From: Promethearchaeota archaeon
GTDB lineage: Archaea; Asgardarchaeota; Lokiarchaeia; Sigyniarchaeales; SOKP01
Direction of reading: 5' to 3'
NCBI GenBank assembly: GCA_016839585.1
Contig: JAEOTZ010000073.1
Coordinates: 1 to 63,713, forward strand
Length of the DNA stretch: 63,713 bases
Shown here: in pieces, positions 1 through 63,713 of the stretch
Layout of the letters: each line of letters begins with the position of its first letter
Position numbering within the stretch: position 1 is the stretch's first letter
The notes under the pieces: generated by a model
What the model was told of the DNA's origin: nothing
The model's input: only the letters and a program-made list of their open reading frames with translations
Databases searched by the model: none
Made by a program: the position numbers and the translations under genes

Positions 1-107
1 ATCCTAGCTTTCTCATATCTAGTTAAAAAAATTGTTCCTATCTTGACATACTTTCTGACTTCTTTATAAATTTTTCTTAATTCTCGAGATTCTAAGAAGC
101 TAGACAT
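1..107 (-). CDS. rpoK: RNA polymerase subunit Rpo6/K (5' part; runs off the window)
   Basis: Manual translation MSSFLESRELRKIYKEVRKYVKIGTIFLTRYEKAR; LTRYEKAR is the Rpo6/RPB6 signature. Confidence 0.9.
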   Translation of the reverse strand, partial: MSSFLESRELRKIYKEVRKYVKIGTIFLTRYEKAR

Positions 108-226
108 GGTTTTGCAAACCAAAAAAATAAGTAATTAGATTTTAAAACGTATGATTTCATATAATCTTTTCGATTTTAAAAGTCATTAAAGTAAATGTGC
201 GAGGAGATATAGCTTAACATAATTAA

Positions 227-328
227 TGGGCCAAGGGAGAATCGAACTCCCGATCTCCCGCATGTGAGGCGGATATCTTTGGCGCTACATAATTAGCAAA
301 TTATCCTATACCACTAGATCATTGGCCC
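227..328 (-). tRNA. tRNA-Val(CAC) with a 30-nt D-arm intron (278-307)
   Basis: Acceptor GGGCCAA/TTGGCCC, anticodon arm TCCGC-CTCACAT-GCGGG, T-loop TTCGATT; removing 278-307 gives GGTAT|GATA, as in the intronless tRNA-Val(TAC) in this window. Confidence 0.9.
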
Positions 329-524
329 GGTGTTGTATATATTTAGAAATAATGAGTAATATGAATTAAATTTTACTTAATGATATAATTGAAATCGACT
401 TATTAATTTATTAGTAAATTAATTTAAGAATTTAAGAATTATTTAATGATCCTATAAAGTCTATCAGTTTAAATAATTTTTTTAAATTTTTCTATTATAA
501 ACCGAATTGGAATAAAATTCTCTG

Positions 525-2915
525 GTGATTTTAGTATCAGATAGTAAAGAATACATATCACATCCTTTAATAAAACAAAATCAAATTTTACGAAGGGATT
601 ACCAAGAAAACATCTTTATAAATTGCTTAAATCGTAATTGTTTAGTTGTTATTCCCACTGGGCTTGGTAAAACAATTATTGCGCTAATGCTTGCTGTGCA
701 AAAATTATCGGAAAATCCTAATTCAAAGGTGATATTTTTAGCTCCTACAAAACCATTAGTGGAGCAACACTATAAATCATTTTTAGATCTGACAACTCTT
801 CCTGAAGAATCACTAAAAACGCTTACTGGTACAACATCTCCAGAGAAAAGAAAGGATCTATGGCAGGATATACTGGTCGCTTTTATGACACCTCAAGTGC
901 TTCAAAATGATTTAATTTCAAATTTGTATTCAATTACGGATGTGTCATTAATAATCTTTGATGAATGTCATAGAGCTGTAGGAGATTATGCTTATTGTTT
1001 TATAGCAAAGAAATATGTAAGTCTCGTAAACAAATCTCAGGTCTTAGGTCTTACAGCTAGTCCAGGCTCTACTCGAGAAAAAATTAATGAGATTAAAGAT
1101 AACCTATTAATTGAACATATTGAAATTAGAAGTGATAAGGATTTAGATGTAAAACCATATATCCATAAAGTAGATAATAAATGGATAAAAATTAAATTAC
1201 CAGATGAGTTTTTAGAGGTAAAAAGGATACTAACAGAAAAATTAAAATCCAGTTATAAGTGGTTAAAGCAGAATGAATTAATAAATACTTATGATATAAA
1301 TAAAATCACTAGAAAAGATCTGCTCCAATTAAATAATAAGGTTAACCAAATGATATCCACTACTAGAGCAGATGTAGAAAAATTTATCTTATTTGACGCT
1401 AAAAAAATTCTTGCTAATGCGATTAGATTATCTCACATGACTGAATTAATTGAAACTCAAGGTATTAATGCATTACAAGAATATATAATGAAAAATGAAG
1501 ATAAAATTCTCAAAAATGTAGCAAATAAATCTTTAAAAGAATTATTCCATGATAAGGATATAAAGAGAGTAAAAAATCTGACTTTATCAATACTATCAAG
1601 GGGCATTGTTCATCCAAAGCTAGAAAAGTTAAAGGAAATTTTACAAGATCAACTGATTGATAATAAACTTTCAAGAATTTTAGTTTTTTGTCACTTCCGA
1701 GATTCAGTTAATAATATCGTCAGATTTTTTGAAAATGATAAGTTAATAAAAGCTCATAAATTTGTAGGACAACAATCAAAAGGATCTGATAAAGGATTAA
1801 CCCAGAAAGAACAGATAAAATTGCTTGAAGATTTCAAGGAAGGCATATATAATACTTTAATAGGAACCAGTGTTGCCGAGGAAGGACTAGATATAGCTGA
1901 ATGCGATTTAGTTGTTTTTTACGACGTTGTTCCAAGTGCTATTCGGCATATTCAACGTAGGGGACGTACAGGAAGAAAAAAAGAGGGAAAGGTTTTTGTG
2001 TTAATGGCAGAGGATACTAGGGATGAGGGTTATTATTGGGCAGAAAAAGTTAAAGAAAAAAATATGTTAGAGAGTTTAAAAAAACTAAAAAGCTCAGAAA
2101 AAGACTATGAAAAAGGTAATGATAATTCAAGAGCCCAGCAATCCTTATTAAGTTATATTGATCAGAAAGAAAATCATATAAAAGAAGAAAAGAATTTAGA
2201 ATCAAAAAATACAAAGACAGTACAGGAAACTATAAATAAAGCTCAATTGGATTCAATAGAAGAAAAAAATGATTTAATAATAATATGTGATAATCGTGAA
2301 ACTGCCTCTCCAGTTGTTCGAATACTATCTTTAATGGATATTGATATAAAATTACGACAACTAATAGTTGCTGATTATATAATTTCTAATCGTGTTGGGA
2401 TTGAAAGAAAAAGTGCTCAAGATTTTATTGATTCATTAAAAGATGGAAGACTTTTTAATGAGCTATTCGAATTAAAAAAGAATTTTGAAATGCCCATATT
2501 AATTTTAGAAGGAGATCCATTTTTAGAATCTAACATAAATCAAAACGCTTTATATGGAGCAATAACTTCAATCATACTGAACATAGGGATAAATGTTTAT
2601 AGAACAACCAATTCTGAAGAAACTGCTAATTTTTTGTATCAATTAGCTAAAAAAGAACAGTCAAAATTAGTAAGTTCAATTAAATTGCGATTTGAAAAAA
2701 AACCAATTGAAACCTCTCGTTTATTAGAATATATAATCGCTGGATTACCCGGCGTAAATGCCTTAAGAGCAAAAAATTTATTAAAAGATTTAAAAACCTT
2801 ACAAAATATCTTTTTGGCAGATATACCTGAATTAACTAAAATCGAGAATATTGGTAAAAAAATAGCGCAACAAATATTTAAAATTAGTAGATATAAGTAC
2901 AAAAGTTATAATTAA
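525..2915 (+). CDS. hef: Hef/FANCM-like SF2 helicase fused to ERCC4 nuclease and HhH domains
   Basis: PTGLGKT, DECH, TAS and QRRGRTGR motifs; C-terminal DNRE/ERKS nuclease motifs and HhH. Confidence 0.95.
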   Translation: MILVSDSKEYISHPLIKQNQILRRDYQENIFINCLNRNCLVVIPTGLGKTIIALMLAVQKLSENPNSKVIFLAPTKPLVEQHYKSFLDLTTLPEESLKTLTGTTSPEKRKDLWQDILVAFMTPQVLQNDLISNLYSITDVSLIIFDECHRAVGDYAYCFIAKKYVSLVNKSQVLGLTASPGSTREKINEIKDNLLIEHIEIRSDKDLDVKPYIHKVDNKWIKIKLPDEFLEVKRILTEKLKSSYKWLKQNELINTYDINKITRKDLLQLNNKVNQMISTTRADVEKFILFDAKKILANAIRLSHMTELIETQGINALQEYIMKNEDKILKNVANKSLKELFHDKDIKRVKNLTLSILSRGIVHPKLEKLKEILQDQLIDNKLSRILVFCHFRDSVNNIVRFFENDKLIKAHKFVGQQSKGSDKGLTQKEQIKLLEDFKEGIYNTLIGTSVAEEGLDIAECDLVVFYDVVPSAIRHIQRRGRTGRKKEGKVFVLMAEDTRDEGYYWAEKVKEKNMLESLKKLKSSEKDYEKGNDNSRAQQSLLSYIDQKENHIKEEKNLESKNTKTVQETINKAQLDSIEEKNDLIIICDNRETASPVVRILSLMDIDIKLRQLIVADYIISNRVGIERKSAQDFIDSLKDGRLFNELFELKKNFEMPILILEGDPFLESNINQNALYGAITSIILNIGINVYRTTNSEETANFLYQLAKKEQSKLVSSIKLRFEKKPIETSRLLEYIIAGLPGVNALRAKNLLKDLKTLQNIFLADIPELTKIENIGKKIAQQIFKISRYKYKSYN

Positions 2916-3054
2916 TTTTGAGTTATAAAGATTAATTTAGGATATTAAAACTATAAAAAAGTTTTTTATTCTTTTCAATAATAATTAATAATATTATTGA
3001 ATTTAATTCAGTTGTATTATATTTTTTAGAATGATTATTTGAGCGAGAAAAGAT

Positions 3055-3639
3055 ATGATAAAGTTTAAAGTTGTTGTTGCAGGGGCTAAAAATGTTGGAA
3101 AAACAAGCTTGATTCGTAGATATGCGACAGGGAAATTTGATAAATCAACATTATCTACAATTGGTGTTGATTTTGAGACAAAAAAAGTGGTAGTTGATAA
3201 TACAGAAATTTTGTTGAATATTTGGGATTTTGCAGGTGAAGAACGATTTCGGGTCTTATTTCCTTCTTATATATCTGGAGCTTCTGGAGCTTTGATGCTA
3301 TATGATGTTACAAATGAGGATTCATTAAATGATCTTTATGACTGGATAAATGTCATCTCATCTGTTCCAAATGCCCCTAAAACAAAAATTTTGATTGAAG
3401 CAAAGATTGATTTAGAACGTAAGGTAAAAAGAGAGGATGCATTGAAGGCGTTTGAAAAGTTTAAGTTTCAGGGAGATTTAATTAGTACTTCTTCTAAAAC
3501 GGGAGATAATGTTGAAAAAGCTTTCGAAATGCTTGGAAGAGAAATAATAAAAAATTCTTTAAGAAAATGTACTAAATGTGGAGAATTATATCCCTTAGAA
3601 ATGAAGTTTTGTCAATATTGTGGAACTAAAACTAATTAA
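3055..3639 (+). CDS. Rab/Ras-like small GTPase with C-terminal zinc ribbon
   Basis: GAKNVGKT, TIGVDF, WDFAGEE, TSSK; CxxC-x10-CxxC tail. Confidence 0.9.
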   Translation: MIKFKVVVAGAKNVGKTSLIRRYATGKFDKSTLSTIGVDFETKKVVVDNTEILLNIWDFAGEERFRVLFPSYISGASGALMLYDVTNEDSLNDLYDWINVISSVPNAPKTKILIEAKIDLERKVKREDALKAFEKFKFQGDLISTSSKTGDNVEKAFEMLGREIIKNSLRKCTKCGELYPLEMKFCQYCGTKTN

Positions 3640-3812
3640 AGCTCTCGCTCTTTATATTTGCTTGATTATTTTTCTCTTTTTATAGAATAAAGAACTTTAG
3701 CATTAAATATAATTTTAATTTCTTAAAAATGCTTTAAACTTAAAGAAAAATTTATTTACAAGAATAAATAAAAAAAAGTATAGTAAAGGTTATTGAAGTA
3801 TACTAAAGGTTA

Positions 3813-4889
3813 TTGAAGTTGTATTACAATTTTGATGAAGATATTCAAGAGATAATAAACCGATTAAAACGTGAAAATATAACTTTTGAAAATAAAGTAA
3901 TTTTAGTAACTGGTGGGGCAGGTTTTCTTGGCTCATGGGTGTGTGATGTATTAGTAGAACAGGGTGCGTACTGCGTCTGTTTAGATAATTTAACCTCAGG
4001 ACAACCTGAAAATATAATACACCTTATGCAGAAAGACAATTTTCGCTTTATCAATCATGATATATCTTATCCTATATACTTTGGCTTTTCTTATCATCCA
4101 TTGGGAATCTGTGTGGATGAAATTAAAAGAATTGATATTGTTATGCATATGGCAAGTCGAGCTTCACCTTTTGAGTTTGCAGAAGAACCCATATCTATTT
4201 TGAGAAGTAATACACTAGGAACATTGAATACCTTGGGGATTGCGAAATTCCATAATGCTATATTTTTTTATACAAGTACTTCTGAAGTCTATGGAAATCC
4301 ACCAAAAGAATCTGTTCCTACACCGGAAAGTTATTTTGGACATGTAAACCCTGTTGGACCTAGAAGCTGTTATGATGAGTCTAAAAGAGCAGGAGAAGCA
4401 TTTATTAAAGCTTATGAACTTCAACATCAAATGAGAACAAAAATCGTGAGAATCTTTAATACAGCAGGACCTAGAATACGATATGGACCTGAATTTGGAA
4501 GAGTTGTTCCCAACTTCATACACCAAGCCATACACGATGAAGATATTATTGTTTTTGGAGATGGATCACAAACTAGATCTTTTATCTATGTAGTCGATGA
4601 GATTGAAGGGATACTCAAAATGGTTCATAAAGATGAGGCCATTGGAGACGTTATTAATTTGGGTAATAATAAGGAATATACAATTCTAGAATTAGCTAAT
4701 ATCATAAAAGATTTAACGAATTCTAACTCAAAAATTATGTTTAAACCATTACCTATTGATGATCCAGTCCGAAGGTGTCCTGATATACAAAAAGCAAAGG
4801 AAATTCTCAATTGGGAACCAACAACGTCTCTAAAGGACGGTTTGAAAAAAACAATTGCTTGGTTTAAAGATAATGAGCGTAAAAGTTAA
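3813..4889 (+). CDS. UDP-glucuronate decarboxylase-like NAD-dependent epimerase/dehydratase
   Basis: TGGAGFLG, STSEVYG, RSCYDESKR, DDPVRRCPDI. Confidence 0.9.
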   Translation: MKLYYNFDEDIQEIINRLKRENITFENKVILVTGGAGFLGSWVCDVLVEQGAYCVCLDNLTSGQPENIIHLMQKDNFRFINHDISYPIYFGFSYHPLGICVDEIKRIDIVMHMASRASPFEFAEEPISILRSNTLGTLNTLGIAKFHNAIFFYTSTSEVYGNPPKESVPTPESYFGHVNPVGPRSCYDESKRAGEAFIKAYELQHQMRTKIVRIFNTAGPRIRYGPEFGRVVPNFIHQAIHDEDIIVFGDGSQTRSFIYVVDEIEGILKMVHKDEAIGDVINLGNNKEYTILELANIIKDLTNSNSKIMFKPLPIDDPVRRCPDIQKAKEILNWEPTTSLKDGLKKTIAWFKDNERKS

Positions 4890-5397
4890 GAGTAATGAAA
4901 AAATAAACCTAAAGATCAGTAATAAACAGTTTGAGATTATATTAAAAATCTGTTTAATTATTGGTATTATTATAATTTCAGGTTTTATATTCTATTACAT
5001 TTTTACTCCTGAGCCCGGATATGTTACTTTTGGAATTTTAAATGAGAATCAAAAGGCTGAAGATTATCCTACCGAAGCGCCTGTTAATGATAGTGTTTCT
5101 TTTTATGTCACTGTAGATAATTATTTAAATAAAGAATTTACGTTTCGAATTAAAATAAAGAAAGGAGATAGTAATACTGTACTTAGTACAGTATTTGGCA
5201 CAAATGGTACTCTTCATTCTATAATTGGAAACTTTACTTTAAAAAATAACGAGAATTGGATTTCTGAAAAATTAAATGTTTCTTTCTCAGAAGTAGGGGA
5301 AAATCAAATAATTTTTACTGAATTATGGCAGATCACTAGCGATGTTGAAGAGAAATTTTATAATATCTTGTGGCTCAGATTGAACATTACAGCTTAA
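4873..5397 (+). CDS. DUF1616-like membrane-anchored protein
   Basis: One N-terminal TM helix, KAEDYP motif, LWLRLNI C-terminus; ATG at 4873 preferred over TTG at 4855. Confidence 0.6.
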   Translation: MSVKVKSNEKINLKISNKQFEIILKICLIIGIIIISGFIFYYIFTPEPGYVTFGILNENQKAEDYPTEAPVNDSVSFYVTVDNYLNKEFTFRIKIKKGDSNTVLSTVFGTNGTLHSIIGNFTLKNNENWISEKLNVSFSEVGENQIIFTELWQITSDVEEKFYNILWLRLNITA

Positions 5398-5399
5398 TT

Positions 5400-6770
5400 T
5401 TATCCACCGATTATTTGAACGTCCTTTACTTTAACAAATGGTGCGTGAAAAGAGCCATAGATTTTGAATTCTTTTGAAACAGCATTTATATTTTTGAAAA
5501 GATCTAAAAGATTAATTCCAAACATAGTTTTATTTAATGGTTCCTTAATTTCTCCATTTTTAATTAAATTTCCATGCAAAATAAGCCCTGAAAAGTCTCC
5601 GGTTGAAATATTAGGAGAATCTCCAGTATAATCTAAAAGAATTCCCTCTTTAATATCTTTTAATATTTCATCTTTAGAATGATTTCCTGGTTTTAAAATG
5701 AAATTAGAATTACCAATAGAAGGTATAGAACTATAAGAATTTCGAGATGCGTTGCCCGTACTTTCAATATTATCTTTTCCAGCAGTATAACTGTTATGTA
5801 ATAATCCTGTTTTAAGAAATTTACCTCTTTCAAATATCTTTTTATTTTTGCAAGGAACTCCTTCACCATCAAATGATGAAGATCCAGTAGCACCATCAAT
5901 TAAGGCATTGTCCTCAATATTCAAATAATTTGACCCTATTACTTCTTCTCTTTTCCCGATCAAAAAGCTTCTTTTATACTGGAAAGTCTCTGCATTAATA
6001 GCAGATGCTATCGGATTTAAAATTAAATTAATTGTACCAAAAGGGGTTAAAAGTAAGGTTACTTTCATACTTTTTATTTTAATCCTATTTAAATTTCTTT
6101 TAGCTTTTTCTAAAGCATTTGATGCAATTTTTTTTGTATTAATCTCGCTTAAAGTTCTCATAGATTGCCAATCATAGCCAAAAGAAGTTTCATTACTAAC
6201 TTTATCTTTAACAATTATATTTGAAGATATTGAGCAACTGGTCTCTTTTCCAGTTATAAATAAACCATTTGAGTTAAAAATATAGGTTTTAGTATAATTG
6301 GATAGAAAATTACCAGATTGAGAAATCGCTAATTCATCTTGACTGCATACTTGAATTAAATCTTCAACATATTTTAGAGATTCGTCAATTTCTAAATTTT
6401 TTAAATTATTATCGTATAAATTCTTCACATCTGGGTATTTATTATATTGATTAGGTAAGTTCTTAAAATCAAGGTCTATAGTGCCAGCATTCATCATCTT
6501 AAGAGCAATACTTATCATCTTTTCAATTGATTTTTTTTCTACTCTATTAGTAAAAGCAAACCCTAGGGAACCTTTTTTATTAATTACTCTAATAGCAGTC
6601 CCATAATCATCTCCTACCTCACTATTTTTAACAGAATTTTCTTCAATTTCAATATTAATATGATTATTTTTCCCAAAGAATATTTCAGCACATTTCAGAT
6701 CAGAGTTACTTCGCTCGGCTAATTTTAATCCATAATTTGCCAAGCTATAAACATCAGAATTATGGTCCAT
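5400..6770 (-). CDS. pmbA: PmbA/TldE family protein
   Basis: FDGEG, STGNA, TGDFS; no HExxH; paired with tldD. Confidence 0.9.
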   Translation of the reverse strand: MDHNSDVYSLANYGLKLAERSNSDLKCAEIFFGKNNHINIEIEENSVKNSEVGDDYGTAIRVINKKGSLGFAFTNRVEKKSIEKMISIALKMMNAGTIDLDFKNLPNQYNKYPDVKNLYDNNLKNLEIDESLKYVEDLIQVCSQDELAISQSGNFLSNYTKTYIFNSNGLFITGKETSCSISSNIIVKDKVSNETSFGYDWQSMRTLSEINTKKIASNALEKAKRNLNRIKIKSMKVTLLLTPFGTINLILNPIASAINAETFQYKRSFLIGKREEVIGSNYLNIEDNALIDGATGSSSFDGEGVPCKNKKIFERGKFLKTGLLHNSYTAGKDNIESTGNASRNSYSSIPSIGNSNFILKPGNHSKDEILKDIKEGILLDYTGDSPNISTGDFSGLILHGNLIKNGEIKEPLNKTMFGINLLDLFKNINAVSKEFKIYGSFHAPFVKVKDVQIIGG

Positions 6771-8216
6771 TTAATTTAAACCCCCAACTGTTATATCCTC
6801 AGTTCTTATATATGGCCCACCATCACATACTCTAATACTTTGACCACCTTTTCCACAGATTCCATCTGAATAATTCATAGTTTTTCCAATAGCAGAAATT
6901 TTATTAAGTACTTCAAGAGTCAAGCCAGAGAGGGATACGTCTCGCATTAATTCTCTTTTTTCTCCATGCTCAATTTTATATGAGAGTTTACATTTAAATT
7001 GAAAATTTCCAGTAGTAGGATCTGTGTACCCATATTGAAAATCTTCACATAATACCCCGTTTTTTGTATCCTCAATTATTTCTTCATATTCCCAATCTTT
7101 TGGTACTAAATAAGTAAAACCCATCCTAACTTGGGGTCTTGAACTACATGAATTTGCCCTGCCATGCCCATTAGATGGAACTGCCATTCTTGAAGATGTT
7201 TCTAAACTGTGTAAATAGTTTCTTAATATACCATCTTCAATTATTATTGTTTTTTGCGAGGGAGTTCCCTCATCATCAGTAAAATAACTACCAAATAATT
7301 CATAGGGCAAATTAAATTTTTTGCTTTGATTCATAGTCGGATCATCGATAATTTTTATATCATCCATAGCAATTTTTTTTCCAATTTTTCCTTCTAATAT
7401 GCTTTCTTTATTTAAAACTAAATCTGCTTCACAAGCATGCCCAAAAGCTTCATGTATAAAAGTTCCTGTTAATTTTGGATCCATTATAACGGTAAATTTA
7501 CCTCCAACTGGAGAATTTGCATTTAGTAAGTCTACTGCTTCCTTAGCTGTTTTTTCAGTCAAATTATTTGCTCCTTCAGTTTCACTTATTTCAAAACCTC
7601 CAATTCCTCCAATAGAATTTATGGATCTTTGAAGGATACCTTTCTCTTTGGCATAAATTAAACTAAATAACCTTAAAAATGATAAATCTTGAATAATATG
7701 GTGCCCAAATGAACTAAAAATCAAATCTTGGGAGTGCCCATCCAAATATAAAGTATGAGTATTTTTTATTTTCGGTGAATATTCTGAGGCGATTTTCTCA
7801 TGACGCTTTACAATTTGTATTTTTTCATCAATGCCAATATCCTCTAATCTTTTTTTACAAGTAATTTTAAAATTTTTAATTAAGGGGTCTCTATTTCTAA
7901 TTTTAAATTTATTTTTACATAAAGATTCTGATAATTTAGCTAATTTTACTGCTTTTAAAAATCCGTTAATTATAGTGTTCCTATTTGGATTTTTTAGAAC
8001 ATTAAAACCCCAACCTCCATTGACAAAAGTCCTAATTCCGCACTCGATAATTTCATATGACGATATTTCCTTGCTTTTTTGGTCAGTAAAGTCTAGATTA
8101 GTCCCCGTTTTCACTCCGATTCGAATATCCCAGTAATCAATTTTATCTTTAGCTATTTTTTGTAATTCGTAAGTTAATTTTTCATCAGCAATTTTTAAAT
8201 CTTCTGCGATATCCAA
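6771..8216 (-). CDS. tldD: TldD metalloprotease
   Basis: HEAFGH, DDEG, CGKGGQ motifs. Confidence 0.93.
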   Translation of the reverse strand: MDIAEDLKIADEKLTYELQKIAKDKIDYWDIRIGVKTGTNLDFTDQKSKEISSYEIIECGIRTFVNGGWGFNVLKNPNRNTIINGFLKAVKLAKLSESLCKNKFKIRNRDPLIKNFKITCKKRLEDIGIDEKIQIVKRHEKIASEYSPKIKNTHTLYLDGHSQDLIFSSFGHHIIQDLSFLRLFSLIYAKEKGILQRSINSIGGIGGFEISETEGANNLTEKTAKEAVDLLNANSPVGGKFTVIMDPKLTGTFIHEAFGHACEADLVLNKESILEGKIGKKIAMDDIKIIDDPTMNQSKKFNLPYELFGSYFTDDEGTPSQKTIIIEDGILRNYLHSLETSSRMAVPSNGHGRANSCSSRPQVRMGFTYLVPKDWEYEEIIEDTKNGVLCEDFQYGYTDPTTGNFQFKCKLSYKIEHGEKRELMRDVSLSGLTLEVLNKISAIGKTMNYSDGICGKGGQSIRVCDGGPYIRTEDITVGGLN

Positions 8217-8324
8217 GATAATCTAATTGATTGTTTAAATTTAAATAAGAATAATTAACCAAAGTGTTTAAAAAAGATTATTTAAATATCTATGGTTTTT
8301 AAAAAGGATTATTAATAATAACTT

Positions 8325-8555
8325 TTAAATTTGAGTGTAAAAATTAGAAAACCCCTTATCTTCCATTTTATTCTTCAATTCCTTAATAATTGTAATTGCT
8401 ATTTTAATAGAACAGTTTTTAGTAAATTTTAGAGATTTTTTAATAAGAAATGATCGATTACATTTCCAACATTTTTTAGTTTTAATTATTCTTGTTGAAT
8501 AGAACCATTCACCACAATGATAACACCGAAAAAAATAGAATTTCTGATTATACAT
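8325..8555 (-). CDS. Small zinc-ribbon protein (DUF1922-like)
   Basis: FRCYHCG...KTKKCWKC. Confidence 0.65.
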   Translation of the reverse strand: MYNQKFYFFRCYHCGEWFYSTRIIKTKKCWKCNRSFLIKKSLKFTKNCSIKIAITIIKELKNKMEDKGFSNFYTQI

Positions 8556-8746
8556 TCCATAATATAATTTAAAGTATAATTTATAATGGTTTAAAGATTA
8601 GTAGTTTTCTAATTTTTTTTATCAATTAATAAGAATGATTTTTTATTGCTTTTCATCTCAAATGAAATATTATTAGTTAATAAATATCTAATAAAAAAGA
8701 TAATATTACTATCCTTCATTTTTTCAATTAGGGAAAGTATTATTAG

Positions 8747-10117
8747 ATGAGAAAAGGAATGGATCATAAATTTATTCACCCAATTGAGACACGCTATCGA
8801 ACTGAGATAGCAGCTCTTTTTACAGAAGAAAAAAAATTAGAAAATTGGTTAAAAGTAGAAGCAGCATTAGCTAGGGTACATGCAAAGCTTGGTAATATTC
8901 CAACAGAAGCTGCTGAAGAGATAAGTAAAAAGGCAAATATTAAATATGTTAAAGTTGAAAGAGTTAAGGAAATAGATAGCCAAATACACCACGATTTGAT
9001 GGCAATGGTTAAAAGTTTAGCTGAACAATGTGAAGGTGATGCTGGAAAATATATTCATTTAGGAGTTACCAGTTATGATATTGAAGATAGTGCTATGGGA
9101 TTACAGTTAAAAGCGGCATTAAATTATATTAGAGATTCTCTGAAAAATTTATTAAAAGAATTATTAAGAATTATTGCTGAAAAAAAGAACCTAGTCTGTA
9201 TTGGACGAACACACGGTCAACATGCAGTGCCTACTACATATGGAATGCGGTTTGGAATATGGGCATATGAAATTGATAGACATTTGGATCGTATTTTAGA
9301 AGTTTTAGAACGTATCTCGTATGGTAAAATGTCTGGTGCTGTGGGTACAATGGCTAGTTTTGGAAATAAAGGTATAGAAATACAAAATAATGTTATGAAA
9401 GAATTAGGTTTAAATCCTGTTCTTTTAGCCAACCAAATTATGCAAAGGGATAGGCATGCTGAAGTTTTGTTTTTAACTGCTTTAATTGGACAAACCCTTG
9501 CTAAGATAGCCCGAGAAAACCGGATTTTACAACGAAACGAAATAGCAGAAATGTTTGAACCCTTTAAAAAAGAACAAGTTGGAAGTTCTACAATGCCTCA
9601 CAAGAGAAATCCTCACAAGTCAGAGAGAATCTGTAGTTTAGCAAGAATTATTAAATCTAACGTTATTCCTGCATTGGATAATATAGTGTTAGAAGACGAG
9701 AGAGATATAACAAATTCTGCTTCTGAAAGGGTGATTTTTGCGGAAAATTTCATATTATTGGATTATATGATTAGAGAATTAAACCGTAATCTTGAAGGAA
9801 TTGAATTCAACGAAAGTAAAATAGAAGAAAATCTTAATCTTACTAAAGGTGCTTGTTTATCTGAAAGGGTTATGGTTGAGTTAGTTAAAAGAGGAATAGG
9901 AAGACAAGAAGGACATGAAATTTTAAGAGAAGCTGCAATAGTTTCAAGGAATGAAAATAAATTTATAAAGGATATTTTATATGAAAATCAAATAATCAGT
10001 AAACAGTTTTCTAAGGAAGAATTAGATCATTTATTGGATCCACATAAATATATTGGGACAGCGGTCGAGCAAACCGAAAATCTTTTGAAAATTCTAAAGA
10101 AAAAATATAATTGGTAA
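8747..10117 (+). CDS. purB: Adenylosuccinate lyase
   Basis: GRTHGQHA, GSSTMPHKRNP. Confidence 0.97.
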   Translation: MRKGMDHKFIHPIETRYRTEIAALFTEEKKLENWLKVEAALARVHAKLGNIPTEAAEEISKKANIKYVKVERVKEIDSQIHHDLMAMVKSLAEQCEGDAGKYIHLGVTSYDIEDSAMGLQLKAALNYIRDSLKNLLKELLRIIAEKKNLVCIGRTHGQHAVPTTYGMRFGIWAYEIDRHLDRILEVLERISYGKMSGAVGTMASFGNKGIEIQNNVMKELGLNPVLLANQIMQRDRHAEVLFLTALIGQTLAKIARENRILQRNEIAEMFEPFKKEQVGSSTMPHKRNPHKSERICSLARIIKSNVIPALDNIVLEDERDITNSASERVIFAENFILLDYMIRELNRNLEGIEFNESKIEENLNLTKGACLSERVMVELVKRGIGRQEGHEILREAAIVSRNENKFIKDILYENQIISKQFSKEELDHLLDPHKYIGTAVEQTENLLKILKKKYNW

Positions 10118-10126
10118 ATAAAAATA

Positions 10127-11308
10127 ATGGCTGAAAATAATAATTTATACTCACAATTGGGAGTTTCATCCAAAAAAGAAGATTTACACGAAGCAATTAA
10201 AGATGTTGATAAAGGAATTTTTCCAGGAGCTTTTTGCAAAATTGTTGAAGATATTGCAGGTAAAAAAGATTATTGTTCCATTTTCCATGAAGATGGAGCA
10301 GGCACAAAATCAAGTTTAGCATATATGTATTATCGGGAAACTGGGGATTTATCAGTTTTTAATGGTATAGTTCAGGATGCAATTGTTATGAATATTGATG
10401 ATATTTTGTGTGTAGGAGCTACAGGAAATATTTTTTTATCTAACACAATTGCAAGAAATGCTAAATTTATTACTGGGGATATAATTTCAACTATTATTAA
10501 GGAATATGAATCCTATAGTAAAAAATTATCATCACTCGGTTTAAAAATAATAACTTGTGGTGGAGAAACAGAAGATTTAGGAGATCTAGTTAAAACTTTA
10601 TCACTTTTTGCTTCAATTTTTACCAGAATGAAAAAGGAAGATGTAATTGATGCTAATAATATCAGTAAATCCGATATAATAATAGGTTTGGCTGGTTTTG
10701 GGAAAGCATCTTATGAAGATGAATACAATACCGGGATTGGAAGTAATGGATTAACCTTAGCAAGACATGGAACACTTAATCATGATTATTATAAGAAATA
10801 TCCAGAATGCTATGATCAAAATACTGATAAGGATCTGATTTTTTTTGGTAGGTATAAGTTAACTGATATGATAAACGAGATTAATTTAACAGTAGGAAAG
10901 GCTCTCTTATCTCCAACAAGAACTTATGCGCCTGTATTAATAGAAGTTTTAAAGAACTATAGAAAAGATATTCATGGTATAATTCATAATACTGGTGGAG
11001 GACAAACCAAAAGTCTAAATTTTGGTAAAAATATAAAATATGTGAAGAATAATCTCTTTCCTCTTCCTAAAATTTTTCAAATAATTCAACAATCTTCTGA
11101 GACTAATTGGAAAGAAATGTATAGTGTGTTTAATATGGGTCATAGATTGGAATTGTATTGCGATGAGTCAATAGCAAAAGAGATTATTAATATTGCTAAA
11201 AAGTTTGATATTGAAGGGAAGATTATCGGACAATGTGAAAAATCCCCTATAACAGATAAAAATATTATTGAAATACAATCCAAATTTGGCTCTTTTAATT
11301 ATAGTTAA
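10127..11308 (+). CDS. purM: AIR synthetase (phosphoribosylformylglycinamidine cyclo-ligase)
   Basis: DGAGTKS, MNIDD, GGET, SNGLTLAR, HNTGGG, FNMG. Confidence 0.9.
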   Translation: MAENNNLYSQLGVSSKKEDLHEAIKDVDKGIFPGAFCKIVEDIAGKKDYCSIFHEDGAGTKSSLAYMYYRETGDLSVFNGIVQDAIVMNIDDILCVGATGNIFLSNTIARNAKFITGDIISTIIKEYESYSKKLSSLGLKIITCGGETEDLGDLVKTLSLFASIFTRMKKEDVIDANNISKSDIIIGLAGFGKASYEDEYNTGIGSNGLTLARHGTLNHDYYKKYPECYDQNTDKDLIFFGRYKLTDMINEINLTVGKALLSPTRTYAPVLIEVLKNYRKDIHGIIHNTGGGQTKSLNFGKNIKYVKNNLFPLPKIFQIIQQSSETNWKEMYSVFNMGHRLELYCDESIAKEIINIAKKFDIEGKIIGQCEKSPITDKNIIEIQSKFGSFNYS

Positions 11309-11320
11309 CACTACTATTTT

Positions 11321-12274
11321 ATGACTGAATTTGATGTAATATGTATAGGAGCAGCTTTAGTAGATATAGTTGCTCAAGTTGAAAGATATCCAGCAGAAGA
11401 CGATGAAGTCTATGTGTCAGATTTAAGATTATTATCTGGAGGTGCTGCTGCAAATACGGCTTATGCATGTGCTAAAATGGGTTTGTTAACGGCTTTTCTT
11501 GGAAAGTTGGGTCTTAATGATACATTCGGTAATAAAATAATAAAAGATTTTAGCGAAGTTAAAGTAGTAACAACATTAATTAAATATTCAAATAAATATG
11601 GCACTGGATCTGCTTATGTAGCTCTAAATCGAGAAGGTGATCGGAGAATATATGCGTATAGTGGTGCAGCTAATTACCTTTCTAGAGATAACATTATAGA
11701 AGGAGAAATATCCTCAACAAAAGCAATCTTTTTAAGCAGTTTAAAAAATTTGGAACCATTTATTAAGGCAGCAAAGATTGGGAGAAAAAATAAGATTCCT
11801 GTAATATTAAATCCAGGTATGTTAATAATTGACCAAGGCCTTGAAAATATAAAAATATTACTTGAATATATTGATATTCTTATTTTATCTCAGAAAGAGT
11901 TTTCGACCCTTATGAACATCCAAGAACGTGAGTTAAACTTAAAAACTATTGAGGGAACCATGAAAAAACTTATCAGGTTAGGCATTAAAGTCATCATAGT
12001 TACAAGAGGTGAGATTGGAGCTTTATTATATACAAATCTCGATTTTGGATTAATACCTTCTATTAAAGTTAAACACGTAGTAGATACAACTGGTGCTGGT
12101 GATGCTTTTTCTGCTGGTTTTATTTATGGTTTTGTTCAGAATTTAAGTTTTGAGTTTGAAGCTCTTAAAAAAAATGTAAAAATTGGAAATTTCATTGCTG
12201 AAAAATGTATACAGAAATTAGGAGCAAGAAATGGAATCCCTTTTAGAGAAGAATTGAAATTAGTTTTTCCCTAA
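11321..12274 (+). CDS. PfkB/ribokinase family carbohydrate kinase
   Basis: GGAAAN and DTTGAGDAF signatures. Confidence 0.92.
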   Translation: MTEFDVICIGAALVDIVAQVERYPAEDDEVYVSDLRLLSGGAAANTAYACAKMGLLTAFLGKLGLNDTFGNKIIKDFSEVKVVTTLIKYSNKYGTGSAYVALNREGDRRIYAYSGAANYLSRDNIIEGEISSTKAIFLSSLKNLEPFIKAAKIGRKNKIPVILNPGMLIIDQGLENIKILLEYIDILILSQKEFSTLMNIQERELNLKTIEGTMKKLIRLGIKVIIVTRGEIGALLYTNLDFGLIPSIKVKHVVDTTGAGDAFSAGFIYGFVQNLSFEFEALKKNVKIGNFIAEKCIQKLGARNGIPFREELKLVFP

Positions 12275-12349
12275 ATATAAATAATAAAGTTTTTAATTTT
12301 ATAATTTAATAATTTTTTATTCAAGTATAATACTTTAAAATGATAGTTA

Positions 12350-13420
12350 ATGGGGAAACCAATATATAAAAAGAAGAAAACTATTCTTAAAGAAAGATTT
12401 AGATTTCTTTTTGTAGAAGTTTTTTGGTATTTTATGATTATTTTTGGATTAATCTTTCTTTCTTTAGCTTCATTAGAGTTCTTTGCGGATAAAAATTCCG
12501 TTTCTTATGGGATTATATTTTATATTGAACGAGCTATATTGATATTTATTGCAGTACCGATTACTTTTTTCATTTCTAAGTTTCTATCACAACCTCATAA
12601 AAGAGAGATTATTATTGAAGAGGATATTTCTCCATTCAAAGGATTTTTTATGCTATATAAAGTAACTAAAAAGAATTATAAATTTCAATTTTTGTATGGC
12701 TTTTTAATATATTTTCTGGTATTTTTACCCTTAGATATTTTTACCTACCTTTTAATACCTGATATGGTTAGCTATCAAGCTTTTTCTTTAGGTTCTAACG
12801 CATCAAACTCTTATTTATTTAGAGACTATTTTACATTTTTAATATCTGTCATTATAATTCAATTATGTGTTTCTTTTACAGAAGAAACAATTTTTAGAGG
12901 TTTTATTACTAAATCGGGGAGTGAACATATAAATGGAATATCTGCTGTTATAATAGCTTCTCTTGCTTGGGGATTAGGTCATTTTGCTTATTATTTTGAT
13001 CCTATAAGTGAAGCTTATCCATTTTGGTATCCCTTCATTTGGTTTACACAAGCATCCATAATAGGAATAATTCTTTCCCTTCTCGTTTTAAGAAGGAAAT
13101 GGATATTTCCAGTAATTCTCGCACATGCTTTAAATAATATAATTTCAGCACATACCTTGTGGAATTTTTTTGATGGAAATGATTTTGCTACTATTGTTTT
13201 ATTTCTTTATTATCCATTGCTAATTATAGGTATTATATTATTTATTTGGCAATTTCCAAGAATTAAAGAAAGTGTATCAATAGGATTCAAATTACTAAAA
13301 ACATATTTCAAAAGTGATAGGGAATATTCGGAATCTCTTGGTGATAAGTTATTTATAATCTTCATAGATTTGTTGATAGGTATAATTGTTTTTTTAGTGG
13401 GTTTTATGATTTTAATATAA
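12350..13420 (+). CDS. CPBP (CAAX/Abi) intramembrane metalloprotease
   Basis: Multi-TM; EETIFRG, WGLGH, HALNN. Confidence 0.88.
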   Translation: MGKPIYKKKKTILKERFRFLFVEVFWYFMIIFGLIFLSLASLEFFADKNSVSYGIIFYIERAILIFIAVPITFFISKFLSQPHKREIIIEEDISPFKGFFMLYKVTKKNYKFQFLYGFLIYFLVFLPLDIFTYLLIPDMVSYQAFSLGSNASNSYLFRDYFTFLISVIIIQLCVSFTEETIFRGFITKSGSEHINGISAVIIASLAWGLGHFAYYFDPISEAYPFWYPFIWFTQASIIGIILSLLVLRRKWIFPVILAHALNNIISAHTLWNFFDGNDFATIVLFLYYPLLIIGIILFIWQFPRIKESVSIGFKLLKTYFKSDREYSESLGDKLFIIFIDLLIGIIVFLVGFMILI

Positions 13421-13435
13421 AGGAGTGATATTTCT

Positions 13436-13972
13436 ATGAAAATTGGGATTTTAGCTGATACTCATATTACAATTAAAGATGACCCCCAGAAACTTGAGTT
13501 GTTAATATCCCAATTAAACCAGATATTTAAGGATGTAGATGAAATAATCCATGCTGGTGATCTATGTGAAAAATTTTTTTTAGAGGAACTTAATAAAATT
13601 GCTCCAACGAAATGTGTTAAGGGAAATTTGGACAAAATTGAGGATTTAGAAGATTTTATTAAATTTTCAGTTGGTTGTTATAATATAGGAGTAATCCATC
13701 AATTACCCCAAAATCTTGAAGAATTTATTAGAAAACACGATCTAAATGTATTAATTCATGGTCATGATCATCAACCGATCATAGAAGGTACATCCTATAA
13801 TACACTTCTTTTAAATCCGGGTTCACCAACAAAACCAAAAGCACCTCCTCCAAAAGCGGGATTTGAACCACCAATTGCAAGACCAAGCGTGTTAATTTTA
13901 AATATCGATGAGAATGATATTATATCAACATTTATAATAAATTTAGATAGTATAAAAAAACAAATAAGTTAA
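13436..13972 (+). CDS. YfcE/Vps29-like metallophosphoesterase
   Basis: ADTH, HAGD, GNLD, HGHDH, LNPGS. Confidence 0.9.
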   Translation: MKIGILADTHITIKDDPQKLELLISQLNQIFKDVDEIIHAGDLCEKFFLEELNKIAPTKCVKGNLDKIEDLEDFIKFSVGCYNIGVIHQLPQNLEEFIRKHDLNVLIHGHDHQPIIEGTSYNTLLLNPGSPTKPKAPPPKAGFEPPIARPSVLILNIDENDIISTFIINLDSIKKQIS

Positions 13973-14093
13973 AAATAAATATAAAATAGTTCATATTATT
14001 CATAAAAAGATACTTTATGAAAGAGAATCTTAGAATAATTCTCAGTTTTTCTTTTAGAATAATTTTAAATACTATAAAAGAGAGTGTATTAAT

Positions 14094-14492
14094 TTGGTTA
14101 GTAGATTGGAAATGGTTCTGAAGGAACTTAATGAAAATGGTAATTTTCGAGCATCTTTATTCTCCACATCAGCAGGATTAGTTTTAGCATCTCAAAAAGC
14201 TGAGGATGTTGATGAAAGAGTAATCGCTGCTATGGGTTCCCTATTAAGCGATGCAGCGTATAAAGCTGCTGAAGAAATGAATTTATCAGAAGTCCAAAGT
14301 ATGAAAATTAAATATAAAGATGATTATATTATCTGTCGAAATATTATTATTGAAGACAGTAACACACAATTTATATTAGCAGTATTGAGTGTATTACCAG
14401 ATTCTGATGATGTTGAGAAATATTATGACCAATTGCTTGATTGGGCTGTAGATAATAGCTCTTCAGACCTTGAAAAGTTATCGACAATCTAA
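14094..14492 (+). CDS. Roadblock/LC7 domain protein
   Basis: GLVLAS...IAAM pattern, 132 aa. Confidence 0.8.
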   Translation: MVSRLEMVLKELNENGNFRASLFSTSAGLVLASQKAEDVDERVIAAMGSLLSDAAYKAAEEMNLSEVQSMKIKYKDDYIICRNIIIEDSNTQFILAVLSVLPDSDDVEKYYDQLLDWAVDNSSSDLEKLSTI

Positions 14493-14528
14493 TAATTAAA
14501 TTTTCTTTTATATAAGATTTTATAATTT

Positions 14529-15167
14529 TTATTTTATAGATTGGTAAAATTTGAAAACTTTCTCAGAAATTTGGTCCTCATAACCCCAATAAAAATGGTC
14601 TGCTCCTGAAATAATTTCATATTGCTTAGGTTCAATATAATACTTATAATGGTCAAAAAAGTTATCAAATGAGGCAACATTATCTCTGTCTCCTTGAAGA
14701 AAAAATTTAGGTTTTTCTGATTGGGAGAGTTTCTTGTAATTAATTCCCATAAAATCCCAGGGAAAAGAGATAGCAATATAACCTATTACTTTATCTGAAT
14801 GATTTACAGTAGAACAACCTATTGCAGCACCATAAGAATAACCACAAATAATAATTTTTTTAAAATATTTCTCATTTACTAAAAAATTGATACAAGCTTT
14901 GACATCACTTAATTCTCCTCTTCCATTAGAATGAGTACCTGTTGATCTTCCAACAGCTCGGAAATTAAACCTGATACACGAAATTTCATTTTTAATGAAA
15001 ATATTAAAAATTGCAGATACAACATTATTAAACATATCCCCCCCAAATTTAGGGTGGGGGTGACAGATTAAAACTACATGCTTATCTTTATTTAATTTTG
15101 ATTGAAAGTATTCTGTTTCGAGTTTTATCTCATTATTTGAGATAAATATTTTTTCAATTTCTACCAT
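14529..15167 (-). CDS. Alpha/beta hydrolase
   Basis: HPHPKFGG, GYSYG nucleophile elbow, GDRD, ADHF. Confidence 0.9.
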   Translation of the reverse strand: MVEIEKIFISNNEIKLETEYFQSKLNKDKHVVLICHPHPKFGGDMFNNVVSAIFNIFIKNEISCIRFNFRAVGRSTGTHSNGRGELSDVKACINFLVNEKYFKKIIICGYSYGAAIGCSTVNHSDKVIGYIAISFPWDFMGINYKKLSQSEKPKFFLQGDRDNVASFDNFFDHYKYYIEPKQYEIISGADHFYWGYEDQISEKVFKFYQSIK

Positions 15168-15224
15168 AATTTTATTTAATTTTTTATCTATAATAATAAT
15201 ACTACTTATACTTCCGCGATAAAA

Positions 15225-16079
15225 ATGAGTTATAACAAAATTATAATAGAAAAAAAAATTAGGGAATTTCTAATAGAAGACTGTAATTATATTGACGTAA
15301 GTTCAAAATTTATCGATAAAGAAGCTCAAACTTCTTCAAAAATTATAGTGAAAAGTGATGGATATGTTTCGGGCTTAGAAGAATTAAAAATTTTATATGA
15401 TCTTTTGAAAGTAACTACAAATTTATTAAAAAAGGATGCAGATGAGGTTAAAAAAGGGGATATCATTGTAGCATTAAAAGGAAAAATAAAAGATATACTT
15501 TTTGGAGAGAGAGTAGGCTTAAATCTTATTACCCATATGAGCTCTATAACATCAACAGTAAGAGATTTTGTTAAAAAAGTCAAAGATTCTGGTAAAAATG
15601 TTAAAATAGCATGTACTCGTAAAACAATTCCAGGAATGAGGATTTTTGAGAAAAAAGCAGCTGAATATGGACAGGGAGATCCACATAGATTTTCCCTAGA
15701 TGATATGATTTTACTAAAGGATACTCATTTGAGATATTATAATGGAAATGTTGAAAAAATTCTAAAAGATGTAAAAAAATTAGCCAGTTTTACTAAAAAA
15801 ATTGAGATCGAAGTTGAAAAAGTTAATGATGTTCTTATTGCGGCCGAGAATGGAGCAGATATAATTATGTTAGATAATATGAGCCCTGATATGGTTGAAG
15901 ATGCTATAAATTTGCTAAAAATAAATAATTTACGAGAGAGTGTACTTATAGAAATTTCAGGGGGTATAACTTTAGAAAATATTATTGATTATTTAATATC
16001 AGAACCAGATATAATAAGCATAGGTGAATTAACGCAATTCCCATCGCATAAAATGGATTTTTCCCTTCGATTTGATTAA
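15225..16079 (+). CDS. nadC: Quinolinate phosphoribosyltransferase
   Basis: TRKTIPG, HRFSL, EIEVE, MLDN, SGGI. Confidence 0.95.
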   Translation: MSYNKIIIEKKIREFLIEDCNYIDVSSKFIDKEAQTSSKIIVKSDGYVSGLEELKILYDLLKVTTNLLKKDADEVKKGDIIVALKGKIKDILFGERVGLNLITHMSSITSTVRDFVKKVKDSGKNVKIACTRKTIPGMRIFEKKAAEYGQGDPHRFSLDDMILLKDTHLRYYNGNVEKILKDVKKLASFTKKIEIEVEKVNDVLIAAENGADIIMLDNMSPDMVEDAINLLKINNLRESVLIEISGGITLENIIDYLISEPDIISIGELTQFPSHKMDFSLRFD

Positions 16080-16086
16080 AAAAATT

Positions 16087-16479
16087 TTAATCTATAATAA
16101 TTTCACGGATAGAACAGATAACATCTTTTATTTTAGCTAATTGCTTATACAAATCCTTAATTAACTCAATTTCTCCTACGAGTAAGATTAATTCTATCTT
16201 CTTTTCTGCGATTCGCCAATCTGTTATTGTTTTAATAATTTGATGGAATTTTGAGCATAAATCAGAGATCTGATCGATAATTACACTTTTAAAAGGATAG
16301 ACTAGATTTATAGCCATAATTTTGTATCCCTTTAAATTTTCAAATTTTTCATGCTTTTCGATAAAGTTTATTATTGAATCTCTTAATGCTTCACTTTTAG
16401 AATTAAATCCACTTAAGTTTCGAACTTTTTCAAATCTATCTAATAAATCATCACTAATTTGTAATGATATTATTGGCAT
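16087..16479 (-). CDS. NikR/CopG-like ribbon-helix-helix regulator with ACT-like domain
   Basis: IISLQI...SKSEALRD; NikR-like length. Confidence 0.75.
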   Translation of the reverse strand: MPIISLQISDDLLDRFEKVRNLSGFNSKSEALRDSIINFIEKHEKFENLKGYKIMAINLVYPFKSVIIDQISDLCSKFHQIIKTITDWRIAEKKIELILLVGEIELIKDLYKQLAKIKDVICSIREIIID

Positions 16480-16547
16480 TATAATATTTATTAAAGAAGA
16501 GTTTATAAAAAAATTTATTTTAGATTTTGGAAAATTTATTTCACATT

Positions 16548-17381
16548 TTAGAAAAAGTTATGTATAAACTCTATACTTTGAGTCAATTCTTTTGCTGAGG
16601 ACAATTCAATAATTAATGCCCCTGTATAATTATAACTCTTTATTATTTCAAAAATTTCATCAAAATTGACCTTTCCTGTTCCTAGTGGTGGATGTGTATC
16701 TGATTTTTTACTGAAATTGTCTACGAGATGAATATTTTTTATTTTACTATGAAATTTTTCCCATAGTAGTTTTACATTCCCATCACAGGTGTAAAAATGG
16801 CTTGTATCATAGGTAAGAAATAGATTAGATTGATGGATCTTAGAAAATATATCTTCAATGTTGTTTTCATCCAACATTATATAACAATTCTTTGGCATAT
16901 TCTCAATACAAACAGTTATATCAATTCCATTTGTGAATTCTAATAAGCTTTTTACTGATTGAGCTAGTTGCATTTTATTAAATTCTCTAATAGAATTTAT
17001 TAGAAAATTAGCTAGACCTGGATGAATTGTCATTATTTTTGCTCTAACTTTTTTACAGATTTTTGCAGTATTGCAATAAGTTTCTATAGATGCTTTAGAG
17101 ATATCATAATTATGCGAGCATAAATTTACATCAATGAAAGGTCCGTGGATTTGCTTTTTTATTGAATAAGAATTGATTATATCAATATACTTTTGTTGGT
17201 TTGTACTATTAAATATTTCAGGAGGATCTAATACCAGTTCTACAACTTTAATATTATTTTCTTCAGCAAATTTAAGGCAATCCTCGGAAGCTTTAAGTAA
17301 TAAGTCAAACAAGTTCTCAAACTTACCTAAAAGTCCATATTCGATTATGTGCCCTAATGAACTTATACCTAATTCTTGCAT
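16548..17381 (-). CDS. Sugar phosphate isomerase/epimerase (xylose isomerase-like TIM barrel)
   Basis: HGPF, HPG, IENM, DTSH, HLVD, HPPLGTG. Confidence 0.85.
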   Translation of the reverse strand: MQELGISSLGHIIEYGLLGKFENLFDLLLKASEDCLKFAEENNIKVVELVLDPPEIFNSTNQQKYIDIINSYSIKKQIHGPFIDVNLCSHNYDISKASIETYCNTAKICKKVRAKIMTIHPGLANFLINSIREFNKMQLAQSVKSLLEFTNGIDITVCIENMPKNCYIMLDENNIEDIFSKIHQSNLFLTYDTSHFYTCDGNVKLLWEKFHSKIKNIHLVDNFSKKSDTHPPLGTGKVNFDEIFEIIKSYNYTGALIIELSSAKELTQSIEFIHNFF

Positions 17382-17403
17382 TCCTAATCAATTTCATAAA
17401 TTT

Positions 17404-18087
17404 TTAAGATTTTTTCTTTCGCATACTACGAGGATAATTCGCAAATAAACTCTCAAAGTGCTTTTGGAACCTTTCAGCATGTTCTTTAGAAATAATTTTA
17501 GGTTCTCCTATTTGTAATGCACCCCAATACATTTTTGCAAGCTTTTCTACCAATTCAGCAAATTTTACTGCATGTCCTAAAGATTTACCACAAATAATTA
17601 CTCCGTGATTAGCTAATAACGCAGCGTTTTTAATATCTAAAGCTTGAAGTGCTGTTTCTCCTATCTCATCTGTGTGAGCTTTTCCAAATGGAGCAACATC
17701 AACAGAACCTCCTAAAAAAACAACTTGCTCTTCCATTATGATTGGTATATTTTTTCTTACAATAGATAGTATTGTAGCAAAAGTCGAATGTGTATGAATT
17801 ACGCATTGGACTTTTGGTCGTGATTTATAAATAGCTATATGAAGCTTTATTTCAGTTGATGGGAGTTTTTTAGCACTTATTGTTGTACCATCAAGACTCA
17901 TATGAACGATATCTTCTATTTTTAAAGATTCATATTGATTAAAAGATGGAGTGATGAAAAATTCATCTTTTTTTACATTTCTTACGCTTATATTTCCTTC
18001 TCCAGCCTCAACTAACCCTTTAGCGAAAATTGCTTTTGCCCCTTCAACTAATTCTGACCTAAGTTGATCTTCCTTACTTATTACCAT
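17404..18087 (-). CDS. Class II aldolase/adducin family (FucA-like)
   Basis: GNIS, PSTE..LH, HTHS, LANHG. Confidence 0.9.
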   Translation of the reverse strand: MVISKEDQLRSELVEGAKAIFAKGLVEAGEGNISVRNVKKDEFFITPSFNQYESLKIEDIVHMSLDGTTISAKKLPSTEIKLHIAIYKSRPKVQCVIHTHSTFATILSIVRKNIPIIMEEQVVFLGGSVDVAPFGKAHTDEIGETALQALDIKNAALLANHGVIICGKSLGHAVKFAELVEKLAKMYWGALQIGEPKIISKEHAERFQKHFESLFANYPRSMRKKKS

Positions 18088-18278
18088 AAATATTATAATT
18101 AAAACTGAGTTAAAAATATATTTTGAAATTTTAAAGAGGATGTTTCGTTATGGTTTGGATTATTAGATATACTTTAAAAATTTTTAATAGTCTTTATCTT
18201 TAAATCTATTCTGATAATACCTAAATTGTCATATATTTATTAGATGTTTGAAAGATTTTAATTTTTTAATAGAAAACA

Positions 18279-19370
18279 ATGACTAATATAATATTACATT
18301 GCGACGTAGATTGCTTTTTTGCTGCTGTTGAGATTAGGGATAATCCAGAATATAGAGGAAAACCAGTGATTATCGGAGCAGATCCAAAAGAAGGTAAAGG
18401 GAGAGGTGTAGTATCAACATGTTCATATGAAGCCCGTGAATTTGGACTTCATTCTGCTATGCCAATTTCCCAAGCATACAAATTTTGTCCACATGGTATA
18501 TATTTAAGACCTAACTCCAATAAATATAGAGCTTCTTCAGACAGGATACATGCTATTTTAAGAGGTTACGCTCCTGATCATTATCAAAAAGTTGGATCAG
18601 ATGAGGCTTATTTAGACGTTACGGATATTTGTACTAACTTTCAGGAAGCTAGAGATTTGGCTGATGAAATTAGAGAAGAAATACATAAAAAAGTTGGAAT
18701 TACAATTTCAATTGGTTGTGCTCATACAAAATCTCTAGCAAAAATAGCCTCAGATTATAATAAACCTAACGGCACAACCATTTTTACTCCATATAATTTC
18801 AAAGAATTATTAAATGACTTGGATATTACTCGGATTCCGGGTATAGGGAAAAAATCTAAGTTATATTTTAATAATAAAGGTATTAAAACGATTGGTGATA
18901 TAATTAGAACACCATTACATAAAATGATTGAACTTTTTGGAAAACATGGGAAATGGATTTGGAATATAGCTCATGGTATTGATAATAGAGAAGTAAAAGA
19001 ATTTAGTGGAGCAAGAAAATCAATCAGCAAAGAAAGGACTTTTTATGAGGATACAGATAACTTCCAAATCATTTTAGAAAAATTGGAAGAGATAAATAAC
19101 AGAATTCATAATACTTTAGAAAAAAATGATGTATTTTACCGTACTATAACATTAAAAATAAGATTTGAAGGATTTTTAACATATACTAGAGCAAAAACCC
19201 TTCCAATTCCGATAAGAGATAAAAATAAAGCATTAAACATTGTTTTAGTTTTATATAATGAATTTAAAGATAATAGTAAGAAAGTAAGATTAATAGGGAT
19301 AAAGTTTTCAAATTTTCAACAAAATTCAAAGATTAAACAAATGCGTTTAATTAACTTTGCAGTTTCTTGA
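18279..19370 (+). CDS. dinB: Y-family DNA polymerase IV
   Basis: DVDCFFAAVE, SYEAR, SDEAYLD, AKIASD..KPNG, RLIGI. Confidence 0.95.
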   Translation: MTNIILHCDVDCFFAAVEIRDNPEYRGKPVIIGADPKEGKGRGVVSTCSYEAREFGLHSAMPISQAYKFCPHGIYLRPNSNKYRASSDRIHAILRGYAPDHYQKVGSDEAYLDVTDICTNFQEARDLADEIREEIHKKVGITISIGCAHTKSLAKIASDYNKPNGTTIFTPYNFKELLNDLDITRIPGIGKKSKLYFNNKGIKTIGDIIRTPLHKMIELFGKHGKWIWNIAHGIDNREVKEFSGARKSISKERTFYEDTDNFQIILEKLEEINNRIHNTLEKNDVFYRTITLKIRFEGFLTYTRAKTLPIPIRDKNKALNIVLVLYNEFKDNSKKVRLIGIKFSNFQQNSKIKQMRLINFAVS

Positions 19371-20265
19371 GATGATTTACAACTTTATCATGAATGATAC
19401 CATTAGAAGCTATAACTGCTGGTTCACTCCACCTTAAAGCATCACCTTCAAACCAAATTGGTCTATTACTTGGATCAGTTACTTTTCCTCCTGCTTCTCT
19501 TACTATCAAATATCCTGGTAAAAAATCCCATGAAAAAGAATGTTCTAAATCAATTGGTTTAATATATAAATCAGCACTAGCATCAGCAATTTTACAGAAC
19601 TTTAGCATACTGTCTATTCTTATTAATTTATTAATTCCCACTTGTTTCGCAAATTCTAAAACCCATGGTTTGTTATAATGTAATGAAATACATAATACAG
19701 CATCTTTTAACGAATCTTGATTACTTACTTTTAATTTTTTAAATTTTTTCCCTCCATATGATGCATTAGCACCTATACCTTTTACTGCTGAAAAAATAGC
19801 TAATCCTTCATCATCATAATTTGGAACAGAAATGACACTTGTTTTAGGGTCAGATTCCTCCATAAAGCCAATTCCAATTGCATATGACAATCCCTTGACA
19901 TATCCTTGAGTTCCATCAATCGGATCTACTGTCCATTCTCTAGCAGAAGGTGAACCTCGATAATTTAAAGTTATTTTAATATCTTCCACTTTAATTTTTA
20001 ATTCATCAAAGCATTCATAAATAAGTTCTTCGGATTTTGTATTAATTAAGGACCCTTCTTCTTCAGCTAAAATATGATCTTCTGGGAATTTTGCTTTTAA
20101 ATTATGTATTATGTAAATTTGGGTAGCTAGATCTGCTAAAGTAACTGGTGACTGATCTCGTTTTTCAAATGATTTAAATCCTTTTTCTTTAAACCATTCT
20201 GGAATTTTATAAGCTTCTTTAACTAGATCAATAGCTAATTCAGATTCTTTATAGTACATATTCAT
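19351..20265 (-). CDS. Inositol monophosphatase family, HAL2/CysQ-like 3'(2'),5'-bisphosphate nucleotidase
   Basis: SPVTLAD, AEE, DPIDGT, WD...EAGG. Confidence 0.85.
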   Translation of the reverse strand: MNMYYKESELAIDLVKEAYKIPEWFKEKGFKSFEKRDQSPVTLADLATQIYIIHNLKAKFPEDHILAEEEGSLINTKSEELIYECFDELKIKVEDIKITLNYRGSPSAREWTVDPIDGTQGYVKGLSYAIGIGFMEESDPKTSVISVPNYDDEGLAIFSAVKGIGANASYGGKKFKKLKVSNQDSLKDAVLCISLHYNKPWVLEFAKQVGINKLIRIDSMLKFCKIADASADLYIKPIDLEHSFSWDFLPGYLIVREAGGKVTDPSNRPIWFEGDALRWSEPAVIASNGIIHDKVVNHLKKLQS

Positions 20266-20328
20266 ATTTCAAATAATGTAAAGTTCTAAAAAATTATTCT
20301 GATAGTGATTATTAATATTACTCAACTT

Positions 20329-21177
20329 TCAATCTTCTTTATTCAACTTAAATTTTTTAAAATCCATCGTTTCCAAATCTATGGTTACAAAGATTAAATG
20401 ATTTTCATGTTGGTGTGATTGCCCAGGTTGAATACAAATAGTCTTACCTATAGATGATTTCCATCTTCCTGAAACTTCGGGGCTCTCATGAATATGCCCA
20501 TGAAAAGAGAGTAATGGTTGATATTTCTTTAAAAATTTATAAATAGAAATAGATCCTACTGTTCGACCATCATAGCATACATCAAGCCCTATATTACTAG
20601 GTGGCATGTGAATTATATAAATTGCTTTGTTCATATTTTCTGGTTTTATCAATTGATTCATTTCATCCTCAAGTGTAGGAAGAGTTTCTATGTATGACAC
20701 CCAATCTTCAATTTTTATCCATCCATTTGGATTAGAGATGTATTGCTTCCCAATTTGTTTTGGTAATTTGAAATCTCTGTTATCCATCCTTGCCCTATCT
20801 TTAAGTCCAAAAGGAAGATCTGTCACCCAATTCATCCCAATAAATTCATACTCATGATCGTTCAATTGGAATTTTTTCTGGGCAACATTAAATACATGGG
20901 AGTATTTATCGCAAATCTCTTGAAATAGTCCATCAAATATTATACAATCATCATTACCAAGTTGACATGCAAAATAGATCCCTGAGGATTCAAATTTAGA
21001 AAAATAATCATCAAGAAAACCTGTTATAAATTTATCTTGATGTAGCAAATTCCCTTTAAAGAGAAGCATATCTCCTCCATTTATTATCATATCAATGTTT
21101 AAGGAAATAGCTTCATGAAAAACTCTTTCATATTTCCATTTTATTCCGTGTATATCTGTGACTAGAAGGAGCTTCAA
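20329..21177 (-). CDS. Calcineurin-like metallophosphoesterase
   Basis: TDIHG, GGD, GNDD, HMPP, HGHIHE. Confidence 0.88.
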   Translation of the reverse strand: MKLLLVTDIHGIKWKYERVFHEAISLNIDMIINGGDMLLFKGNLLHQDKFITGFLDDYFSKFESSGIYFACQLGNDDCIIFDGLFQEICDKYSHVFNVAQKKFQLNDHEYEFIGMNWVTDLPFGLKDRARMDNRDFKLPKQIGKQYISNPNGWIKIEDWVSYIETLPTLEDEMNQLIKPENMNKAIYIIHMPPSNIGLDVCYDGRTVGSISIYKFLKKYQPLLSFHGHIHESPEVSGRWKSSIGKTICIQPGQSHQHENHLIFVTIDLETMDFKKFKLNKED

Positions 21178-21326
21178 TTTTGTTAGCTTTATAATTTATA
21201 TTATAATTTAATCATATTTTCATTTAGAAACACTGAATAAGGAAATTTTCAATAATATAAAATTCTCTCCCTTTTTAAAGACCTAATAATTAGCTTAGAA
21301 ATTAATAAGAAATTTTTCATTTCATT

Positions 21327-23405
21327 TTAAAATAACAATCTTCTTATCTCATTTTCATAATCAATCGTTAAAGGAAAGGTATGCTTTAATTTAAGTTGTT
21401 CATTTCTACTTTTTATATCAAATTCATTATTAAGTTCTTTCAAAAGCCATAGTAACTTATACAGTTCAATTTTCTTCAAAAAATCTTTATTGATTGCATG
21501 ATATTTTGAGTATCCTTCATAAAAAGCATCTATAAAATTATATTTCTCTAAGTTTTTTAGTGTTAAATATTCTATTTTAACAAAATCTTGTGCTCTACAA
21601 CCAACACACCAATCATCAAAATCTATTAATCCGTTTACTAGAAAATTGGCAGTTTCTTCTTTCACAATAATATTTTGACCTTGAAAATCATTATGTATTA
21701 GGGCAAAATCAATTTGATCTTCAATTAATGCCTCATTATCTCTAAAGTAATCCCTTATCTCTTTTATGAATTCAAATTTGTGCCTTTTAGCTTCTTGAAT
21801 TTGATTTTCTAATTTTTTATCAAAAATCTCTAAAAGTGAATCTTTTTTTTTGCCAATATCTTTTACATTTTCGTAAGGAGATTCAAAATTTATATTGTGC
21901 AATTTTCCTAAAACCATTCCTAAATCTTTAAATAAATTTAGGAACTTTGTTTTCCTTAATGTAATTCCTTCATTTAAATATTGTTTTAAATACCAAAGTA
22001 ATGGTTTTCCGTGAATATAATCCTGTACTGTGAAGATATAGGGAACAGTTTCTTTAGTTTCATCATAATAAATCAAATTTCCTACGGATACAATAGGAGG
22101 TTTATCTTTATGGAAAATATAAGCCCCCATTTTACTCGATACAATACTATTTACCTGACCTGTGAGATTGTCTGTATCACCGCTTAATGTTCCATCTAAA
22201 AAGGGATATAATAATTTTTCTTTAACAATATTTTCAAATGGAAAGTTTTCACAAGTTCGAAATCTAAAAATTAAGTGATTATTTTCAAAATTAACTCTAT
22301 AAATTGTATTAATTGTAGCATCAAATGGACCTATTATTTTTTTAATCTTTCCTTGTTCAATTAAAACATCTACATTTGAAAATGTCTTAATAATTTCTTT
22401 AAATTGATAGAGTTCTTTTTTCCCTAAGAAATATAACTGATAAATCTGCTTTTGGTTAACTAAATAATTCACAGTAGCTTCTATTCTTCCTTTTGTTATT
22501 TCATCTAAATCTATTTGACGTTTAGGAGAAATTATACTAATCTCTTTAATAGGAGTTTTCAATCGTTCTTTATAGAGATGAAGAAACGCGTACTTTAATC
22601 CACGTCTTTCTTTTCCTTCATTTATTTTAATGTCATATATCTTATTTCTTATATCATTTATTTGATCTTGTAATTGATGAACTTCTAATATTTTATCTTC
22701 AAGAGCAAAATAGTATAATTTTGAGCTGAGATTTACTAAATTGCCAATACTAGATACTATTCCACTAAATCTTCTTTCTTCTAATGAAATTAATTGGAAG
22801 AAGTTTTGAAAACTGTCTTCCATCCCGCAATGAACTGAAAAATCATCATTTAATAGTTGAATATAGAATTTACAGTTTTTTATATTGTAAAAAGAATCAT
22901 TTAGTCCTTTCAGATTTGGGAAATCTCTTAAATAATTTAATATTTCGGGTTCTATCTCATTTCCAGCAAATTGATCTGGATTGTTGTGCAAATAAATCTG
23001 GTTTTTAAAATTAATTGCTCCTAATATGTTTTCAAAATATAATTTTAGACTCTCATTAGAGATTTTTTCTGAAATTGGGGGACTAATCATAAAATTGATA
23101 TCATTAAATCTTTTCGCCAAATCTTCCATTTGATCTATTGAATTCTCGACTTCATTGCTATAAACTCCAACCATAATAGGATTTTTACCTCCTGAGGCTT
23201 CAAGTGCTAAATTAATAAGCTTAATCTTCTTGTCTAATTTATCTGAAAAAAGTATTCCCTCTCCCGTATTTCCAAAAAGAATAAGTGAATCAGCTCCATT
23301 TGTTAATATGTGACGAATTAAAAGAGAATTTAATTCCTCATTGATTTCAAAATCTTTTTCATAGAAAGTAACAGTATCGCAGATAGCACCACTAATAGTT
23401 TGCAT
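21327..23405 (-). CDS. Fusion of DapA/NAL-like TIM barrel and APH/choline-kinase-like phosphotransferase
   Basis: N-half GNTGE barrel motif; C-half HNDFQGQNI and IDFDD kinase motifs. Confidence 0.8.
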   Translation of the reverse strand: MQTISGAICDTVTFYEKDFEINEELNSLLIRHILTNGADSLILFGNTGEGILFSDKLDKKIKLINLALEASGGKNPIMVGVYSNEVENSIDQMEDLAKRFNDINFMISPPISEKISNESLKLYFENILGAINFKNQIYLHNNPDQFAGNEIEPEILNYLRDFPNLKGLNDSFYNIKNCKFYIQLLNDDFSVHCGMEDSFQNFFQLISLEERRFSGIVSSIGNLVNLSSKLYYFALEDKILEVHQLQDQINDIRNKIYDIKINEGKERRGLKYAFLHLYKERLKTPIKEISIISPKRQIDLDEITKGRIEATVNYLVNQKQIYQLYFLGKKELYQFKEIIKTFSNVDVLIEQGKIKKIIGPFDATINTIYRVNFENNHLIFRFRTCENFPFENIVKEKLLYPFLDGTLSGDTDNLTGQVNSIVSSKMGAYIFHKDKPPIVSVGNLIYYDETKETVPYIFTVQDYIHGKPLLWYLKQYLNEGITLRKTKFLNLFKDLGMVLGKLHNINFESPYENVKDIGKKKDSLLEIFDKKLENQIQEAKRHKFEFIKEIRDYFRDNEALIEDQIDFALIHNDFQGQNIIVKEETANFLVNGLIDFDDWCVGCRAQDFVKIEYLTLKNLEKYNFIDAFYEGYSKYHAINKDFLKKIELYKLLWLLKELNNEFDIKSRNEQLKLKHTFPLTIDYENEIRRLLF

Positions 23406-23600
23406 TTCTAATCCCTTCAGTTGCTTATACTAAAAAAGAAACCTTGATCAGTTTTAAAATTTGGAAGATTTAGGATTTTTCAATTAATATATTATTATGT
23501 TTTCAAATAATAATATTTTATTTTATAAAATTAAAATATAATTAATTCTCTTGATAATAATCATTTATTAGATTTAAATTTCTGATTTTAGGGGTCCAAA

Positions 23601-24326
23601 ATTTTTTGTAAAATTGATGATAAAGATATTCCACTTGTTATTACGGGAACTAGTCCATTTATAGGAGCAGGTCAATTTGGATTTAAAGGACTTGAGTGGC
23701 GTCAAAAATTTTTAAATAATCCGGATAAAATGCTGGAAATTTTAGAAACAAGTTATCAAGCTGGTGCACGAGGGATTGAAGTTATCCCAATAGGGAAAAT
23801 CCTAGATGCTGCAAAAATTATGATAGATACTTATAGTGATTATGTTATTACAGGATCAACTTATCCAGGAATAGATCCTAAAATTGAAGCACTTATAGAA
23901 AATGGTGCCAAATTAATATTTGTTCACGCAATTATCTCAGATAGAAAAGGCAGAATAATGACTAAACTTTTAGATGCTATTTCGAATCGCGGAATAATTC
24001 CTGGGATTGCAACACATGAACCAGTATCAATGATAAGATATGTAATAGAAAATAATTTAAATGTAAGAGTGTTTTTAATACCTTTTAATGCAAACCGAGT
24101 ATTTATGGGTAATGCTAAGGAATTAGAAGAAATTGTTGACAATACAAAAGAATACCATTTTATAGGAATGAAGACTTTAGCTGCTGGAGCAATTATCCCT
24201 AAAATTGCATTCAATTATATTTCTAGGCATAATATAACTGCTGTTACTATTGGAATGGTAACAAAACAACAAGCAGAAGAATCAACTAAAATTGCTTTAA
24301 AAGCATTAAGTAATAAAAAAGCATAA
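23601..24326 (+). CDS. Conserved archaeal TIM-barrel (aldo/keto reductase-like) protein; start uncertain
   Basis: GMKTLAAG, GIATH; frame open upstream of ATG 23730 through GTSPFIGAGQFG to a stop at 23589. Confidence 0.6.
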   Translation: MFCKIDDKDIPLVITGTSPFIGAGQFGFKGLEWRQKFLNNPDKMLEILETSYQAGARGIEVIPIGKILDAAKIMIDTYSDYVITGSTYPGIDPKIEALIENGAKLIFVHAIISDRKGRIMTKLLDAISNRGIIPGIATHEPVSMIRYVIENNLNVRVFLIPFNANRVFMGNAKELEEIVDNTKEYHFIGMKTLAAGAIIPKIAFNYISRHNITAVTIGMVTKQQAEESTKIALKALSNKKA

Positions 24327-24353
24327 TTATATTTTTTTAGATTCTTTAATTTA

Positions 24354-24986
24354 TTATTTCAAATACTTCCTAACTATCTCTCCCCTTGGTTCTTTTTCCT
24401 CAAACAATATTGCTTGAAAAGAATATATTTTTGTATCCTTCATTTTCCATGCATCTTCAGGTAACCATGCTTTCATACATGTATGTGAAAGAAATGTTTC
24501 AATATCCCAATTTCTGTCATGATCTATTGGGACTTGGGGAAGTAGTAACCCTCTTCTCATCCCTTTTTCAGCTATAAGACCATCTCTACCTATTACAATT
24601 TTATCAAGATATTCTTTTGGATCATTTACATCTAATAATTTAGGGGGTGTTAATATAGATAATTCAATTACTATATCGTCCATTTCTTCAATTGTTACAG
24701 AAGGAAATCGTGGATCTTCTATAGCTGAACTAACCGAAACCTTATGAATCACATCATATAAAGGATATGTTGGTTCTATGTAACCAATACACCCCCTTAA
24801 GGTATTTCCACTAATATCAAATCTATTTAAGGTCACAAATGCTCCAAACATTTCTCCAAATTTATCTTTCATTTCTTGAGGAATGGGGATCCTTCTATTA
24901 TTTTTCAAAAAATATTCGATATTTTCACGAGCAAACCTGATAAGTAGCTTACCATCTTCAATACTAAATTTTTCATCATTAGTCAT
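24354..24986 (-). CDS. AMMECR1 (AmmeMemoRadiSam A) family protein
   Basis: GAFVTL, LRGCIG, DPRF, GLLLPQV. Confidence 0.93.
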   Translation of the reverse strand: MTNDEKFSIEDGKLLIRFARENIEYFLKNNRRIPIPQEMKDKFGEMFGAFVTLNRFDISGNTLRGCIGYIEPTYPLYDVIHKVSVSSAIEDPRFPSVTIEEMDDIVIELSILTPPKLLDVNDPKEYLDKIVIGRDGLIAEKGMRRGLLLPQVPIDHDRNWDIETFLSHTCMKAWLPEDAWKMKDTKIYSFQAILFEEKEPRGEIVRKYLK

Positions 24987-25045
24987 TTTCTTGTTACCAA
25001 TATTCTTTATTCTATTTTTTATTATGTTATTTATACATTTATATT

Positions 25046-26440
25046 TTATAACGATCTTTTTATTACTTTTCCTATTGGTTCAATAGCTTCAACATTTATT
25101 TCGATTCCACTTAAAAATACTTTCCAAATTTGAACTGATGTTTTTAAACTTTCGAATGGGGAATATTTAGCCTTACTTTTGAACTTTTTAGAATTTATGG
25201 TATATTCGGGAATTTTCCCCACAATAATCAAATCAGCGTCGTATCCTTCTTTTATTGACCCTTTATTTATTAAATTGAATTTTTTAGCGGGATTTTCTGA
25301 TGCACATTTTACAAAATTCTCTAAAGGAAGTTGGTATTGAAAAACTTTATTAAGTAATAATAGTGGATATGTTTCAAAACCTGGAAAACCAGATGGTGCA
25401 CTAGCATATTGTTGAGATTTTTCCTCTAAAGTATGTGGTGCGTGATCTGTTCCAATCAATTCGATATTTCCATTTTCAAGTTCATTAAATAAGAATTTAG
25501 GATGTTTCTCATCTCTTAAAGGTGGTAGTACTTTACCATAGTTTTCATTTTCTAGATTTAAATTATTTGATAAAAGTAAATGATGAGGAGTAATTTCAAA
25601 AGAAATTTTAAATTTCCTTTCAGAACCTAAAGTTTCTTTTATTACACGATAACTATTTTTACAACTTATATGGCAAAAATGAATAATTGGGTATTTTTCT
25701 GGAGTTAATTTATTATCGCTAATAGTTTTTTTATATTGATTTATAATAAATTTAACGTAATTTTCCTCCATATTAACAGAATGTAATTTATTATGAAAAT
25801 CTAAAACATTTTTTCCTTTATTTTTAAATTTTTCAACTTTTTTTTCTTTTTCAGAATCAGAGATCGGCCAATCTGAATGTATAAATATTGGAATCTTAAA
25901 TTTAGAGGAAATAATTAAGATAGATTGGATATTACGTGGGTCTTTCCAATCTATTTCGTTTAATGAGTCAAGTGGATAAATTTTAAATCCAATAACCCCT
26001 AAATCTATAATTTTTTTTATTTCATCCTCATCAATTCCTTTAGGAACCCCCGCAATAAATCCGACATTAACATAAATATTGTTTTCTGCTCTTTTTATCC
26101 ACTTTTTAATTTGTGCTGTATTGATAGCAGGAGGTTTTGTATTTGGCATATTGAACACAGTTGTTATGCCAGAGAAAGCTGCTGCTTTTGTGCCAGTTAT
26201 AAAAGTCTCCTTTTCGCTTTGTCCCATATCTCGCAAATGAGAATGAATATCTATTATTCCTGGTAAAACCAATTTATTTTGACAACCAATTTCTTTTTTA
26301 TCTTCATTTTTTTCAACTAAATCTTTGTAATTTTTTTCGCTCAGGTTAAATTTAATTGAGTGTATTAACCCTTTATTAATGAGAAGAGCTCCCTTACGTA
26401 TTAAGCCATCAGTATAAATTTTTACATTTTTAAGAATCAT
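25046..26440 (-). CDS. pyrC: Dihydroorotase (amidohydrolase family)
   Basis: DIHSHLR, MPNT.P, EITPHH, PPLR, TDHAPH. Confidence 0.85.
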   Translation of the reverse strand: MILKNVKIYTDGLIRKGALLINKGLIHSIKFNLSEKNYKDLVEKNEDKKEIGCQNKLVLPGIIDIHSHLRDMGQSEKETFITGTKAAAFSGITTVFNMPNTKPPAINTAQIKKWIKRAENNIYVNVGFIAGVPKGIDEDEIKKIIDLGVIGFKIYPLDSLNEIDWKDPRNIQSILIISSKFKIPIFIHSDWPISDSEKEKKVEKFKNKGKNVLDFHNKLHSVNMEENYVKFIINQYKKTISDNKLTPEKYPIIHFCHISCKNSYRVIKETLGSERKFKISFEITPHHLLLSNNLNLENENYGKVLPPLRDEKHPKFLFNELENGNIELIGTDHAPHTLEEKSQQYASAPSGFPGFETYPLLLLNKVFQYQLPLENFVKCASENPAKKFNLINKGSIKEGYDADLIIVGKIPEYTINSKKFKSKAKYSPFESLKTSVQIWKVFLSGIEINVEAIEPIGKVIKRSL

Positions 26441-26447
26441 ACGATTT

Positions 26448-27104
26448 TTAAATATAGATTTGTTGATCAATTTGAAAATTAATATATAAAATTTTATTTT
26501 CTACTCCTTCAATTTTTGAAAGATTTCCACATTTAATATTTTTCAACTTCTCAAATAGTTCGACAACATCAGAATTATCTTTTGATATAGTATAAGTTGG
26601 CATAATGAATAATAACTCACTTAGATTACCTAAAGTCTCATTACTGAAGATCATAAAATCACATTCTTCTCTAGAATATTGATCACTATCCAATATTAAA
26701 TAACAGTTTTCCGTTAAAATTGATTTTAAAAAAGCGTAAAAAGTGTTGTTATCTTTAAAACCTCTAACAAAAATTCCAGGGGTTGATTTTATCCATTCTT
26801 TATATATAAGACTTTTATATTGGTTAGCTATGTCAATGGTCTTTTTTAGTAGTAATGCTTGAGATCTTTCATCTGGTCCTAAATATTTTAATTTTTCTCC
26901 TTTAAATTGTATTAACAAATGTTCATTTTGAAAATATAAATAGAGAGTATTGTATTTCCTAATTGAATAAGATAAACAAAATGTTTCTCTAATACATGAA
27001 CAGAGTTTATATATTTCTAAAGGTGTCTTTCCTTTATCAATATCGCTTTTTGAGTAAATAGTTATATTTTTGACAAATAATAGGAAATTAACCAATTTTA
27101 TCAA
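26448..27104 (-). CDS. TrmY-like SPOUT protein (divergent)
   Basis: LSYSIR and LGPDERS, STPGI motifs; adjacent to srp54. Confidence 0.55.
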   Translation of the reverse strand: MIKLVNFLLFVKNITIYSKSDIDKGKTPLEIYKLCSCIRETFCLSYSIRKYNTLYLYFQNEHLLIQFKGEKLKYLGPDERSQALLLKKTIDIANQYKSLIYKEWIKSTPGIFVRGFKDNNTFYAFLKSILTENCYLILDSDQYSREECDFMIFSNETLGNLSELLFIMPTYTISKDNSDVVELFEKLKNIKCGNLSKIEGVENKILYINFQIDQQIYI

Positions 27105-27126
27105 GAGAGCCTATTAATATATAAAT

Positions 27127-28491
27127 TTATAAACCTCCAAATTGTTTGAATAATTGATCAAAACCAGGAGGGAGTTTAGGACCTCCTCCTTTTCCACCTT
27201 TTTTCCTCATTTGCATGAATCTTTTCATAAACTTTTTCATTTGATTATATTGATCAAGCATCTTGTTTATTACAGAATATTCTACACCAGATCCAATTGA
27301 AATCCTTCTTTTTCTAGTCTTTTTAATGATTTTTGGATTTTCTTTTTCTACTTGTGTCATAGAATTAAGTACCACTTCCCATTTTTCTAAACCCTTTTCC
27401 ATGTCGTCTTTTAGAACATCTGGAATATTTCCTGCACCCATCATTGTAAGTATTTGTTTCATCTTCCCAACTTTCTTTATACTTTTAAGTTGTTCATAAA
27501 GATCTTCGAGTGTGAATTTTCCATGCATTAAACGCTTTATAGTTTCCTGATCTGGCATAACTTCTGCTTCTTGCACTTTTTGAATTAGCCCTTCAATATC
27601 TGGTACTCCCAATAAGGTTCCTACAAATTTTATTGGTTCAAATTCCTCAAATTCATCAATTTTCTCACCAATACCGATAAATCGAATACCAACTCCTGTG
27701 GCAGCACAAGCAGATAAAGCCCCACCACCTTTAGCTGTACCATCCAATTTTGTAATTATGATACTTCCTAGATTCGTAGCCTTAGCAAATTCTTCTGCTT
27801 GAGAATAAGCTTGTTGTCCTAAAGTACCATCAATGACTAGAATTACTTCATTTGGCTTTAGAGATTGCTCTATTTTTGTCATTTCTTCCATTAATTCCTT
27901 TTCTTCCTTATGTCTTCCAGCAGTATCAACAATAATAATATCAAATGCTTCTAAGATCGCTTTTTTAGTTTCTTTAACAGCAATTTTTATAGAATTTTTT
28001 TCATTTAGATTCCCAAAACAACGTACTCCGATTTTTTCAGTTAACTGCACAAGTTGTTCATATGCACCAGGACGCCATGTATCAGAAGTAACAGTGGCAA
28101 CTTTAAAACCCTTAGCTAAATAGTATTTTGCTAACTTAGCAACTGTTGTTGTTTTTCCCGATCCTTGAATTCCAACTAGTAATATAACATTTTTTTTTCC
28201 TGGTTTTATCCTTATAGGAGCTGGTTTTCCACCTAAGATTTTTATTAATTCATCGTGAATTAATTTAATTATAAAATCTTTTCGCCTTGCTTTCTGCAGT
28301 TTAGTGTTCATTGCTTCCTTTTTAATATTCTCAGTCATTTCAAACACTAATTCAACTTTCACATCAGCGGAAAGCAAAGCTCTCTGTAGATCTTGTATTA
28401 AAGCATTAATTGCATCTTTGTCAACTTGGGGTAATCGCCTTATTTTTCTAATTGTATTATCCAAACTCCTGCCTAATTTCTCTAAAACCAT
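27127..28491 (-). CDS. srp54: Signal recognition particle protein SRP54
   Basis: [20 protein letters not shown], Met-rich M domain. Confidence 0.98.
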
Positions 28492-28641
28492 AGTTAACCT
28501 AAATCAGATTTTATCTCAATTATTTATAATTTTCAAAAAATAATATTTTTCTTGAAATAAAAATAATATTATATAAAAGAATAGAATTGTCTGAATTAAA
28601 AGTATTTTGATAAAAAAAACAATCCAAAGGTGTAAAAATAA

Positions 28642-29070
28642 TTGTCAATTAGAAGAACAGAAATACAGAAGCTAAAAGCTGGACAATACATCATGAATGA
28701 AGGTGAACCTTGTCAGATTAAGTCAACTGAGCGTTCAAAAAGTGGTAAACATGGACATGCAAAGGTCCGAATTGTTTGTGTAGGTATATTTGATAATAAT
28801 AAGAGATCTTTAACCTTTCCAAGTGGTTCGATGGTTGATGTTCCAGAAATCGTCAAAGGTAATGCTCAAATCAATTTTATCGAAGATAATTTAATTAATA
28901 TCATGAATCTAGAAACTTATGAATCAATTGATATAGAATGGCCAAAAGACGAAGAATTAGTTAGAAAACTTAAAGAGATACAAGCAGATCCAAATAAAAT
29001 GTCAGCTTCTCAGATTGAATTTTGGCAACTTGCTGGTAAAACTCTGATCAATAGAGTTTTTCAAAATTAA
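28642..29070 (+). CDS. eif5a: Translation factor aIF5A
   Basis: KSGKHGHAK hypusine motif. Confidence 0.96.
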   Translation: MSIRRTEIQKLKAGQYIMNEGEPCQIKSTERSKSGKHGHAKVRIVCVGIFDNNKRSLTFPSGSMVDVPEIVKGNAQINFIEDNLINIMNLETYESIDIEWPKDEELVRKLKEIQADPNKMSASQIEFWQLAGKTLINRVFQN

Positions 29071-29186
29071 TCAAATTTTTTTTGAATTCTTTCTAAATAG
29101 ATCAAAAGTTTTATTTTCTTTAAAACCATAATTTTTTTGAGAATTAAACATAAATCAAAATTAGTTTTTGAAATTCTGAGATACAC

Positions 29187-30095
29187 ATGGAAAAAAAAGC
29201 AATAGCAATAGCAAGCAGATTAGATTCTGAACGTGCGATAAAATTAGTAAAGAGAATTTTTGAATTTCTAATTAAGAAAGGTGAAGTTGTTTATTTAGAA
29301 ACTCGAATTGCTCCTAGAATTTTACCACATAGTGCAAAAGATTTAATTCAAATGACTTCTGATAATATAAAATTTTTAATATCTACTGGTGGGGATGGAA
29401 CACTGCTGCGGGTAGCAAATAGTCTACCACAAGATGATCCACCTCCGATAATAGGTGTAAATATCAGATCTTTAGGCTTTTTAGATGAATCTAATGAAAG
29501 AACTATATTTAAGGATTTAAATCAAATATTAAATGGTGATTATTATATTGAAAAGTGCTCAAAAATAACACCTTATATTGTAAAGAATAATTCTCAGGAA
29601 ATTAAGCTAAATAATGCCTTAAATGAAATTTTAATTATATCATCTAAAAGTTCTAAAGTATTACAGATATCTGTAAAAGTTAATGGGGTTTTTTTAAATC
29701 GAAGTTATTTAGATGGATTAATTATCTCCACATCCACCGGTTCCACGGCATATAACTTGAGTGCTGGTGGAGCAATTGTTAGTCCTACCTTAGAAATTAT
29801 GCAATTAACACCATTAAATAGTTTTGCTCGTTCTGGATTAAAACCAATAGTTCTTCCAATTAATAGTGAAGTAGAGGTTCAACTTTTAAGACCACGCTTA
29901 AATGCAAAAATCGTCATCGATGGTCAATATACTGTAAAACATATACAACCAAATACTAGAATTAGGATAAGAAAGGCATCCTCATACACTAAATTTATAC
30001 GATTTACTAACAAAAAAGTAAATTACTATAGGCGCTTAAGGAAGAAAATTATAGGAACATTAAGGGTCCCCCTAGATGACAGCCCTGAAGAATAA
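29187..30095 (+). CDS. nadK: NAD kinase
   Basis: GGDGT, LNE, TGSTAYNLSAGG. Confidence 0.95.
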   Translation: MEKKAIAIASRLDSERAIKLVKRIFEFLIKKGEVVYLETRIAPRILPHSAKDLIQMTSDNIKFLISTGGDGTLLRVANSLPQDDPPPIIGVNIRSLGFLDESNERTIFKDLNQILNGDYYIEKCSKITPYIVKNNSQEIKLNNALNEILIISSKSSKVLQISVKVNGVFLNRSYLDGLIISTSTGSTAYNLSAGGAIVSPTLEIMQLTPLNSFARSGLKPIVLPINSEVEVQLLRPRLNAKIVIDGQYTVKHIQPNTRIRIRKASSYTKFIRFTNKKVNYYRRLRKKIIGTLRVPLDDSPEE

Positions 30096-30636
30096 AGATA
30101 GAGATAGAAGAGAAAAGATCTCAATTTTTGATGCTAATATTTTTCTAACTGGGATAGATTTCAATATTTTTGATGAAATAATATTTACTACTCCAGGTAT
30201 TATTAATGAAATTAAAATAAAAAAGACTCATAGAAATATTTTAAACAAAATTCAAGTAGCTATTGAGACTAAAAAATTAAGAGTAAGGATTCCAGAAAGA
30301 AAATATATACAAGAGATAGAGAGAAAATCTATGATAACAGGGGATTTTAATGCGCTTTCAAGAGAAGATAAGGACTTATTAGCTTTAGCTTTAGAGTTAA
30401 GAGAAGAGTCTGATCAAAATATAAGAATGTATACTAATGACTATTCGATAGAAAATGTATGTTCTAAATTGAATATCCCTTTTTCACCAATATTTAAAGA
30501 AGGCATTAAAAAAATGATAATTTGGGAAATATATTGTCCTTTTTGTAAGCAAATTTACAATACAGACGATTTAAGTAAAAATTGTGAACGATGTGGATCA
30601 CCGCTGAAAAGAAGACCTAATCGTAATAAACATTAG
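30076..30636 (+). CDS. nob1: Nob1-like PIN endonuclease with zinc ribbon
   Basis: DAN, LS.ED..LLALA, TNDYSIEN, CxxC/CxxC. Confidence 0.88.
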   Translation: MTALKNKDRDRREKISIFDANIFLTGIDFNIFDEIIFTTPGIINEIKIKKTHRNILNKIQVAIETKKLRVRIPERKYIQEIERKSMITGDFNALSREDKDLLALALELREESDQNIRMYTNDYSIENVCSKLNIPFSPIFKEGIKKMIIWEIYCPFCKQIYNTDDLSKNCERCGSPLKRRPNRNKH

Positions 30637-30705
30637 TAGTGGTAATTATATAAATAAATATCTATATATTAATATCGAAGTTAATAAAAAGGTAAGAATA
30701 AAGAA

Positions 30706-31761
30706 ATGGGTATTAAAATTGGAGAGCTAGTTAATGAAGTTAAGCGAACGATCACATTTGAAAATCTCTTTCAAAAACGTATAGCCATCGATGCTTTTAA
30801 CACAATTTATCAATTCTTAGCAATAATTCGTCAAAGAGATGGAACACCATTAAAGGATTTTCAAGGAAACATAACTTCACATCTTTCTGGTCTTTTTTAT
30901 AGAACTATTAATTTTTTAGAGCATAATGTCAAACCAATTTATGTATTTGATGGTGAACCTTCTGTTTTAAAATTAGATACTATTAAAGAACGGCATAAAA
31001 TTAAAGAAGACGCGAAAGAAAAGATGATCGAAGCTCAAGAAGCTGAGGATTTCAGAGAAGCCAAAAAGTTTGCTCAGCGGACTTCTAAACTTGATTCTAA
31101 TATGATAGATGAAAGTAAAAAATTAATTGAAGATATGGGAATACCAATAATTCAAGCTACTTCTGAGGGAGAAGCTCAAATAGCATATTTAGTTGAAGCA
31201 GGTGATGCTTGGGCTTGTGCTTCTCAAGATTATGATACATTATTATTTGGAGGAGAAAGATTAGTTAGAAATTTTGCTATAAGTAGGAGCAGAAAGGTTA
31301 AAGATACTACTATAACACTTGATATAGAATATATATCTTTATCAAAGTTTTTAAAAAATTTTGGAATTACCCGTGAACAATTAATAGAGATGGGGATCTT
31401 AATAGGAACTGATTTTTATCCTGGTATAAAAGGAATTGGTCAAAAAATAGCTCTAGATTTAATAAAAAAATACGATTCTTTAGAGAATGTGATTAAAAAT
31501 AAGGTTGCGATAGGAGGAAAAGAGATTCAAATAGATTTCGAATTGATTAAACAAGTAAAAAATATCTTCTTAGATCCAAATATTAAAAAAGATTATCAAA
31601 TACCAAAACAAAAGGGTATAGATTATGAAAAATTAGGAGAACTACTCATTGAACAACATAATTTTTCTCATCAAAGAGTTGAAAATGCTTTAGATCGCCT
31701 TAGGAAATTAGATTCTTCTAAGGTTCAAGTTTCTTTGGATAATTTTTTTAAAAGAAATTAA
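30706..31761 (+). CDS. fen: Flap endonuclease 1
   Basis: YQFLAIIRQ.DG, EGEAQ, SQDYD, GTDF, PIP box QVSLDNFF. Confidence 0.97.
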   Translation: MGIKIGELVNEVKRTITFENLFQKRIAIDAFNTIYQFLAIIRQRDGTPLKDFQGNITSHLSGLFYRTINFLEHNVKPIYVFDGEPSVLKLDTIKERHKIKEDAKEKMIEAQEAEDFREAKKFAQRTSKLDSNMIDESKKLIEDMGIPIIQATSEGEAQIAYLVEAGDAWACASQDYDTLLFGGERLVRNFAISRSRKVKDTTITLDIEYISLSKFLKNFGITREQLIEMGILIGTDFYPGIKGIGQKIALDLIKKYDSLENVIKNKVAIGGKEIQIDFELIKQVKNIFLDPNIKKDYQIPKQKGIDYEKLGELLIEQHNFSHQRVENALDRLRKLDSSKVQVSLDNFFKRN

Positions 31762-31850
31762 AAGAGTCATGGTTCACAAAAGCAAAAATTTTTACAAAAT
31801 TAATATTTCATTTATTTAATCAAATTAAATTTTCTTAAAATCAAGATAAG

Positions 31851-34094
31851 ATGTCATCAAAAGATCCCAATAATAAGGACAAGGATAGCAAAAAAGAAAC
31901 CAATACCCCCAGTGTTACTTTAAGGGTTCAAAAAGCCAAAAAAAGAGATATTGGGCGTAATATTATAAGGATTGATCAAGAGACAATGGAAAAGCTTAAC
32001 ATACAAACCGGAGATGTTATTGCACTTATTGGTAAGAAAAAAAGTGCTGGTATTGCATGGCCCAGTTATCCCCAAGATAATGGTTTAGGAATAGTTCGTA
32101 TAGATTCAAGGTTACAACAAAATACAGGAACAAGAATCGATGATACATTAGAAATTTGTAAAGTTAATGCTGAGGTTGCTCAACTTGTTGTTTTAGCACC
32201 ATCAAATATTCCTATTAGAAACGATCCTAGATTTGAAAGTTTCGTAAAGAGAAAGTTAAATAACTATCCTGTAACGCTTGATGATTTTATTCCTATATCT
32301 ATTGGAATAAGTAGAGAAATACAATTTAAAGTAATAAATATAAGACCTAATGATGTTTGCATTATAAAACAAGAAACTATTGTTAATATAAGCGATCGAG
32401 TAACTGAAGATATAGAGAGAGGCCCTGATTATTTAACCTATGAAGATGTTGGTGGATTAGATAGAGAGATACAAAGAGTAAGAGAAATGGTTGAATTACC
32501 CTTGCGACATCCATCTTTATTCAAACGATTAGGAATAGATCCTCCTAAGGGTGTATTATTAAGGGGACCACCTGGTTGTGGAAAAACATTATTAGCCAGA
32601 GCTGTCGCTAATGAAAGTGAAGCACATTTTATATCTATCAATGGACCTGAAATCATGAGCAAATTCTATGGGGAATCTGAAAAAAAATTACGTAAACTCT
32701 TTATAGAGGCAGAAGAAAAAAGTCCTTCAATTATATTCATTGATGAGATTGATGCTATTGCCCCAAAGAGAGAAACAGTTACGGGAGAAGTAGAACGGAG
32801 AGTTGTTGCTCAACTTCTAGCATTAATGGATGGACTTCATGGTAGAGGCAAAGTCATTGTTATAGGTGCTACTAATAGACCAAATAGTTTAGATCCGGCA
32901 TTAAGAAGACCCGGCAGGTTTGATCGTGAAATTGAAATAAAAGTTCCTAATGAAAAAGGGAGAAGAGAAGTTTTTCAAATACACACTCGAAATATGCCAC
33001 TGGATAAGAAAATTTCATTAAAAGAATTTTCCCAAATTACTCATGGATTCGTTGGAGCAGATATTATGGCAGTATGTAGAGAAGCTGCGATGTCAGCATT
33101 GCGAAGATATTTACCAAAAATCGATTTAGAATCGGAAATTATCGACCCAGAACTATTAGAACAAATTGAAGTCACTAAAAGTGATTTTGATGAAGCATTA
33201 AAAGAAGTATTGCCTTCTGGAATAAGAGAAGTATTTGTAGAAATCCCTAATGTTACATGGGATCAGGTAGGTGGATTAGAAGATTTAAAACAAAAATTAA
33301 TTGAAGCAGTAGAATGGCCTTTATCACACCCAAATATATTCAATCGTATGGGCATAACTCCACCAAGAGGAATCTTGCTCTATGGACCCCCAGGATGTGG
33401 TAAAACTCTATTAGCAAGGGCTGTAGCTACTGAAAGCAAAGCTAATTTCATATCTATAAAAGGACCTGAGCTCTTATCTAAATGGGTAGGAGAAAGTGAA
33501 AAAGCTATAAGAGAAATTTTTCGTAAAGCCAAAATGGCGGCACCTTGTATCATATTTTTTGATGAATTCGACTCAATAGCACCAAGTAGGGGACGACATA
33601 CTTCTGATTCTGGAGTGAGTGAAAAAGTATTATCTCAATTTTTAACAGAATTGGATGGATTAGAAATTAAAAAAGATATAGTAGTAATAGCAGCTACGAA
33701 TCGACCTGATATATTAGACCCTGCGCTGATTAGGCCTGGTAGAATTGATAGAATATTACTTGTTCCTGTTCCTGAGAAAAAAGGAAGGTTGGAAATCTTA
33801 AAGATATTTACAAAGGAGATGCCTTTAGTAAATAATATTAAAGTAGAAGAATTAAATGATTTAATAGAAGGATTTTCTGGAGCTGATATAGAAACCTGGT
33901 GTCGTGAGGCTGCTATGATAGCTCTTAGAGAAAATATCAGAGCAAGAAAAGTTTCTATAGAACACTTTAAGGAAGCAAGAAAATTTGTTAGTCCAACATT
34001 AACAGAAGAAGTAATAGAATGGTATGAAAAGTTTGGAGAAAAGCTTAAGAGTAGAAGAATTGAAGAATCAAAAGAGGATCGATTGTTTGTATAA
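31851..34094 (+). CDS. cdc48: CDC48/p97 AAA ATPase
   Basis: N domain plus two AAA modules (GPPGCGKT twice, RRPGRFD). Confidence 0.97.
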
Positions 34095-34170
34095 GATTCG
34101 TAAAATTAATTTAAAAACAAAAATTAATTACTATAATTTTCTATTTTTAAATTTATAATAATGGTGAAAT

Positions 34171-34446
34171 ATTATCGAAACGCATAGATGGAATCAGAAG
34201 CCGCTAATCAATTCAATATTAGATATACTTATTAAAAATAAGGGAGAAATTTTAGATAAAAGGCTTGAGGAACTCTTGAAAAAAGAATTCCCTTATGTTA
34301 ATTCTTTAATTTTAGAAGAGTTATTCATGAAATTAGAGAGTATGAACGTAGTAAATGTTTTTCGAGTTTCAAAGAATAAAAAAATGATAGTTCTCAATAA
34401 ACATAATACATCAATTAAGAATAGTGTAATGAATGATTTATTGTAA
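34171..34446 (+). CDS. Small winged-helix-like protein, about 91 aa, missed by the ORF track; no canonical start at the 5' end
   Basis: Open frame IIETHRWNQKPLINSILDILIKNKGEILDKRLEELL...LFMKLESMNVVNVFRVSKNKKMIVL; GGTGA at 34163. Confidence 0.65.
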   Translation: MIETHRWNQKPLINSILDILIKNKGEILDKRLEELLKKEFPYVNSLILEELFMKLESMNVVNVFRVSKNKKMIVLNKHNTSIKNSVMNDLL

Positions 34447-35964
34447 TTATTTATTCTGCCACTTTAAGCAAACTTGAGCTAATGAATTATCTTCAAATTG
34501 CGGTTTATATTTTCTTTCCCTAATATCAATAAAAGCAGGGTAATTCACAGCATTTCCCATCAACAACATTTCTCCTACACCCAAACTAGAAATCATACTT
34601 GCGTATTCCTGAGTAATTGCTTCTGAACTATCCATCAGATGTTTCAAATCATATGGATTTTTAATATTTAAAACCATCTTAGAATTACATTGAGAAAGAG
34701 CAGTAGTACTCAACTTTTTTGGTCTTTGGCTTATTAAACATAAACATGCCATGAATTTTCTTCCCTCTCTAGCAATCATTTCAATGATTGGTTTGGAAAT
34801 AGCTTTAGAATGAGCTGCTTCAGGGCAAAATTGATGAGCTTCTTCTACAATTAACAAAAAAGGGGGAATCCTGTTCATTCTTCGAAGATAAAATAAGCGA
34901 CTACATATATAATCAACAATAATTTGCTTTTTTCTTATACTAATTTCTTTTTGAAGGTTAAAAATTAAAATCTCTTGTTTATGTATAATTTTATTAAGTG
35001 ATGGATTTTCTTGTGACCCAAAGAGTGTTAAATGGTCCAATTCTGATAACCAGCCTATTAATGCTTGTTTTGTGCTCTTATTTCCATCAGATTCATTCTC
35101 TATTATATCTAAGATATCAGAGAGAGTATACTTACCTTTTTTTTTATCATCTTTTTTTAACTTTTTGATATATTTAGCTAGTTCTCTTATTTGAACATTA
35201 GAAATTTGTTCTTGATACTTTTTGAAAGAATATTCATTTAAATTCGGAACGGCAATTTGAAAGTAAGAAATATCTTGAATTTTAACCTTATCTTTTAATT
35301 CAATCAAATCCTTTAAATATGAATATTCTCCATGAACATCTATCAATATAATAGCAGGAGTTCCAAAAGAACTGTCTCTTGTTATAAGCTCTTCAATAAG
35401 AATTGATGTTAAATAACTTTTACCTGCTCCTGAAATTGCGAGAATAGAAAAATGTTTATTTAAAAGTCTATCCATGCTGATTTTTGCATTGAAATTTGAA
35501 ACTTTAACTTGTCCTACATTTAATCCATGTTCAATATCAAATCCCAGGAATTTGTTAAGGAGTTCTTCTTCAACAAGATAAACTTCTATTCCTGGACTTG
35601 CTGGATAAGTCATTCTTTGAATTTTTGATATTTCTTTTTCTTTATCATCTTTAAATTTAATAATACCTAGACATTTAACAATAGCTATTGCAAACTCAAA
35701 ATCATCACTTGGAAAAAGCCCTTTTAAAATGTTAGGATTATTATTGTTATTATAAGCTTTAATTGTTAATGCATCAGAGAAATATTCATTTAATAAAACA
35801 ATTTTTTCAATAATGCCAATTAAAAATCCTTCATTAGATTTTGTATAAACAAACAATCCTTTTCTAATAAAAACTCCATCTCTTCTTTTATTTATGACAA
35901 AAGGGAATTTTGATACATCTGGTAATTGTAAATAATTAAAAACAATACCAATTTTAATTGTCAT
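34447..35964 (-). CDS. HerA/FtsK-family ATPase
   Basis: AISGAGKS, DVHGEY, EEAH, REGRK, SQRP. Confidence 0.9.
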   Translation of the reverse strand: MTIKIGIVFNYLQLPDVSKFPFVINKRRDGVFIRKGLFVYTKSNEGFLIGIIEKIVLLNEYFSDALTIKAYNNNNNPNILKGLFPSDDFEFAIAIVKCLGIIKFKDDKEKEISKIQRMTYPASPGIEVYLVEEELLNKFLGFDIEHGLNVGQVKVSNFNAKISMDRLLNKHFSILAISGAGKSYLTSILIEELITRDSSFGTPAIILIDVHGEYSYLKDLIELKDKVKIQDISYFQIAVPNLNEYSFKKYQEQISNVQIRELAKYIKKLKKDDKKKGKYTLSDILDIIENESDGNKSTKQALIGWLSELDHLTLFGSQENPSLNKIIHKQEILIFNLQKEISIRKKQIIVDYICSRLFYLRRMNRIPPFLLIVEEAHQFCPEAAHSKAISKPIIEMIAREGRKFMACLCLISQRPKKLSTTALSQCNSKMVLNIKNPYDLKHLMDSSEAITQEYASMISSLGVGEMLLMGNAVNYPAFIDIRERKYKPQFEDNSLAQVCLKWQNK

Positions 35965-36134
35965 ATTTCAATAAATTATAAAGAGATTATCTAAAAATTA
36001 CATTAAATTTAAAAAAAAGTAAAATAGTTTAAAAATAAAATAAGGGCACTAGATTTCTAATTTAAAAGATAATATAAAAAGAAAAAGGTTAAATTCATTT
36101 TATGATTGTTTTAAGGTTTCTAAATTTATTTTTC

Positions 36135-36722
36135 CTATTTTTCCAAAATACCTAATATTTTAAGGATTAAATAATATCCATTTTTCCAAAAGTATATTAC
36201 AAAAAGTGCAACACCAGTAAGTGAAAGAAAACCCAATCCTATAAATAATACGAGGGGACCAGTACTAATTAAAATATTTAGAAGAGAAAATGAATCCGTT
36301 GAGGGTTCAGTTAAAAGATCCAAAACAATCGCATATATTACTCCTACAATAATACTTAATAAGCTAATTAACAATCCACCAGCAGCAATCTTCACATCAG
36401 TTCTATTTTTATATTTTTCCTCGAGTTCCCTTTTCTTATAAATAAAATTTATTAAGGAGCGAGAAGTTTTTTTAAATAATCCAAAAAAGAAAACCAAAAG
36501 AAAAAATAGTCCTGCTAAGAGACCCCCAATTATAGCAACTTGATATCCAAAATTAATTTCTCTAAATAATTCCCATTTTTCTGTAGGACTAATAAAGGCA
36601 TCTGCAAGCGTCCAAACTACGCCTCCAATTGTAACTATACATCCAATAACAATGAAGATATAAAAAAGGGTAGCTATAATTTTCTGATTAGAAGTAGGGT
36701 CAATTGAATTATTCATTTTCAT
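36135..36722 (-). CDS. Four-TM membrane protein of unknown function
   Basis: Hydrophobic helices in two similar halves. Confidence 0.7.
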   Translation of the reverse strand: MKMNNSIDPTSNQKIIATLFYIFIVIGCIVTIGGVVWTLADAFISPTEKWELFREINFGYQVAIIGGLLAGLFFLLVFFFGLFKKTSRSLINFIYKKRELEEKYKNRTDVKIAAGGLLISLLSIIVGVIYAIVLDLLTEPSTDSFSLLNILISTGPLVLFIGLGFLSLTGVALFVIYFWKNGYYLILKILGILEK

Positions 36723-36881
36723 TTCAATCCCATATGAATTTAAATTTTAGTGAGTTTGAATCTAATTTATTTTTTATAAAGGATCTATGCATTAAAATTA
36801 TGATTAAAAAAACAATATCAATAAAGATATATAAAATTGATTATTATAACTTAGATTAAAATTCTATTAAAAATATAAAAA

Positions 36882-38420
36882 TTATTTAGAATTCTCAATT
36901 CGATTTAAATTATTAAATTCCTTATAGATATTTTTACTATTTAGATAATCATAGATTTTAACTGAGAATTTGTATATTTTATCATAAAATTCATGATTTT
37001 CGTTATTAGGTATCCACTTCTTATCGACCTTACATAAATTTTCTGCTGCTTTAGAGATATCAGGATATAATCCTGCTCCCGAAGCTGCTAATATGGCTGC
37101 GCCCAATGATGTGGATTCTTCAATTATATTTCTTGTACAGGTAATACCTAAAACATCAGCATATATCTGATTCCAGAAATCTGAACGAGAACCTCCTCCA
37201 GTTAACATTAATTCTTTAGGAATAATTCCTAATTCTTTGAAAACTTCCACATTTTTTCTTACTTCAAACGCCACACCTTCAAGAACAGCCCGATAAAGAT
37301 CTTTTCGCTCATGACCTAAAGATAACCCGAAGAGTATTCCCTTTGCAAAGGGATTCCAATGAGGAGCTCCTGCTCCCACTAAATGTGGAATCAATATTAA
37401 TCCATTTGCGCCAATTGGAGACTGTTTTGCTTCAGATATCATATTTTCATATGGATCTTGACCTTTCTCTTCTGCTACTAAGCATTCAGCTTTGCCTACT
37501 TGATCTCTGAACCATCTTAGTGTGGCTCCGGATGTGAAAATGCTAGCTTCTTGCACCCAAGATCCTGGTACTGCATGACAGCTACATATTACTCTCTTCT
37601 CTGGATCGAATTTTGGTTTGTCTAAATAAGCTAAAATAAAACTTCCTGTTCCTGTTGTACATTTGATATCACCAAGAGAAATTACTCCTACACCTAAAGC
37701 TGCAGATTGTTGATCTCCTGCACCTGTAACCACTAAAGTTTTCTTATCGAATAATGTCTCATCTGTTACAATTTCTCCAATATCTATTCCACTTTCTATT
37801 GCTTCTGGCATTTTATCTAAATCTATTTCAAGCTCGGAAGCGATTTCTTCTGAATATTGAAGGTTATTGATATCAAATAACATTGTTCTAGAAGCATTTG
37901 AAAAATCGGTATAAAACTTACCTGTTAATTTGTGTATTATGAAATCAGAAACTAGTAAAAATTTATGAGTTTTTTGATAAATATCTGGTTTCTCATCCTT
38001 GAACCATAATATCTTAGTAGCAGAAAAATATGGATCTATTGTCAATCCTGTAATCCTATAAATTTTATCTAATCCTAACTTAGATTTAATTGTTTCAACT
38101 TGATTTATAGTGCGTCGATCTTGCCAAACTAATGCATTATGAAGAGAATTTCCCTCTTTATCAACAGGTACTATAGTCTCTCGTTGATTGGTAACAGATA
38201 GACTTACAATATCTGTTTTATCAATCCCACTCTTTTTTATGGCATTATCAATAGTTTTTTTGATTGATTTCCACCACACTTTAGCGTCCTGTTCAACATA
38301 GGAAGGAGAAGGATAAAAGCTATTCCATTCTTGATAATCACTAGCGATTATTGTACCAGCTAAATCAAAAATATAGGTTCTACACCCTATTGTCCCTAAA
38401 TCCAATGCAGCGACAAACAT
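36882..38420 (-). CDS. FGGY-family carbohydrate kinase (xylulokinase/glycerol kinase-like)
   Basis: DLGT, TNQRET, WQDRR, ASRT, GDQQ. Confidence 0.92.
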   Translation of the reverse strand: MFVAALDLGTIGCRTYIFDLAGTIIASDYQEWNSFYPSPSYVEQDAKVWWKSIKKTIDNAIKKSGIDKTDIVSLSVTNQRETIVPVDKEGNSLHNALVWQDRRTINQVETIKSKLGLDKIYRITGLTIDPYFSATKILWFKDEKPDIYQKTHKFLLVSDFIIHKLTGKFYTDFSNASRTMLFDINNLQYSEEIASELEIDLDKMPEAIESGIDIGEIVTDETLFDKKTLVVTGAGDQQSAALGVGVISLGDIKCTTGTGSFILAYLDKPKFDPEKRVICSCHAVPGSWVQEASIFTSGATLRWFRDQVGKAECLVAEEKGQDPYENMISEAKQSPIGANGLILIPHLVGAGAPHWNPFAKGILFGLSLGHERKDLYRAVLEGVAFEVRKNVEVFKELGIIPKELMLTGGGSRSDFWNQIYADVLGITCTRNIIEESTSLGAAILAASGAGLYPDISKAAENLCKVDKKWIPNNENHEFYDKIYKFSVKIYDYLNSKNIYKEFNNLNRIENSK

Positions 38421-38518
38421 TTACTTCAAATCTCTTTAATTAAACTTTTTTATAAAATTAATTTATCAATATTCTTATAAGGATAATTATTAGTGCGTTC
38501 TTTTAATAAGTTTATGAT

Positions 38519-39220
38519 TTAACTTCTTTTATATCCACAGCGAGGACAGACTAATCTACCAAACCCTACTCTATAATCCTTAAATTCTTTCATTAATTCA
38601 TTGCAAATTGGACACCGTTCAATAGACAATTTTGGTTTATAAGATGGGAACCAAGCCCCTTCAATATTAGGCATATTCTTTAACATCTCTACATACTTTA
38701 ATTTATCAACATAATTCTTATCAACTTGAAAAAGTTGTTGTTCCTCTGCGATTGATTTGCCTTTTGGTGCTAGTATCACTAAAAATTTAATGTTTGAAGG
38801 ATTATTTAAAAGAGAAAGAGTTTTTAATATTGCTCCTTCTTTGTGTTCAGCGAATAATTTAGCAAGTTCGGGGGGAGCTAAAGCAACTAAAATACCTTGA
38901 GAATCCTCCCTTTCAGTTTTTTTTTCTCTTTGAAATAAAAATTGAAACATTCGATTTTGATTATCAAAAGCCCAAATAAAATTCCAATTAGAGATATCAT
39001 AATCTTCATTATTTGGCCCAACAATTCTTTTTAGGCATTTAATCCATGAATAATGATTGTTATTATATACTTTTGAGAGGATATCATCAAAAAATTCCTG
39101 CTGAATAACTGGAAAGGTTTTAAATATATTTTTCAGGGAAAATAATTTAACTTTACTTAATAAGTTTGAATTGAGTGTATCCCAAGGTGTTAAGGTAAAA
39201 ACTGTGAAATAACTGCTCAT
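38519..39220 (-). CDS. Hypothetical protein with C-terminal zinc ribbon
   Basis: 233-aa ORF; CPIC...CPRC. Confidence 0.7.
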   Translation of the reverse strand: MSSYFTVFTLTPWDTLNSNLLSKVKLFSLKNIFKTFPVIQQEFFDDILSKVYNNNHYSWIKCLKRIVGPNNEDYDISNWNFIWAFDNQNRMFQFLFQREKKTEREDSQGILVALAPPELAKLFAEHKEGAILKTLSLLNNPSNIKFLVILAPKGKSIAEEQQLFQVDKNYVDKLKYVEMLKNMPNIEGAWFPSYKPKLSIERCPICNELMKEFKDYRVGFGRLVCPRCGYKRS

Positions 39221-39345
39221 ATAATAACCATATAAAGTTCACTAATAAAAAATTGACCTTATAATTAAAAAAAAGAATTATTAAATAGCAGTCATAACAT
39301 TTAATAAATTAATATTTTAAAAGTGCTTTCTAGATTTCCTTTCTT

Positions 39346-40512
39346 ATGAATGCAATTTGGGATAGTAAATCTGATACCGTACAAAAAGGTGACAATCTGA
39401 GAGATGTTACTCCCTTAATGGATAAAACAATAATAGATGAAACTGGTTTCACCCATTATTTTTTCAGTAAAACTGTGTTTAATAATCCATGGTACAATAT
39501 CCCAGATGATGATCTAGAATTATTTAAAAAATTTATAGAAGGGGGATCAAGAGCCTATCCATCAGATGGTAATGTTCCTTGTGATATTGTTGCAAAAGAA
39601 GCAAGAATTCTTCTTAACAAAATTATTGATCTTTCTCAAGATTCTAATTCTCATCATTTTGAAGAGGCACGTAAAGCACTTAAAAATGGTAAAAATTCTC
39701 TCGTTAGAGGCACATTAAAACTTTACTTAGGTAAATATACGACTAGAGATTGGAGAAGAAAAAGATTTACTGACGATATTGATTTTTGGATTCGTCAAGT
39801 CCATATATTACACCATGTTTTAAGAAGATCTGGATGGTTAAGGAATAATATTACAAAGGAATGGGAAAAAAAAATTAAATGGAAAAATCTTTTGACGAAG
39901 GAAGAGAGAAGCGATACGCTTATAGCGGCAAATGATTTGGATCAGCTACTAGATTTTGGGGCTGGAAGTTATCTTGAGGGATCTAGTCTTAAAGAAATCT
40001 TCCAAAAAAAATTAAAGAGGGGACATGATGTTGATCTCAGTGATGTAATTAATGTTATAATGGTGAATGGAGCAGATGGTAAATATGTTGGAGATAAAAC
40101 CAGAGAACAAGAATGGAAAAATGCTTGGAAGGCTTTCGAAGAAGCTGCAAATACAAGAAATACTAGAATAACATCCAATTTGATCTCATTATGTAGGGTT
40201 TCATTAGGAATTGCTGATCATTTAGAGAGGGTTAGCAGCACCATAAAAAAATATAATGATATAATTTTTGATAAAATAGAATATCCAGATAAGAAATTAG
40301 ATAGACTCTGTAGAACTTCCATACATTGGAAGAATTATTTAAAAGATCACGGTTCTGATGCAACTAGGGAAATCCTTCATAGTTTTTATCACAAGCAAGT
40401 TGAAGAGAAGTTAAACCATGCAAAAAATCTGAGAAATTTTGTTAAAAAATTGCTGGGTTTGCTTAATTCTAAATATCAACATCTAAAGGTTATCTTCGAT
40501 ATTGAAAACTAA
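39346..40512 (+). CDS. Hypothetical protein, probable nucleotidyltransferase fold
   Basis: LVRG...RFTDDIDF and KLKRGHDVDLSD resemble the R.T.DxD and K...R..D..D motifs. Confidence 0.55.
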   Translation: MNAIWDSKSDTVQKGDNLRDVTPLMDKTIIDETGFTHYFFSKTVFNNPWYNIPDDDLELFKKFIEGGSRAYPSDGNVPCDIVAKEARILLNKIIDLSQDSNSHHFEEARKALKNGKNSLVRGTLKLYLGKYTTRDWRRKRFTDDIDFWIRQVHILHHVLRRSGWLRNNITKEWEKKIKWKNLLTKEERSDTLIAANDLDQLLDFGAGSYLEGSSLKEIFQKKLKRGHDVDLSDVINVIMVNGADGKYVGDKTREQEWKNAWKAFEEAANTRNTRITSNLISLCRVSLGIADHLERVSSTIKKYNDIIFDKIEYPDKKLDRLCRTSIHWKNYLKDHGSDATREILHSFYHKQVEEKLNHAKNLRNFVKKLLGLLNSKYQHLKVIFDIEN

Positions 40513-40670
40513 ATTTAGATTAGTTTTCAAAATTTTTGAACCTGATTTATAATATCAAAAAGTTCGTAAAAGATACGTTTCACGAATATTTTTAGATTTA
40601 TCATTTTTCTAATAGAACTATTAAAACTTGATTCATAAATAATAAGTAATAGTGAAAATAGTGATGATAG

Positions 40671-41915
40671 ATGTATGATTATTTATTGAGTGAAGAAAAT
40701 AAAAAATTTAGAGAAGAAATCCGTAAGTTTGTTAAAAATGCTGTCCCTCCGTCATTAATAAAAAAAATGGATAGAGATGAGATCAGATATCCTAGTGAAT
40801 GGCTTAATGCTTTAGCTAAACAAAATTTAATAGGAATAAGGTTTCCTAAAGAATATGGTGGGCGTGGATTGAATTGGGAAAGCGAAATCATAGCTCAAGA
40901 AGAAATAGGAGTTTTAGGGAGTTCACTCGCATGTTTATTTTCCTTACCCAGTATATGCGGAGAAGCGTTGAATTTTTTTGGTACAGAGGAGCAGAAACAG
41001 AAATACCTTAAACCTATGTGTGAAGGGAAAAAATTTACTGCTGAAGCGCTAACTGAACCAAGGGGAGGTTCTGACTTTTTTGGAGCAACATGTACAGCTA
41101 AAAAAGAGAGTGATTATTATATTTTAAAAGGAGAAAAAAGGTTTGTTGTTGGGGCTGAGGGTGCTGATTTCTTTTTAGTTTATGCAAAAACAAATCTGGA
41201 TCCAAATGCAGACCCTCGTACTGCTTTAAGTTTATTCATTGTAGATAGGACTGAAGATATTACTACCGAGTATCTCTATGGATTGTTAGGAACACGTGGA
41301 GGTGGTGCTGGGCGTATAAAATTTAAGGATGTAGAGGTCCCTCATGAAAACATTATTTTAGGTGAGGGTATGGGTGGTAAAATTTTTTACCAAATGATGG
41401 TTCCTGAACGTTTAACTACAGCTTCTGGATTCATAGGACTTGCAAGAGCATGTCTACAAATAGCAACAAAATATAGTACAAAAAGAAAAGCATTTGGTCA
41501 AACAATTAAGAATTTTGAGGGTGTTAGTTTTATGATCGCAGATAGTATTACACTTTTAGATGCTACTAGAGCAATTGTCTATAACACTGCAAAAAGTATT
41601 GATCTAGGAGCTCCACCTGCCTTACAAAGAAGATTAGTCTCTGAATCAAAAAAGTTTTCAACAAAAGCAGGGTGGAAGGTTATAAATAATGCAATGCAAG
41701 TAATGGGCGGTATTGGGTATACAACTGTGTACCCTATTGAAAGATTAATGCGAGATGCTCGAATCGGTGAACTCTGGACTGGAACCTCAGAGATAATGAA
41801 TTTAATAATTCAACACGAGTACTATAAAGAAATTCTTAGTGAAAAATGGTTTGGACGTGATGTAGAACAAGATGCAATAGATAGTGAGGCGGAAGAAGAA
41901 AAACATTATGGTTAA
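40671..41915 (+). CDS. Acyl-CoA dehydrogenase
   Basis: ALTEP.GGSD, R.AFG, MGGIGY, GTSEI. Confidence 0.95.
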   Translation: MYDYLLSEENKKFREEIRKFVKNAVPPSLIKKMDRDEIRYPSEWLNALAKQNLIGIRFPKEYGGRGLNWESEIIAQEEIGVLGSSLACLFSLPSICGEALNFFGTEEQKQKYLKPMCEGKKFTAEALTEPRGGSDFFGATCTAKKESDYYILKGEKRFVVGAEGADFFLVYAKTNLDPNADPRTALSLFIVDRTEDITTEYLYGLLGTRGGGAGRIKFKDVEVPHENIILGEGMGGKIFYQMMVPERLTTASGFIGLARACLQIATKYSTKRKAFGQTIKNFEGVSFMIADSITLLDATRAIVYNTAKSIDLGAPPALQRRLVSESKKFSTKAGWKVINNAMQVMGGIGYTTVYPIERLMRDARIGELWTGTSEIMNLIIQHEYYKEILSEKWFGRDVEQDAIDSEAEEEKHYG

Positions 41916-41974
41916 TAATTCTCTTTAATTTTATTTTTTTCTGGGTATTTTATTTTTTTCCCACATTAAACAAC

Positions 41975-42235
41975 TTATTCCAATGCCTTCACTTTTGAAT
42001 AATCAATAGTAATTGTACGCTTCGTCTCTATAATTTTTCCGATTATCAACACTTTTTTGTCTAGAAATTTATGCAATTCAGGATCTTTTTGCCATAAGTG
42101 AGTTTTTTTCCTAACAAGAATCTCCGACCATCTGTTTTTGTAATCGTCCAACGGTTTAATGAAATATTCAGGTCCTTCCGATCGTGTCCCCTTTCCTTTT
42201 ATAATTGCGAAAAGAATTCCTCTAATTTCATTCAT
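41975..42235 (-). CDS. Small hypothetical beta-rich protein (OB-like)
   Basis: 86-aa ORF, GTRSEGPEY motif. Confidence 0.6.
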   Translation of the reverse strand: MNEIRGILFAIIKGKGTRSEGPEYFIKPLDDYKNRWSEILVRKKTHLWQKDPELHKFLDKKVLIIGKIIETKRTITIDYSKVKALE

Positions 42236-42324
42236 AGATTAAATCCATATTAATGATTATTGTAATAGATTAAAAATCGTAGGTTTTGATGTTTATTAAA
42301 TATATTAAAAATAAATGAAAATAA

Positions 42325-43540
42325 TTACTTTTGTTTTGATAAATACCTAATTTTTACAAGCAAATCTCTTAATTCCATTTTATCATTGTCAGGAGTAATG
42401 TATTTCTTTTTAACGCCCTCTGCGAAGGGAATTTTTTCTATTTTGTTTCCTTGGAGAGAGACCATATAACCAAATTCATTATTTAAAACTAATTTCATTG
42501 CTGCTAAGCCAAATCGCAATCCAAGTATGCGATCGAAACAGCTCGGAGTTCCAGCACGCATGGTATGACCAAGTACTACGCTTCTACATTCAAAATCTAC
42601 TCCATTTTTCTGAAACTCTTGCTTTAAATCATCTCTTAGGTTTAACTCGCTAACAATTATTTGCGACATATTCAATTTTACTAGTAACGGATTACCATAT
42701 GTATCTTTAGGTAACTTATCAATCGTTTCCTTAGATATTGTTTTAAAATCTCTATTTAAAGATTCTATATTTGGATATGCTCCTTCTGATGTAGCAATTA
42801 TATGATACTTATAGCCAGCATTAACTCTCTTTTTCAAAACGTCAATTATGTCTCTCTCTAAATTAAATGGTGTTTCTGGAATTAAGATTATATCTGCTCC
42901 AGCAGATATTCCACTGTACATTGTTAAAAAACCAGCGTCTCTACCCATAACTTCTACAATAAATACTCTCTGATGTGAACGAGCAGTAGTAGTGAGATTA
43001 TCAAGTGTATTAGAGGCTAATTGCACGGCACTCCAAAATCCGAATGTATAATGAGTTCCCTGCAAGTCATTATCAATGGTTTTTGGCACTCCTACTACTT
43101 TTGCATTGGCATATTTATGCATAGTATCAGCTACACCTAGAGTATCGTCTTCAGTTTAAAATAGAAACTATTTTAAAACTCCACCGATAGCTATTAAGGC
43201 ATCTATTCCTAATTCTTCAAATTTTTTAGCCAATTCTTTAGCTTTTTCTTCTTTTGAATTCACTCCTTTGAATGGGTTAGTCCTACTTGTATATAGAATT
43301 GTTCCACCAACAGTATGTAAATCATCATGTTCAGCAATATCAAGTGGAATTGTTTTATTTTCCAAAAATCCTTTCCAGCCTTTTAGAATTCCGATACATT
43401 CTATGCCTGCATCATATGCTTTTAACATTATCCCATAAATTACACTATTTAACCCAGGGCAGTATACGACAGTCAAGGAAAGTCTTGAACATGACTCCGC
43501 CGCCCGTTAAAATTCCTACTTTTTTTATTTGATTACCCAT
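42325..43540 (-). CDS. pfkA: 6-phosphofructokinase (PfkA family, probably PPi-dependent); three exons 43540-43495, 43463-43179, 43148-42325 giving 384 aa
   Basis: Spliced product reads VGILTGGG|DCPGLN...IGG|DDTLG...PKTIDND...EVMGR...LGHTMR; total 1155 nt. Confidence 0.9.
43149..43178 (-). other. Putative BHB intron 2 of pfk (30 nt, contains an in-frame TAG)
   Basis: Outer helix TATCG/CGATA, central GTGG/CTGA (one mismatch), bulges AG|T and AG|A, perfect 10-bp inner hairpin TTTAAAATAG/CTATTTTAAA. Confidence 0.8.
43464..43494 (-). other. Putative BHB intron 1 of pfk (31 nt, frameshifting)
   Basis: Central helix GCGG/TCGT, bulges AG|T and AT|A, inner CA/TG plus TCAAG/CTTGA, outer GGGCG/C(T)GCCC. 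Confidence 0.8.
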
Positions 43541-43620
43541 TTCATTTCACACGTTTAGTTGTGTTAGATTATAACAAATTAATTTATAATAAAAAATTAT
43601 GATAATTATATATTTTATAT

Positions 43621-44190
43621 TTATTCTAATTCTATTTTCTCAATTTTCTTAAAAGTATATTTTGATTTATTTTTTGGAATTATATAACTCCCTCCTTGGG
43701 TATCAGTTATTTTTAAAGTAAACTTAAATTTCCCATCTATAGCTTTTTTTAAATTATCTAAGATTTCATCTATTTCGCTTTTTTCTGGATCATTATCATC
43801 AAGATTATTTCTATATATTAAGACAGCACTCTCAAATCTATATAATATACCTTCTACATTTGTATAATAGAAATCTGCTCTTGGACCAGGTTCTACGACT
43901 AAGTCTAATTCAGGAATTTCTAATTTTCCTGCTGGCGAACGATAGATTTTAGATTTGAGATCATCTTCATTCATTACTCGTAAAGTCATAATTCCTGGTT
44001 TTGTATTAGTAGTTAAAGGAATAACATCACTTTTATGAAAATCACATATATTACATACAAATTTTAATATGAGCATTTTGTCCCCATCGGGAACATCATA
44101 AATACTCTTAATTATATCGATTTTGCCTTCTTGACATGAAGGACATTTAAAGGAATATACAATCTTATTACTTCTTTTCTCTTTGGCCAT
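43621..44190 (-). CDS. ZPR1 zinc finger protein
   Basis: CPSC, CNIC, IPEL..EPGP, TNVEGIL, D..GGSYI. Confidence 0.9.
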   Translation of the reverse strand: MAKEKRSNKIVYSFKCPSCQEGKIDIIKSIYDVPDGDKMLILKFVCNICDFHKSDVIPLTTNTKPGIMTLRVMNEDDLKSKIYRSPAGKLEIPELDLVVEPGPRADFYYTNVEGILYRFESAVLIYRNNLDDNDPEKSEIDEILDNLKKAIDGKFKFTLKITDTQGGSYIIPKNKSKYTFKKIEKIELE

Positions 44191-44423
44191 ATAAATATTT
44201 CCTAGTTTAAATTTTTTTAAAGTTGGATCAGTTTTATACATTAATTCATAAGATCGATTTACGATGGCACCGTTTTTAAAATAAATTAATAATTATAACA
44301 ATTATTATTTTAAATTCTATATTATTGTTTCATATTGTAGTTATATAAGTTAAATCAATAGAACTTTTATTCATTGTGTCTTTATTGGATATATTACACT
44401 CAATTGAAATAAATTAAAGTCAG

Positions 44424-45011
44424 TTGAATAAATTGTCAAATAATGAAAAGATTATACAAATATCAATGCATTGTAGAGGTGGTCAAACTTGTATCACCGC
44501 CAGCCAATTGTTAGCGGAAATGGCATTTGAGGAAGGTTTCAAGGACACAATCGCAATTCCAATAATAGGAGCTGAGCGAAGAGGGGCTCCAATACAAGCA
44601 TTTACAAAAGTTTCTAAGAGTAAACCAATTAAAACCTATGACAGTGTAGTAAATCCAGATTATATATTTATGTTTGATACATCATTATTAGATATACCAA
44701 AGATAAAAGCTACTATAAAGGAAGGTGTAAATCTAATAATCAATAGTCCAGATCCTATAGATACAACCGGACTCCCTAATAATATAAAGATCTTTATCGT
44801 AGATGCTACAGGTATTTGCATTAAACGAGAATTCATGCATTCAAGCGGACCAATTCTGAATATTCCTATGTTAGGGGCTTTTGGAAAGATTACGGGGTAT
44901 TATAATCTTGAAACAATGGAAAAAGTAATTAAAAAGGAATTTGGAGAAAGTAGATTAGATAAAAATATGAGTGTTGCAAAAGACGCTTACGAATCAGTAA
45001 GGGAAATGTAA
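44424..45011 (+). CDS. porC: 2-oxoacid:ferredoxin oxidoreductase gamma subunit
   Basis: RGGQ, GAERRGAP, VDAT, N..MLGA. Confidence 0.88.
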   Translation: MNKLSNNEKIIQISMHCRGGQTCITASQLLAEMAFEEGFKDTIAIPIIGAERRGAPIQAFTKVSKSKPIKTYDSVVNPDYIFMFDTSLLDIPKIKATIKEGVNLIINSPDPIDTTGLPNNIKIFIVDATGICIKREFMHSSGPILNIPMLGAFGKITGYYNLETMEKVIKKEFGESRLDKNMSVAKDAYESVREM

Positions 45012-45013
45012 AT

Positions 45014-45361
45014 ATGTCTGAATCTGAAAAATGGAAGAAAATTAATAAATCAGTAAAAGAACGTCCTAAAGTTCAAGAATACAAAAATTGGAAAGAATTA
45101 TCCCCAATTCCCATTTCATTACCAATTGATGGAAATATTGGTACAACTGGTGATTGGAGAACATTTAGACCAGTTATTAAAGAAGGTTGTAATAAATGTG
45201 GAATATGCTGGATGTATTGTCCTGAGGGTGTAATTAAAAGGAAAGAAGATGGTACATTTGAAATTGATTTACGTTACTGTAAAGGTTGTGGTATATGCGC
45301 TAAAGAATGCCCAACAAATAATATAGAAATGATTAGAGAGAGTGATATAAAAGATGACTGA
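45014..45361 (+). CDS. porD: 2-oxoacid:ferredoxin oxidoreductase delta subunit (2x[4Fe-4S])
   Basis: TGDWRTFRP, two CxxCxxCxxxCP motifs. Confidence 0.9.
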   Translation: MSESEKWKKINKSVKERPKVQEYKNWKELSPIPISLPIDGNIGTTGDWRTFRPVIKEGCNKCGICWMYCPEGVIKRKEDGTFEIDLRYCKGCGICAKECPTNNIEMIRESDIKDD

Positions 45362-46610
45362 ATCTCAGAAAGATTTTGTCCAAAAGAGAGAATCTATCAT
45401 TATAAAAGGAAACGTAGCAGCAGCTTATGCTGCAAAATCAGCACGAGTTCAAGTTATTAGTGCTTATCCAATTACTCCACAAACTACTGTGGTTGAAAAA
45501 ATATCTGAATTTGTGGATAATGGGCTAATGCCAGGAACAGAATATATAAAAATGGAGTCAGAACATAGTGTTTTTGCTGCTGTAATTGGTGCAAGTAAAG
45601 CAGGAACTAGAACATTTACAGCAACATCTGGTCAAGGTATATTTTATGCGAATGAAATGATTCATTGGGCTGCAGGTGCTAGACTTCCCATAGTTGTTGC
45701 GATAGCATCTCGAGGACCTGCCCCACCATGGAACATTTGGGCTGATTTTACTGATGTAATAAGTCAACGGGATACAGGATGGATGAGTTGCTTTTGCTCA
45801 GAGCATCAAGAAATATATGATGAAATTTTAATGTCATATAAGGTGTGTGAAGATCATGAGATTCTTCTACCTAAGTTTGTATCTTATGGGGGATTTATTC
45901 TTTCACATACTTCAAAACCAGTCATTCTCGAAGATCAAGATCTTGTAGATAAATTTTTACCTCCATTACCAAGTGAGGAAGGTTGGCCTCATATCTGGAT
46001 AGATCCAAAAAGACCAATGATGTTTGGGAATCTTATCATGCCTTCTAGTTTTTATTATGAATTTAGATTGAAAATTCATGATGCAAATATACGAGCGAAA
46101 GAGAAAATTAAAAAGGTTGCTAAGGAATTTGAGCAAACTTTTGGTAGAAATTATGGTAATGGATTAATTCAAGAATATAAAATGGATAATGCTATTGTGG
46201 GTGTGATTATTTATGGAGATTTGGCTTTACAAATGGAACAAGCTGTTGATGATTTAAGAGATAAAGGGTATAAAGTGGGGATGGTAAAGCTTCGCCATTT
46301 TAGACCTTTTCCAACAGAAGATATAATTGAAGTTGCTAAAAAGGTGAAAGTTCTGGGGGTTATAGATAGAGCAACAGCTTTTGGTTCTCAAACTGGAGGT
46401 CCTGTGAGTTGTGAAGTTAAGGGTGCACTTCATGAAACTAAAGGAACCGCAACAGTATTACCAGTTATTAATGGCTTGGGAGGAAGAGAAGTTACACTTG
46501 AGCAACAAAAAAATCAATTAATAAAATTAGTTAAATATTATGAGACCGGAGAATTTCCTAAAGATGTTATTCATGGAACTCTCTGGGATGGTTTATTGGA
46601 GGTTGAATAA
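45354..46610 (+). CDS. porA: 2-oxoacid:ferredoxin oxidoreductase alpha subunit
   Basis: YPITPQT, ESEH, FRPFP, GLGGR. Confidence 0.92.
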   Translation: MTESQKDFVQKRESIIIKGNVAAAYAAKSARVQVISAYPITPQTTVVEKISEFVDNGLMPGTEYIKMESEHSVFAAVIGASKAGTRTFTATSGQGIFYANEMIHWAAGARLPIVVAIASRGPAPPWNIWADFTDVISQRDTGWMSCFCSEHQEIYDEILMSYKVCEDHEILLPKFVSYGGFILSHTSKPVILEDQDLVDKFLPPLPSEEGWPHIWIDPKRPMMFGNLIMPSSFYYEFRLKIHDANIRAKEKIKKVAKEFEQTFGRNYGNGLIQEYKMDNAIVGVIIYGDLALQMEQAVDDLRDKGYKVGMVKLRHFRPFPTEDIIEVAKKVKVLGVIDRATAFGSQTGGPVSCEVKGALHETKGTATVLPVINGLGGREVTLEQQKNQLIKLVKYYETGEFPKDVIHGTLWDGLLEVE

Positions 46611-46614
46611 ATAT

Positions 46615-47556
46615 ATGGTAAAATTAAGAGAAGCTTTAAAATCTTGCCAGGAAGAATATTTCCTTCCAGGAAATTCTTGTTGTGCGGGATGTGGGTTAGA
46701 AATCGCCCTTCGATGGGCAATGAAAGCGTTAGGACCTAATACAGCTCTTGTGACCCCTGCTTCATGTTTGAATGTTGTAGTAGGATTGTGGCCTAAAACA
46801 GCACCTAATTTTCCATTTACAAACATGGCTTTTGCGGCGGGTGCAGCTGCAGCGACAGGTATGTCTGCTGCTTTCAAAGCGAAAGCATATAGGTTTCCAG
46901 GAAGCGGATGGGATGAGATGACATCACTTACATTTGCTGGGGATGGTGGTACTGCAGATATTGGGATTCAGGGTTTAAGCGGAGCAGCAGAACGAAATTC
47001 TGACCAAATCTATGTATGTTACGACAATGAAGCATATATGAATACAGGTATCCAAAGATCTTCAAGTACTCCTCATGGTGCATGGACAACCACAACCACA
47101 AAGGGAAAGGATCGCTTCAAGAAGAATCTTCCCGCAATTATGGCGGCTCATGATATGCCTTATGTAGCTACTTGTTCTATTAGTGAACCACTTGATTTAT
47201 ATGATAAATTTAAAAAAGCTAAATCGATTAAGGGCTGTAGATATATCCATATTATGGCACCTTGTTGTACTGGATGGGGATTTAATTCTGAAGATACAAT
47301 AGAAATAGCTCGATTAGCTGTAAAAACAGGTTCATGGATTTTATATGAAGTAGAAAATGGAATCATGACTTTATCAAAAGCGAGTAGACTACTCTTGGAT
47401 CCTTCTAAGAGAACTCCACTGATGGATTATCTTTCTAAACAAAAAAGATTCGCAAATATTTCAGAAAAGGATCTAATTGAACTCCAAGAATATTTGGATC
47501 ATACTTGGAAACGACTTGAAGCTGACTTAAGTTGCCAAGACCAATATCCAAAATAA
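46615..47556 (+). CDS. porB: 2-oxoacid:ferredoxin oxidoreductase beta subunit
   Basis: CAGCG, GDGGT...DNEAYMNTGIQ TPP motif; ATG 46615 follows the porA stop. Confidence 0.92.
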   Translation: MVKLREALKSCQEEYFLPGNSCCAGCGLEIALRWAMKALGPNTALVTPASCLNVVVGLWPKTAPNFPFTNMAFAAGAAAATGMSAAFKAKAYRFPGSGWDEMTSLTFAGDGGTADIGIQGLSGAAERNSDQIYVCYDNEAYMNTGIQRSSSTPHGAWTTTTTKGKDRFKKNLPAIMAAHDMPYVATCSISEPLDLYDKFKKAKSIKGCRYIHIMAPCCTGWGFNSEDTIEIARLAVKTGSWILYEVENGIMTLSKASRLLLDPSKRTPLMDYLSKQKRFANISEKDLIELQEYLDHTWKRLEADLSCQDQYPK

Positions 47557-47616
47557 TCTTTAAATTTTTAGTTATCTCATCTTATATTATTAATTTTAAT
47601 TTTTGATTGAGCTCAA

Positions 47617-48282
47617 ATGGGATTTTTAATAAGGCTGGCTGGGAAAGATTTAAAAGATACTGAGTTTTATTTACAAATTGCGGCAGAGAATATAATCGAA
47701 GGAAAAATAATTGCTTTTCCTACTAATTCTGTTTATGGTATAGGCGGTGATCCACAAAATCTTGATGTTGTTGAGCGAATATTTGAGATAAAATTTCGAG
47801 ATCGATCTAAAGGATTATTATTACTCGTTTCTGACTTTGAGGAAGCTTCTAAAATAGTTGAATTTAATGAAGTTGCTAAAAAATTAGCGGATAAATATTG
47901 GCCAGGACAATTAACTCTAATTTTAAAAAGAAAGGAACCAAATATCATCCCCTTAGAAGTATCAGCTCATCAAGATACATTAGGTTTAAGAGTTCCTGAG
48001 AATAAAATCATTTTAAAGATTCTAAGGATATTAAAGGAGAAAGAGTATTTAGGGGGGCTAATAGGGACTTCTGCTAATTACTCAGGTGAACCTCCTTCTA
48101 TTAGTGGAGATGAAGTAGTAAAAAAATTATTAAGCCCAATAGATTTAATAATAGATGGAGGGAAATCAAAATCAAAAACCCCTACAACAATTATCGACTG
48201 TACCACTCAAGAGTTAAAATTTTTGCGAATTGGAAAGATTTCTAAAGAAGAAATAAATGATTATTTGTCTAGTTTTCAATAA
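47617..48282 (+). CDS. Threonylcarbamoyl-AMP synthase (single-domain YrdC/TsaC type)
   Basis: FPT..VYG, K.R, WPG.LT, TSAN.SG. Confidence 0.92.
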   Translation: MGFLIRLAGKDLKDTEFYLQIAAENIIEGKIIAFPTNSVYGIGGDPQNLDVVERIFEIKFRDRSKGLLLLVSDFEEASKIVEFNEVAKKLADKYWPGQLTLILKRKEPNIIPLEVSAHQDTLGLRVPENKIILKILRILKEKEYLGGLIGTSANYSGEPPSISGDEVVKKLLSPIDLIIDGGKSKSKTPTTIIDCTTQELKFLRIGKISKEEINDYLSSFQ

Positions 48283-48293
48283 AAAATAATAGT

Positions 48294-48806
48294 GTGATAA
48301 AATTGAAAAATTTTAATTTGCTAGTCTCAACATCTAGGTTCAATGAAATTAATGCAAAGGCAGAACTTTGGTTTACACTATTAATATGCGGTGATGATTA
48401 TCCGATTATCTCAAGATTAAATTTTCCGGGATTGGTATCAGGTTTAACCAATTTGAGTACTAAAGAGGTAGTTTTAAAAATTAAGAAAATTTTAGAAAAA
48501 GATCCATATTTTTTTCAATATATTTTAAAAATAATTCCAATAGATTTTGTTTGTGAGACAAACTCTCAAGTTATAAATCAATTAGTAGAATTGCATTATA
48601 GAGATTATTTTAATGATACAGATTCTTATAAAATAACATTAAAACGTAGGAAACATGAGCAAATTGAAAGAGTCAATTTTATACAAAAACTTGCTAAAAA
48701 CATTCCTAATAAAGTAGATCTTGAAAACCCTGATAAAATTATTAGAATAGAGATTCTGGGTAGTATTTGTGGAATATCATTTCTATCAAAAGAGGATACT
48801 ATTTAA
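48294..48806 (+). CDS. THUMP-domain protein (Tan1-like)
   Basis: KIIPID, KVDLENPD.IIRIE. Confidence 0.85.
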   Translation: MIKLKNFNLLVSTSRFNEINAKAELWFTLLICGDDYPIISRLNFPGLVSGLTNLSTKEVVLKIKKILEKDPYFFQYILKIIPIDFVCETNSQVINQLVELHYRDYFNDTDSYKITLKRRKHEQIERVNFIQKLAKNIPNKVDLENPDKIIRIEILGSICGISFLSKEDTI

Positions 48807-48829
48807 ATTAAAATTTATATAAAGTGAAA

Positions 48830-49543
48830 TTAATCAACTTTTAGCTTCTCTGTATTTAAAAGAGCCATTTTTTCACATAATAAATCATGAAGAGCCATAT
48901 ACATGGCGTTTAAATTATAATCTAATTGCTTTTCGTTAAAATTATGAACTCCATAGGATTTTAAAATAGAGGAGAGTTGCTTATTGGAGATCTCATAAAA
49001 GTTTTGAATCATGTTGAATTTTTCAACTGATTGGTCGTTTATTGTTATATTTATTTCATAAGCGTTTAAATTTAGTAATATATTATTGTTAATTTCTTTT
49101 AAATTATTTACTGAAGAAATAATACACGATATTAAGTTATTCTTTTTTAAATCAATATCAGTAATCCCAAAAGCATCAATTCCTTTACTAATTTGCCGAT
49201 TAGTTGATAAATATAGGAATATTTCAATATTTCTTTTATTTGAAATATTTAAATTTTGAAGAAATGCCTTTTGTAGATAATATCCTGCTGTAAAGATATG
49301 ATCTTGGTTTAAAATATATTTACTCTTGATAAGTTGTATAGTTGAGTTTAAAAATTTATTTTGAATAGCTTCAATTTTATCAAAAATAAGATCTTCGGCT
49401 TTTTTCTCATCCGTAATTTTATTTATCTCAAGAAATTTCTTTAGATCGATCCTAATTTGATTTATCCCAATAAAATAGTGTAAATTTAAATCTTTAATTT
49501 TAAATTCCTTTACAATCATACTATCAATTCCCAACTCAGCCAA
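48830..49543 (-). CDS. cgi121: KEOPS subunit Cgi121
   Basis: NIS...EIFLYLS..RQISKGI..FG, EKMALL. Confidence 0.8.
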   Translation of the reverse strand: MAELGIDSMIVKEFKIKDLNLHYFIGINQIRIDLKKFLEINKITDEKKAEDLIFDKIEAIQNKFLNSTIQLIKSKYILNQDHIFTAGYYLQKAFLQNLNISNKRNIEIFLYLSTNRQISKGIDAFGITDIDLKKNNLISCIISSVNNLKEINNNILLNLNAYEINITINDQSVEKFNMIQNFYEISNKQLSSILKSYGVHNFNEKQLDYNLNAMYMALHDLLCEKMALLNTEKLKVD

Positions 49544-50283
49544 TCTGGCATGATTGCGAAATTAATTCGAACTATAATTGAAATTATTAAAAATGATAAT
49601 AAATATAATGTAAAAATCCAATCTTTAAATGAATATTTTATTGTATAATAATATGTACGTTCTTTTTTGCTTCCAAATGCTCTAGATTCAAGAGCTTCTG
49701 CTACATTGAAAGCTCTTTTTATAGAACAAATTATTAAGGGAATTAATAGGGGAAAAAGGTTTTTAATTTGATTGATAAGCCCACTTCTTAGCATTTCATA
49801 TCCTCGACTTTGTTGAGCATCTATAATATTTTGTGCTTCAGTTGCAATTGTAGGGATAAATCTGAAAGCTAATGATAAAGAAAAGGCAAATTCATAAGGA
49901 AATTTCATTGATATTAAAGATAATGCTAAATCATTCGGATCAGAAGTCAAGAAAAAGATTGAAAAAGCCGATACCATTATGCAAATTCTAATAATCATTG
50001 AAATTGCAAATGACAATGACAGAAAAAAAGTATTTAAAATTATTATCATAAGAATTAAATATGATAAGCCTTGGATGCTTTTGAGCCATTGTATTATTAA
50101 TTTTCCTGCCAAAATAAGAGGTATTAAACTCAAGAAAATTAAGATTAAAGGAATGATTTCAGTAAAAAGTAAAGCACTAATAGAGTATATTAATGCAAAT
50201 ATTAATTTTGCTCGCGGATCCAAGTTATGGATGAATGAATCTTTTTTCATGAACTTAAAAGCATTGAGAAATTCTAAAGACAT
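49516..50283 (-). CDS. ecfT: ECF transporter T component
   Basis: LDPRAK, RFIP, AQQSRG, ALESRAF. Confidence 0.92.
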   Translation of the reverse strand: MSLEFLNAFKFMKKDSFIHNLDPRAKLIFALIYSISALLFTEIIPLILIFLSLIPLILAGKLIIQWLKSIQGLSYLILMIIILNTFFLSLSFAISMIIRICIMVSAFSIFFLTSDPNDLALSLISMKFPYEFAFSLSLAFRFIPTIATEAQNIIDAQQSRGYEMLRSGLINQIKNLFPLLIPLIICSIKRAFNVAEALESRAFGSKKERTYYYTIKYSFKDWIFTLYLLSFLIISIIVRINFAIMPDWLSWELIV

Positions 50284-51165
50284 TTAATCATTACCCTCCA
50301 CGATCTCACTGGTTTTATTTTTTATAAAATCTTTAATGAAATTGATCAATTTACCCTTTGAAAATAAGTTATTTGGACATTCAATTCCTGATTTTTGTAA
50401 AGCTAAATTAATTTGATGAGTTTGGGGTAATATTAAAGATGATTTTTCAACTAATATTTGATTGCCTAATACTTTTTCTGTAGGCCCATCAGCCAAAATT
50501 AGTCCATCTGCCATTAAAATCGTTCTTGGTATATATTCATTGGCAAATTCAATGTTATGAGTGACTATTATTATTGTTTTTCCTTTCTTCCTTTCATTTT
50601 TAATTAAGTTAATTAAAAATTCAATTTCTCTTCCATCTTGTCCCAATGTAGGTTCATCAAATACTATAATATCAGGATCTCTGCAGATTATGGAAGCCAG
50701 AGCTAATTTTTTTGCTTCTCCACCAGATAAATTAAGTGGAGATCTATTTCTATACTTTTCAAGGTTAAATTCTTTTAATATTTCATTTGTTTTGTTTTGA
50801 ATTTCTCCTTTAGTGAACTCAAAACTTTTTAATGAAAATTCAATCTCATCCTTTACAGAGTTTGAAAATAATTGATGCATTGGATTTTGAAAAATAACAC
50901 CTACTTTTTTTGATAAAGTTGCTATACTTTTAGAAGCAATATTTTCACCATAAAGGTATATTGTTCCATTTTTTGGACGGATTAACCCATTTAAAGTCCT
51001 GATTAGAGTTGTTTTTCCAGCTCCATTCTTACCCATAATTCCTATTAATTCTTTATTATCGATTTTCAAATTAATATTTCTTAATGCTTTGGTCCCGCTA
51101 GGATAAGTAAAATCTACATTGTCTATGAGAATTAAGGGTAATTGTTTCTCTATATCTTTCACCAA
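50284..51165 (-). CDS. ecfA2: ECF transporter ATPase
   Basis: GKNGAGKT, FQNP, LSGGE, DEPT. Confidence 0.88.
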   Translation of the reverse strand: MVKDIEKQLPLILIDNVDFTYPSGTKALRNINLKIDNKELIGIMGKNGAGKTTLIRTLNGLIRPKNGTIYLYGENIASKSIATLSKKVGVIFQNPMHQLFSNSVKDEIEFSLKSFEFTKGEIQNKTNEILKEFNLEKYRNRSPLNLSGGEAKKLALASIICRDPDIIVFDEPTLGQDGREIEFLINLIKNERKKGKTIIIVTHNIEFANEYIPRTILMADGLILADGPTEKVLGNQILVEKSSLILPQTHQINLALQKSGIECPNNLFSKGKLINFIKDFIKNKTSEIVEGND

Positions 51166-51174
51166 CCTGTTTAA

Positions 51175-52011
51175 TCATAAACCTTTTAAATAATTGATTA
51201 CCTTAGAAATGGAAGTGGGTATATATTGATTAAATAATTTTTCTTCTTTTAATTGATTGAAAATTGAATAAATGACAGGTTTATTTAATCTTAATGTATG
51301 AAAGTTAGTACCATTAATAATTTTATCACTATTATCATGTTCAATTAAGTTTCCATCTTTCATTAAAATTATTTCATTGGCAAATGGCAGGACTAAATCT
51401 AAACGATGTTCACTAATCAAAATAGTTATCTGTTTTTCTATTTGAATTTCTTTTAACAATTCAATTATTTTTTTTGCCATATAAGGGTCCAATAAGGCAG
51501 TAGGTTCATCTAAAACAATGATTTTTGGTTCGAGGACTAAAATTGAAGCAATAGCTACCCTTTGTTGTTCACCACCACTTAATTCAAAGGGTGCTTTATC
51601 TAAAAGGTGTTCAATTTCTGTTATTTTAGTAACTTCTTTTATTTTCTTCGAAATTTCTACAGATTCAATCCCCAAATTCTCTAAACCAAAGGCAATTTCA
51701 TGCTCTACATTCATTGCAACTAATTGATTCTCAGGATTTTGAAACACTATGCCGACTTCAGTTGATAAATCTGCAATTGGTGTTATTGTTGTATCCTTTC
51801 CAGAGATTTCAACACTTCCCCTATAAAATCCTGAATAAAATTGAGGGATTAAACCATTCATGCATCTAATTAACGTCGTTTTACCAGATCCCGTTTCTCC
51901 ACAGAGTAATATAAACTTATTGTCTTCAATCTTTAAATTAATATTGTTTAGTGCATACTCTTCATTCCCTTTATATCGATAGTAGAAGTTTTTATATTCA
52001 ATTAAAGTCAT
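51175..52011 (-). CDS. ecfA1: ECF transporter ATPase
   Basis: GETGSGKT, FQNPENQ, LSGGEQQR, SEH. Confidence 0.88.
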   Translation of the reverse strand: MTLIEYKNFYYRYKGNEEYALNNINLKIEDNKFILLCGETGSGKTTLIRCMNGLIPQFYSGFYRGSVEISGKDTTITPIADLSTEVGIVFQNPENQLVAMNVEHEIAFGLENLGIESVEISKKIKEVTKITEIEHLLDKAPFELSGGEQQRVAIASILVLEPKIIVLDEPTALLDPYMAKKIIELLKEIQIEKQITILISEHRLDLVLPFANEIILMKDGNLIEHDNSDKIINGTNFHTLRLNKPVIYSIFNQLKEEKLFNQYIPTSISKVINYLKGL

Positions 52012-52053
52012 ACTTACAGAAAATTCATTTCCACTTTTGATTATTAATAATAT

Positions 52054-53067
52054 CTATTCATTTAAAACTTGTTTAATTTTCTCAATGATTTTATCTAAAA
52101 TATTTTTTACTTCCATTTTGCAAGTTAAAGATGCCGCACCATCATGTCCACCACCACTTCCTTCACAATATTCTGATATTTCTTCTAAAATTTTGCCAAC
52201 ATGTAAACCTGTTCTTAAACAAAGGTTTTTTTTTGCCCTTATTGTAATTATTGATTCTAACTTTTCTTTTGAATGTACAATACCAATATCAAATCCTACT
52301 TTAATCAACATCGATGCAATATTAGATCCATAACTACTAACATTTGTTATTCCAATTAAATAATCTCCTTCACGATATAGTCCAACTCTTTGTAAGCCCT
52401 TTATTTTTGCTATTTTCTCAGACAGTTCTACCTCTGTCTCAAGTAATAATTTTATATCTTGAATATCTAAATCATTATTCAATAAGTTACTTACGTTTTT
52501 AATGGTTCTATTGTTTCCATATCTAAAGTAACCTGTGTCTGTTAAAATAGCAGCAGCTATAAGAAATCTAATAGGAGGAGTTAATTTTAAGTTATACCTT
52601 TCAAACAATTCTAAAATAATTTCTGCTGTAGAAGAAAAGTTCTCAAATATTAAATTTAATGGATTTAAAGTATCTAAATTATTTTTTTTTTCTAAATAAT
52701 GGTGGTCTATAAAAATAAAGGGAATTTTAGATTCTGAAATTTCGAAATTTCTATCTAAAGCTGTTTGACTTGTTTTATTCGTATCTAATATTAAACAGAC
52801 GTTAAAATCTGTTAAATTAATGGATTTCTCATAAAAAAAGTTAAAATTAAGAAACTTTCTACAAAGTTTTTTCATAAATTCTTTTGTAGGTTTTGAAAGG
52901 TCTGAAAAAATTATAGAGACTTGTTGATTTTCAAAGTATTGGTTTAAAAAATATTTTAACCCATAACAAGATGCTAAACCATCAATATCAACTAAATCAT
53001 GAGTTGTAATCAAAATTTTTTTATTTTTTAAATATGCTAGAAAAACACTAAATTCATTAGTGGACAT
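52054..53067 (-). CDS. DHH/DHHA1 phosphoesterase
   Basis: H...DID, IDHH, TDTG, GGGH. Confidence 0.92.
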   Translation of the reverse strand: MSTNEFSVFLAYLKNKKILITTHDLVDIDGLASCYGLKYFLNQYFENQQVSIIFSDLSKPTKEFMKKLCRKFLNFNFFYEKSINLTDFNVCLILDTNKTSQTALDRNFEISESKIPFIFIDHHYLEKKNNLDTLNPLNLIFENFSSTAEIILELFERYNLKLTPPIRFLIAAAILTDTGYFRYGNNRTIKNVSNLLNNDLDIQDIKLLLETEVELSEKIAKIKGLQRVGLYREGDYLIGITNVSSYGSNIASMLIKVGFDIGIVHSKEKLESIITIRAKKNLCLRTGLHVGKILEEISEYCEGSGGGHDGAASLTCKMEVKNILDKIIEKIKQVLNE

Positions 53068-53223
53068 AATATTTGAAAAATCAATTATTATATTATTAAA
53101 ATTATTTAGAACCTAATTAATTAAGTTTTTTTATATAAATAGAAAAGTTAATTTAAAATTAAAAATTAAGATTATTAAATTAGTTATCAAGGTTATTCAT
53201 GCCTGTAATTTGAAGTGATTTGA

Positions 53224-53514
53224 ATGCCCAGTAAAAAGGTTGGAATCAGTGGTCGGTTTAAGGCGAGATACGGTGCTACTCTCAGAAAAAGATGGAGACA
53301 GATCATGGAAAAACAAAAAGGTGATAGTATGCGATGCCCTAAATGTGAAACAAGAGGATCAATTTATCGTGTCTCTGTAGGTATTTGGCATTGTAAAAAG
53401 TGTAACGCAAAGTTTACTGGTGGTGCTTATAATATAGAAACACCTCGAGGTGCAGAATCTTTTCGCGTTGCGAAACGCAAGCAGAGAGAATTAGAAGTAA
53501 TTGAGGAAGAATGA
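53224..53514 (+). CDS. rpl37ae: Ribosomal protein eL43 (L37ae)
   Basis: RYGATLR, CPKC, GIW.C.KC, GGAY. Confidence 0.96.
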   Translation: MPSKKVGISGRFKARYGATLRKRWRQIMEKQKGDSMRCPKCETRGSIYRVSVGIWHCKKCNAKFTGGAYNIETPRGAESFRVAKRKQRELEVIEEE

Positions 53515-53783
53515 ATCCAACTAATTATTTTACAATAAAAGCTACAATTGAAATAATATTTAAGAATCCTCAATTACGTGATATTTCTTATAACTCTTTC
53601 TCACCAGAATTCAAGAGGTTACAAACAAAGAGATCAGTAGTTTTAATGGAAAAAAAGAGTAATAATTCTTTATCATTTCAAATAGAGAGTCAAGATATTA
53701 CTGCTTTTAGAGCAACTTTAAATGAGATTATAAGTTTTGGGAAAATAATTGATAATACATTAAAAATTACTGATAATTCATAG
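53511..53783 (+). CDS. pcc1: KEOPS subunit Pcc1
   Basis: RS...D.TAFRATLN; position between L37ae and pfdB. Confidence 0.82.
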   Translation: MNPTNYFTIKATIEIIFKNPQLRDISYNSFSPEFKRLQTKRSVVLMEKKSNNSLSFQIESQDITAFRATLNEIISFGKIIDNTLKITDNS

Positions 53784-53851
53784 GAAAAGGATTTATTATT
53801 TAATATATAAAATAATTTATTGAAATAATAAACATAGAGTAATGGAAAAGT

Positions 53852-54214
53852 ATGACTATAAATCTAGACGAGTTAGATGAAGAACAAAGAAAGAAAATAA
53901 TTAATTTAAACAATCTACAACAATCCTTTGAATTTATAACAACTCAAAGAATTCAGCTTGAAAGCAATCTCAGGGATACAGAGATAGCTATAGAGGAGTT
54001 AGAAAAAATTAACCCAGATGACGCTGTATACAAAGCAATAGGAGGAATTTTGTTAAAGAGTGAGAAAAATAAATTATTAGATGAGAAAAAAAGTTTGAAA
54101 GTTACTTTGGAGATGCGATTGAAAACATTGAAGCAAAAAGAAGAACGTGTAAAGAATCAAATCGAGACTATGAGAAAGTCTCTACAAGCCGAGTTTCAAG
54201 CTAAAGGAGATTAA
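53852..54214 (+). CDS. pfdB: Prefoldin beta subunit
   Basis: Coiled coils flanking VYKAIGGILL. Confidence 0.93.
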   Translation: MTINLDELDEEQRKKIINLNNLQQSFEFITTQRIQLESNLRDTEIAIEELEKINPDDAVYKAIGGILLKSEKNKLLDEKKSLKVTLEMRLKTLKQKEERVKNQIETMRKSLQAEFQAKGD

Positions 54215-54348
54215 CTGGAGGATTTTTTATTTTTGAATTTCTCACATACTATTTTTTTCCAGTGCATTAGTATGATTTTAAATAACTTGAATTTTTTATT
54301 CTCTTTTTGTTTTAAATAAGTTTAAAAAAAATTTTTAGTTTAAAAAAA

Positions 54349-55176
54349 TTATTTATATTTCGCTTTATATTGCCAAAGATTCAAATCTTTTCTAAGTTTC
54401 TTACCAATTTCTAATGATTTGTCACCTAACATTTTAAGTTCATCTATGGAAAAGGTAGCAGCTCCACTTTTTTGAATTGAAGTTATCTTATCTTCTGTAA
54501 CTGATATTGAAATTCTACCATCACACACTAATTCTTCCGGTAAATTGGGGTCTAAAAAGACAATATCGCCAATTTTGCCATAAGTAATTACTATAGGTAA
54601 TTCATTTACTATTGATTCTCCAGTAAAATATTTACCTGTCCACTCAAGATTACCATTCTCAATTTTTCCTTCAGGAATATGAGCTGATATTAATGTTGTA
54701 AGAGCACTTATTCCTCCTGCATCAATTAGATTTCCATCATAATTTATAACATACATATCAACAAATAGTATATATACTGCTTCATTTTCTTTAATACAAA
54801 GCTTCTTAGTCTGAACACAATCTGCATGTCTAATTCCACGATCAACTACTCTAGCTAATTCAATTGACTGTTCATCAGGGGGTCCCCTTTCAAAGAGGGG
54901 AGAGGCTAGAGGTAACAATTCAGCCATGACAGTACAAACTCCTTCATTTGGCAGATCGGGAAATGGTTCACCAACTTCATATTTCAAACCTGTAATTATC
55001 CTTGTTTCACCAAGAGAAACATCTGCAGAACCTTCAGCTGAAGAGATAATATCGCTTTGTATTTTAAACTTACGGTAATCCCAAAGCCCTCTACCATCAA
55101 TTCTCTCTTGCTTTCTTAAATTATTTATTATATAATTTTTTTCAATTTTTGAAATGACTCTTTTAACATCCATCAT
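54349..55176 (-). CDS. rrp42: Exosome subunit Rrp42
   Basis: RIDGR, ELARVVDRGIR, DGNLID. Confidence 0.95.
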   Translation of the reverse strand: MMDVKRVISKIEKNYIINNLRKQERIDGRGLWDYRKFKIQSDIISSAEGSADVSLGETRIITGLKYEVGEPFPDLPNEGVCTVMAELLPLASPLFERGPPDEQSIELARVVDRGIRHADCVQTKKLCIKENEAVYILFVDMYVINYDGNLIDAGGISALTTLISAHIPEGKIENGNLEWTGKYFTGESIVNELPIVITYGKIGDIVFLDPNLPEELVCDGRISISVTEDKITSIQKSGAATFSIDELKMLGDKSLEIGKKLRKDLNLWQYKAKYK

Positions 55177-55178
55177 TT

Positions 55179-55964
55179 TTAACTTTCACCCTGATTCTCT
55201 TTATTTACTATTATTTCATCACTTTTTTCTTGTATTGTTAGAAACTTGCTTTTAAGAACTTCTAATTGAATTTGGTGAATTCTTCCAAGAGCATCTTTAG
55301 CTAGATCTAAAAATTCGCTCATCTCATTCAAATCCATATCTCCATCAAATTGTAATAACGATATTTCTTTGTTATACCATGTTATTGCACACGGTAGATC
55401 TGCTTCACCTGCTTTATCTTCAATTCCAGATAGATCAACTACAATTTTTCCATCAATTTTTCCCACAGCAACAGCTGATACCAAACTTTTCATAGGAATT
55501 CCCGCGTCTGCTAATGCTAAAGCTGCAACAGTAGTACTTGCACATCTTGTTCCACCATCAGCATTTATAACTTCAATAAACACTTCAAAACTCGTACCAG
55601 GATATAATTCAAGAAAAAGGATAGGTTCTATGCAGTCTGAAATTATCATTGAAATCTCCTTTTCTCGTCGTCCAGGAGCAGGTCTTTTTCTATCAAACAC
55701 TGAAAAAGTGGCCATTCTATAAAAAACTCTTAAAATTCCTCGATCTGGTTTAGCTAAATGATGGGGATGAACTTCTCTTGGCCCGTAAACAGCAGCAAAA
55801 ATTTTATTGTCTCCCCATTCTAAATATGCTGATCCATCAGCATTCTTTATAACACCTACTTCCATCTTTATGGGTCTTAACTCATTCTTTTCTCTACCAT
55901 CAAGTCTTTTACCATCTTCCCGGAATAAAACCTCAGGATATTCATCTTTAATTATTAAAGGCAT
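55179..55964 (-). CDS. rrp41: Exosome subunit Rrp41
   Basis: RLDGR, VYGPRE, RRE.EIS, ADGGTR. Confidence 0.96.
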   Translation of the reverse strand: MPLIIKDEYPEVLFREDGKRLDGREKNELRPIKMEVGVIKNADGSAYLEWGDNKIFAAVYGPREVHPHHLAKPDRGILRVFYRMATFSVFDRKRPAPGRREKEISMIISDCIEPILFLELYPGTSFEVFIEVINADGGTRCASTTVAALALADAGIPMKSLVSAVAVGKIDGKIVVDLSGIEDKAGEADLPCAITWYNKEISLLQFDGDMDLNEMSEFLDLAKDALGRIHQIQLEVLKSKFLTIQEKSDEIIVNKENQGES

Positions 55965-56741
55965 TTATTTGATACCTCTTTTCTCTTTTTCTTTTATAAT
56001 AAATTCTTGCATTCTATCTGTTAAGCCCACAATGTGAGCTTCTGATGCAATTTTATAAATAGATTCAATAACTAACCTCTCATGAGCTAAATCTTCGCCC
56101 TTTAACCAAATTCGACCATTTTGCGTAACAAAGATATTACAATTCGTTAAATTTTTTAACATTTTAATCATAGATCCACTACGACCAATCACTCTTGGTA
56201 TTTTTGGTGGATCTATAGAAATTACAATTCCATTCGATTTTTTGCCTAAATATTTTCCAATAGTGGTTAATTCAGGTTTATTTAGACGATCTGCTGAAAG
56301 AATTTTTACAACTAAGATATCTCCAATGTCAAATTTATCAGTGGATAATCTTTCTTGTTCAAAATCCTTTCCTCTTCCTCCACGGATTCTCCCCTTTCTT
56401 ACAGTATTCTTAGGTTTAAGTTGAGCATAGTCTTTAGCGTTTATATCACATTTATATTTAACAGGATTCTTGTCGACTACAAGTGCAATTGCCTTATCTC
56501 CAGGACGAGGGGTATAGAACCCTCTTAAAGGAATGACATTTATATAATTCTTTTTAATTTGTTTTAATCCTATACTTAAGGATATAATTTTATCTCTTTC
56601 TTTATTTAAAATTGTGCCTCTTCCAGGTAAAAAATTCTTTGTATCTTCTGTTAATACTTCTCCAGGAACTACAAGATCTCTAGTAGTTTCTTCATCTTCA
56701 AACTCATCGAGTTCTTCGGTCTGATCTTTATCATTTTCCAT
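55965..56741 (-). CDS. rrp4: Exosome RNA-binding subunit Rrp4
   Basis: VVPGE, S1 and KH domains (RVIGRSGSMI), NGRIW. Confidence 0.95.
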   Translation of the reverse strand: MENDKDQTEELDEFEDEETTRDLVVPGEVLTEDTKNFLPGRGTILNKERDKIISLSIGLKQIKKNYINVIPLRGFYTPRPGDKAIALVVDKNPVKYKCDINAKDYAQLKPKNTVRKGRIRGGRGKDFEQERLSTDKFDIGDILVVKILSADRLNKPELTTIGKYLGKKSNGIVISIDPPKIPRVIGRSGSMIKMLKNLTNCNIFVTQNGRIWLKGEDLAHERLVIESIYKIASEAHIVGLTDRMQEFIIKEKEKRGIK

Positions 56742-56830
56742 TATAATTTTTCACTTTTCGTTAATAATTATCCATTACCTAACCGATATAAAAAAACAAC
56801 ATAATTTAGAATGAATAAAAACCTTTTAGG

Positions 56831-57622
56831 CTAGGATTTTAAGAGTTTAGTTTGAACTCTTCCATGTGTTAATTTATTTAACTTGTCTATTAACTCAATT
56901 TGAAAACCTGCTGGTAAAGAAATTACAGATACCCAAGAACCATCAGATTGCCATTCCTCCTTCTTAATTTGAGCATATTGAGCAACAATATTGTAACCTT
57001 TTGCTGTAAAAGCTGAAGGTATTTTAATCGCCATCTCTACTTGTTCTATTCGGATTGGAATTATGGCTCTTATGCTTTTTACAATATCATCAACTTGTTC
57101 TTCAGCACTTCTCATTAAATCTATATTAACTTTTGCTTCTTCAATAGCTTTTTCAATTCTTTGATAAGGATGTGGTTTTTTATTCTGTGGGTTTATAGCG
57201 TTTTTACTAATTATAGTTATAATTTGCTTTAATTTTTTGCTTCTTTCCTCTTCTCGTTGAGCTTTTGTCCAGTGAATTTCTCCATCTAATAATACAAAAG
57301 CAGCAATTTTCATACCCTCAGTAGTTTCGAAAACAGCCTCCATATCTCCATCAGTAGCTTTTTTACCCCTTCTTAAATCTTCAAATACCGTGAAACTTTC
57401 AAAAATTAATTCTAAATCAATTTTTTGATCATTTAATAATTCATCAACAGTCATTCGCGACTTTAAATTACCTGCCTTTAATCTTTTATCGATTTCTTCA
57501 CGAATAATTTTTTTAGCTTCCCATGCTTTCTCTGGATCCATTAACATTTCGAATATTCTTCCTGATTTTTCAATGCGTCCAATGATTAAACCGCCTAAGT
57601 CTATTCTTGCTCTATCTATCAT
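56831..57622 (-). CDS. Ribosome maturation factor SBDS/Sdo1
   Basis: FE..DP, INPQ..PHP..RIE, IIPI. Confidence 0.92.
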   Translation of the reverse strand: MIDRARIDLGGLIIGRIEKSGRIFEMLMDPEKAWEAKKIIREEIDKRLKAGNLKSRMTVDELLNDQKIDLELIFESFTVFEDLRRGKKATDGDMEAVFETTEGMKIAAFVLLDGEIHWTKAQREEERSKKLKQIITIISKNAINPQNKKPHPYQRIEKAIEEAKVNIDLMRSAEEQVDDIVKSIRAIIPIRIEQVEMAIKIPSAFTAKGYNIVAQYAQIKKEEWQSDGSWVSVISLPAGFQIELIDKLNKLTHGRVQTKLLKS

Positions 57623-57751
57623 ATTGTGATTTCACATTCTGTTGATTATATTACCTAGATTTTCCTTTTTTGCCAATTCTTTGTCTTTGCGTTAAAAGAT
57701 AAATGTAAAGAGCTTTTACCTTGATATTGCCCATAAATTATATTAGATTAA

Positions 57752-58468
57752 TTATAATTTATTTAATAATTCCTCCTTTTCATCCAAACTAAGTAGCCTA
57801 AAAGTTTTATCTTCCTTCAAAATAAAGGCTACATCACAGGTATTTTTATTTAAATTATCTCCCATAAGTTCTTTTAAAGCTCTTAATGGTAATAATTTTA
57901 ATTCCTCATCTATCATATCTTCTTTATAATGTTCTTCAAGGTATGCTCTTGCTTCTGTTGCTCCGGAACCAATTGCGAATGCGTAATATGACCACATTGC
58001 ACCACTAGGATCCGTTAAATAAAGGGATGGACCATTTTCATCAATTCCAGCAATCAGAAACGACACACCGAATGGTCTAACACCCGCATTCTGGGTAAAG
58101 ACCTGTTTGTATTCGCATATATTTAATGTGCTGTCCTTCACGGAAATCGTCTCATCATAATTCAATAAATTAATTTGAGCTTGAACCCTGGCTCTATCAA
58201 TTAAAACTCGGGCATCAGCGGTAAGTCCCGCGATAGCTACCCCAATATGATCATCAATTTTAAATATTTTCTCTGACCCTAGGGTTTCCTCTTGTAATTG
58301 AGAGCTCTTTTTCTCAACCGCAAATACAACTGAATTTTTATTTCTACATACTATTGCGGTAGTACCCCTTCGAACGGCTTCAATAGCATATTCTACTTGA
58401 AATAGCCGTCCTTCAGGTGAAAATTGGGTTATGGCCATATCATATCCTCTTCCCGCTTGCTGGAACAT
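57752..58468 (-). CDS. psmA: Proteasome alpha subunit
   Basis: GYD.AITQFSPEGRLFQVEYA. Confidence 0.98.
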   Translation of the reverse strand: MFQQAGRGYDMAITQFSPEGRLFQVEYAIEAVRRGTTAIVCRNKNSVVFAVEKKSSQLQEETLGSEKIFKIDDHIGVAIAGLTADARVLIDRARVQAQINLLNYDETISVKDSTLNICEYKQVFTQNAGVRPFGVSFLIAGIDENGPSLYLTDPSGAMWSYYAFAIGSGATEARAYLEEHYKEDMIDEELKLLPLRALKELMGDNLNKNTCDVAFILKEDKTFRLLSLDEKEELLNKL

Positions 58469-58623
58469 TCTAATCCACCTAAAAGATTTTTATTTGTTTT
58501 TTAAATTTATATTATTTTTTTATTACTGATTAAAAAGTAGTAATAAACAATATAATAAATATTTTTTTTATATAATTTAAAAATAGAATTCAATTAAATA
58601 GGTTATATTCTATTATATCATTT

Positions 58624-59604
58624 TTATTGATTGTTTTCTTTTATTTCTTCTGTTTTTTCAACCTTGGATTTTTTTCGCTTTTCTTTAATTTTTTGAAGAG
58701 TTATACCTCGTAGATTTATCATTTTTCTAATAAAAATAAATGATGCTAATGTTATACCAATCAAATAGAAGATATTTATTGTCCAAAACATATTAGAAAT
58801 TTCAGTGTAAAAGTTAAAGTTAAAAATTGGTGAAAGAGTAGCTATTATTCCAATACATGACATTGCAATGATTATAGCTATTTTTTCATAATTTTTGGGT
58901 TCTCCATCCAAATATTCAAAAATAGCCAACCAGAACATAACACAGATAAAGGTTATGGGTGAAAAAGTTAAGGAACCAATTGCGATTATTAATAAGAAAT
59001 ATACTGCAAGCTTGCTCTGCCACAAATTTAGCAATTCCTTTATTGTCATTTGATCTTGTATTTGTACTTTCGCGTAATCTTTTCTAAATTTAAAATATTT
59101 TTTTTTAATTCCTCTTCCTACTTTCTTCACTGATTTTTTAAATCCCTGAAATTTACCTTGTTCTAATGCTTTTTCGAATTGTTCGCTAATTATTGGAATT
59201 ATGTATAAATTAATAAGTAAAGAGGCGATTCCATAAATAAATAAAATCAAATCAATCCAAAAGATAAATTTATCTTGAGAGAATAATCCAGGATCAAGGT
59301 AACTTGAAATTACCTGATAAATGGCCCATATGATTAATATAAGGGGGATAACAATCTGAGCAATTACAATATTATTAATGATTTTTTCATTTTTACCAAT
59401 CTTTTCTTTTGTTTTATCTAACAATAACAAAAATCCATTAGAAATGCTAAGTATCAGACCAAATCCAGATAGAAATTTAACAACCCAGAAAAAGATTAAA
59501 AATGTAAAATTCACCTTTAAAATTCCAAATAAAATAAGAATCATAAGAATTGTTGTAGCAACTAAACCAATAATATAAATTATGAGATAATTTCTATCAT
59601 TCAT
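58624..59604 (-). CDS. Multi-TM membrane protein of unknown function
   Basis: About 7 hydrophobic helices with a basic cytoplasmic loop. Confidence 0.7.
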   Translation of the reverse strand: MNDRNYLIIYIIGLVATTILMILILFGILKVNFTFLIFFWVVKFLSGFGLILSISNGFLLLLDKTKEKIGKNEKIINNIVIAQIVIPLILIIWAIYQVISSYLDPGLFSQDKFIFWIDLILFIYGIASLLINLYIIPIISEQFEKALEQGKFQGFKKSVKKVGRGIKKKYFKFRKDYAKVQIQDQMTIKELLNLWQSKLAVYFLLIIAIGSLTFSPITFICVMFWLAIFEYLDGEPKNYEKIAIIIAMSCIGIIATLSPIFNFNFYTEISNMFWTINIFYLIGITLASFIFIRKMINLRGITLQKIKEKRKKSKVEKTEEIKENNQ

Positions 59605-59652
59605 AAATAATGTAAAAAACGGTTAAATATAATGTTTTTCTAGTTAGTTGGA

Positions 59653-60024
59653 TTATGACCAAGCAATTTTATTGATAAAGATTGACCATTCCAGCAATAT
59701 CATACCTTCATCTCTGGTATGAGCAATAAGGTAATACCCCTCCTTAGTAATTGAACCTACAATATTTCCTTTCCCAGCGCCAATATTTTTAGCGGCTAAT
59801 TGGATCTCGTCGTTTTTTAAAATAGCAAATCGGTGATTTTGAAACATAAGAGCGGATTCTTTTGATTTCCAAGCCTCAAGGATTGCTTTTGCTTCTTCAT
59901 TAGTTAAAGGAAAATCTCCAGACTTGAAGATTATATCTCCCTCTCCATTTAAAAGAAAAGTTTCTTCAACACCTTCATATTCGTTTAATGCATTTACCAA
60001 ATAATCAAATCTATTTTTATCCAT
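59653..60024 (-). CDS. Profilin-like protein
   Basis: 123 aa; G.II..S.., F...RFAIL, AAKN..GKGNIV pattern typical of Asgard profilins. Confidence 0.65.
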   Translation of the reverse strand: MDKNRFDYLVNALNEYEGVEETFLLNGEGDIIFKSGDFPLTNEEAKAILEAWKSKESALMFQNHRFAILKNDEIQLAAKNIGAGKGNIVGSITKEGYYLIAHTRDEGMILLEWSIFINKIAWS

Positions 60025-60201
60025 TTTTTTTCAGCTTCTCAACAATTTTATCTTTAATTTTATTGAAAAGTAAAACTTTTGTAATTTAAATCTTTTTAGA
60101 ACTATAGGTAAAATATTTTATAATTGCATCTAAATTATTTTACTCGAAATATGTTAATAACTTTTTAGTTAGATTGTTCACGTTAATTCAAAATTCACTT
60201 T

Positions 60202-60987
60202 ATGACAAAAATAATCGTTCTATTTGATAAAATTTATAATATTTCTTCGGAAGAGAAGAAAAGAGAGATATTTATTAGATATCTTAAATATTTGAATGAA
60301 CACATCAAAGGTTTTTCAAAAACATCTATAAATATCAATAAACTACGAAATTTTGATCAAAGATTTGAAATTAGCATAAATGGTCCGGATGAAGATTTCC
60401 TTTTCAATTTATTGCAGAAAGAGATAGGTACTATAATTGAATTCAAAGATGTAAAAGAAGGACAGATATATAAAGGATCAATGGTGGATGTAGGGAAGGT
60501 TGGGTTTGGAATATTTGTTGATTGTGCAATCCTTAATCCAAAAGTAGATGTATTAATTAATTTGCATTCTCTTCGAACTCAATTATGTAATGGTAAGGAA
60601 AAATCTTTAAGGCAAATTGTAGAAGCATATGATCTTATTGACCATTTTCCTGTTTATGTTAGAATTACCAGAATTGATGAAGTAAATAACAAATTACAAG
60701 GAGAACTAGACCAGAAATCCCTTAAACTATTTAAGAAAATATTAAAGGAAAATATCGAATGTGTATTCCTAAGTGGTGATACTAAAGGGCAATTTAAAAA
60801 AGCATTAGCTAAAAAAGGACATTTACGAGACATTATCTCAATAAAAAGGTTTGGATTTTTAGAAAACCTTGTATTATTAAAAAAAGATTCTGATGCCCCT
60901 GGAATTATTGCTCATATTGGTAGGGAATTAAAAAATTGTAAATTAAGCGCTTTAAGACCTGAACGTATAAAAAAATTGCTTGATTAG
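60202..60987 (+). CDS. DUF2110-like S1/OB-domain protein
   Basis: DVGKVGFGIFVD, H.RDI, DAPGIIA.IG. Confidence 0.75.
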   Translation: MTKIIVLFDKIYNISSEEKKREIFIRYLKYLNEHIKGFSKTSININKLRNFDQRFEISINGPDEDFLFNLLQKEIGTIIEFKDVKEGQIYKGSMVDVGKVGFGIFVDCAILNPKVDVLINLHSLRTQLCNGKEKSLRQIVEAYDLIDHFPVYVRITRIDEVNNKLQGELDQKSLKLFKKILKENIECVFLSGDTKGQFKKALAKKGHLRDIISIKRFGFLENLVLLKKDSDAPGIIAHIGRELKNCKLSALRPERIKKLLD

Positions 60988-60997
60988 GTTAAAAAAA

Positions 60998-61074
60998 TGG
61001 TGGGCCAGGAGAGACTTGAACTCCCGACCTTCGCGGTGTAAACGCGACGTCATACCAAACTAGACCACTGGCCC
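60998..61074 (-). tRNA. tRNA-Val(TAC), CCA encoded
   Basis: GGGCCAG/CTGGCCC-ACCA; anticodon arm TCGCG-TTTACAC-CGCGA. Confidence 0.96.
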
Positions 61075-61081
61075 AAGTGAG

Positions 61082-61185
61082 CGCAATCGGAGGGATTCGA
61101 ACCCTCGAGTCCGTTCGGACACCGGTTTAGCAGACCGGCGCTTTCGGTACGCTTCCAGCGTTCTACCAGGCTAAGCGACGATTGC
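61082..61185 (-). tRNA. tRNA-Ser(GCT) with a 20-nt D-arm intron (61143-61162)
   Basis: GCAATCG/CGATTGC; CCGGT-CTGCTAA-ACCGG; long variable arm; BHB TGGT/ACCG with AG|A and AA|A bulges. Confidence 0.93.
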
Positions 61186-61321
61186 TTATTGTTTATAGAG
61201 ATATGTATCTTCTATTTTGAATATAACATTTCAAAATTTTAATATTTTATTATAAAATAATGAATCTTTTAAAAAAAAAAAGGAAAAATAAAATTAGATT
61301 ATTTATGTTTTAATGTTATTT

Positions 61322-62530
61322 TCAGATAGAGTTAATATCAAGATTTTTCTTTTTTAATCGGTAATTGTGTATTTTAGTTTCACTATACCACCATAAAACA
61401 CCGAGTGGAATGGATATCACCCAATTAATTAAAACATAAACAAAAACTACATTAAGTTCATATGGTGGTGAATCAATGCCTATAATACTTGCCCCATAAT
61501 GATCTCCCCATATACTAATAATAATTGCAAAATATAAAATCTGTGTTAATAAAATATGATATGTTGATTTGCCGATCATTGTAATTCCTCTTATGAATTT
61601 ATTATCCCGCTTTTTAGGGAGTAATTTGATTCCCACTAAGAATAAAAATGCTGAATAGGGGAATACGAATAAATGGTAATCACCAAGTATGAAGTTAAAA
61701 TAAAAATCAAAGAATTGATATAGTATTAGATAAAATAGACTTAAAGGAAATAAAATCCATAATAATATGTTTTGCTTAGCAAAGATATCATGATTTCTTG
61801 AAATCCACATTCCTAATCCAATAGCAGATAACATGAAAAATGGTGTAGTTACAATAAATCTGTAATAAAAAAGAAAATCATACAAAGCAGTAAAATCATA
61901 CCAAGCAATATTATACGGGTCAAAAATGAAAAGGATTACTAATTGAAGTGATAATTCTACAACATAACACAGGATTAATGTAATAATTCTCCATCTCAAT
62001 TTCCCTGAAAATCCTTTATATAAAAGGGGCATGATTAAAATAGACCAGAAAATAACAGGTAAAAACCAATTTCCTGGACCGTAGAAAGGTAGGATACCAA
62101 TGAAAAGATGCTCAAAACTCCATGAGCGTTGATATTGGTTAAGAGCATCAGGATCAAAACCATTAATAGCCAATCCTATTAATGTTGATACAAAGTATAA
62201 TAGAAGGAATGGAAAAATATATCGCCAAAATTTTCGTTTGAAGTAATTCCATGAATATAACTTTCTTAAAGATCTTTCACCATTTCTATCAAATGAAAAC
62301 CCCATATTAAAACCCATGATAACTAAAAAAACTGGAATTGAAATTCGCTCCCATAAAGCAACTCCCATGTTATTTTTTAACGGGTCCCAAGGAAATGTAT
62401 GATCAAAAATAACTAAAAATATCATTATTGCCTTTATTATATCAACTTGAATAAAATGGCTATCCTTTGGATATAAATTATTTTGTTCTTTAATCGTTAA
62501 TTTATTCTCATTTATGATATAAATCCCCAA
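61322..62530 (-). CDS. Acyltransferase-3 family membrane O-acyltransferase
   Basis: D.IK...IFLVIFDH, PVF...MGF, WFL, GK.TYHI.L. Confidence 0.85.
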   Translation of the reverse strand: MGIYIINENKLTIKEQNNLYPKDSHFIQVDIIKAIMIFLVIFDHTFPWDPLKNNMGVALWERISIPVFLVIMGFNMGFSFDRNGERSLRKLYSWNYFKRKFWRYIFPFLLLYFVSTLIGLAINGFDPDALNQYQRSWSFEHLFIGILPFYGPGNWFLPVIFWSILIMPLLYKGFSGKLRWRIITLILCYVVELSLQLVILFIFDPYNIAWYDFTALYDFLFYYRFIVTTPFFMLSAIGLGMWISRNHDIFAKQNILLWILFPLSLFYLILYQFFDFYFNFILGDYHLFVFPYSAFLFLVGIKLLPKKRDNKFIRGITMIGKSTYHILLTQILYFAIIISIWGDHYGASIIGIDSPPYELNVVFVYVLINWVISIPLGVLWWYSETKIHNYRLKKKNLDINSI

Positions 62531-62649
62531 TTTCTAATAGAATTAATATGGTATCAATAAGTTTATAAATTATCTTTAAACTTTTAGGTATTAATAGCTT
62601 TTTGACTAAAAATTAAAAATAATAGAAAAATAAGAAATTTAGAGAAATT

Positions 62650-63132
62650 TTATTCAGAAATTATCTCGAATACCATTTTCTCGATGATTGGTTTTTTTGT
62701 ATAACGTTTATCATAATACCATCCAACGAGGTGTGGCTTTTGTTCTTTTTCAGGTATAGCGGGTATTACAATAATCATTACTCCATTACTGAGATATTTT
62801 AAAATTCTTTTATCAATTGCATGTAATTTATCATTCCCAGATGGGTGTGAATGCCATTGCCAAACAATATCAACTTCGAGTTCTTGTTTAAATTTCCGCA
62901 TATTATAAATTTTGGATTTTTTATAACGCATCCAGCTCCTTGGCTTCATATGAACTTTTGATTTTCTTAGATCGGGATTCATAATAAATTTTGTGCAAAT
63001 TCCAAAATTTTCTTTACGTTCTGCAAATAACCAACCATGTATGAGATTTGGTAATTCTGCTGCTGCTTTTTGGGTAATCTCTTGAAATAAACTTTCTGGT
63101 ATTAAATAGCGAAAATCTTTTACTCCACTCAT
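62650..63132 (-). CDS. JAB/MPN domain protein
   Basis: WHSHP...D motif. Confidence 0.7.
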   Translation of the reverse strand: MSGVKDFRYLIPESLFQEITQKAAAELPNLIHGWLFAERKENFGICTKFIMNPDLRKSKVHMKPRSWMRYKKSKIYNMRKFKQELEVDIVWQWHSHPSGNDKLHAIDKRILKYLSNGVMIIVIPAIPEKEQKPHLVGWYYDKRYTKKPIIEKMVFEIISE

Positions 63133-63284
63133 TTTATCACCATCTCAATTATGGGTCAATGAAGAATAGAATTTATATTTTTCTTTAAATACAAGAAGAA
63201 TATAAAAATAAAATAGAAAAAACAAAAAAAAATTTATTTTATTGAATACTCTATTTTAATACAAAAAATTTAATTCGTAATATG

Positions 63285-63386
63285 GCACCTGTAGCCTAGT
63301 TGGTAAGACGCCGGCCTTGAGTATTCAAAGCAACCAAGCAAGCCGGTGCGCGTAAGCGCTCGGGGGTTCGAGTCCCTCCAGGTGCG
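63285..63386 (+). tRNA. tRNA-Ser(TGA) with a canonical 37/38 intron (63322-63340, 19 nt)
   Basis: GCACCTG/CAGGTGC; CCGGC-CTTGAG|A-GCCGG; central helix CTTG/CAAG; long variable arm. Confidence 0.93.
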
Positions 63387-63406
63387 CTCTTAATAATAAA
63401 AATCAT

Positions 63407-63480
63407 GGGCTATTGGCGCAGACAGGTAGCGCAGCAGGCTCTTAACCTGACGGTCGGGGGTTCAAATCCCTCATAGCCCG
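63407..63480 (+). tRNA. tRNA-Lys(CTT)
   Basis: GGGCTAT/ATAGCCC; D stem GCGC; loop CTCTTAA. Confidence 0.95.
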
Positions 63481-63519
63481 TTTCTCCTTAAAAAATTCAT
63501 AATAAATAGTTAAGATATA

Positions 63520-63713
63520 TTATAAGAATTGAAAAACAACTTCAAAATCAGAAAAATCGAATGGTTTTAGAATATAACCATCTGCATTTCCTATATTTTT
63601 CTCTACTTCCGATCCAGGGATAGCTGTTAAGAAATAAACCGGGATATCTTTAAACTTTTTATCTTTTTTAATCATATCACAAATTTTATAGCCAGAAATA
63701 TCAGGTAAAATTA
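63520..63713 (-). CDS. CheY-like response regulator receiver (3' part)
   Basis: Manual translation ILPDISGYKIC...IPVYFLTA...ADGYILKPF. Confidence 0.88.
   Translation of the reverse strand, partial: ILPDISGYKICDMIKKDKKFKDIPVYFLTAIPGSEVEKNIGNADGYILKPFDFSDFEVVFQFL

What the first reader, a model, noticed from the sequence alone, without database searches (positions are those of the whole stretch)
42325..43540. Phosphofructokinase gene split by two tRNA-type (BHB) introns: candidate mRNA splicing in an Asgard archaeon
Seen: the ORF track breaks pfk into pieces, but deleting 43464-43494 (31 nt, frameshifting) and 43149-43178 (30 nt, in-frame TAG) gives a clean 1155-nt CDS. This restores the motifs TGGG|DCPGLN and IGG|DDTLG, with no other stop or frameshift. 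Both inserts fold with their flanks into a bulge-helix-bulge: 3-nt bulges, a 4-nt central helix and an inner hairpin. Known: archaeal EndA cuts BHBs after the second bulge nucleotide and RtcB ligates. Applying that rule gives GGA G|AC both times, and for intron 1 it is the only register that restores Asp. Protein-coding BHB introns are rare; cbf5 of Crenarchaeota is the classic case. Inference: the gene is functional and spliced by the tRNA machinery, possibly gating a central carbon enzyme post-transcriptionally, analogous to HAC1/XBP1 splicing.
Basis: partly seen in the sequence, partly recalled or inferred. Interest (0 to 1): 0.95.

Follow-up and report, generated by a model that had tools for sequence, protein, structure and literature searches.

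The report
Two tRNA-type mini-introns in Asgard pfk
The phosphofructokinase gene of this Asgard archaeon is interrupted by two tiny inserts shaped like tRNA introns, and comparison with about 100 related genomes shows they are conserved, selected RNA structures in a working gene, so its mRNA most likely has to be spliced, something published for archaeal coding sequences essentially only for cbf5.

Summary
Removing 43464-43494 (31 nt) and 43149-43178 (30 nt) from the minus strand gives one 1155-nt PFK reading frame with GGDCPGLN and IGGDDTLG restored.

Both inserts fit the bulge-helix-bulge (BHB) geometry cut by the archaeal tRNA-splicing endonuclease EndA, at exactly the frame-restoring positions. 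Intron 1 is canonical. Intron 2 is relaxed, with a 3-bp central helix plus an invariant G.A.

- **Distribution:** among 100 pfk genes of this Asgard family, intron 1 is in 22 (four genera) and intron 2 in 18 (three genera). They are always at the same site and otherwise precisely absent.
- **Selection:** carrier genes have dN/dS of 0.05-0.09, the same as intronless ones. The introns evolve far more slowly than synonymous sites.
- **Structure:** the helices show compensatory changes. Exon synonymous sites that build the BHB are fixed only in carriers.
- **Machinery:** the genome encodes two EndA paralogues and RtcB.
- **Missing:** no RNA data could be obtained, so splicing is inferred, not shown.

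This scan has already reported the same kind of intron on other DNA of this genome and in other Asgard genomes. I confirmed one of these (RNase HII). I class it as a new member of a known kind.

The parts
43495..43540 (-). pfk exon 1 (ATG plus 15 codons plus 1 nt; MGNQIKKVGILTGGG, then the first base of Asp)
   Evidence: conserved in orthologues
43464..43494 (-). intron 1, 31 nt, shifts the frame; the only register that restores GAC (Asp)
   Evidence: present in 22 of 100 orthologues and precisely absent in the rest
43457..43505 (-). BHB 1: outer helix 43501-43505 with 43462 and 43457-43460 (U43461 bulged); 5' bulge 43494-43496 (AG|U); central helix 43497-43500 with 43466-43469; inner hairpin 43470-43493; 3' bulge 43463-43465 (AU|A)
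   Evidence: 92.6% of cells paired against 32-52% for slid controls; central helix paired in all 20 distinct sequences; C-G to U-A double change in L061
43179..43463 (-). pfk exon 2 (285 nt; Pfam PFK profile 11-100)
43149..43178 (-). intron 2, 30 nt, in frame but with UAG and UAA stops
   Evidence: present in 18 of 100 orthologues and precisely absent in the rest
43143..43189 (-). BHB 2 (relaxed): outer helix 43185-43189 with 43143-43147; 5' bulge 43178-43180 (AG|U); central helix 43181-43183 with 43152-43154 plus G43184.A43151 mismatch; inner 10-bp hairpin 43155-43177; 3' bulge 43148-43150 (AG|A)
   Evidence: 88.8% paired against 33-44% for slid controls; outer and inner helices recovered by RNAalifold
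42325..43148 (-). pfk exon 3 (824 nt including the stop; Pfam PFK profile 103-276; PKTIDND and MGR motifs)

Best explanation
pfk is a functional phosphofructokinase gene of the PfkA family, transcribed as a pre-mRNA with two mini-introns of 31 and 30 nt. Each intron folds with its exon flanks into a bulge-helix-bulge motif. I infer that the archaeal tRNA-splicing endonuclease EndA (here two paralogues, consistent with the broad-specificity alpha2-beta2 type) cuts after the second nucleotide of each 3-nt bulge, and that RtcB joins the exons. This recreates GGA-G|AC (Gly-Asp) inside the two catalytic Gly-Gly-Asp motifs. Shown here: the frame-restoring boundaries coincide with the BHB cut sites; the introns are precisely present or absent among orthologues; the gene is under purifying selection; the structure is conserved with covariation; the enzymes are encoded. 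Inferred: actual cleavage and ligation in the cell. The introns look like old, selectively maintained but dispensable elements. Their patchy distribution is shaped at least partly by recombination between intron-bearing and intronless alleles. They do not look like a dedicated regulatory switch.
For: (1) Deleting the two inserts gives a clean 384-codon PFK with both GGD motifs restored, and the Pfam and NCBIfam matches are colinear across the junctions. (2) The BHB geometry sits exactly at the frame-restoring register, and intron 2 is the top BHB candidate in the gene. (3) Among 100 pfk genes of the family, intron 1 is in 22 (genera g1, g22, g21, g16) and intron 2 in 18 (g1, g22, g21). The site is always the same, lengths are 31-32 and 30 nt, and absence elsewhere is precise. 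(4) dN/dS is 0.05-0.09 among carriers and 0.03-0.09 among intronless genes, with dS about 1. All spliced versions are open. (5) Intron identity between carriers is 73% and 81%, against 38-41% at fourfold sites of the same pairs. (6) Covariation: at site 1 five pairs change on both sides, including exon GGC to GGT matched by intron G to A in L061, and the central helix is 100% paired. At site 2 the pairs vary G.U/G-C and U.G/U-A/C-G, and there is an A-U to G-C switch. (7) Exon synonymous sites that form the BHB are in the state G[CT]GGAG|AC in 21/22 and 18/18 carriers, against 1/76 and 0/80 non-carriers. In phylogenetically independent contrasts the state follows the intron in about 14 of 15 (p about 1e-4) and 9 of 9 (p = 0.004). 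(8) The genome encodes two EndA-domain genes and one RtcB. One EndA best matches PDB chains 3p1z_B, 3ajv_B and 2zyz_B, which from my own memory of those entries are crenarchaeal heterotetrameric enzymes. PMC5829648 reports (alpha-beta)2 EndA with the L1 loop in Asgard archaea. (9) A second gene of the same genome, RNase HII, has a 30-nt BHB-like insert with a stop inside DEAG|RGP.
Against: There is no transcript evidence. No RNA run was listed and no spliced contig was found. Free-energy folding does not pick the BHB. Single-sequence z-scores are -0.1 to -1.9. RNAalifold prefers an exon-exon helix GGCGG:CUGCC at site 1 and leaves the site-2 central helix open. The BHB energy averages -7.2 and -5.6 kcal/mol, against MFE values of -16.3 and -10.5. 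Intron 2 has only 3 central pairs (2 in four species) and an invariant G.A, so it needs an enzyme that accepts relaxed motifs. The outer helix of intron 1 needs a bulged U. The link between exon states and intron presence could partly reflect co-transfer of flanks with the intron by recombination, and I defined the exon state after seeing the carriers.
Confidence: 0.85

Rival explanations
1. The inserts are removed from the mRNA, but by some RNA-processing route other than EndA/RtcB (an unknown endonuclease or ligase), and the BHB-like fold is only part of the signal.
For: Intron 2 departs from the canonical BHB (3 bp plus G.A). The BHB is not the minimum-energy fold. No enzymology is available.
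Against: The cut sites predicted by the EndA rule are exactly the frame-restoring ones at both introns, and in relatives they fix the register. Covariation follows the BHB helices. EndA and RtcB are encoded. Relaxed BHBs are known substrates of (alpha-beta)2 EndA (PMC5829648).
Confidence: 0.06
2. Splicing is real and is also used as a regulatory gate on glycolytic flux. Splicing would be conditional, by analogy with HAC1/XBP1.
For: Unspliced mRNA can only give truncated, inactive products. Both introns sit in catalytic motifs.
Against: Each intron is absent from about 80% of orthologues, including sister sequences. At least 19 and 14 changes of state are needed on the gene tree. No sensor or condition is known. 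Similar mini-introns occur in unrelated genes, which points to a general tolerated feature and not a pfk-specific switch.
Confidence: 0.1
3. The gene is a pseudogene, or the inserts are assembly artefacts.
For: The reading frame is broken twice. Public annotations call truncated proteins of 265 or 357 aa.
Against: The same inserts occur in 22 and 18 independently assembled genomes. dN/dS is 0.05-0.09 at dS about 1. There are no other lesions in any carrier. The introns themselves are conserved. Only one pfk was found in the genome.
Confidence: 0.02
4. The ribosome bypasses the inserts (translational hopping as in T4 gene 60, or programmed frameshifting) without RNA splicing.
For: Both inserts follow a GGA codon and contain hairpins.
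Against: There is no matching landing codon at either 3' end (...CGUAU|AC and ...GAAG|AC). Bypass cannot recreate the Asp codon that is split as G|AC. Covariation involves exon-intron pairs that fit a BHB, not a take-off/landing pair.
Confidence: 0.02

Closest known systems
BHB intron in the cbf5 pre-mRNA of Crenarchaeota (Watanabe 2002; Yoshinari 2006; Yokobori 2009, PMC2738675)
   Same: A short intron in an archaeal protein-coding gene, flanked by a bulge-helix-bulge, removed by the tRNA-splicing endonuclease of a lineage with a heteromeric EndA. It is gained and lost among related species.
   Different: Different phylum (Asgard) and a metabolic gene instead of an RNA-modification gene. There are two introns in one gene, both inside Gly-Gly-Asp catalytic motifs. 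They are very small (30-31 nt). The presence/absence pattern within genera is very patchy and recombination tracts are visible. Splicing is not yet shown by RNA data here.
Archaeal tRNA introns at canonical and non-canonical positions, abundant in Asgard archaea (Marck and Grosjean 2003; PMC11291895; bioRxiv 10.64898/2026.10.13.758758)
   Same: The same hBHBh' or relaxed motif, half built from exon sequence. The same predicted enzymes. Repeated gain and loss.
   Different: The host RNA is an mRNA, so the exon half of the motif must also satisfy a reading frame. Here that is met by Gly codons (GGY GGA G) in a 29% G+C genome.
HAC1/XBP1 unconventional mRNA splicing (IRE1 plus tRNA ligase/RtcB) in eukaryotes
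   Same: Spliceosome-independent, protein-catalysed cleavage of an mRNA with ligation by a tRNA ligase. Removing a short intron changes the reading frame.
   Different: The endonuclease (IRE1) and the RNA signal (paired stem-loops) are different. That system is stress-regulated. Nothing here indicates regulation.

Membership tests
Archaeal BHB (EndA-type) intron | [quoted passage not shown] | tested here: met
   Intron 1: 4/4 central pairs, bulges AG|U and AU|A, inner hairpin; the outer helix is one pair, or five with one bulged U. Intron 2 meets the relaxed form only: 3 bp plus an invariant G.A, a 5-bp outer helix and a 10-bp inner helix.
Archaeal BHB (EndA-type) intron | Cutting after the second nucleotide of each bulge and joining the exons yields the functional RNA | tested here: met
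   Both predicted cuts give GGA G|AC and one open 384-codon PFK. Intronless orthologues have exactly this junction.
Archaeal BHB (EndA-type) intron | Helices supported by covariation across homologues | tested here: met
   Site 1: five pairs change on both sides, and the covariation score beats 500/500 shuffles and all slid controls. Site 2 is weaker: one pair changes on both sides and there are several one-sided changes.
Archaeal BHB (EndA-type) intron | The host encodes the splicing endonuclease and the RtcB ligase | tested here: met
   Two PF01974 genes (C2, C39) and one PF01139 gene (C7).
Archaeal BHB (EndA-type) intron | Excision and exon ligation observed in RNA, in vivo or in vitro | not testable with these tools
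   No RNA run was listed. The junction scan and contig look-ups found no spliced product.
Phosphofructokinase, PfkA family (PF00365; NCBIfam PFK_mixed) | Colinear full-length match to the family profile with the motifs GGDxPGxN, GGD(D/G)(T/S), PKTIDND and MGR | tested here: met
   Exons 2 and 3 cover profile positions 11-100 and 103-276 and 11-103 and 105-323. The motifs are read in the spliced translation. ATP versus PPi specificity was not determined.
Translational bypass element (T4 gene 60 type) | Matching take-off and landing codons flanking the gap, with coding resuming after the landing codon | tested here: not met
   The take-off codon would be GGA. No GGA or near-cognate landing codon lies at either 3' end, and the Asp codon exists only after joining G|AC.
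IRE1-type (HAC1/XBP1) regulated splicing | IRE1 kinase-RNase and twin 7-nt stem-loop cleavage sites; stress-dependent splicing | not tested
   No search for IRE1 was made. The RNA signal found here is a BHB, and the introns are dispensable among relatives.

The most novel reading that the evidence does not exclude
The pfk introns are one visible part of a pervasive layer of tRNA-endonuclease-dependent mRNA splicing in Asgard archaea. Dozens of housekeeping and metabolic genes per genome would carry 25-40-nt BHB introns. [quoted passage not shown]
Probability: 0.5. Interest if true: 0.85.

Novelty: new member of a known kind. Interest (0 to 1): 0.72.

Why it matters
Protein-catalysed splicing of archaeal coding sequences is published essentially for one gene, cbf5. 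The papers I could search report abundant tRNA introns in Asgard archaea but no census of mRNA introns.

Here a central glycolytic enzyme needs two such splicing events. The 40 intron copies found across about 100 genomes make an unusually good natural experiment. They show selection on both the intron and the exon half of the splicing motif.

- **Annotation:** gene callers truncate these genes to 265 or 357 aa, or flag them as partial. Metabolic reconstructions of Asgard MAGs can therefore wrongly lose PFK and other enzymes.
- **Biology:** an mRNA that must be spliced before it can be translated is awkward for coupled transcription-translation. That makes Asgard archaea an interesting case for ideas on how intron-containing genes became tolerable before eukaryotes.

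Tried and rejected
- **RNA evidence:** no RNA holder was listed for the locus, so read laying could not be used.
- **Metagenome junction scan:** I scanned the metagenome collection for the spliced junction 1 with carrier-type codons. All 18 hits were PFK genes only 39-51% identical, from unrelated organisms that share the ILTGGGDCPGLN coding motif. This is uninformative.
- **Spliced contigs through the protein collection:** no near-identical full-length protein exists for this species. Four close 382-384-aa proteins on short Logan or JGI contigs are ordinary intronless DNA alleles with neighbouring genes.
- **Genome-wide BHB plus ORF-restoration screen of G000:** background dominated it (1290 real against 1698 decoy candidates) and the decoy rule was biased by A-rich runs. 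It cannot give a census. pfk intron 2 was its top hairpin-type hit. Intron 1 is invisible to it because exon 1 has only 15 codons.
- **Copies of either intron elsewhere in the genome:** none beyond chance, so they are not a repeated mobile-element family at the sequence level.
- **Rfam:** no family matches in 42200-43700.
- **My first BHB topology was wrong.** I paired the start of the intron with its end and got no central helix. I corrected this before scoring.
- **Other in-frame inserts in distant orthologues:** the 30- and 33-column inserts (alignment columns 544-574 and 405-438) are coding indels, not introns.

Full report
**Observation.**
The gene lies on the minus strand. The ORF list shows three fragments: a 31-aa ORF from ATG 43540, a 102-aa piece and a 265-aa piece. 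Removing 43464-43494 (31 nt) and 43149-43178 (30 nt) gives 1155 nt, 384 codons and one terminal stop. It reads MGNQIKKVGILTGGGDCPGLN... and ...AIGGDDTLG....

Exon 2 matches Pfam PFK profile positions 11-100 and exon 3 matches 103-276. Only the junction residues are missing. NCBIfam PFK_mixed gives 11-103 and 105-323. The register of intron 1 is unique. In this genome three neighbouring registers of intron 2 give the same product.

**BHB geometry.**
My first hand check used the wrong topology. In the correct one, the central 4-bp helix forms between the last exon nucleotides before the 5' bulge and the last intron nucleotides before the 3' bulge.

- Intron 1 reads outer helix / AU|A / GCGG:UCGU / AG|U / hairpin.
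- Intron 2 reads AUCG(U):(A)CGAU / AG|A / (G.A)UGG:CUG / AG|U / 10-bp hairpin.

A scan of every cut pair in the gene ranks intron 2, in the frame-restoring register, first. Intron 1 has 4/4 central pairs but short uninterrupted flanking helices.

Free-energy methods do not select the BHB by themselves:
- Single-sequence z-scores are weak.
- RNAalifold prefers an exon-exon helix GGCGG:CUGCC at site 1. At site 2 it recovers the outer and inner helices but leaves the central helix open.
- The BHB is stable (mean -7.2 and -5.6 kcal/mol) but is not the MFE.

This is a caveat. It is also usual for motifs with two 3-nt bulges that are read by a protein.

**Relatives.**
A search of 41 and then 135 genomes of the same family found pfk in most of them. 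I fetched 100 pfk regions from 13 genera of the family and one outgroup and aligned them.

| Feature | Intron 1 | Intron 2 |
|---|---|---|
| Carriers among 100 sequences | 22 | 18 |
| By genus | g1 7, g22 10, g21 4, g16 1 | g1 6, g22 11, g21 1 |
| Length | 31-32 nt | 30 nt |
| Minimum changes of state on the gene tree | 19 | 14 |
| Mean pairwise intron identity | 73% | 81% |
| Fourfold-site identity, same pairs | 38% | 41% |

In every other sequence the insert is absent to the nucleotide (GGNG|AY). In L002, L007 and L046 intron 2 ends ...AAC|AC, and other carriers show further variants at that position. Only the BHB-predicted register then restores Asp. Titles of the closest public records are Promethearchaeota (Asgard) MAGs.

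**The gene is alive.**
All spliced versions are open. Pairwise dN/dS among carriers is 0.05-0.09 at dS of about 1. Intronless genes give 0.03-0.09. The introns are much more conserved than fourfold-degenerate sites in the same pairs.

**The structure is under selection.**
On the carrier alignments:
- The BHB of site 1 is paired in 92.6% of cells, against 32-52% when partners are slid by 1-3 columns. Its central helix is paired in all 20 distinct sequences. Five pairs change on both sides. One of these is an exon-intron pair: exon GGC to GGT in L061 is matched by intron G to A.
- Three carriers (L061, L071, L099) have strongly diverged intron sequences that keep the architecture.
- Site 2 is paired in 88.8% of cells, against 33-44% for slid controls. 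Its central pairs vary as G.U/G-C and U.G/U-A/C-G. The fourth position is G.A in every sequence, and four species also have U.U. It is therefore a relaxed BHB.

The exon half of the motif gives an independent signal. Carriers have GG(C/T) GGA G|AC in 21/22 and 18/18 cases. The same synonymous positions vary freely in the 76 and 80 intronless genes, where the state occurs 1 and 0 times. In phylogenetically independent contrasts the exon state follows the intron in about 14 of 15 (p about 1e-4) and 9 of 9 (p = 0.004).

Two caveats apply. I defined the exon state after seeing the carriers. Linkage to the intron through recombination could also contribute to the association.

**Dynamics.**
On the pfk gene tree the introns are very patchy, and strongly supported sister pairs differ in intron state. 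For the nearly identical pair L063/L065, 19 of the 30 differences cluster within about 150 nt around site 1. At least this change of state came with a replaced segment, which means recombination, and not a clean excision.

Neither intron has other copies in the genome.

**Machinery and context.**
The genome encodes two EndA-domain genes and one RtcB. One EndA best matches PDB chains 3p1z_B, 3ajv_B and 2zyz_B. From my own memory of those entries, they are crenarchaeal heterotetrameric endonucleases. The other EndA is more divergent. This fits the (alpha-beta)2 EndA with the L1 loop reported for Asgard archaea, the type that accepts relaxed BHBs (PMC5829648).

A second gene of this genome, RNase HII, carries a 30-nt insert with an in-frame TAG inside DEAG|RGP. 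It has the same architecture.

**Literature.**
The library holds the following:
- the cbf5 work (PMC2738675);
- reports of very abundant tRNA introns in Asgard archaea (PMC11291895; bioRxiv 10.64898/2026.10.13.758758).

I found no paper describing BHB introns in Asgard protein-coding genes. That means not found in the library searched, not that none exists.

Earlier notes of this scan describe the same kind of intron on other DNA of this genome and in other Asgard genomes, some with RNA-derived contigs lacking the intron. These are leads. I checked only the RNase HII case myself.

**What is missing.**
There is no transcript evidence for this locus. No RNA run was listed. The junction scan and contig look-ups found nothing relevant. 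Splicing is therefore inferred.

**Verdict.**
The best explanation is two tRNA-type (BHB) mini-introns in a functional pfk, removed by EndA and RtcB (confidence 0.85). The proposed HAC1-like gating is unsupported. This is a new member of a known but very rare kind, well documented comparatively, and probably part of a genome-wide phenomenon in Asgard archaea.

Noticed in passing
G000 contig C52, minus strand, insert about 9655-9684 (locus L104): The RNase HII gene of the same genome has a 30-nt insert with an in-frame TAG inside the DEAG|RGP motif. Removing it restores AGRGP. The BHB-like score is central 3/4, outer 1, inner 9, with 5' bulge AG|A.
   Followed up: partly
L063 versus L065 (pfk of G111 and G109), alignment columns 200-400: Two nearly identical pfk genes differ in the presence of intron 1. 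19 of their 30 differences cluster within about 150 nt around the intron site. This indicates a recombination tract and not a clean excision or insertion.
   Followed up: partly
public protein clusters P0002, P0009, P0034, P0090 and others: Gene callers appear to truncate intron-bearing pfk. I read lengths of 357 aa as calls that start after intron 1, and 265-274 aa as exon 3 only. One example is a 265-aa 'hypothetical protein LCGC14_0771110' from a marine sediment metagenome. I inferred this from the lengths and did not match lengths to intron state row by row. Metabolic reconstructions may miss PFK in such MAGs.
   Followed up: no
window 43541-43560 (minus strand, upstream of ATG 43540) and orthologous loci: A GTGTGAAAT box 5-8 nt upstream of the pfk start codon is conserved in most same-genus orthologues. 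It is possibly a ribosome-binding or other 5' signal.
   Followed up: no
window 43621-44241 (minus strand): The gene upstream of pfk encodes a ZPR1-type zinc-finger/jelly-roll protein (Pfam jr-ZPR1, E = 1.5e-17). The same neighbour is seen next to pfk on a JGI contig (L206).
   Followed up: no
L031 and L032 (G074 contigs C137 and C89): One genome of the same genus holds two pfk copies. One of them groups with genus g22 in the gene tree. This could be bin contamination or transfer.
   Followed up: no
orthologue alignment columns 544-574 (between window 43230 and 43260 in pfk exon 2): A 30-nt Lys/Glu-rich coding segment is present in the more distant genera and absent in g1 and g22. It is an ordinary 10-aa indel, not an intron.
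   Followed up: yes
window 43457-43505 (minus strand): The exon sequences GGCGG and CUGCC on either side of intron 1 can pair with each other, which competes with the BHB central helix. RNAalifold prefers this helix. It would bring the two splice sites together.
   Followed up: partly

What the first reader, a model, noticed from the sequence alone, without database searches (positions are those of the whole stretch)
43464..43494. pfk intron 1: frameshifting 31-nt BHB inside the GGGD motif
Seen (minus strand): GGGCG-GCGG-AG|T-CA-TGT-TCAAG-ACTTTC-CTTGA-C-TG-TCGT-AT|A-CTGCCC. Unspliced translation stops 16 codons after the insertion point, so splicing would be obligatory. Shifting the cut by one nucleotide gives Tyr or Val instead of Asp, so agreement with the BHB cut register is independent support. 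The TTG start called at 43476 lies inside the intron. An alternative pairing (AGTCA/TGACT) would hide the 5' bulge, which could make splicing conformation-dependent (inference).
Basis: partly seen in the sequence, partly recalled or inferred. Interest (0 to 1): 0.8.

Follow-up and report, generated by a model that had tools for sequence, protein, structure and literature searches.

The report
tRNA-type mini-intron in Asgard pfk
The only phosphofructokinase gene of this Asgard (Loki-type) archaeon is interrupted inside a catalytic loop by a 31-base insert shaped like a tRNA intron, and comparison with dozens of related genes indicates it is cut out of the mRNA by the tRNA-splicing enzymes, something papers document for only one other archaeal protein gene (cbf5).

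Summary
On the minus strand, 43494..43464 is a 31-nt frameshifting insert in a PFK-family gene. Removing exactly these bases restores GILTGGG|DCPGLN.

- central helix GCGG/UCGU
- bulges AG^U and AU^A
- outer helices on both sides

Only 4 in 10,000 positions in the window meet these criteria. A tRNA-Ser intron in the same window shows the same cut register.

The insert occurs in 10 of 37 congeneric species and on 21 metagenome contigs. It is absent, seamlessly, from the other congeners and from other genera. Intron-bearing genes stay intact under strong purifying selection (dN/dS 0.06, with synonymous sites saturated).

Two species carry a different intron sequence at the same codon, with matching exon changes (GGC:G becomes GGU:A). 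The genome encodes an alpha plus beta-like EndA pair and RtcB.

I read it as a real EndA/RtcB-spliced mRNA intron (about 0.88). No RNA data could be obtained.

This scan has already noted similar mRNA mini-introns in other Asgard genomes. Papers I could search document such an intron inside a coding sequence only for cbf5.

The parts
43495..43540 (-). pfk exon 1: ATG plus 15 codons and the first base (G) of the Asp codon; MGNQIKKVGILTGGG
   Evidence: matches the N-termini of intronless congeners
43464..43494 (-). Intron 1: 31 nt, frameshifting, BHB type ('type a')
   Evidence: same 31-nt insert in 8 congeners and 21 metagenome pfk contigs
43497..43500 (-). 5' strand of the central 4-bp helix H (exon, GCGG); pairs with intron positions 26-29
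   Evidence: The Gly14 third base is C with intron G in type a, and U with intron A in type b
43494..43496 (-). 5' bulge AG^U; predicted cut after the second bulge base, between 43495 and 43494
   Evidence: same register and same AG^U bulge in the tRNA-Ser(UGA) 37/38 intron of this window
43466..43469 (-). 3' strand of helix H (intron, UCGU; G.U, C-G, G-C, G.U)
   Evidence: Alleles vary only U/C at the two wobble positions, apart from one A
43463..43465 (-). 3' bulge AU^A; predicted cut between 43464 and 43463
   Evidence: the bulge bases vary freely among alleles (AU, UU, AC, AG)
43501..43505 (-). Outer helix h, 5' strand (exon 1, GGGCG)
   Evidence: 98-99% of cells paired with 43462 and 43457-43460, with U 43461 bulged
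43457..43462 (-). Outer helix h, 3' strand (exon 2, C-U-GCCC)
43470..43493 (-). Inner helix h' plus hairpin (CA...UG, then a variable AU-rich stem-loop)
   Evidence: The first two pairs are invariant. The register of the inner stem is not resolved
43179..43463 (-). pfk exon 2 (AC of the Asp codon through ...IAIGG plus G)
43149..43178 (-).
   Evidence: Alleles ending ...GAAC|AC fix the cut as GGAG|...|AC
42325..43148 (-). pfk exon 3, including the stop codon

Best explanation
43494..43464 (minus strand) is an archaeal bulge-helix-bulge intron inside the coding sequence of the genome's only PFK-family gene.

Proposed mechanism:
1. The pre-mRNA folds locally so that exon bases GCGG pair with intron bases UCGU, forming the 4-bp central helix.
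2. This helix is flanked by two 3-nt bulges (AG^U and AU^A), by an exon1-exon2 outer helix, and by an intron hairpin.
3. The heterotetramer-type splicing endonuclease cuts after the second base of each bulge. The genome encodes an EndA alpha subunit plus a beta-like subunit that lacks the catalytic His.
4. RtcB joins the exons, making GGA G|AC and restoring GGGDCPGLN.
5. Without splicing, translation ends 16 codons later.

What is shown: the sequence, the register, the conservation and the presence of the enzymes. What is inferred: cleavage, ligation and the identity of the enzymes acting on this mRNA.

Among congeners the intron is polymorphic. It travels with, or is replaced independently of, short 5' gene segments. 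The likely route is homologous recombination (inferred).
For: 1. Exact excision restores the motif, and Pfam profile positions are contiguous across the pieces.
2. The BHB sits at a cut pair fixed by homology alone. Its background frequency is 4e-4.
3. The register is calibrated in the same window by the tRNA-Ser(UGA) 37/38 intron: H is CUUG/CAAG and the bulges are AG^U and CA^A.
4. 26 congeneric alleles, and the 16 genomes that hold a pfk among 10 other genera of the order, have uninterrupted GGGDCPGLN.
5. 10 of 37 congeners carry an intron at this codon. A further 21 metagenome contigs carry it with open downstream frames.
6. Median dN/dS among intron-bearing alleles is 0.064 at dS 0.9-1.85, against 0.056 among intronless alleles. 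This is the only PF00365 match in the genome.
7. Median intron identity is 77%, against 46% at four-fold degenerate sites.
8. BHB core pairs are 98.2% paired, against 30-56% when slid. Three pairs show changes on both sides between the two intron types, including exon GGC:G to GGU:A.
9. Synonymous bases of flanking codons are fixed to the pairing bases in carriers. Gly14 is GGC or GGU in 10/10 carriers against 7/26 intronless alleles, where GGA predominates (16/26). Asp16 is GAC in 9/10 carriers against 4/26.
10. The EndA alpha subunit keeps Tyr/His/Lys (best PDB match 3p1z_B). A second paralogue has Phe at the His position. RtcB is present.
11. Asgard (alpha-beta)2 EndA is reported to carry the broad-specificity loop (PMC5829648).
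12. ARAGORN finds only 18 tRNA genes in this genome, 11 of them with introns.
Against: - There is no RNA-level evidence.
- The BHB conformer is 3.4-8.8 kcal/mol above the MFE in the ten alleles, and the local fold is not unusually stable (z = -0.94).
- In this allele the central helix has two G.U pairs. The outer helix needs a 1-nt bulge. The inner helix has only 2 bp before an irregularity, so this is a relaxed rather than textbook hBHBh'.
- Within the 31-nt type alone, covariation does not exceed shuffles. The metagenome rows were also retrieved with a pattern that fixes many core bases.
- The double changes all come from one contrast (type a against type b). Alleles are related and recombining, so the counts are not independent.
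Confidence: 0.88

Rival explanations
1. The insert is removed from the mRNA, but not by EndA acting on a BHB. Some other nuclease/ligase pair or hairpin-recognising system would do it. The BHB-like pairing would then be a by-product of the G-rich Gly codons.
For: The BHB is not the MFE structure. The helices are short and rich in G.U pairs. Covariation within type a is not significant.
Against: The cut register predicted from the BHB equals the one demanded by the protein. It also equals that of a tRNA intron in the same window. The exon base that pairs in helix H changes together with the intron base. No other archaeal system for excising 30-nt inserts appears in the papers I searched.
Confidence: 0.05
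2. The insert is a frameshifting insertion or decayed local duplication in a dead or dying gene, and is not removed.
For: In this allele the intron 3' part (GACUGUC) resembles the exon junction (GACUGCC). Gene callers split the gene into pieces.
Against: - dN/dS is 0.06 over synonymous saturation in carriers, the same as in intronless alleles.
- No other stop or frameshift occurs in any full-length carrier allele.
- The insert keeps its 31-nt length in 8 genus alleles and 21 metagenome contigs.
- It is the sole PFK-family gene in the genome.
- The type-b intron lacks the resemblance, which is explained by both strands pairing to the repeated GGC GGC.
Confidence: 0.03
3. Translational recoding reads across the insert, either by ribosomal bypass ('hopping', as in T4 gene 60) or by a programmed frameshift.
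For: A hairpin follows a GGA codon, and a stop lies downstream. Both are superficially gene-60-like.
Against: The Asp codon is split (G|AC), so no landing site can regenerate the invariant Asp. There is no GGA landing codon at the 3' end. A frameshift would leave about 10 foreign residues inside the GGGDxPGxN loop. The 30-nt type-b allele and intron 2 carry in-frame stops.
Confidence: 0.02
4. The gene is a true split gene. Pieces are translated separately, with the second piece starting at the TTG at 43476, and then assemble.
For: A TTG-initiated 102-aa ORF starts inside the insert.
Against: The TTG corresponds to intron positions 19-21. It reads TTA in the alleles that have A at position 21, which is about half of the distinct alleles. 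The split would cut the phosphate-binding loop and leave a 15-residue first piece. Intron 2 would add a third piece.
Confidence: 0.02

Closest known systems
BHB intron in the cbf5 (pseudouridine synthase) pre-mRNA of Crenarchaeota (Watanabe 2002; Yoshinari 2006; Yokobori 2009, PMC2738675)
   Same: A short BHB-type intron inside a protein-coding sequence. It is cut by EndA in lineages with a hetero-oligomeric endonuclease, and it shows lineage-specific presence and loss.
   Different: - Different gene (a glycolytic PFK) and different phylum (Promethearchaeota/Asgard).
- Two introns in one gene.
- Polymorphic among species of one genus, with at least 6 state changes on the gene tree.
- Two different intron sequences at one site.
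- Splicing here is not shown experimentally.
BHB intron in the 5' UTR of HVO_1309 mRNA, Haloferax volcanii (PMC7714728)
   Same: An mRNA substrate of the tRNA splicing endonuclease, confirmed there in vivo and in vitro.
   Different: That intron lies in the untranslated leader and does not interrupt codons. Haloferax has the alpha'2 homodimer enzyme.
Canonical and non-canonical tRNA introns of Archaea, including the heavily interrupted tRNA genes of Asgard archaea (bioRxiv 10.64898/2026.10.13.758758)
   Same: Same motif geometry and cut register. After splicing, the exon helix closes a 7-nt loop, as in an anticodon arm with a 37/38 intron. The tRNA-Ser(UGA) intron at 63285-63386 has the same AG^U bulge.
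   Different: The host RNA is an mRNA, so the exon half of the motif must be written in synonymous codon positions. These positions are fixed in carriers.
HAC1/XBP1 unconventional mRNA splicing (IRE1 cut, RtcB or Trl1 ligation) in eukaryotes
   Same: Works alike in outline: protein-only excision of a short frameshifting intron from an mRNA, at two stem-loop sites, followed by tRNA-ligase joining (RtcB reviews listed; otherwise my own knowledge).
   Different: The nuclease is IRE1, not the tRNA endonuclease. It is a regulated stress switch. There is no evidence of regulation here.

Membership tests
Archaeal BHB intron (EndA substrate) | [quoted passage not shown] | tested here: met
   GCGG/UCGU with bulges AG^U and AU^A in this allele. 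4/4 pairs in 9 of 10 genus alleles and 3/4 in one. 97.5-99% of cells paired.
Archaeal BHB intron (EndA substrate) | Flanking helices h (exon side) and h' (intron side) | tested here: met
   h is 1 bp, a 1-nt bulge, then 3-4 bp. h' is 2 bp, then an irregular hairpin in type a, and 5-6 bp in type b. This is relaxed rather than textbook.
Archaeal BHB intron (EndA substrate) | Cuts at the symmetric positions in the bulges give the functional ligated RNA | tested here: met
   The register predicted from the motif equals the only cut pair that restores GGGDCPGLN. The tRNA-Ser intron in the window has the same register. This is computational only.
Archaeal BHB intron (EndA substrate) | Splicing endonuclease and RtcB-type ligase encoded by the organism | tested here: met
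   Two PF01974 genes: an alpha with Tyr/His/Lys, and a beta-like one with Phe at the His position. One RtcB gene.
Archaeal BHB intron (EndA substrate) | Excision seen in RNA (spliced junction, circular or linear intron) or cleavage in vitro | not testable with these tools
Group I / group II self-splicing introns | Ribozyme core of hundreds of nucleotides; Rfam match | tested here: not met
   The insert is 31 nt. The window has no Rfam match other than tRNA.
Repeated mobile element (MITE-like insertion) | Further copies in the genome | tested here: not met
   blastn-short finds only the locus itself for both introns in this genome. The type-b intron is single-copy in its own genome, and is absent from the four other genomes searched, at up to 3 mismatches.
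Translational bypass element (T4 gene 60 type) | Matched take-off and landing codons that preserve the protein sequence | tested here: not met
   The Asp codon is split as G|AC, and there is no GGA at the 3' end of the insert.
Phosphofructokinase family PF00365 (host gene) | Full-length match to the profile once the inserts are removed | tested here: met
   Exon 2 covers profile positions 11-100 (E = 4e-22). Exon 3 covers 101-276 (E = 9e-56). Best NCBIfam subfamily is TIGR02483 'PFK_mixed'. The motifs GGDD and PKTIDND suggest a PPi-dependent type. That rests on my own knowledge and was not tested.

The most novel reading that the evidence does not exclude
The GGYGGAG|AY codons of this gene may be a hot spot where BHB micro-introns are gained, replaced and passed between Loki-type Asgard species.

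- Two sequence-unrelated introns occupy the identical codon. Each occurs on two different flank backgrounds.
- One pair of alleles has nearly identical flanks but unrelated introns.
- A third intron sits at a second GGYGGAG|AC site in the same gene.

This would mean that mini-introns of the tRNA-splicing type are actively mobile in mRNAs of the closest archaeal relatives of eukaryotes. It would be part of a genome-wide habit of protein-only mRNA splicing.
Probability: 0.35. Interest if true: 0.85.

Novelty: new member of a known kind. Interest (0 to 1): 0.7.

Why it matters
Papers I could search document a BHB intron inside an archaeal coding sequence for one gene only, cbf5 of Crenarchaeota. 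They also document one intron in a 5' UTR (PMC7714728, PMC2738675).

This case is in a central metabolic gene of an Asgard archaeon. The gene carries two such introns, and one genus holds carrier and empty alleles side by side. That gives a natural experiment on how these introns are gained, lost and constrained.

- For annotation: the gene is called in pieces and would be scored as a pseudogene.
- For evolution: mRNA splicing by the tRNA machinery may be routine in the archaeal relatives of eukaryotes. Exon codon choice is bent to build the splice motif.
- For experiments: the 61-nt substrate and two recombinant EndA subunits make a directly testable system.

Tried and rejected
No reads could be laid, so there is no result either way.
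- Plain MFE folding of 43445-43515 does not return the BHB, and its z-score is only -0.94. Constrained folding puts the BHB 3.4-8.8 kcal/mol above the MFE. Thermodynamics alone therefore neither finds nor excludes the motif.
- Covariation within the 31-nt type alone (27 rows) is no better than shuffles, for either register of the inner hairpin.
- The metagenome rows came from a pattern that fixes many core bases, so their invariance there is not evidence.
- The search for a donor or further copies of either intron found none.
- Homology between intron types a and b is unresolved. There are about 11 matches in 31 aligned columns in the MAFFT alignment. A shared TCAT..TT.AAG...CTT.A pattern can be seen by eye.
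- Conformational switch (AGUCA/UGACU): rejected as a conserved feature, since it is intact in only 3 of 8 alleles.
- Literature searches for Asgard mRNA BHB introns found nothing.

Full report
**What is there.** The minus strand of 42325-43540 encodes a phosphofructokinase-family protein in three pieces.
- Exon 1 (43540..43495) reads MGNQIKKVGILTGGG.
- A 31-nt insert follows (43494..43464, TCATG...CGTAT). Unspliced, the frame runs on for 16 codons to a stop (ORF 43445..43540).
- Deleting exactly these 31 nt gives ...GILTGGGDCPGLNSV....
- A second insert of 30 nt (43178..43149) sits in IGG|DDTLG and carries two in-frame stops.
- Pfam PF00365 matches exon 2 at profile positions 11-100 and exon 3 at 101-276, so nothing is missing or extra at the second junction. 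Exon 1 supplies the first ten positions.
- The TTG 'start' at 43476 is inside the insert.

**The motif and its register.** Protein homology alone fixes the cut pair. The bases flanking the two junctions differ, so no slid cut gives the same product. With that pair fixed, the flanks form a bulge-helix-bulge:
- Exon GCGG (43500-43497) pairs with intron UCGU (43469-43466), as G.U, C-G, G-C, G.U.
- The bulges are AG^U and AU^A, each cut after its second base.
- The inner helix starts CA/UG.
- The outer helix pairs GGGCG of exon 1 with C-(U)-GCCC of exon 2.

I applied the same criteria to every position of the window on both strands (4/4 central pairs, at least 2 inner pairs, at least 4 outer pairs with one bulge allowed). 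50 of 127,266 positions pass, about 4e-4.

The register is calibrated inside the window. The tRNA-Ser(UGA) gene at 63285-63386 has a 19-nt intron at 37/38, with boundaries set by the cloverleaf. It has H = CUUG/CAAG and bulges AG^U and CA^A, the same geometry.

The BHB is not the minimum-energy fold. It lies 4.5 kcal/mol above the MFE here and 3.4-8.8 kcal/mol above across ten alleles. That is usual for a protein-recognised motif with two bulges, but it means folding energy gives no independent support.

**Who has it.** Record titles of close relatives name Promethearchaeota, that is Asgard of the Loki type. The genome is 3.45 Mb at 29% G+C.
- Of the congeneric species whose pfk 5' region I could read, 26 have an uninterrupted GGGDCPGLN.
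- Eight carry the same 31-nt insert ('type a').
- Two carry a different insert of 30 or 32 nt at the same codon ('type b').
- Sixteen genomes from ten other genera of the order have uninterrupted frames.
- A pattern scan of metagenome contigs found 22 more pfk loci with type a, from several sediment projects. 21 of them have open frames downstream and one is cut by the contig end.
- Intron 2 is present in 8 of 36 congeners. Alleles ending ...GAAC|AC show that its cut is also GGAG|...|AC.

**The gene is alive.**
- All full-length carrier alleles give an intact 377-codon frame (counted from the conserved VGIL) once the inserts are removed.
- Among carriers the median dN/dS is 0.064 at dS 0.9-1.85. 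Among intronless alleles it is 0.056.
- The genome has one PF00365 match only.
- The intron is far better conserved (median 77% identity) than four-fold degenerate sites (46%). It is therefore either constrained or recently spread.
- Neither intron has another copy in the genome.

**Structure conservation.**
- In all ten genus alleles the BHB decomposition holds.
- Bulge bases vary freely (U/C/A; AU, UU, AC, AG).
- The two wobble positions of helix H vary only between U and C, apart from one A.
- On the ten-row alignment, 98.2% of core cells pair, against 30-56% when the partner is slid. Three pairs change on both sides.
- These double changes all separate type a from type b. The most telling one is the exon base: Gly14 is GGC opposite intron G in type a, and GGU opposite intron A in type b.
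- Flanking codons are fixed in carriers to the pairing bases:
  - Gly13 is GGC or GGU
  - Gly14 is GGC or GGU
  - Gly15 is GGA
  - Asp16 is GAC in 9/10
  - intronless alleles mostly use GGA GGA GGA GAT
- The same holds around intron 2, where carriers are 8/8 ATC GGT GGA GAC GAT.
- Limits: alleles are related and recombining, so these are not independent counts. Within type a alone, covariation does not exceed shuffles and the register of the inner hairpin is unresolved.

**Enzymes.**
- The genome encodes two EndA paralogues of about 200 aa.
- One is closest to the Aeropyrum pernix enzyme chain 3p1z_B and keeps the Tyr/His/Lys residues.
- The other has Phe where the His aligns.
- This fits an (alpha-beta)2 enzyme, the type reported for Asgard archaea with the loop that gives broad specificity (PMC5829648).
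- RtcB is present.
- ARAGORN finds only 18 tRNA genes in this 99%-complete genome, 11 of them with introns. This fits the heavy interruption of Asgard tRNA genes described in a 2026 preprint.

**How it moves.**
- On a tree of the spliced coding sequences, each intron needs at least six changes of state.
- The alleles are mosaics.
  - G055 (carrier) is 91-93% identical to intronless G011 in the exons but only 78% upstream. It is 90% identical upstream to carrier G023 but 78% in the exons.
  - The window's allele and G057 are 97% identical upstream and 79-88% in the exons.
- G053 (type b) and G023 (type a) have nearly identical flanking 40 nt, yet their introns are unrelated. Each intron type occurs on two flank backgrounds.
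- I read this as exchange of short 5' segments by recombination, plus turnover of the intron at one permissive site. This is inference from few alleles.

**Rivals.**
- A dead gene is excluded by selection.
- Bypass or frameshifting cannot regenerate the split Asp codon.
- Separate translation from the internal TTG fails because that TTG is TTA in about half of the alleles.
- A repeated mobile element is excluded by copy number.
- Splicing by something other than EndA cannot be excluded without biochemistry, but it has nothing in its favour beyond the weakness of the helices.

**Novelty.**
- A 2020 paper states that the only BHB intron reported in an archaeal mRNA besides its own 5'-UTR case is cbf5 (PMC7714728; PMC2738675).
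- My searches found no report for Asgard.
- Earlier notes of this scan describe similar mini-introns in other Asgard and DPANN genomes.
- I file it as a new member of the known kind 'BHB pre-mRNA intron'. Its added value is the exon-intron compensation and the site turnover.
- Splicing remains unproven at the RNA level.

Noticed in passing
window 43149-43178 (minus): Second pfk intron: 30 nt, with a 10-bp AU hairpin, a 5-bp outer helix ATCG(G)/(C)CGAT and a weak central helix GUGG/CUGA. It is present in 8 of 36 congeners. Alleles ending ...GAAC|AC fix the cut as GGAG|...|AC, the same exon context as intron 1.
   Followed up: partly
L041 (G053) and L049 (G061), the pfk Gly15/Asp16 codons: A different intron (30 and 32 nt, TTCATTTAA...ATGAACCA[TC]AG) sits at exactly the same codon. 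Its central helix GUGG/CCAU or CCAC is cleaner, and its inner helix is 5-6 bp. G053's flanks are nearly identical to those of a type-a allele, which suggests intron turnover at one site.
   Followed up: partly
window 63285-63386 (plus): tRNA-Ser(UGA) with a long variable arm and a 19-nt intron at 37/38 (H = CUUG/CAAG, bulges AG^U and CA^A). ARAGORN misses it without intron mode, and in intron mode miscalls it as tRNA-Ala.
   Followed up: partly
whole genome G000: ARAGORN in intron mode finds only 18 tRNA genes in a 99%-complete genome, 11 of them with introns. Most tRNA genes are probably interrupted in ways the program cannot model.
   Followed up: no
L002 (G002), L036 (G062), L049 (G061), upstream of pfk exon 1: Three congeners have no ATG in frame before VGILTGGG, and G002 and G062 have no GTG or TTG either. 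After an AAGGTGA Shine-Dalgarno-like box come ATA or ATT codons. G061 also has a GTG at the Val of VGIL. This is either a possible non-canonical start or a very short exon 1. The rest of the gene is intact.
   Followed up: partly
window 227-285 (minus): Weak 59-nt Rfam tRNA match (32 bits, full model span). It may be a further interrupted or split tRNA gene.
   Followed up: no
L009 (G006, chromosome CP070831 by coordinates): The stretch covering pfk exon 1 and the intron-1 site of this congener is withheld and reads N. Its intron-1 state is therefore unknown.
   Followed up: no
window 43621-44241 (minus): The gene upstream of pfk encodes a ZPR1-type zinc-finger / jelly-roll protein (PF22794, E = 1.5e-17).
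   Followed up: no

What the first reader, a model, noticed from the sequence alone, without database searches (positions are those of the whole stretch)
43149..43178. pfk intron 2: 30-nt AT-rich perfect hairpin with an in-frame stop inside the GGDD motif
Seen: TATCG-GTGG-AG|T-TTTAAAATAG-TTT-CTATTTTAAA-CTGA-AG|A-CGATA, with a 5-bp outer helix, a 10-bp inner helix and a relaxed central helix (two G-U pairs, one G-A mismatch). Its sequence is unrelated to intron 1, suggesting independent gain. Inference: the weak central helix needs a broad-specificity EndA, which fits the non-canonical tRNA introns in this window.
Basis: partly seen in the sequence, partly recalled or inferred. Interest (0 to 1): 0.75.

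Follow-up and report, generated by a model that had tools for sequence, protein, structure and literature searches.

The report
tRNA-type mini-intron in Asgard phosphofructokinase gene
A 30-base insert with stop codons sits inside the active-site motif of the only phosphofructokinase gene of an uncultured Asgard archaeon, and comparison with about 70 related sequences indicates it is an intron cut out of the mRNA by the tRNA-splicing enzymes, which published work documents for only one other archaeal coding gene (cbf5).

Summary
On the minus strand, bases 43178-43149 are a 30-nt insert (in-frame TAG and TAA) that splits the Asp codon of the GGDD motif of a PfkA-family gene.

- **Distribution:** the insert is always 30 nt at the same site in 7 of 45 pfk genes of the genus and in 28 metagenome contigs. 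All others read an uninterrupted GGDD.
- **Cut sites:** its last base is G, C, T or A, so only the cuts the BHB rule predicts (G|N...N|AC) restore Asp.
- **Gene integrity:** spliced in silico, every carrier gives an intact ORF, with dN/dS of 0.05-0.09.
- **RNA constraint:** the exon bases that form the helices are frozen in carriers and vary freely in non-carriers. Three stem pairs change on both sides.
- **Enzymes:** the genome encodes a catalytic EndA subunit with the broad-specificity loop, a His-less EndA partner, and RtcB.

No RNA data were available, so splicing itself is not shown.

Earlier scan notes report the same kind of intron in other genes of this genome and in other Asgard genomes.

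The parts
43495..43540 (-). pfk exon 1 (ATG ... GGC GGC GGA G)
   Evidence: It joins exon 2 to give TGGG-D-CPGLN, as in intron-less orthologues.
43464..43494 (-). pfk intron 1: 31 nt, frameshifting, relaxed BHB
   Evidence: Present in 8 of 43 assessable pfk genes of the genus. Alignment A2. Its removal restores the ORF.
43179..43463 (-). pfk exon 2
   Evidence: Pfam PFK profile positions 11-100; NCBIfam PFK_mixed positions 11-103.
43149..43178 (-). pfk intron 2 (the finding): 30 nt, in-frame TAG and TAA, splits the Asp codon G|AC of GGDD
43181..43189 (-). Exon bases forming the 5' strands of the outer helix (TATCG, 43189-43185) and the central helix (GTGG, 43184-43181)
   Evidence: Identical in 7 of 7 carrier genomes and variable at synonymous sites in 36 non-carriers.
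43143..43147 (-). Exon bases forming the 3' strand of the outer helix (CGATA)
42325..43148 (-). pfk exon 3 (AC GAT ACT ... stop)
   Evidence: NCBIfam PFK_mixed positions 105-323. Closest solved chain is a 6-phosphofructokinase, E = 6.7e-105.

Best explanation
Bases 43178-43149 (minus strand) are a bulge-helix-bulge intron in the pre-mRNA of the organism's only PfkA-family phosphofructokinase gene. The RNA folds so that exon bases TATCG and CGATA pair as the outer helix. Exon GUGG pairs weakly with intron CUGA as the central helix. A 10-bp intron hairpin forms the inner helix. This leaves two 3-nt bulges, AG|U and AG|A. The two-subunit splicing endonuclease (catalytic alpha with the L1/Crenarchaea-specific loop, plus structural beta) cuts after the second base of each bulge. 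RtcB then joins the exons to GGU GGA G^AC GAU, restoring Gly-Gly-Asp-Asp, and probably circularises the 30-nt intron. Unspliced mRNA can only give a truncated, inactive product. Shown here: the structure, its conservation, the unique frame-restoring cut sites, purifying selection on the spliced reading frame, and the presence of the enzymes. Inferred: that cutting and joining happen in the cell, and that EndA and RtcB are the agents.
For: - **Position:** the insert lies exactly between Pfam PFK profile positions 100 and 101-111. Orthologues without it read GGNGGNGAYGAY.
- **Recurrence:** it is always 30 nt at the same site in 7 of 45 pfk genes of the genus found by protein search. It is also in 28 metagenome contigs in pfk context.
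- **Cut sites:** the last intron base is G, C, T or A and the first is T or A. Only cuts at GGAG|N...N|ACGAT give GAC (Asp). Shifting by one base, or skipping ten whole codons, gives His, Tyr, Asn or Val. These are the cuts the BHB rule predicts. The same rule reproduces the 37/38 intron of the tRNA-Ser at 63285-63386.
- **Intact ORF:** in-silico splicing gives an uninterrupted 377-codon frame in all complete carriers.
- **Selection:** pairwise dN/dS among carriers is 0.05-0.09, with pS of about 0.5-0.7 for nearly all pairs. The five codons just after the insert differ among carriers only synonymously.
- **Frozen exon bases:** five of six codons at the junction (ATC GGT GGA GAC GAT) are base-identical in 7 of 7 carriers, against 16% of codons gene-wide. 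Only 2 of 398 windows are as conserved. The same codons vary freely in 36 non-carriers. Flanks beyond these bases are as diverged among carriers as among non-carriers, 0.25 vs 0.24.
- **Structure:** on 26 distinct sequences, 90% of cells pair against 32-44% in slid registers. Three inner-helix pairs change on both sides (U-A to C-G, A-U to G-C, G-C to A-U). Loop and bulge columns vary.
- **Enzymes:** two EndA paralogues are present. One keeps Tyr/His/Lys and aligns through the loop region of the A. pernix alpha subunit; the other lacks the His. RtcB scores E = 2e-168. PMC5829648 reports the two-subunit EndA with the L1 loop in Asgard archaea.
- **Single copy:** pfk is single-copy in this 99%-complete genome.
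- **Real in DNA:** metagenome contigs from two other studies span the insert without gaps.
Against: - There is no RNA evidence: no RNA run holds this locus.
- The central helix is weak. Its fourth position never pairs (G.A or G.G), and in variants ending CCUA or CCUG only two pairs remain. No enzyme assay shows that an Asgard EndA accepts this.
- Folding energy is not significant on its own.
- Covariation is modest: 19 of 500 shuffles reach the observed score. The outer helix could not vary in the metagenome set because the search pattern fixed it.
- A naive genome-wide scan for BHB-like, ORF-restoring inserts gave no excess over controls, so the motif alone is not diagnostic in this AT-rich genome.
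Confidence: 0.8

Rival explanations
1. The gene is a pseudogene, and the insert is an inactivating insertion scar.
For: There are two in-frame stops inside an essential motif, plus a second, frameshifting insert upstream.
Against: There are no other lesions. dN/dS among carriers is 0.05-0.09 although synonymous sites are close to saturation (pS about 0.5-0.7). The insert keeps its length, structure and position in 35 sequences whose coding flanks differ by up to about 30%. It is the only PfkA-family gene in the genome.
Confidence: 0.03
2. The ribosome deals with the insert, by stop-codon readthrough or recoding, or by translational bypass (hopping) as in T4 gene 60 or yeast mitochondrial byps.
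For: The insert is in frame (30 nt) and contains a hairpin. Stop-codon recoding has been reported in some Asgard lineages (title and abstract of PMC9723677, seen).
Against: Two different stops (TAG and TAA, or TAA and TAA) would both have to be read. Reading through or skipping ten whole codons would replace the first Asp of GGDD by His, Tyr or Asn in most carriers, because the last insert base varies. No matching take-off and landing codons flank the gap (GGA upstream, GAA/AAC/AAT/AAA downstream). The frozen exon bases match helix partners, which a ribosomal mechanism does not explain.
Confidence: 0.03
3. This is a split gene: the two halves are translated separately and assemble into an active enzyme.
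For: The list of open frames shows separate frames of 102 and 265 aa.
Against: The downstream frame would start at Met 43122 and lose DDTLGVADT, including both Asp residues of the motif. Yet those codons are under purifying selection in frame with the spliced junction, with synonymous changes only. No start codon is created at the junction.
Confidence: 0.02
4. The insert is removed, but not by EndA/RtcB. It could be removed by another RNA-level nuclease or ligase, or excised at the DNA level.
For: The central helix departs from the canonical 4-bp rule, and nothing here shows which enzyme acts.
Against: The cut sites required by the reading frame coincide with those the BHB geometry predicts. 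Both EndA subunits and RtcB are encoded. Metagenome contigs show the insert in DNA, and intron-less forms appear only in clearly different alleles, about 14% diverged.
Confidence: 0.08

Closest known systems
cbf5 pre-mRNA intron of Crenarchaeota (Watanabe 2002; Yoshinari 2006; Yokobori 2009, PMC2738675)
   Same: It is a short intron inside an archaeal protein-coding sequence, with a (often relaxed) BHB cleavage motif. It is processed by a hetero-oligomeric splicing endonuclease. It is present in some lineages and precisely absent in others, and is prone to mis-annotation.
   Different: It differs in gene (a glycolytic kinase rather than a pseudouridine synthase) and in phylum (Asgard/Promethearchaeota, by record titles). 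There are two introns in one gene, and the carriers are scattered within a single genus rather than forming clades. Splicing is not yet shown by RNA for this locus.
Archaeal tRNA introns, canonical and non-canonical (Marck & Grosjean 2003), including those of Asgard archaea (bioRxiv 10.64898/2026.10.13.758758)
   Same: The geometry and cut rule are the same. The tRNA-Ser in this window has bulge AG|U, central helix CUUG/CAAG and bulge CA|A. The enzymes are the same. The preprint reports repeated gains with an unknown route of arrival.
   Different: The host RNA is an mRNA. The exon half of the motif is made of codons, so it freezes synonymous sites. The central helix is weaker than in the tRNA.
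HAC1/XBP1 unconventional mRNA splicing in eukaryotes (IRE1 cleavage, RtcB ligation in animals); from established knowledge, with PMC3400036 listed
   Same: It is a spliceosome-independent cut-and-ligate removal of a short intron from an mRNA, at stem-loop sites, sealed by a tRNA ligase.
   Different: The endonuclease is IRE1, not a homologue of EndA. The motif is a pair of 7-nt loops rather than a BHB. The event is a regulated stress switch.
Programmed translational bypass (T4 gene 60; mitochondrial byps of Magnusiomyces); from established knowledge
   Same: A short insert containing stops lies inside a coding sequence that nevertheless yields a full-length protein.
   Different: Bypass needs matched take-off and landing codons, and the insert is not removed from the RNA. 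Neither the codon match nor a codon-wise skip fits here.

Membership tests
Archaeal BHB (EndA-dependent) intron | [quoted passage not shown] | tested here: met
   The bulges are AG|U and AN|A, four positions apart. The central helix is G-C, G.U (or G-C), U.G (or U-A, or U.U), and G.A or G.G. That is 2-3 pairs of 4, so this is the relaxed form.
Archaeal BHB (EndA-dependent) intron | Flanking helices: an outer exon-exon helix and an inner intron helix | tested here: met
   The outer helix is 5 bp (TATCG/CGATA) and invariant in 7 carriers found independently of it. The inner helix is 9-10 bp and 93.5% paired over 26 distinct sequences.
Archaeal BHB (EndA-dependent) intron | Cuts after the second base of each bulge give the functional product | tested here: met
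   Only these cuts restore GAC (Asp) in every variant and an intact 377-codon ORF. The rule was checked on the tRNA-Ser intron in the window.
Archaeal BHB (EndA-dependent) intron | The structure is maintained in evolution (covariation) | tested here: met
   Three pairs change on both sides, and eleven further pair types occur. 90% of cells pair against 32-44% in slid registers, and 19 of 500 shuffles reach the observed covariation score. The support is modest.
Archaeal BHB (EndA-dependent) intron | The host encodes a splicing endonuclease of a type that accepts relaxed motifs, and an RtcB ligase | tested here: met
   The alpha subunit (L001:1453-2058:-) has Tyr/His/Lys and the loop region aligned to A. 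pernix 3p1z_B. The beta subunit (L002:1438-2040:-) lacks the His. RtcB is in L023, E = 2e-168. Literature: PMC5829648.
Archaeal BHB (EndA-dependent) intron | The intron is absent from mature RNA (spliced junction or circular intron observed) | not testable with these tools
   No RNA run holds the locus, and only DNA contigs could be laid.
cbf5 intron family (homologous intron) | Located in cbf5 at the conserved position, in Crenarchaeota | tested here: not met
   The host gene is PF00365 phosphofructokinase, and the lineage is Promethearchaeota by record titles. It is an analogue, not a member.
Translational bypass element | Identical take-off and landing codons flanking the gap | tested here: not met
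   GGA lies upstream and no GGA/GGN lies at the 3' edge. A codon-wise skip gives His, Tyr or Asn in most carriers.
Phosphofructokinase, PfkA family (PF00365) | Full-length match to the family profile once the inserts are removed | tested here: met
   Pfam positions 11-100 and 112-276. NCBIfam PFK_mixed positions 11-103 and 105-323. PDB match at E = 6.7e-105.

The most novel reading that the evidence does not exclude
These 30-nt micro-introns are mobile, or at least site-selective. They would enter or spread between genes and species at a defined exon motif (GGN GGA G|AY), for example by reversal of the EndA/RtcB reaction followed by copying into DNA. Three observations are compatible with this. 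Both pfk introns sit at the only two Gly-Gly-Asp sites of the protein, in the same codon phase. Carriers are scattered over the gene tree (AU test p = 7e-6 against one clade). An identical 30-nt intron occurs in seven alleles whose coding flanks differ by 11-29%. An old intron with many precise losses and strong constraint explains the same data, and fits the positive correlation between intron divergence and exon divergence (Spearman 0.56).
Probability: 0.2. Interest if true: 0.85.

Novelty: new member of a known kind. Interest (0 to 1): 0.65.

Why it matters
In the papers I could search, endonuclease-dependent splicing of an archaeal coding sequence is documented only for cbf5 of Crenarchaeota.

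This case is a central metabolic enzyme of an Asgard archaeon, the group closest to eukaryotes. The enzyme apparently cannot be made unless its mRNA is cut and re-joined by the tRNA-splicing machinery, at two places.

- **Annotation:** such genes are called as fragments or pseudogenes, so metabolic reconstructions would miss glycolysis.
- **EndA substrate range:** the natural variants of a relaxed motif found here form a ready-made substrate series for enzyme assays.
- **Intron dynamics:** presence and absence within one genus, plus a shared exon context at both sites, give a tractable system for asking how such introns are gained and lost. The recent Asgard tRNA-intron preprint states that this question is open.

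Tried and rejected
- **RNA evidence:** The look-up of sequencing runs listed no RNA holder. Only Logan DNA contigs could be laid, and they cannot show splicing.
- **Thermodynamics:** z-scores of -1.6 to -2.1 for intron 2 and -0.6 for intron 1 are not evidence by themselves.
- **Repeat or mobile-element copies:** neither intron has another copy in the 3.45-Mb genome at up to 6 substitutions.
- **Genome-wide census, first attempt:** a BHB descriptor plus an ORF-restoration test gave 203 hits against 192-247 in frame-shifted controls.
- **Genome-wide census, second attempt:** a strict hairpin architecture gave 92 hits against 87-93 in displaced controls. Junctions between adjacent same-strand genes swamp the signal, so no count of such introns can be given. 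Both scans did recover this intron and one at contig C53:4382-4411.
- **Recent co-transfer of flanks:** rejected. Flanks outside the helix-forming bases are as diverged among carriers as among non-carriers.
- **Single clade of carriers:** rejected on the pfk tree. No species tree was built, so the number of gains and losses stays open.
- **Recoding of TAG alone:** rejected, because TAA is also in frame.
- **Pattern search in metagenomes:** about 50 of the 78 hits were chance matches outside pfk and were discarded.
- **Two calls failed** on a frame error and were repeated with corrected coordinates.

Full report
**What is there**

The window is AT-rich, about 29% GC. On the minus strand, 43540-42325 holds a PfkA-family phosphofructokinase gene broken into three open frames.

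Pfam PFK matches the middle piece on profile positions 11-100. It matches the last piece from position 112 on; that query began at the first Met, nine codons after the break. NCBIfam PFK_mixed gives 11-103 and 105-323 when the exons are cut at the proposed junctions.

The finding is the 30 nt at 43178-43149. Read in frame it gives GGA GTT TTA AAA TAG TTT CTA TTT TAA ACT GAA GAC, so there are two stops, TAG and TAA.
- outer helix TATCG/CGATA;
- central GTGG/CTGA, pairing as G-C, G.U, U.G and G.A;
- bulges AG|T and AG|A;
- a perfect 10-bp inner helix with a TTT loop.

**Is the geometry that of an archaeal splicing motif?**

I checked the rule on a tRNA in the same window. The tRNA-Ser(UGA) at 63285-63386 carries a 19-nt intron (63322-63340) at the canonical 37/38 position. 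There the anticodon stem is followed by CUUG, which pairs with intronic CAAG. Next comes bulge AG|U, and on the 3' side bulge CA|A lies directly before the stem.

The order is therefore outer helix, central strand, bulge with the cut after its second base, on both strands. The pfk insert has this order. Folding energies alone are unremarkable (z = -1.6 and -2.1).

**Comparative evidence**

A protein search of relatives found pfk in 47 of 54 species-level genomes of the genus. I fetched 45 pfk loci of the genus and 6 outgroup loci. At the GGDD site, 7 carry an insert: G000, G002, G009, G021, G053, G062 and G063. It is always 30 nt. The other 38 loci and all 6 outgroups read GGNGGNGAYGAY without interruption.

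An exact-pattern scan of metagenome contigs added 28 further copies in pfk context, again all 30 nt. About 50 other hits were chance matches outside pfk.

The first intron base is T or A, and the last is G, C, T or A. This removes the boundary ambiguity present in this genome alone. Only GGAG|N...N|ACGAT restores GAC (Asp). A shift of one base, or a skip of ten whole codons, gives Val, His, Tyr or Asn. These are the cuts predicted by the structure.

**The gene is alive**

After in-silico removal of the inserts, every complete carrier has an uninterrupted 377-codon frame from VGILTGGG to the stop. Pairwise dN/dS among the eleven genomes carrying either insert is 0.05-0.09, with pS of about 0.5-0.7 for nearly all pairs.

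The codons right after the insert (D-T-L-G-V-A) differ among carriers only synonymously. So they are translated in the frame set by the spliced junction. This excludes a restart at the next Met. pfk is single-copy in this 99%-complete genome.

**RNA-level constraint**

Among the 7 carriers only 16% of codons are base-identical. At the junction, 5 of 6 are (ATC GGT GGA GAC GAT), and only 2 of 398 windows reach this. In 36 non-carriers of the genus the same codons use ATA/ATC/ATT, all four GGN, and GAC/GAT. The frozen bases are exactly those assigned to the outer and central helices.

The next codon (ACN) and everything further out vary. Flanks of 45-150 nt are as diverged among carriers (0.25) as between carriers and non-carriers (0.25) or among non-carriers (0.24). 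The conservation therefore reflects selection on the fold, not a recently shared DNA tract.

On 26 distinct sequences, 90% of cells pair, against 32-44% when the 3' partners are slid. Three inner-helix pairs change on both sides (U-A to C-G, A-U to G-C, G-C to A-U). The other stem changes are mostly wobble-compatible, and the variation concentrates in the loop, the bulge bases and the central 3' strand. The covariation score is reached by 19 of 500 shuffles, which is modest support. The outer helix could not vary in the metagenome set because the search pattern fixed it.

**The machinery**

The genome has two EndA-family genes of about 200 aa.
- L001:1453-2058:- best matches the catalytic subunit of the Aeropyrum pernix heterotetramer (3p1z_B, E = 7e-36). 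It keeps the Tyr, His and Lys. It aligns through the N-terminal loop segment: ffgsPLginKPRleyFskPselSLIE against yyGqPLdveKPRgadFegPlrLSLIE.
- L002:1438-2040:- has Phe where the catalytic His stands in the Methanocaldococcus enzyme.
- RtcB is present at E = 2e-168.

PMC5829648 reports that Asgard archaea carry the two-subunit type with the L1 loop, and that only loop-bearing enzymes cut relaxed motifs. The weak central helix has 2-3 pairs, and its fourth position is always G.A or G.G. That fits such an enzyme but has not been tested on it.

**Lineage and DNA support**

The nearest public records are titled Promethearchaeota archaeon; a few carry other Asgard labels.

DNA runs holding the locus are marine-sediment metagenomes. 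Contigs from two other studies span the insert without gaps. Intron-less forms appear only in alleles about 14% diverged. No RNA run was available.

**History**

Carriers are scattered on the pfk tree, with 7 changes for 7 carriers. Forcing them into one clade costs 216 log-likelihood units (AU p = 7e-6).

Intron divergence rises with exon divergence (Spearman 0.56), which speaks for mostly vertical descent. Yet one identical 30-nt sequence occurs in seven alleles whose flanks differ by 11-29%.

The only two genus non-carriers that keep the carrier-type 5' flank (TATCGGTGGAG followed by ATGATAC; G023 and G044) sit beside carrier G053 at the unresolved base of the genus clade, and G023 is G053's closest relative by pS. 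This looks like recent precise loss.

An old intron with repeated precise losses, as proposed for cbf5 (PMC2738675), is the simplest account. Lateral spread is not excluded. No species tree was built.

**Rivals**

- Pseudogene: excluded by selection and by conservation of the insert.
- Readthrough or bypass: two different stops, the wrong residue in most carriers, and no matching take-off and landing codons.
- Split gene: it would lose both motif Asp residues, although their codons are under selection.
- Removal by some other enzyme, or at the DNA level: cannot be excluded without experiments.

**Relation to what is known**

The closest published case is the cbf5 intron of Crenarchaeota. My searches found no paper on such introns in Asgard coding genes. 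A recent preprint covers Asgard tRNA introns only.

Earlier notes of this scan (AI notes, not checked by me except where stated) report the same kind of intron in other genes of this genome and in at least 42 genomes. Some of them claim exactly spliced RNA. This intron is thus a further member of that set. It comes with an unusually rich comparative record but no RNA evidence of its own.

Noticed in passing
window 43464-43494 (-): pfk intron 1 is 31 nt, shifts the frame, and splits the Asp codon of TGGG-D-CPG. It is present in 8 of 43 assessable genomes of the genus, only partly the same ones as intron 2: four have both, four only intron 1, three only intron 2. Its motif is more relaxed. There is a 6-bp outer helix GGGCGG/CUGCCC, then either a 3-bp central helix with a 4-nt 3' bulge, or 4 bp with a slipped outer helix. 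One stem pair changes C-G to U-A.
   Followed up: partly
window 43495/43463 and 43179/43148 (-): Both introns interrupt the only two Gly-Gly-Asp tripeptides of the protein. Both are in the same codon phase and the same DNA context (GGN GGA G|AY), although their sequences are unrelated. This suggests a site preference for gain or for retention.
   Followed up: partly
L048:318-376:+ (G053): At the intron-1 site this species carries a 30-nt in-frame insert with stops TAA and TGA. Its sequence is clearly different, its loop is GTATC, and its central helix is a full 4 bp (GUGG/CCAU). It is either strongly diverged or a separate insertion at the same bond.
   Followed up: partly
L003, L010, L138, L166, L198, L199, L204: An identical 30-nt intron-2 sequence, including the loop and bulge bases, occurs in seven pfk alleles whose coding flanks differ by 11-29%.
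   Followed up: partly
window 63285-63386 (+): tRNA-Ser(UGA) has a long variable arm and a 19-nt canonical intron (63322-63340). ARAGORN missed this gene; Rfam found it.
   Followed up: yes
window about 227-325 (-): This is a tRNA-like gene with acceptor GGGCCAA/UUGGCCC and anticodon loop CUCACAU (Val-CAC). It has an insert of roughly 30 nt 5' of the anticodon stem, a likely non-canonical intron. ARAGORN missed it, and Rfam matched only the 3' 59 nt.
   Followed up: no
L004 (G002) and L025 (G062), pfk 5' end: These two orthologues have no ATG, GTG or TTG in frame between the upstream stop and the conserved IKK(V/I)GI. A Shine-Dalgarno-like AGGTGAT is followed by ATA or ATT codons, so the start may be unusual or there may be another small interruption.
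   Followed up: no
window 42325-43540 (-): The enzyme has GGDD and PKTIDND, where ATP-dependent PfkA enzymes have GGDG and a Gly before TIDND. From general knowledge, Asp and Lys at these two positions are typical of pyrophosphate-dependent enzymes. The best NCBIfam hits are 'PFK_mixed' and ATP-PFK models, below their cut-offs because single exons were scored. The closest solved chain is a 424-aa 6-phosphofructokinase (entries 44xa, 44xf, 9cir), E = 6.7e-105.
   Followed up: partly
genome contig C53:4382-4411 (-): My own scans recovered a second 30-nt insert with the same 1+9+5+9+4+2 layout and an ATATC loop. Removing it joins open frames of at least 300 codons on both sides. The pfk intron 2 of G053 and of two metagenome contigs (L141, L196) has the same ATATC loop.
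   Followed up: partly
L068-L134: Outside the Asgard group, the nearest PFK relatives at about 40% identity are from Lachnospiraceae and other Clostridia, and from Bathyarchaeia. This hints at a bacterial-type enzyme shared by transfer.
   Followed up: no

Follow-up and report, generated by a model that had tools for sequence, protein, structure and literature searches.

The stretch of DNA analyzed here (63,713 nucleotides; referred to as the window) belongs to an Asgard MAG of 3.45 Mb and 29% G+C and holds the only phosphofructokinase (PFK) match in that genome. The PFK gene lies on the minus strand, where it runs from an ATG at position 43540 to a stop codon that ends at 42325 and is broken by two short inserts. 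On this strand, exon 1 (43495..43540) comprises 15 codons plus 1 nt and has the 3′ end ...GGC GGC GGA G; it is followed by intron 1 (43464..43494; 31 nt), exon 2 (43179..43463; 285 nt), intron 2 (43149..43178; 30 nt), and exon 3 (42325..43148; 824 nt with the stop). The Pfam profile PF00365 (PFK) is continuous from exon 2 (profile positions 11-100; E value, 4e-22) into exon 3 (103-276; E value, 2e-55), and the 16 N-terminal residues encoded by exon 1 agree with those of intronless orthologues, with 32 of 34 residues identical across junction 1. Orthologues that lack the inserts can be aligned through both junctions, and precise removal of both inserts restores a conserved PFK protein: the product spliced in silico has 384 amino acids and reads ...TGGGD|CPGLN... 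and ...AIGGD|DTLG... at the two junctions. Intron 1 must be removed, as its 31 nt shift the reading frame; intron 2 is in frame, yet it holds TAG and TAA stops. From the sequence, we infer that the PFK introns would be spliced by a tRNA-type route.

Both junctions read GGA G|AC and lie in the enzyme's two Gly-Gly-Asp motifs. For intron 2 the junction is unambiguous (G|AC only), since intron 2 of some relatives ends in ...GAAC. The exon contexts of the two sites are CGGCGGAG|AC and CGGTGGAG|AC, and both conform to CGGYGGAG|AC, as an earlier, sequence-only reading of this DNA had observed. That reading took the shared 10-mer for a target that mimics an anticodon stem-loop and at which introns are gained. 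We consider it likely, instead, that the "target" common to both sites is the part that the exons contribute to a relaxed bulge-helix-bulge (BHB) splicing motif, which was built twice on Gly-Gly-Asp. The PFK pre-mRNA would be cut by the archaeal tRNA-splicing endonuclease (EndA), after which RtcB would rejoin the exons. Each strand of the motif would run from the outer helix through 4 nt of the central helix and 2 nt of the bulge to the cut, beyond which 1 bulge nt would follow, and the four synonymous positions of the 10-mer would be maintained by splicing selection; selection, not insertion preference, would thus have set the wobble letters. The genome encodes candidates for both activities: two EndA paralogues, detected as PF01974 matches above the family cutoff (C2:77426-77650 and C39:1832-2080), and one RtcB, detected as a PF01139 match (E value, 2e-168). 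The two EndA paralogues are compatible with a heterotetramer, and the main text of a preprint on Asgard tRNA introns describes a heterotetrameric, broad-specificity splicing endonuclease for most Asgard genomes (bioRxiv 10.64898/2026.10.13.758758).

At site 1, the 5′ exon half (43495..43505, minus strand) supplies GGGCG to the outer helix, GCGG to the central helix, and AG to the bulge, while the 3′ exon half (43457..43463, minus strand) supplies the bulged A and then C(T)GCCC, which pairs with GGGCG. Within intron 1, the 3′ part TCGT pairs with exon GCGG, which leaves the bulges AG|T and AT|A. At site 2, the 5′ exon half (43179..43189, minus strand) comprises TATCG (outer helix), GTGG (central helix), and AG (bulge), and the 3′ exon half (43143..43148, minus strand) comprises a bulged A followed by CGATA, which pairs with TATCG. 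An inner hairpin of 10 bp forms within intron 2, whose 3′ segment CTGA stands opposite exon GTGG with three weak pairs and a conserved G.A mismatch. The junctions of the PFK introns, defined by homology, coincide exactly with the predicted cut sites. For the ligated exons, the sequence-only reading had described a 5-bp stem with a 7-nt loop at both sites. This description holds for site 2, where TATCG and CGATA enclose the 7-nt loop GTGGAGA (MFE of −3.9 kcal/mol). For site 1, it requires that a T be bulged out; there, the preferred register (−10.6 kcal/mol) closes a 6-nt loop with a stem of 6 bp, GGGCGG:CUGCCC.

An intron of ordinary tRNA type lies nearby in the same window. The gene for tRNA-Ser(TGA) (63285..63386, plus strand; Rfam RF00005, 44.9 bits) carries a canonical 19-nt intron (63322-63340, plus strand) between positions 37 and 38, with the stem CCGGC/GCCGG, the central helix CTTG:CAAG, and the bulges AG|T and CA|A. 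ARAGORN, at default settings, misses this intron-bearing tRNA; Rfam detects it. The sequence-only reading rightly assigned the PFK sites and the tRNA-Ser intron to one geometry: the layout is identical, and the 5′ bulge is AG|T at all three sites. The tRNA outer helix, however, is the anticodon stem and is maintained for tRNA function, whereas the PFK outer helices are made of codons through synonymous choices; likewise, the tRNA central helix consists of four Watson-Crick pairs, whereas the PFK central helices use G.U pairs and one of them includes a G.A mismatch. The further claim that the ligated PFK exons mimic an anticodon arm in some special way does not stand. A 7-nt loop joined between its positions 6 and 7 follows from the BHB itself, because the exon letters are four of central helix and two of bulge on one side of the cut and one of bulge on the other; the PFK sites match the tRNA 37/38 layout because any BHB with a full outer helix gives it. 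The "anticodon mimic" carries no information beyond the BHB motif, of which the anticodon arm is only the best-known case.

The BHB motifs predicted for the two PFK introns are relaxed rather than canonical. We call them relaxed because the imposed BHB lies ∼5 kcal/mol above the MFE, which is not a canonical BHB at either site, and because RNAalifold finds a short central helix at site 1 (3 bp, with a 4-nt 3′ bulge preferred) and none at site 2. Comparison among alleles indicates that the structure has been kept in evolution through compensatory change at intron 1, with weaker signal at intron 2. When the BHB is imposed on intron 1, 94% of cells are paired, versus 32 to 48% with the partners slid; the four-pair helix, two pairs of which are G.U, is paired in 98.9% of cells. 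Five pairs have changed on both sides, the covariation score was reached by 0 of 500 shuffles, and in the alleles in which exon GGC has become GGT (G085, G093, and G139), the intron 1 partner has changed from YCGT to CCAY. The 17 distinct sequences of site 2 all keep the 5-bp outer helix unchanged, three wobble letters included, and all 17 have a G.A mismatch at −6:n−2. Only one pair has changed on both sides there (score reached by 3 of 500 shuffles), and the inner hairpin of intron 2 is retained among alleles; intron 2 is more conserved than intron 1 and less informative.

The codons GGN GGN GAY determine 6 of the 10 shared letters, and the remaining four are synonymous positions. Among 110 other in-frame Gly-Gly-Asp motifs of the genome, the preceding codon ends in C in 5%, the first Gly codon ends in Y in 55%, the second ends in A in 54%, and Asp is GAC in 14%, which as a product gives a joint frequency of ∼0.002 per site. 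C GGY GGA GAC occurs in none of the 110, no match to all 10 letters was found at 2.4 million coding positions, and the uninterrupted 10-mer is absent from the entire genome. Each of the four letters has a place in the motif. The partner of −8 is G at +3 in site 2 and G at +4 in site 1, that of −5 lies in the intron and covaries with it, and that of +2 (C) is G at −7; −2 opens the bulge.

The same letters separate alleles with and without the intron, although the intron-bearing alleles are kin and the allele counts that follow exaggerate their independence. At site 2, +2 is C in 18/18 alleles with the intron versus 5/29 without, −8 is C in 17/18 versus 4/29, and −5 is Y in 18/18 versus 9/29. 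The full motif at site 1 is present in 21/24 alleles with intron 1 versus 0/25 without, and all six phylogenetically independent pairs on well-supported branches point in the same direction (P = 0.03). In 28 alleles that bear the intron, the wobble letters of site 1 are conserved; in intronless alleles, the wobble letters drift to A/T. The hairpin of the ligated exons is accordingly more stable with the intron than without, at both site 1 (−9.8 versus −5.0 kcal/mol) and site 2 (−3.8 versus −0.8 kcal/mol). Judging from these sequence comparisons, the frozen wobble letters fit selection for splicing; they do not imply that the sequence predates the intron.

To place the PFK introns among others of their kind, inserts were found by comparing the genome (G000) with the whole genome of a congener (G022), such that intact orthologues define the junctions without regard to motif. 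This comparison was used because structure-based scans had failed in the A/T-rich genome. Besides the PFK introns, five mRNA introns were found in G000 and two in G022. Their exon contexts (positions −8 to −1, then +1 and +2) are TTCATGAA|TG (contig C2), TGGATGAA|AC (C33), TAGGCGAA|AG (C25, in a thioredoxin gene), TTGGCGAA|CA (C87, in a GHMP-kinase-like gene), and AGAGGGAG|AC (C59) for G000 and ATTCAGAT|GA and AATGCATA|AT for the first and second introns of G022. CATGAA|TG, GGCGAA|AG, and TCAGAT|GA may serve as examples of their diversity, and the seven agree with the 10-mer at 1 to 7 letters only. At the homology-defined junction, all four pairs of the central helix can form in 6 of the 7, and three can form in the C87 intron. 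The outer helices measure 3, 3, 0, 1, 2, 1, and 7 bp, such that a single intron of the seven reaches a 5-bp outer stem, although outer pairing exceeds chance (P(≥3 bp) = 0.066). By sequence and predicted pairing, the seven other mRNA introns thus have the PFK geometry but not the PFK sequence; since they lie in different contexts and have short outer helices, neither the 10-mer nor the anticodon-like stem is general.

A looser pattern does run through all nine mRNA introns. The central-helix strand is G/C rich in 9/9 (at least two of four letters, where coding G+C is 31%), −3 is G in 8/9 (coding background, 18%), −2 is A in 8/9 (coding background, 37%), and −1 is a purine in 8/9. GGAG|AC is common to three of the nine, namely, the two PFK introns and the C59 intron. 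This consensus may reflect the needs of the enzyme together with those of a stable 4-bp helix in a genome of 29% G+C; Gly, Ala, Arg, and Pro codons furnish G and C. It could also be read as a preference at the time of gain, with BHB mini-introns of Promethearchaeota colonizing small, pre-existing mRNA stem-loops within a loosely defined exon sequence (four G/C-rich letters, the last a G, followed by A, a purine, the cut, and A). Were this so, both PFK sites and GGAG|AC in C59 would be independent insertions at one preferred context, but we regard such a preference as improbable.

The sequence-only reading had also offered a search rule, a short insert after GGYGGAG, which proved unspecific. 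The genome contains 342 such heptamers, and a loose filter leaves 193 site-and-length combinations, mostly ordinary coding sequence; 0 of the 7 independently found introns follow the rule. Searches based on structure fared no better. In a genome-wide scan for a BHB combined with fusion of two ORFs, run at several stringencies, true frames never rose above wrong-frame decoys, and therefore structure plus ORF logic cannot detect such introns in a genome of 29% G+C. From 5,515 structural candidates, counted over true and decoy frames together, the junction peptides were compared with G022; true versus decoy frames gave 179 versus 181 contiguous and 25 versus 25 split matches, and the approach was rejected. 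A search for interrupted paralogues inside the genome recovered only the thioredoxin intron.

We then surveyed the distribution of the PFK introns in 135 genomes of the family. Intron 1 occurs in five genera (28 genomes) and intron 2 in three (21 genomes), each at a constant junction; the deepest-branching genera of the gene tree (exon 3, 51 genomes), g15 and g16, have intron 1 without intron 2. On this tree, each intron requires at least 12 state changes, five to six of which fall on well-supported branches, and near-identical PFK genes can differ in intron content. Recombination between alleles is visible in individual pairs. Downstream of site 1, G109 and G111 differ by 0 to 2 mismatches in each 40 nt, and over the promoter, exon 1, and site 1 they differ by 5 to 16, which shows that the whole 5′ segment was exchanged. 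G123 has an exon-1 flank of intron-bearing type and an exon-2 flank of intronless type, with the crossover at the intron site. It is one of several intronless alleles that retain 9 of the 10 letters (G123 at site 1; G023, G103, G139, and G142 at site 2) and read GAT instead of GAC. Being a recombinant, G123 is not a pre-insertion state, and the same origin would explain the remaining 9/10-letter alleles.

At each site, the intron sequences are homologous across genera, which indicates one old origin per site. On this sequence evidence, the PFK introns are old and are easily removed and reintroduced via allelic recombination. The sequence-only reading had supposed that such introns persist in catalytic motifs since imprecise loss would inactivate the enzyme; with at least 12 state changes for each intron and recombination between alleles, this account of persistence does not hold. 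In the 3.45-Mb genome, each intron exists as a single copy, the only further matches being chance ones of 10 to 16 nt, and thus nothing points to transposition. A weak match to intron 2 (G000:C13:11571-11597) was rejected as ordinary coding sequence on the opposite strand. Of the two marks of a mobile intron, several related copies and one shared target, this genome displays neither.

Three other explanations for the likeness of the two sites need to be weighed against selection on a BHB motif. The one with the most in its favor, although we think it has only a small chance of being right, is that of the sequence-only reading: introns were inserted by reverse splicing or ligation wherever mRNA already formed an anticodon-like hairpin, GGYGGAG|A, and the PFK sites are two such hits. 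One gene has an intron in the same phase of the same tripeptide twice, with all 10 letters in common, the unrelated C59 intron also sits at GGAG|AC, the G at −3 and A at −2 exceed their coding frequencies in 8 of 9 introns, and intronless alleles with 9 of 10 letters do occur. The remaining introns do not bear the idea out, however: 7 of the 9 mRNA introns lack the target, and 6 of those 7 also lack a 5-bp outer stem. The 7-nt loop with its junction at 6/7 is imposed by the BHB and adds no information. EndA, moreover, requires a BHB and does not cut a plain hairpin, such that the hairpin of an intronless mRNA, having no BHB, is no EndA substrate. The 9/10-letter allele of G123 is a recombinant with its crossover at the intron site, neither PFK intron has a second genomic copy, and homology of the introns across genera leads to a single old origin per site. 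Alternatively, one PFK intron might have been copied from the other, by intragenic transposition or ectopic conversion into a second, similar Gly-Gly-Asp site. The two sites have the exon 10-mer and the 5′ bulge AG|T in common, the lengths are close (31 and 30 nt), and the two introns of G085 are ∼50% identical when aligned by eye. Yet this similarity is no greater than A/T-rich hairpins produce, the 3′ pairing segments differ (YCGT versus CTGA/CTAA/CCTA), blastn gives no cross-match between introns 1 and 2, and intron 1 stands alone in the deepest branches (g15 and g16), all of which makes copying quite improbable. That Gly-Gly-Asp codons make the two sites alike by coincidence, with no structural meaning, a possibility that the sequence-only reading had itself raised, is the least credible explanation, and we give it almost no weight. 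GGN GGN GAY does account for 6 of the 10 letters; the four wobble letters, however, have a joint expectation of ∼0.002 per site, are found together in 0 of 110 other motifs, and are conserved in intron-bearing alleles only.

The explanation we prefer, a relaxed BHB motif kept by splicing selection, has difficulties of its own. The imposed BHB lies ∼5 kcal/mol above the MFE, and neither site is canonical as an MFE structure; RNAalifold gives a central helix of only 3 bp at site 1 and none at site 2. The G.A mismatch at site 2 is present in 17 of 17 distinct sequences, and covariation there is weak. Frozen letters look alike whether they result from selection after insertion or from a preference at insertion, and the recurrence of GGAG|AC at 3 of 9 introns, with G at −3 and A at −2 in 8 of 9, exceeds what composition gives.

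The closest known case is the intron of cbf5. The cbf5 pre-mRNA intron of Crenarchaeota was reportedly described by Watanabe in 2002. It is short, has a relaxed BHB, has been lost in some lineages, divides the Asp codon of a catalytic motif after its first letter, and is cleaved by a hetero-oligomeric EndA, which separates the second bulge residue from the third (Yokobori 2009, PMC2738675). The PFK introns are likewise short and lie within a protein-coding gene with a relaxed BHB predicted at their borders, and the PFK junction also separates the first letter of an Asp codon from the second. They differ in that PFK has two introns, in another gene and another phylum (Promethearchaeota, i.e., Asgard), and in that their turnover is much faster, with at least 12 changes per intron via allelic recombination; they are known as DNA, and their splicing is a prediction. 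The PFK introns belong with the cbf5 intron type as new members. In the literature searched, cbf5 was the only instance of tRNA-type introns within archaeal coding sequences.

Fujishima et al. are said to have described, in 2010, intron transposition among tRNA genes of Thermoproteales. The PFK introns share with those introns, and with Asgard tRNA introns, the theme of BHB introns at new sites; unlike the Thermoproteales introns, they have no second copy and bear no sign of transposition. According to the main text of the preprint on Asgard tRNA introns (bioRxiv 10.64898/2026.10.13.758758), these introns were gained repeatedly, they sit by preference at places that allow a BHB to form, and no path of arrival common to them was found; that text does not use the word "mRNA" and treats protein-coding genes only as neighbors of tRNA loci. 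The PFK case adds evidence that tRNA-splicing machinery processes mRNAs in the Asgard lineage. HAC1/XBP1 carries a nonspliceosomal mRNA intron that IRE1 cuts in 7-nt loops and a tRNA ligase (RtcB) rejoins; IRE1 acts on two distinct stem-loops that follow a sequence consensus, and its cut comes after loop position 3. PFK and HAC1/XBP1 would thus both involve a nonspliceosomal mRNA intron, an endonuclease, and a tRNA ligase. In PFK, by contrast, a single BHB would be cut by EndA, and the 7-nt loop would exist only after ligation.

These observations place two tRNA-type introns in a glycolytic gene, across up to five genera, among the closest prokaryotic relatives of eukaryotes. The PFK alleles amount to a natural experiment, in which the same codons with and without an intron expose the synonymous letters that are frozen by a splicing motif. 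They also carry a caution, in that an apparent "insertion target" in exon flanks can be a product of splicing selection. The PFK introns come and go by recombination between alleles, not by rare precise deletions. For gene callers, a further caution is that genes split by introns of this kind are called broken.

Comparison of the whole genome of the studied archaeon (G000) with that of its congener G022 retrieved mRNA mini-introns in G000 that are missing from the intact G022 orthologues. These lie on contig C2 (G000:C2:58874, + strand, 30 nt), on contig C33 (G000:C33:8086, + strand, 30 nt), and in a thioredoxin gene on contig C25 (G000:C25:15415, + strand, 25 nt), and all have 4/4 central-helix pairs of the bulge-helix-bulge (BHB) splicing motif at their homology-defined junctions. 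Polymorphic mRNA introns are also present on the reverse strand of contig C87 (index 61955, 31 nt), where the motif LFGE|H of a GHMP-kinase-like product is interrupted, and on the reverse strand of contig C59 (index 18445, 30 nt), where the intron sits within GGGAG|AC. The sequence GGAG|AC is common to the C59 site and both intron sites of the phosphofructokinase (PFK) gene, to which the C59 gene is unrelated.

Introns carried by G022 but not by G000 were detected as well. Two BHB introns of 30 nt each, both missing from G000, are located at G022:C1:1382055 (L090:2055, + strand) and G022:C1:335884 (L097:15884, − strand); positions denote the last exon letter, converted from comparison indices. 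One interrupts an EF-2-like GTPase gene (SD|DEEQERGITI) and the other a gene encoding PMHN|WGKD.

In three genomes of the family (G085, G093, and G139; loci L161, L178, and L186, respectively), intron 1 of PFK belongs to a second type, TTTCATTTAAG...GAACCAYAG, which at site 1 accompanies the exon sequence GGT GGA G rather than GGC GGA G. Between these types, the two strands of the predicted central helix change in a cleanly compensatory manner, from GCGG:YCGT to GTGG:CCAY. A third type, ending in CCGCAT at its 3′ end, occurs in genus g16. Separately, in the family genome G002, a second stretch on another contig (G002:C5:244170-244244) displays 88% identity to a segment made up of intron 2 of PFK and the adjoining end of exon 2; this stretch could represent a duplicate or, with the contamination of G002 estimated at 9%, a second strain.

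The insert comparison also scored as an insertion an 18-nt, stop-containing stretch upstream of the start of an SRP54-like gene (window 28495-28520, − strand). No BHB was found at this stretch, which most likely just reflects the 5′ boundary of the SRP54-like gene. Through a spurious open reading frame, the same comparison detected a 30-nt insert, missing from G022, in an apparent tRNA T-arm (G000:C86:59769-59798, + strand; GGGGGA|...|TCGAACCCC), which is probably a non-canonical tRNA intron. At the window edge, a weak tRNA match (227-285, − strand; 59 nt, 32.4 bits), for which ARAGORN made no tRNA call, may represent a tRNA gene that is either truncated or interrupted.
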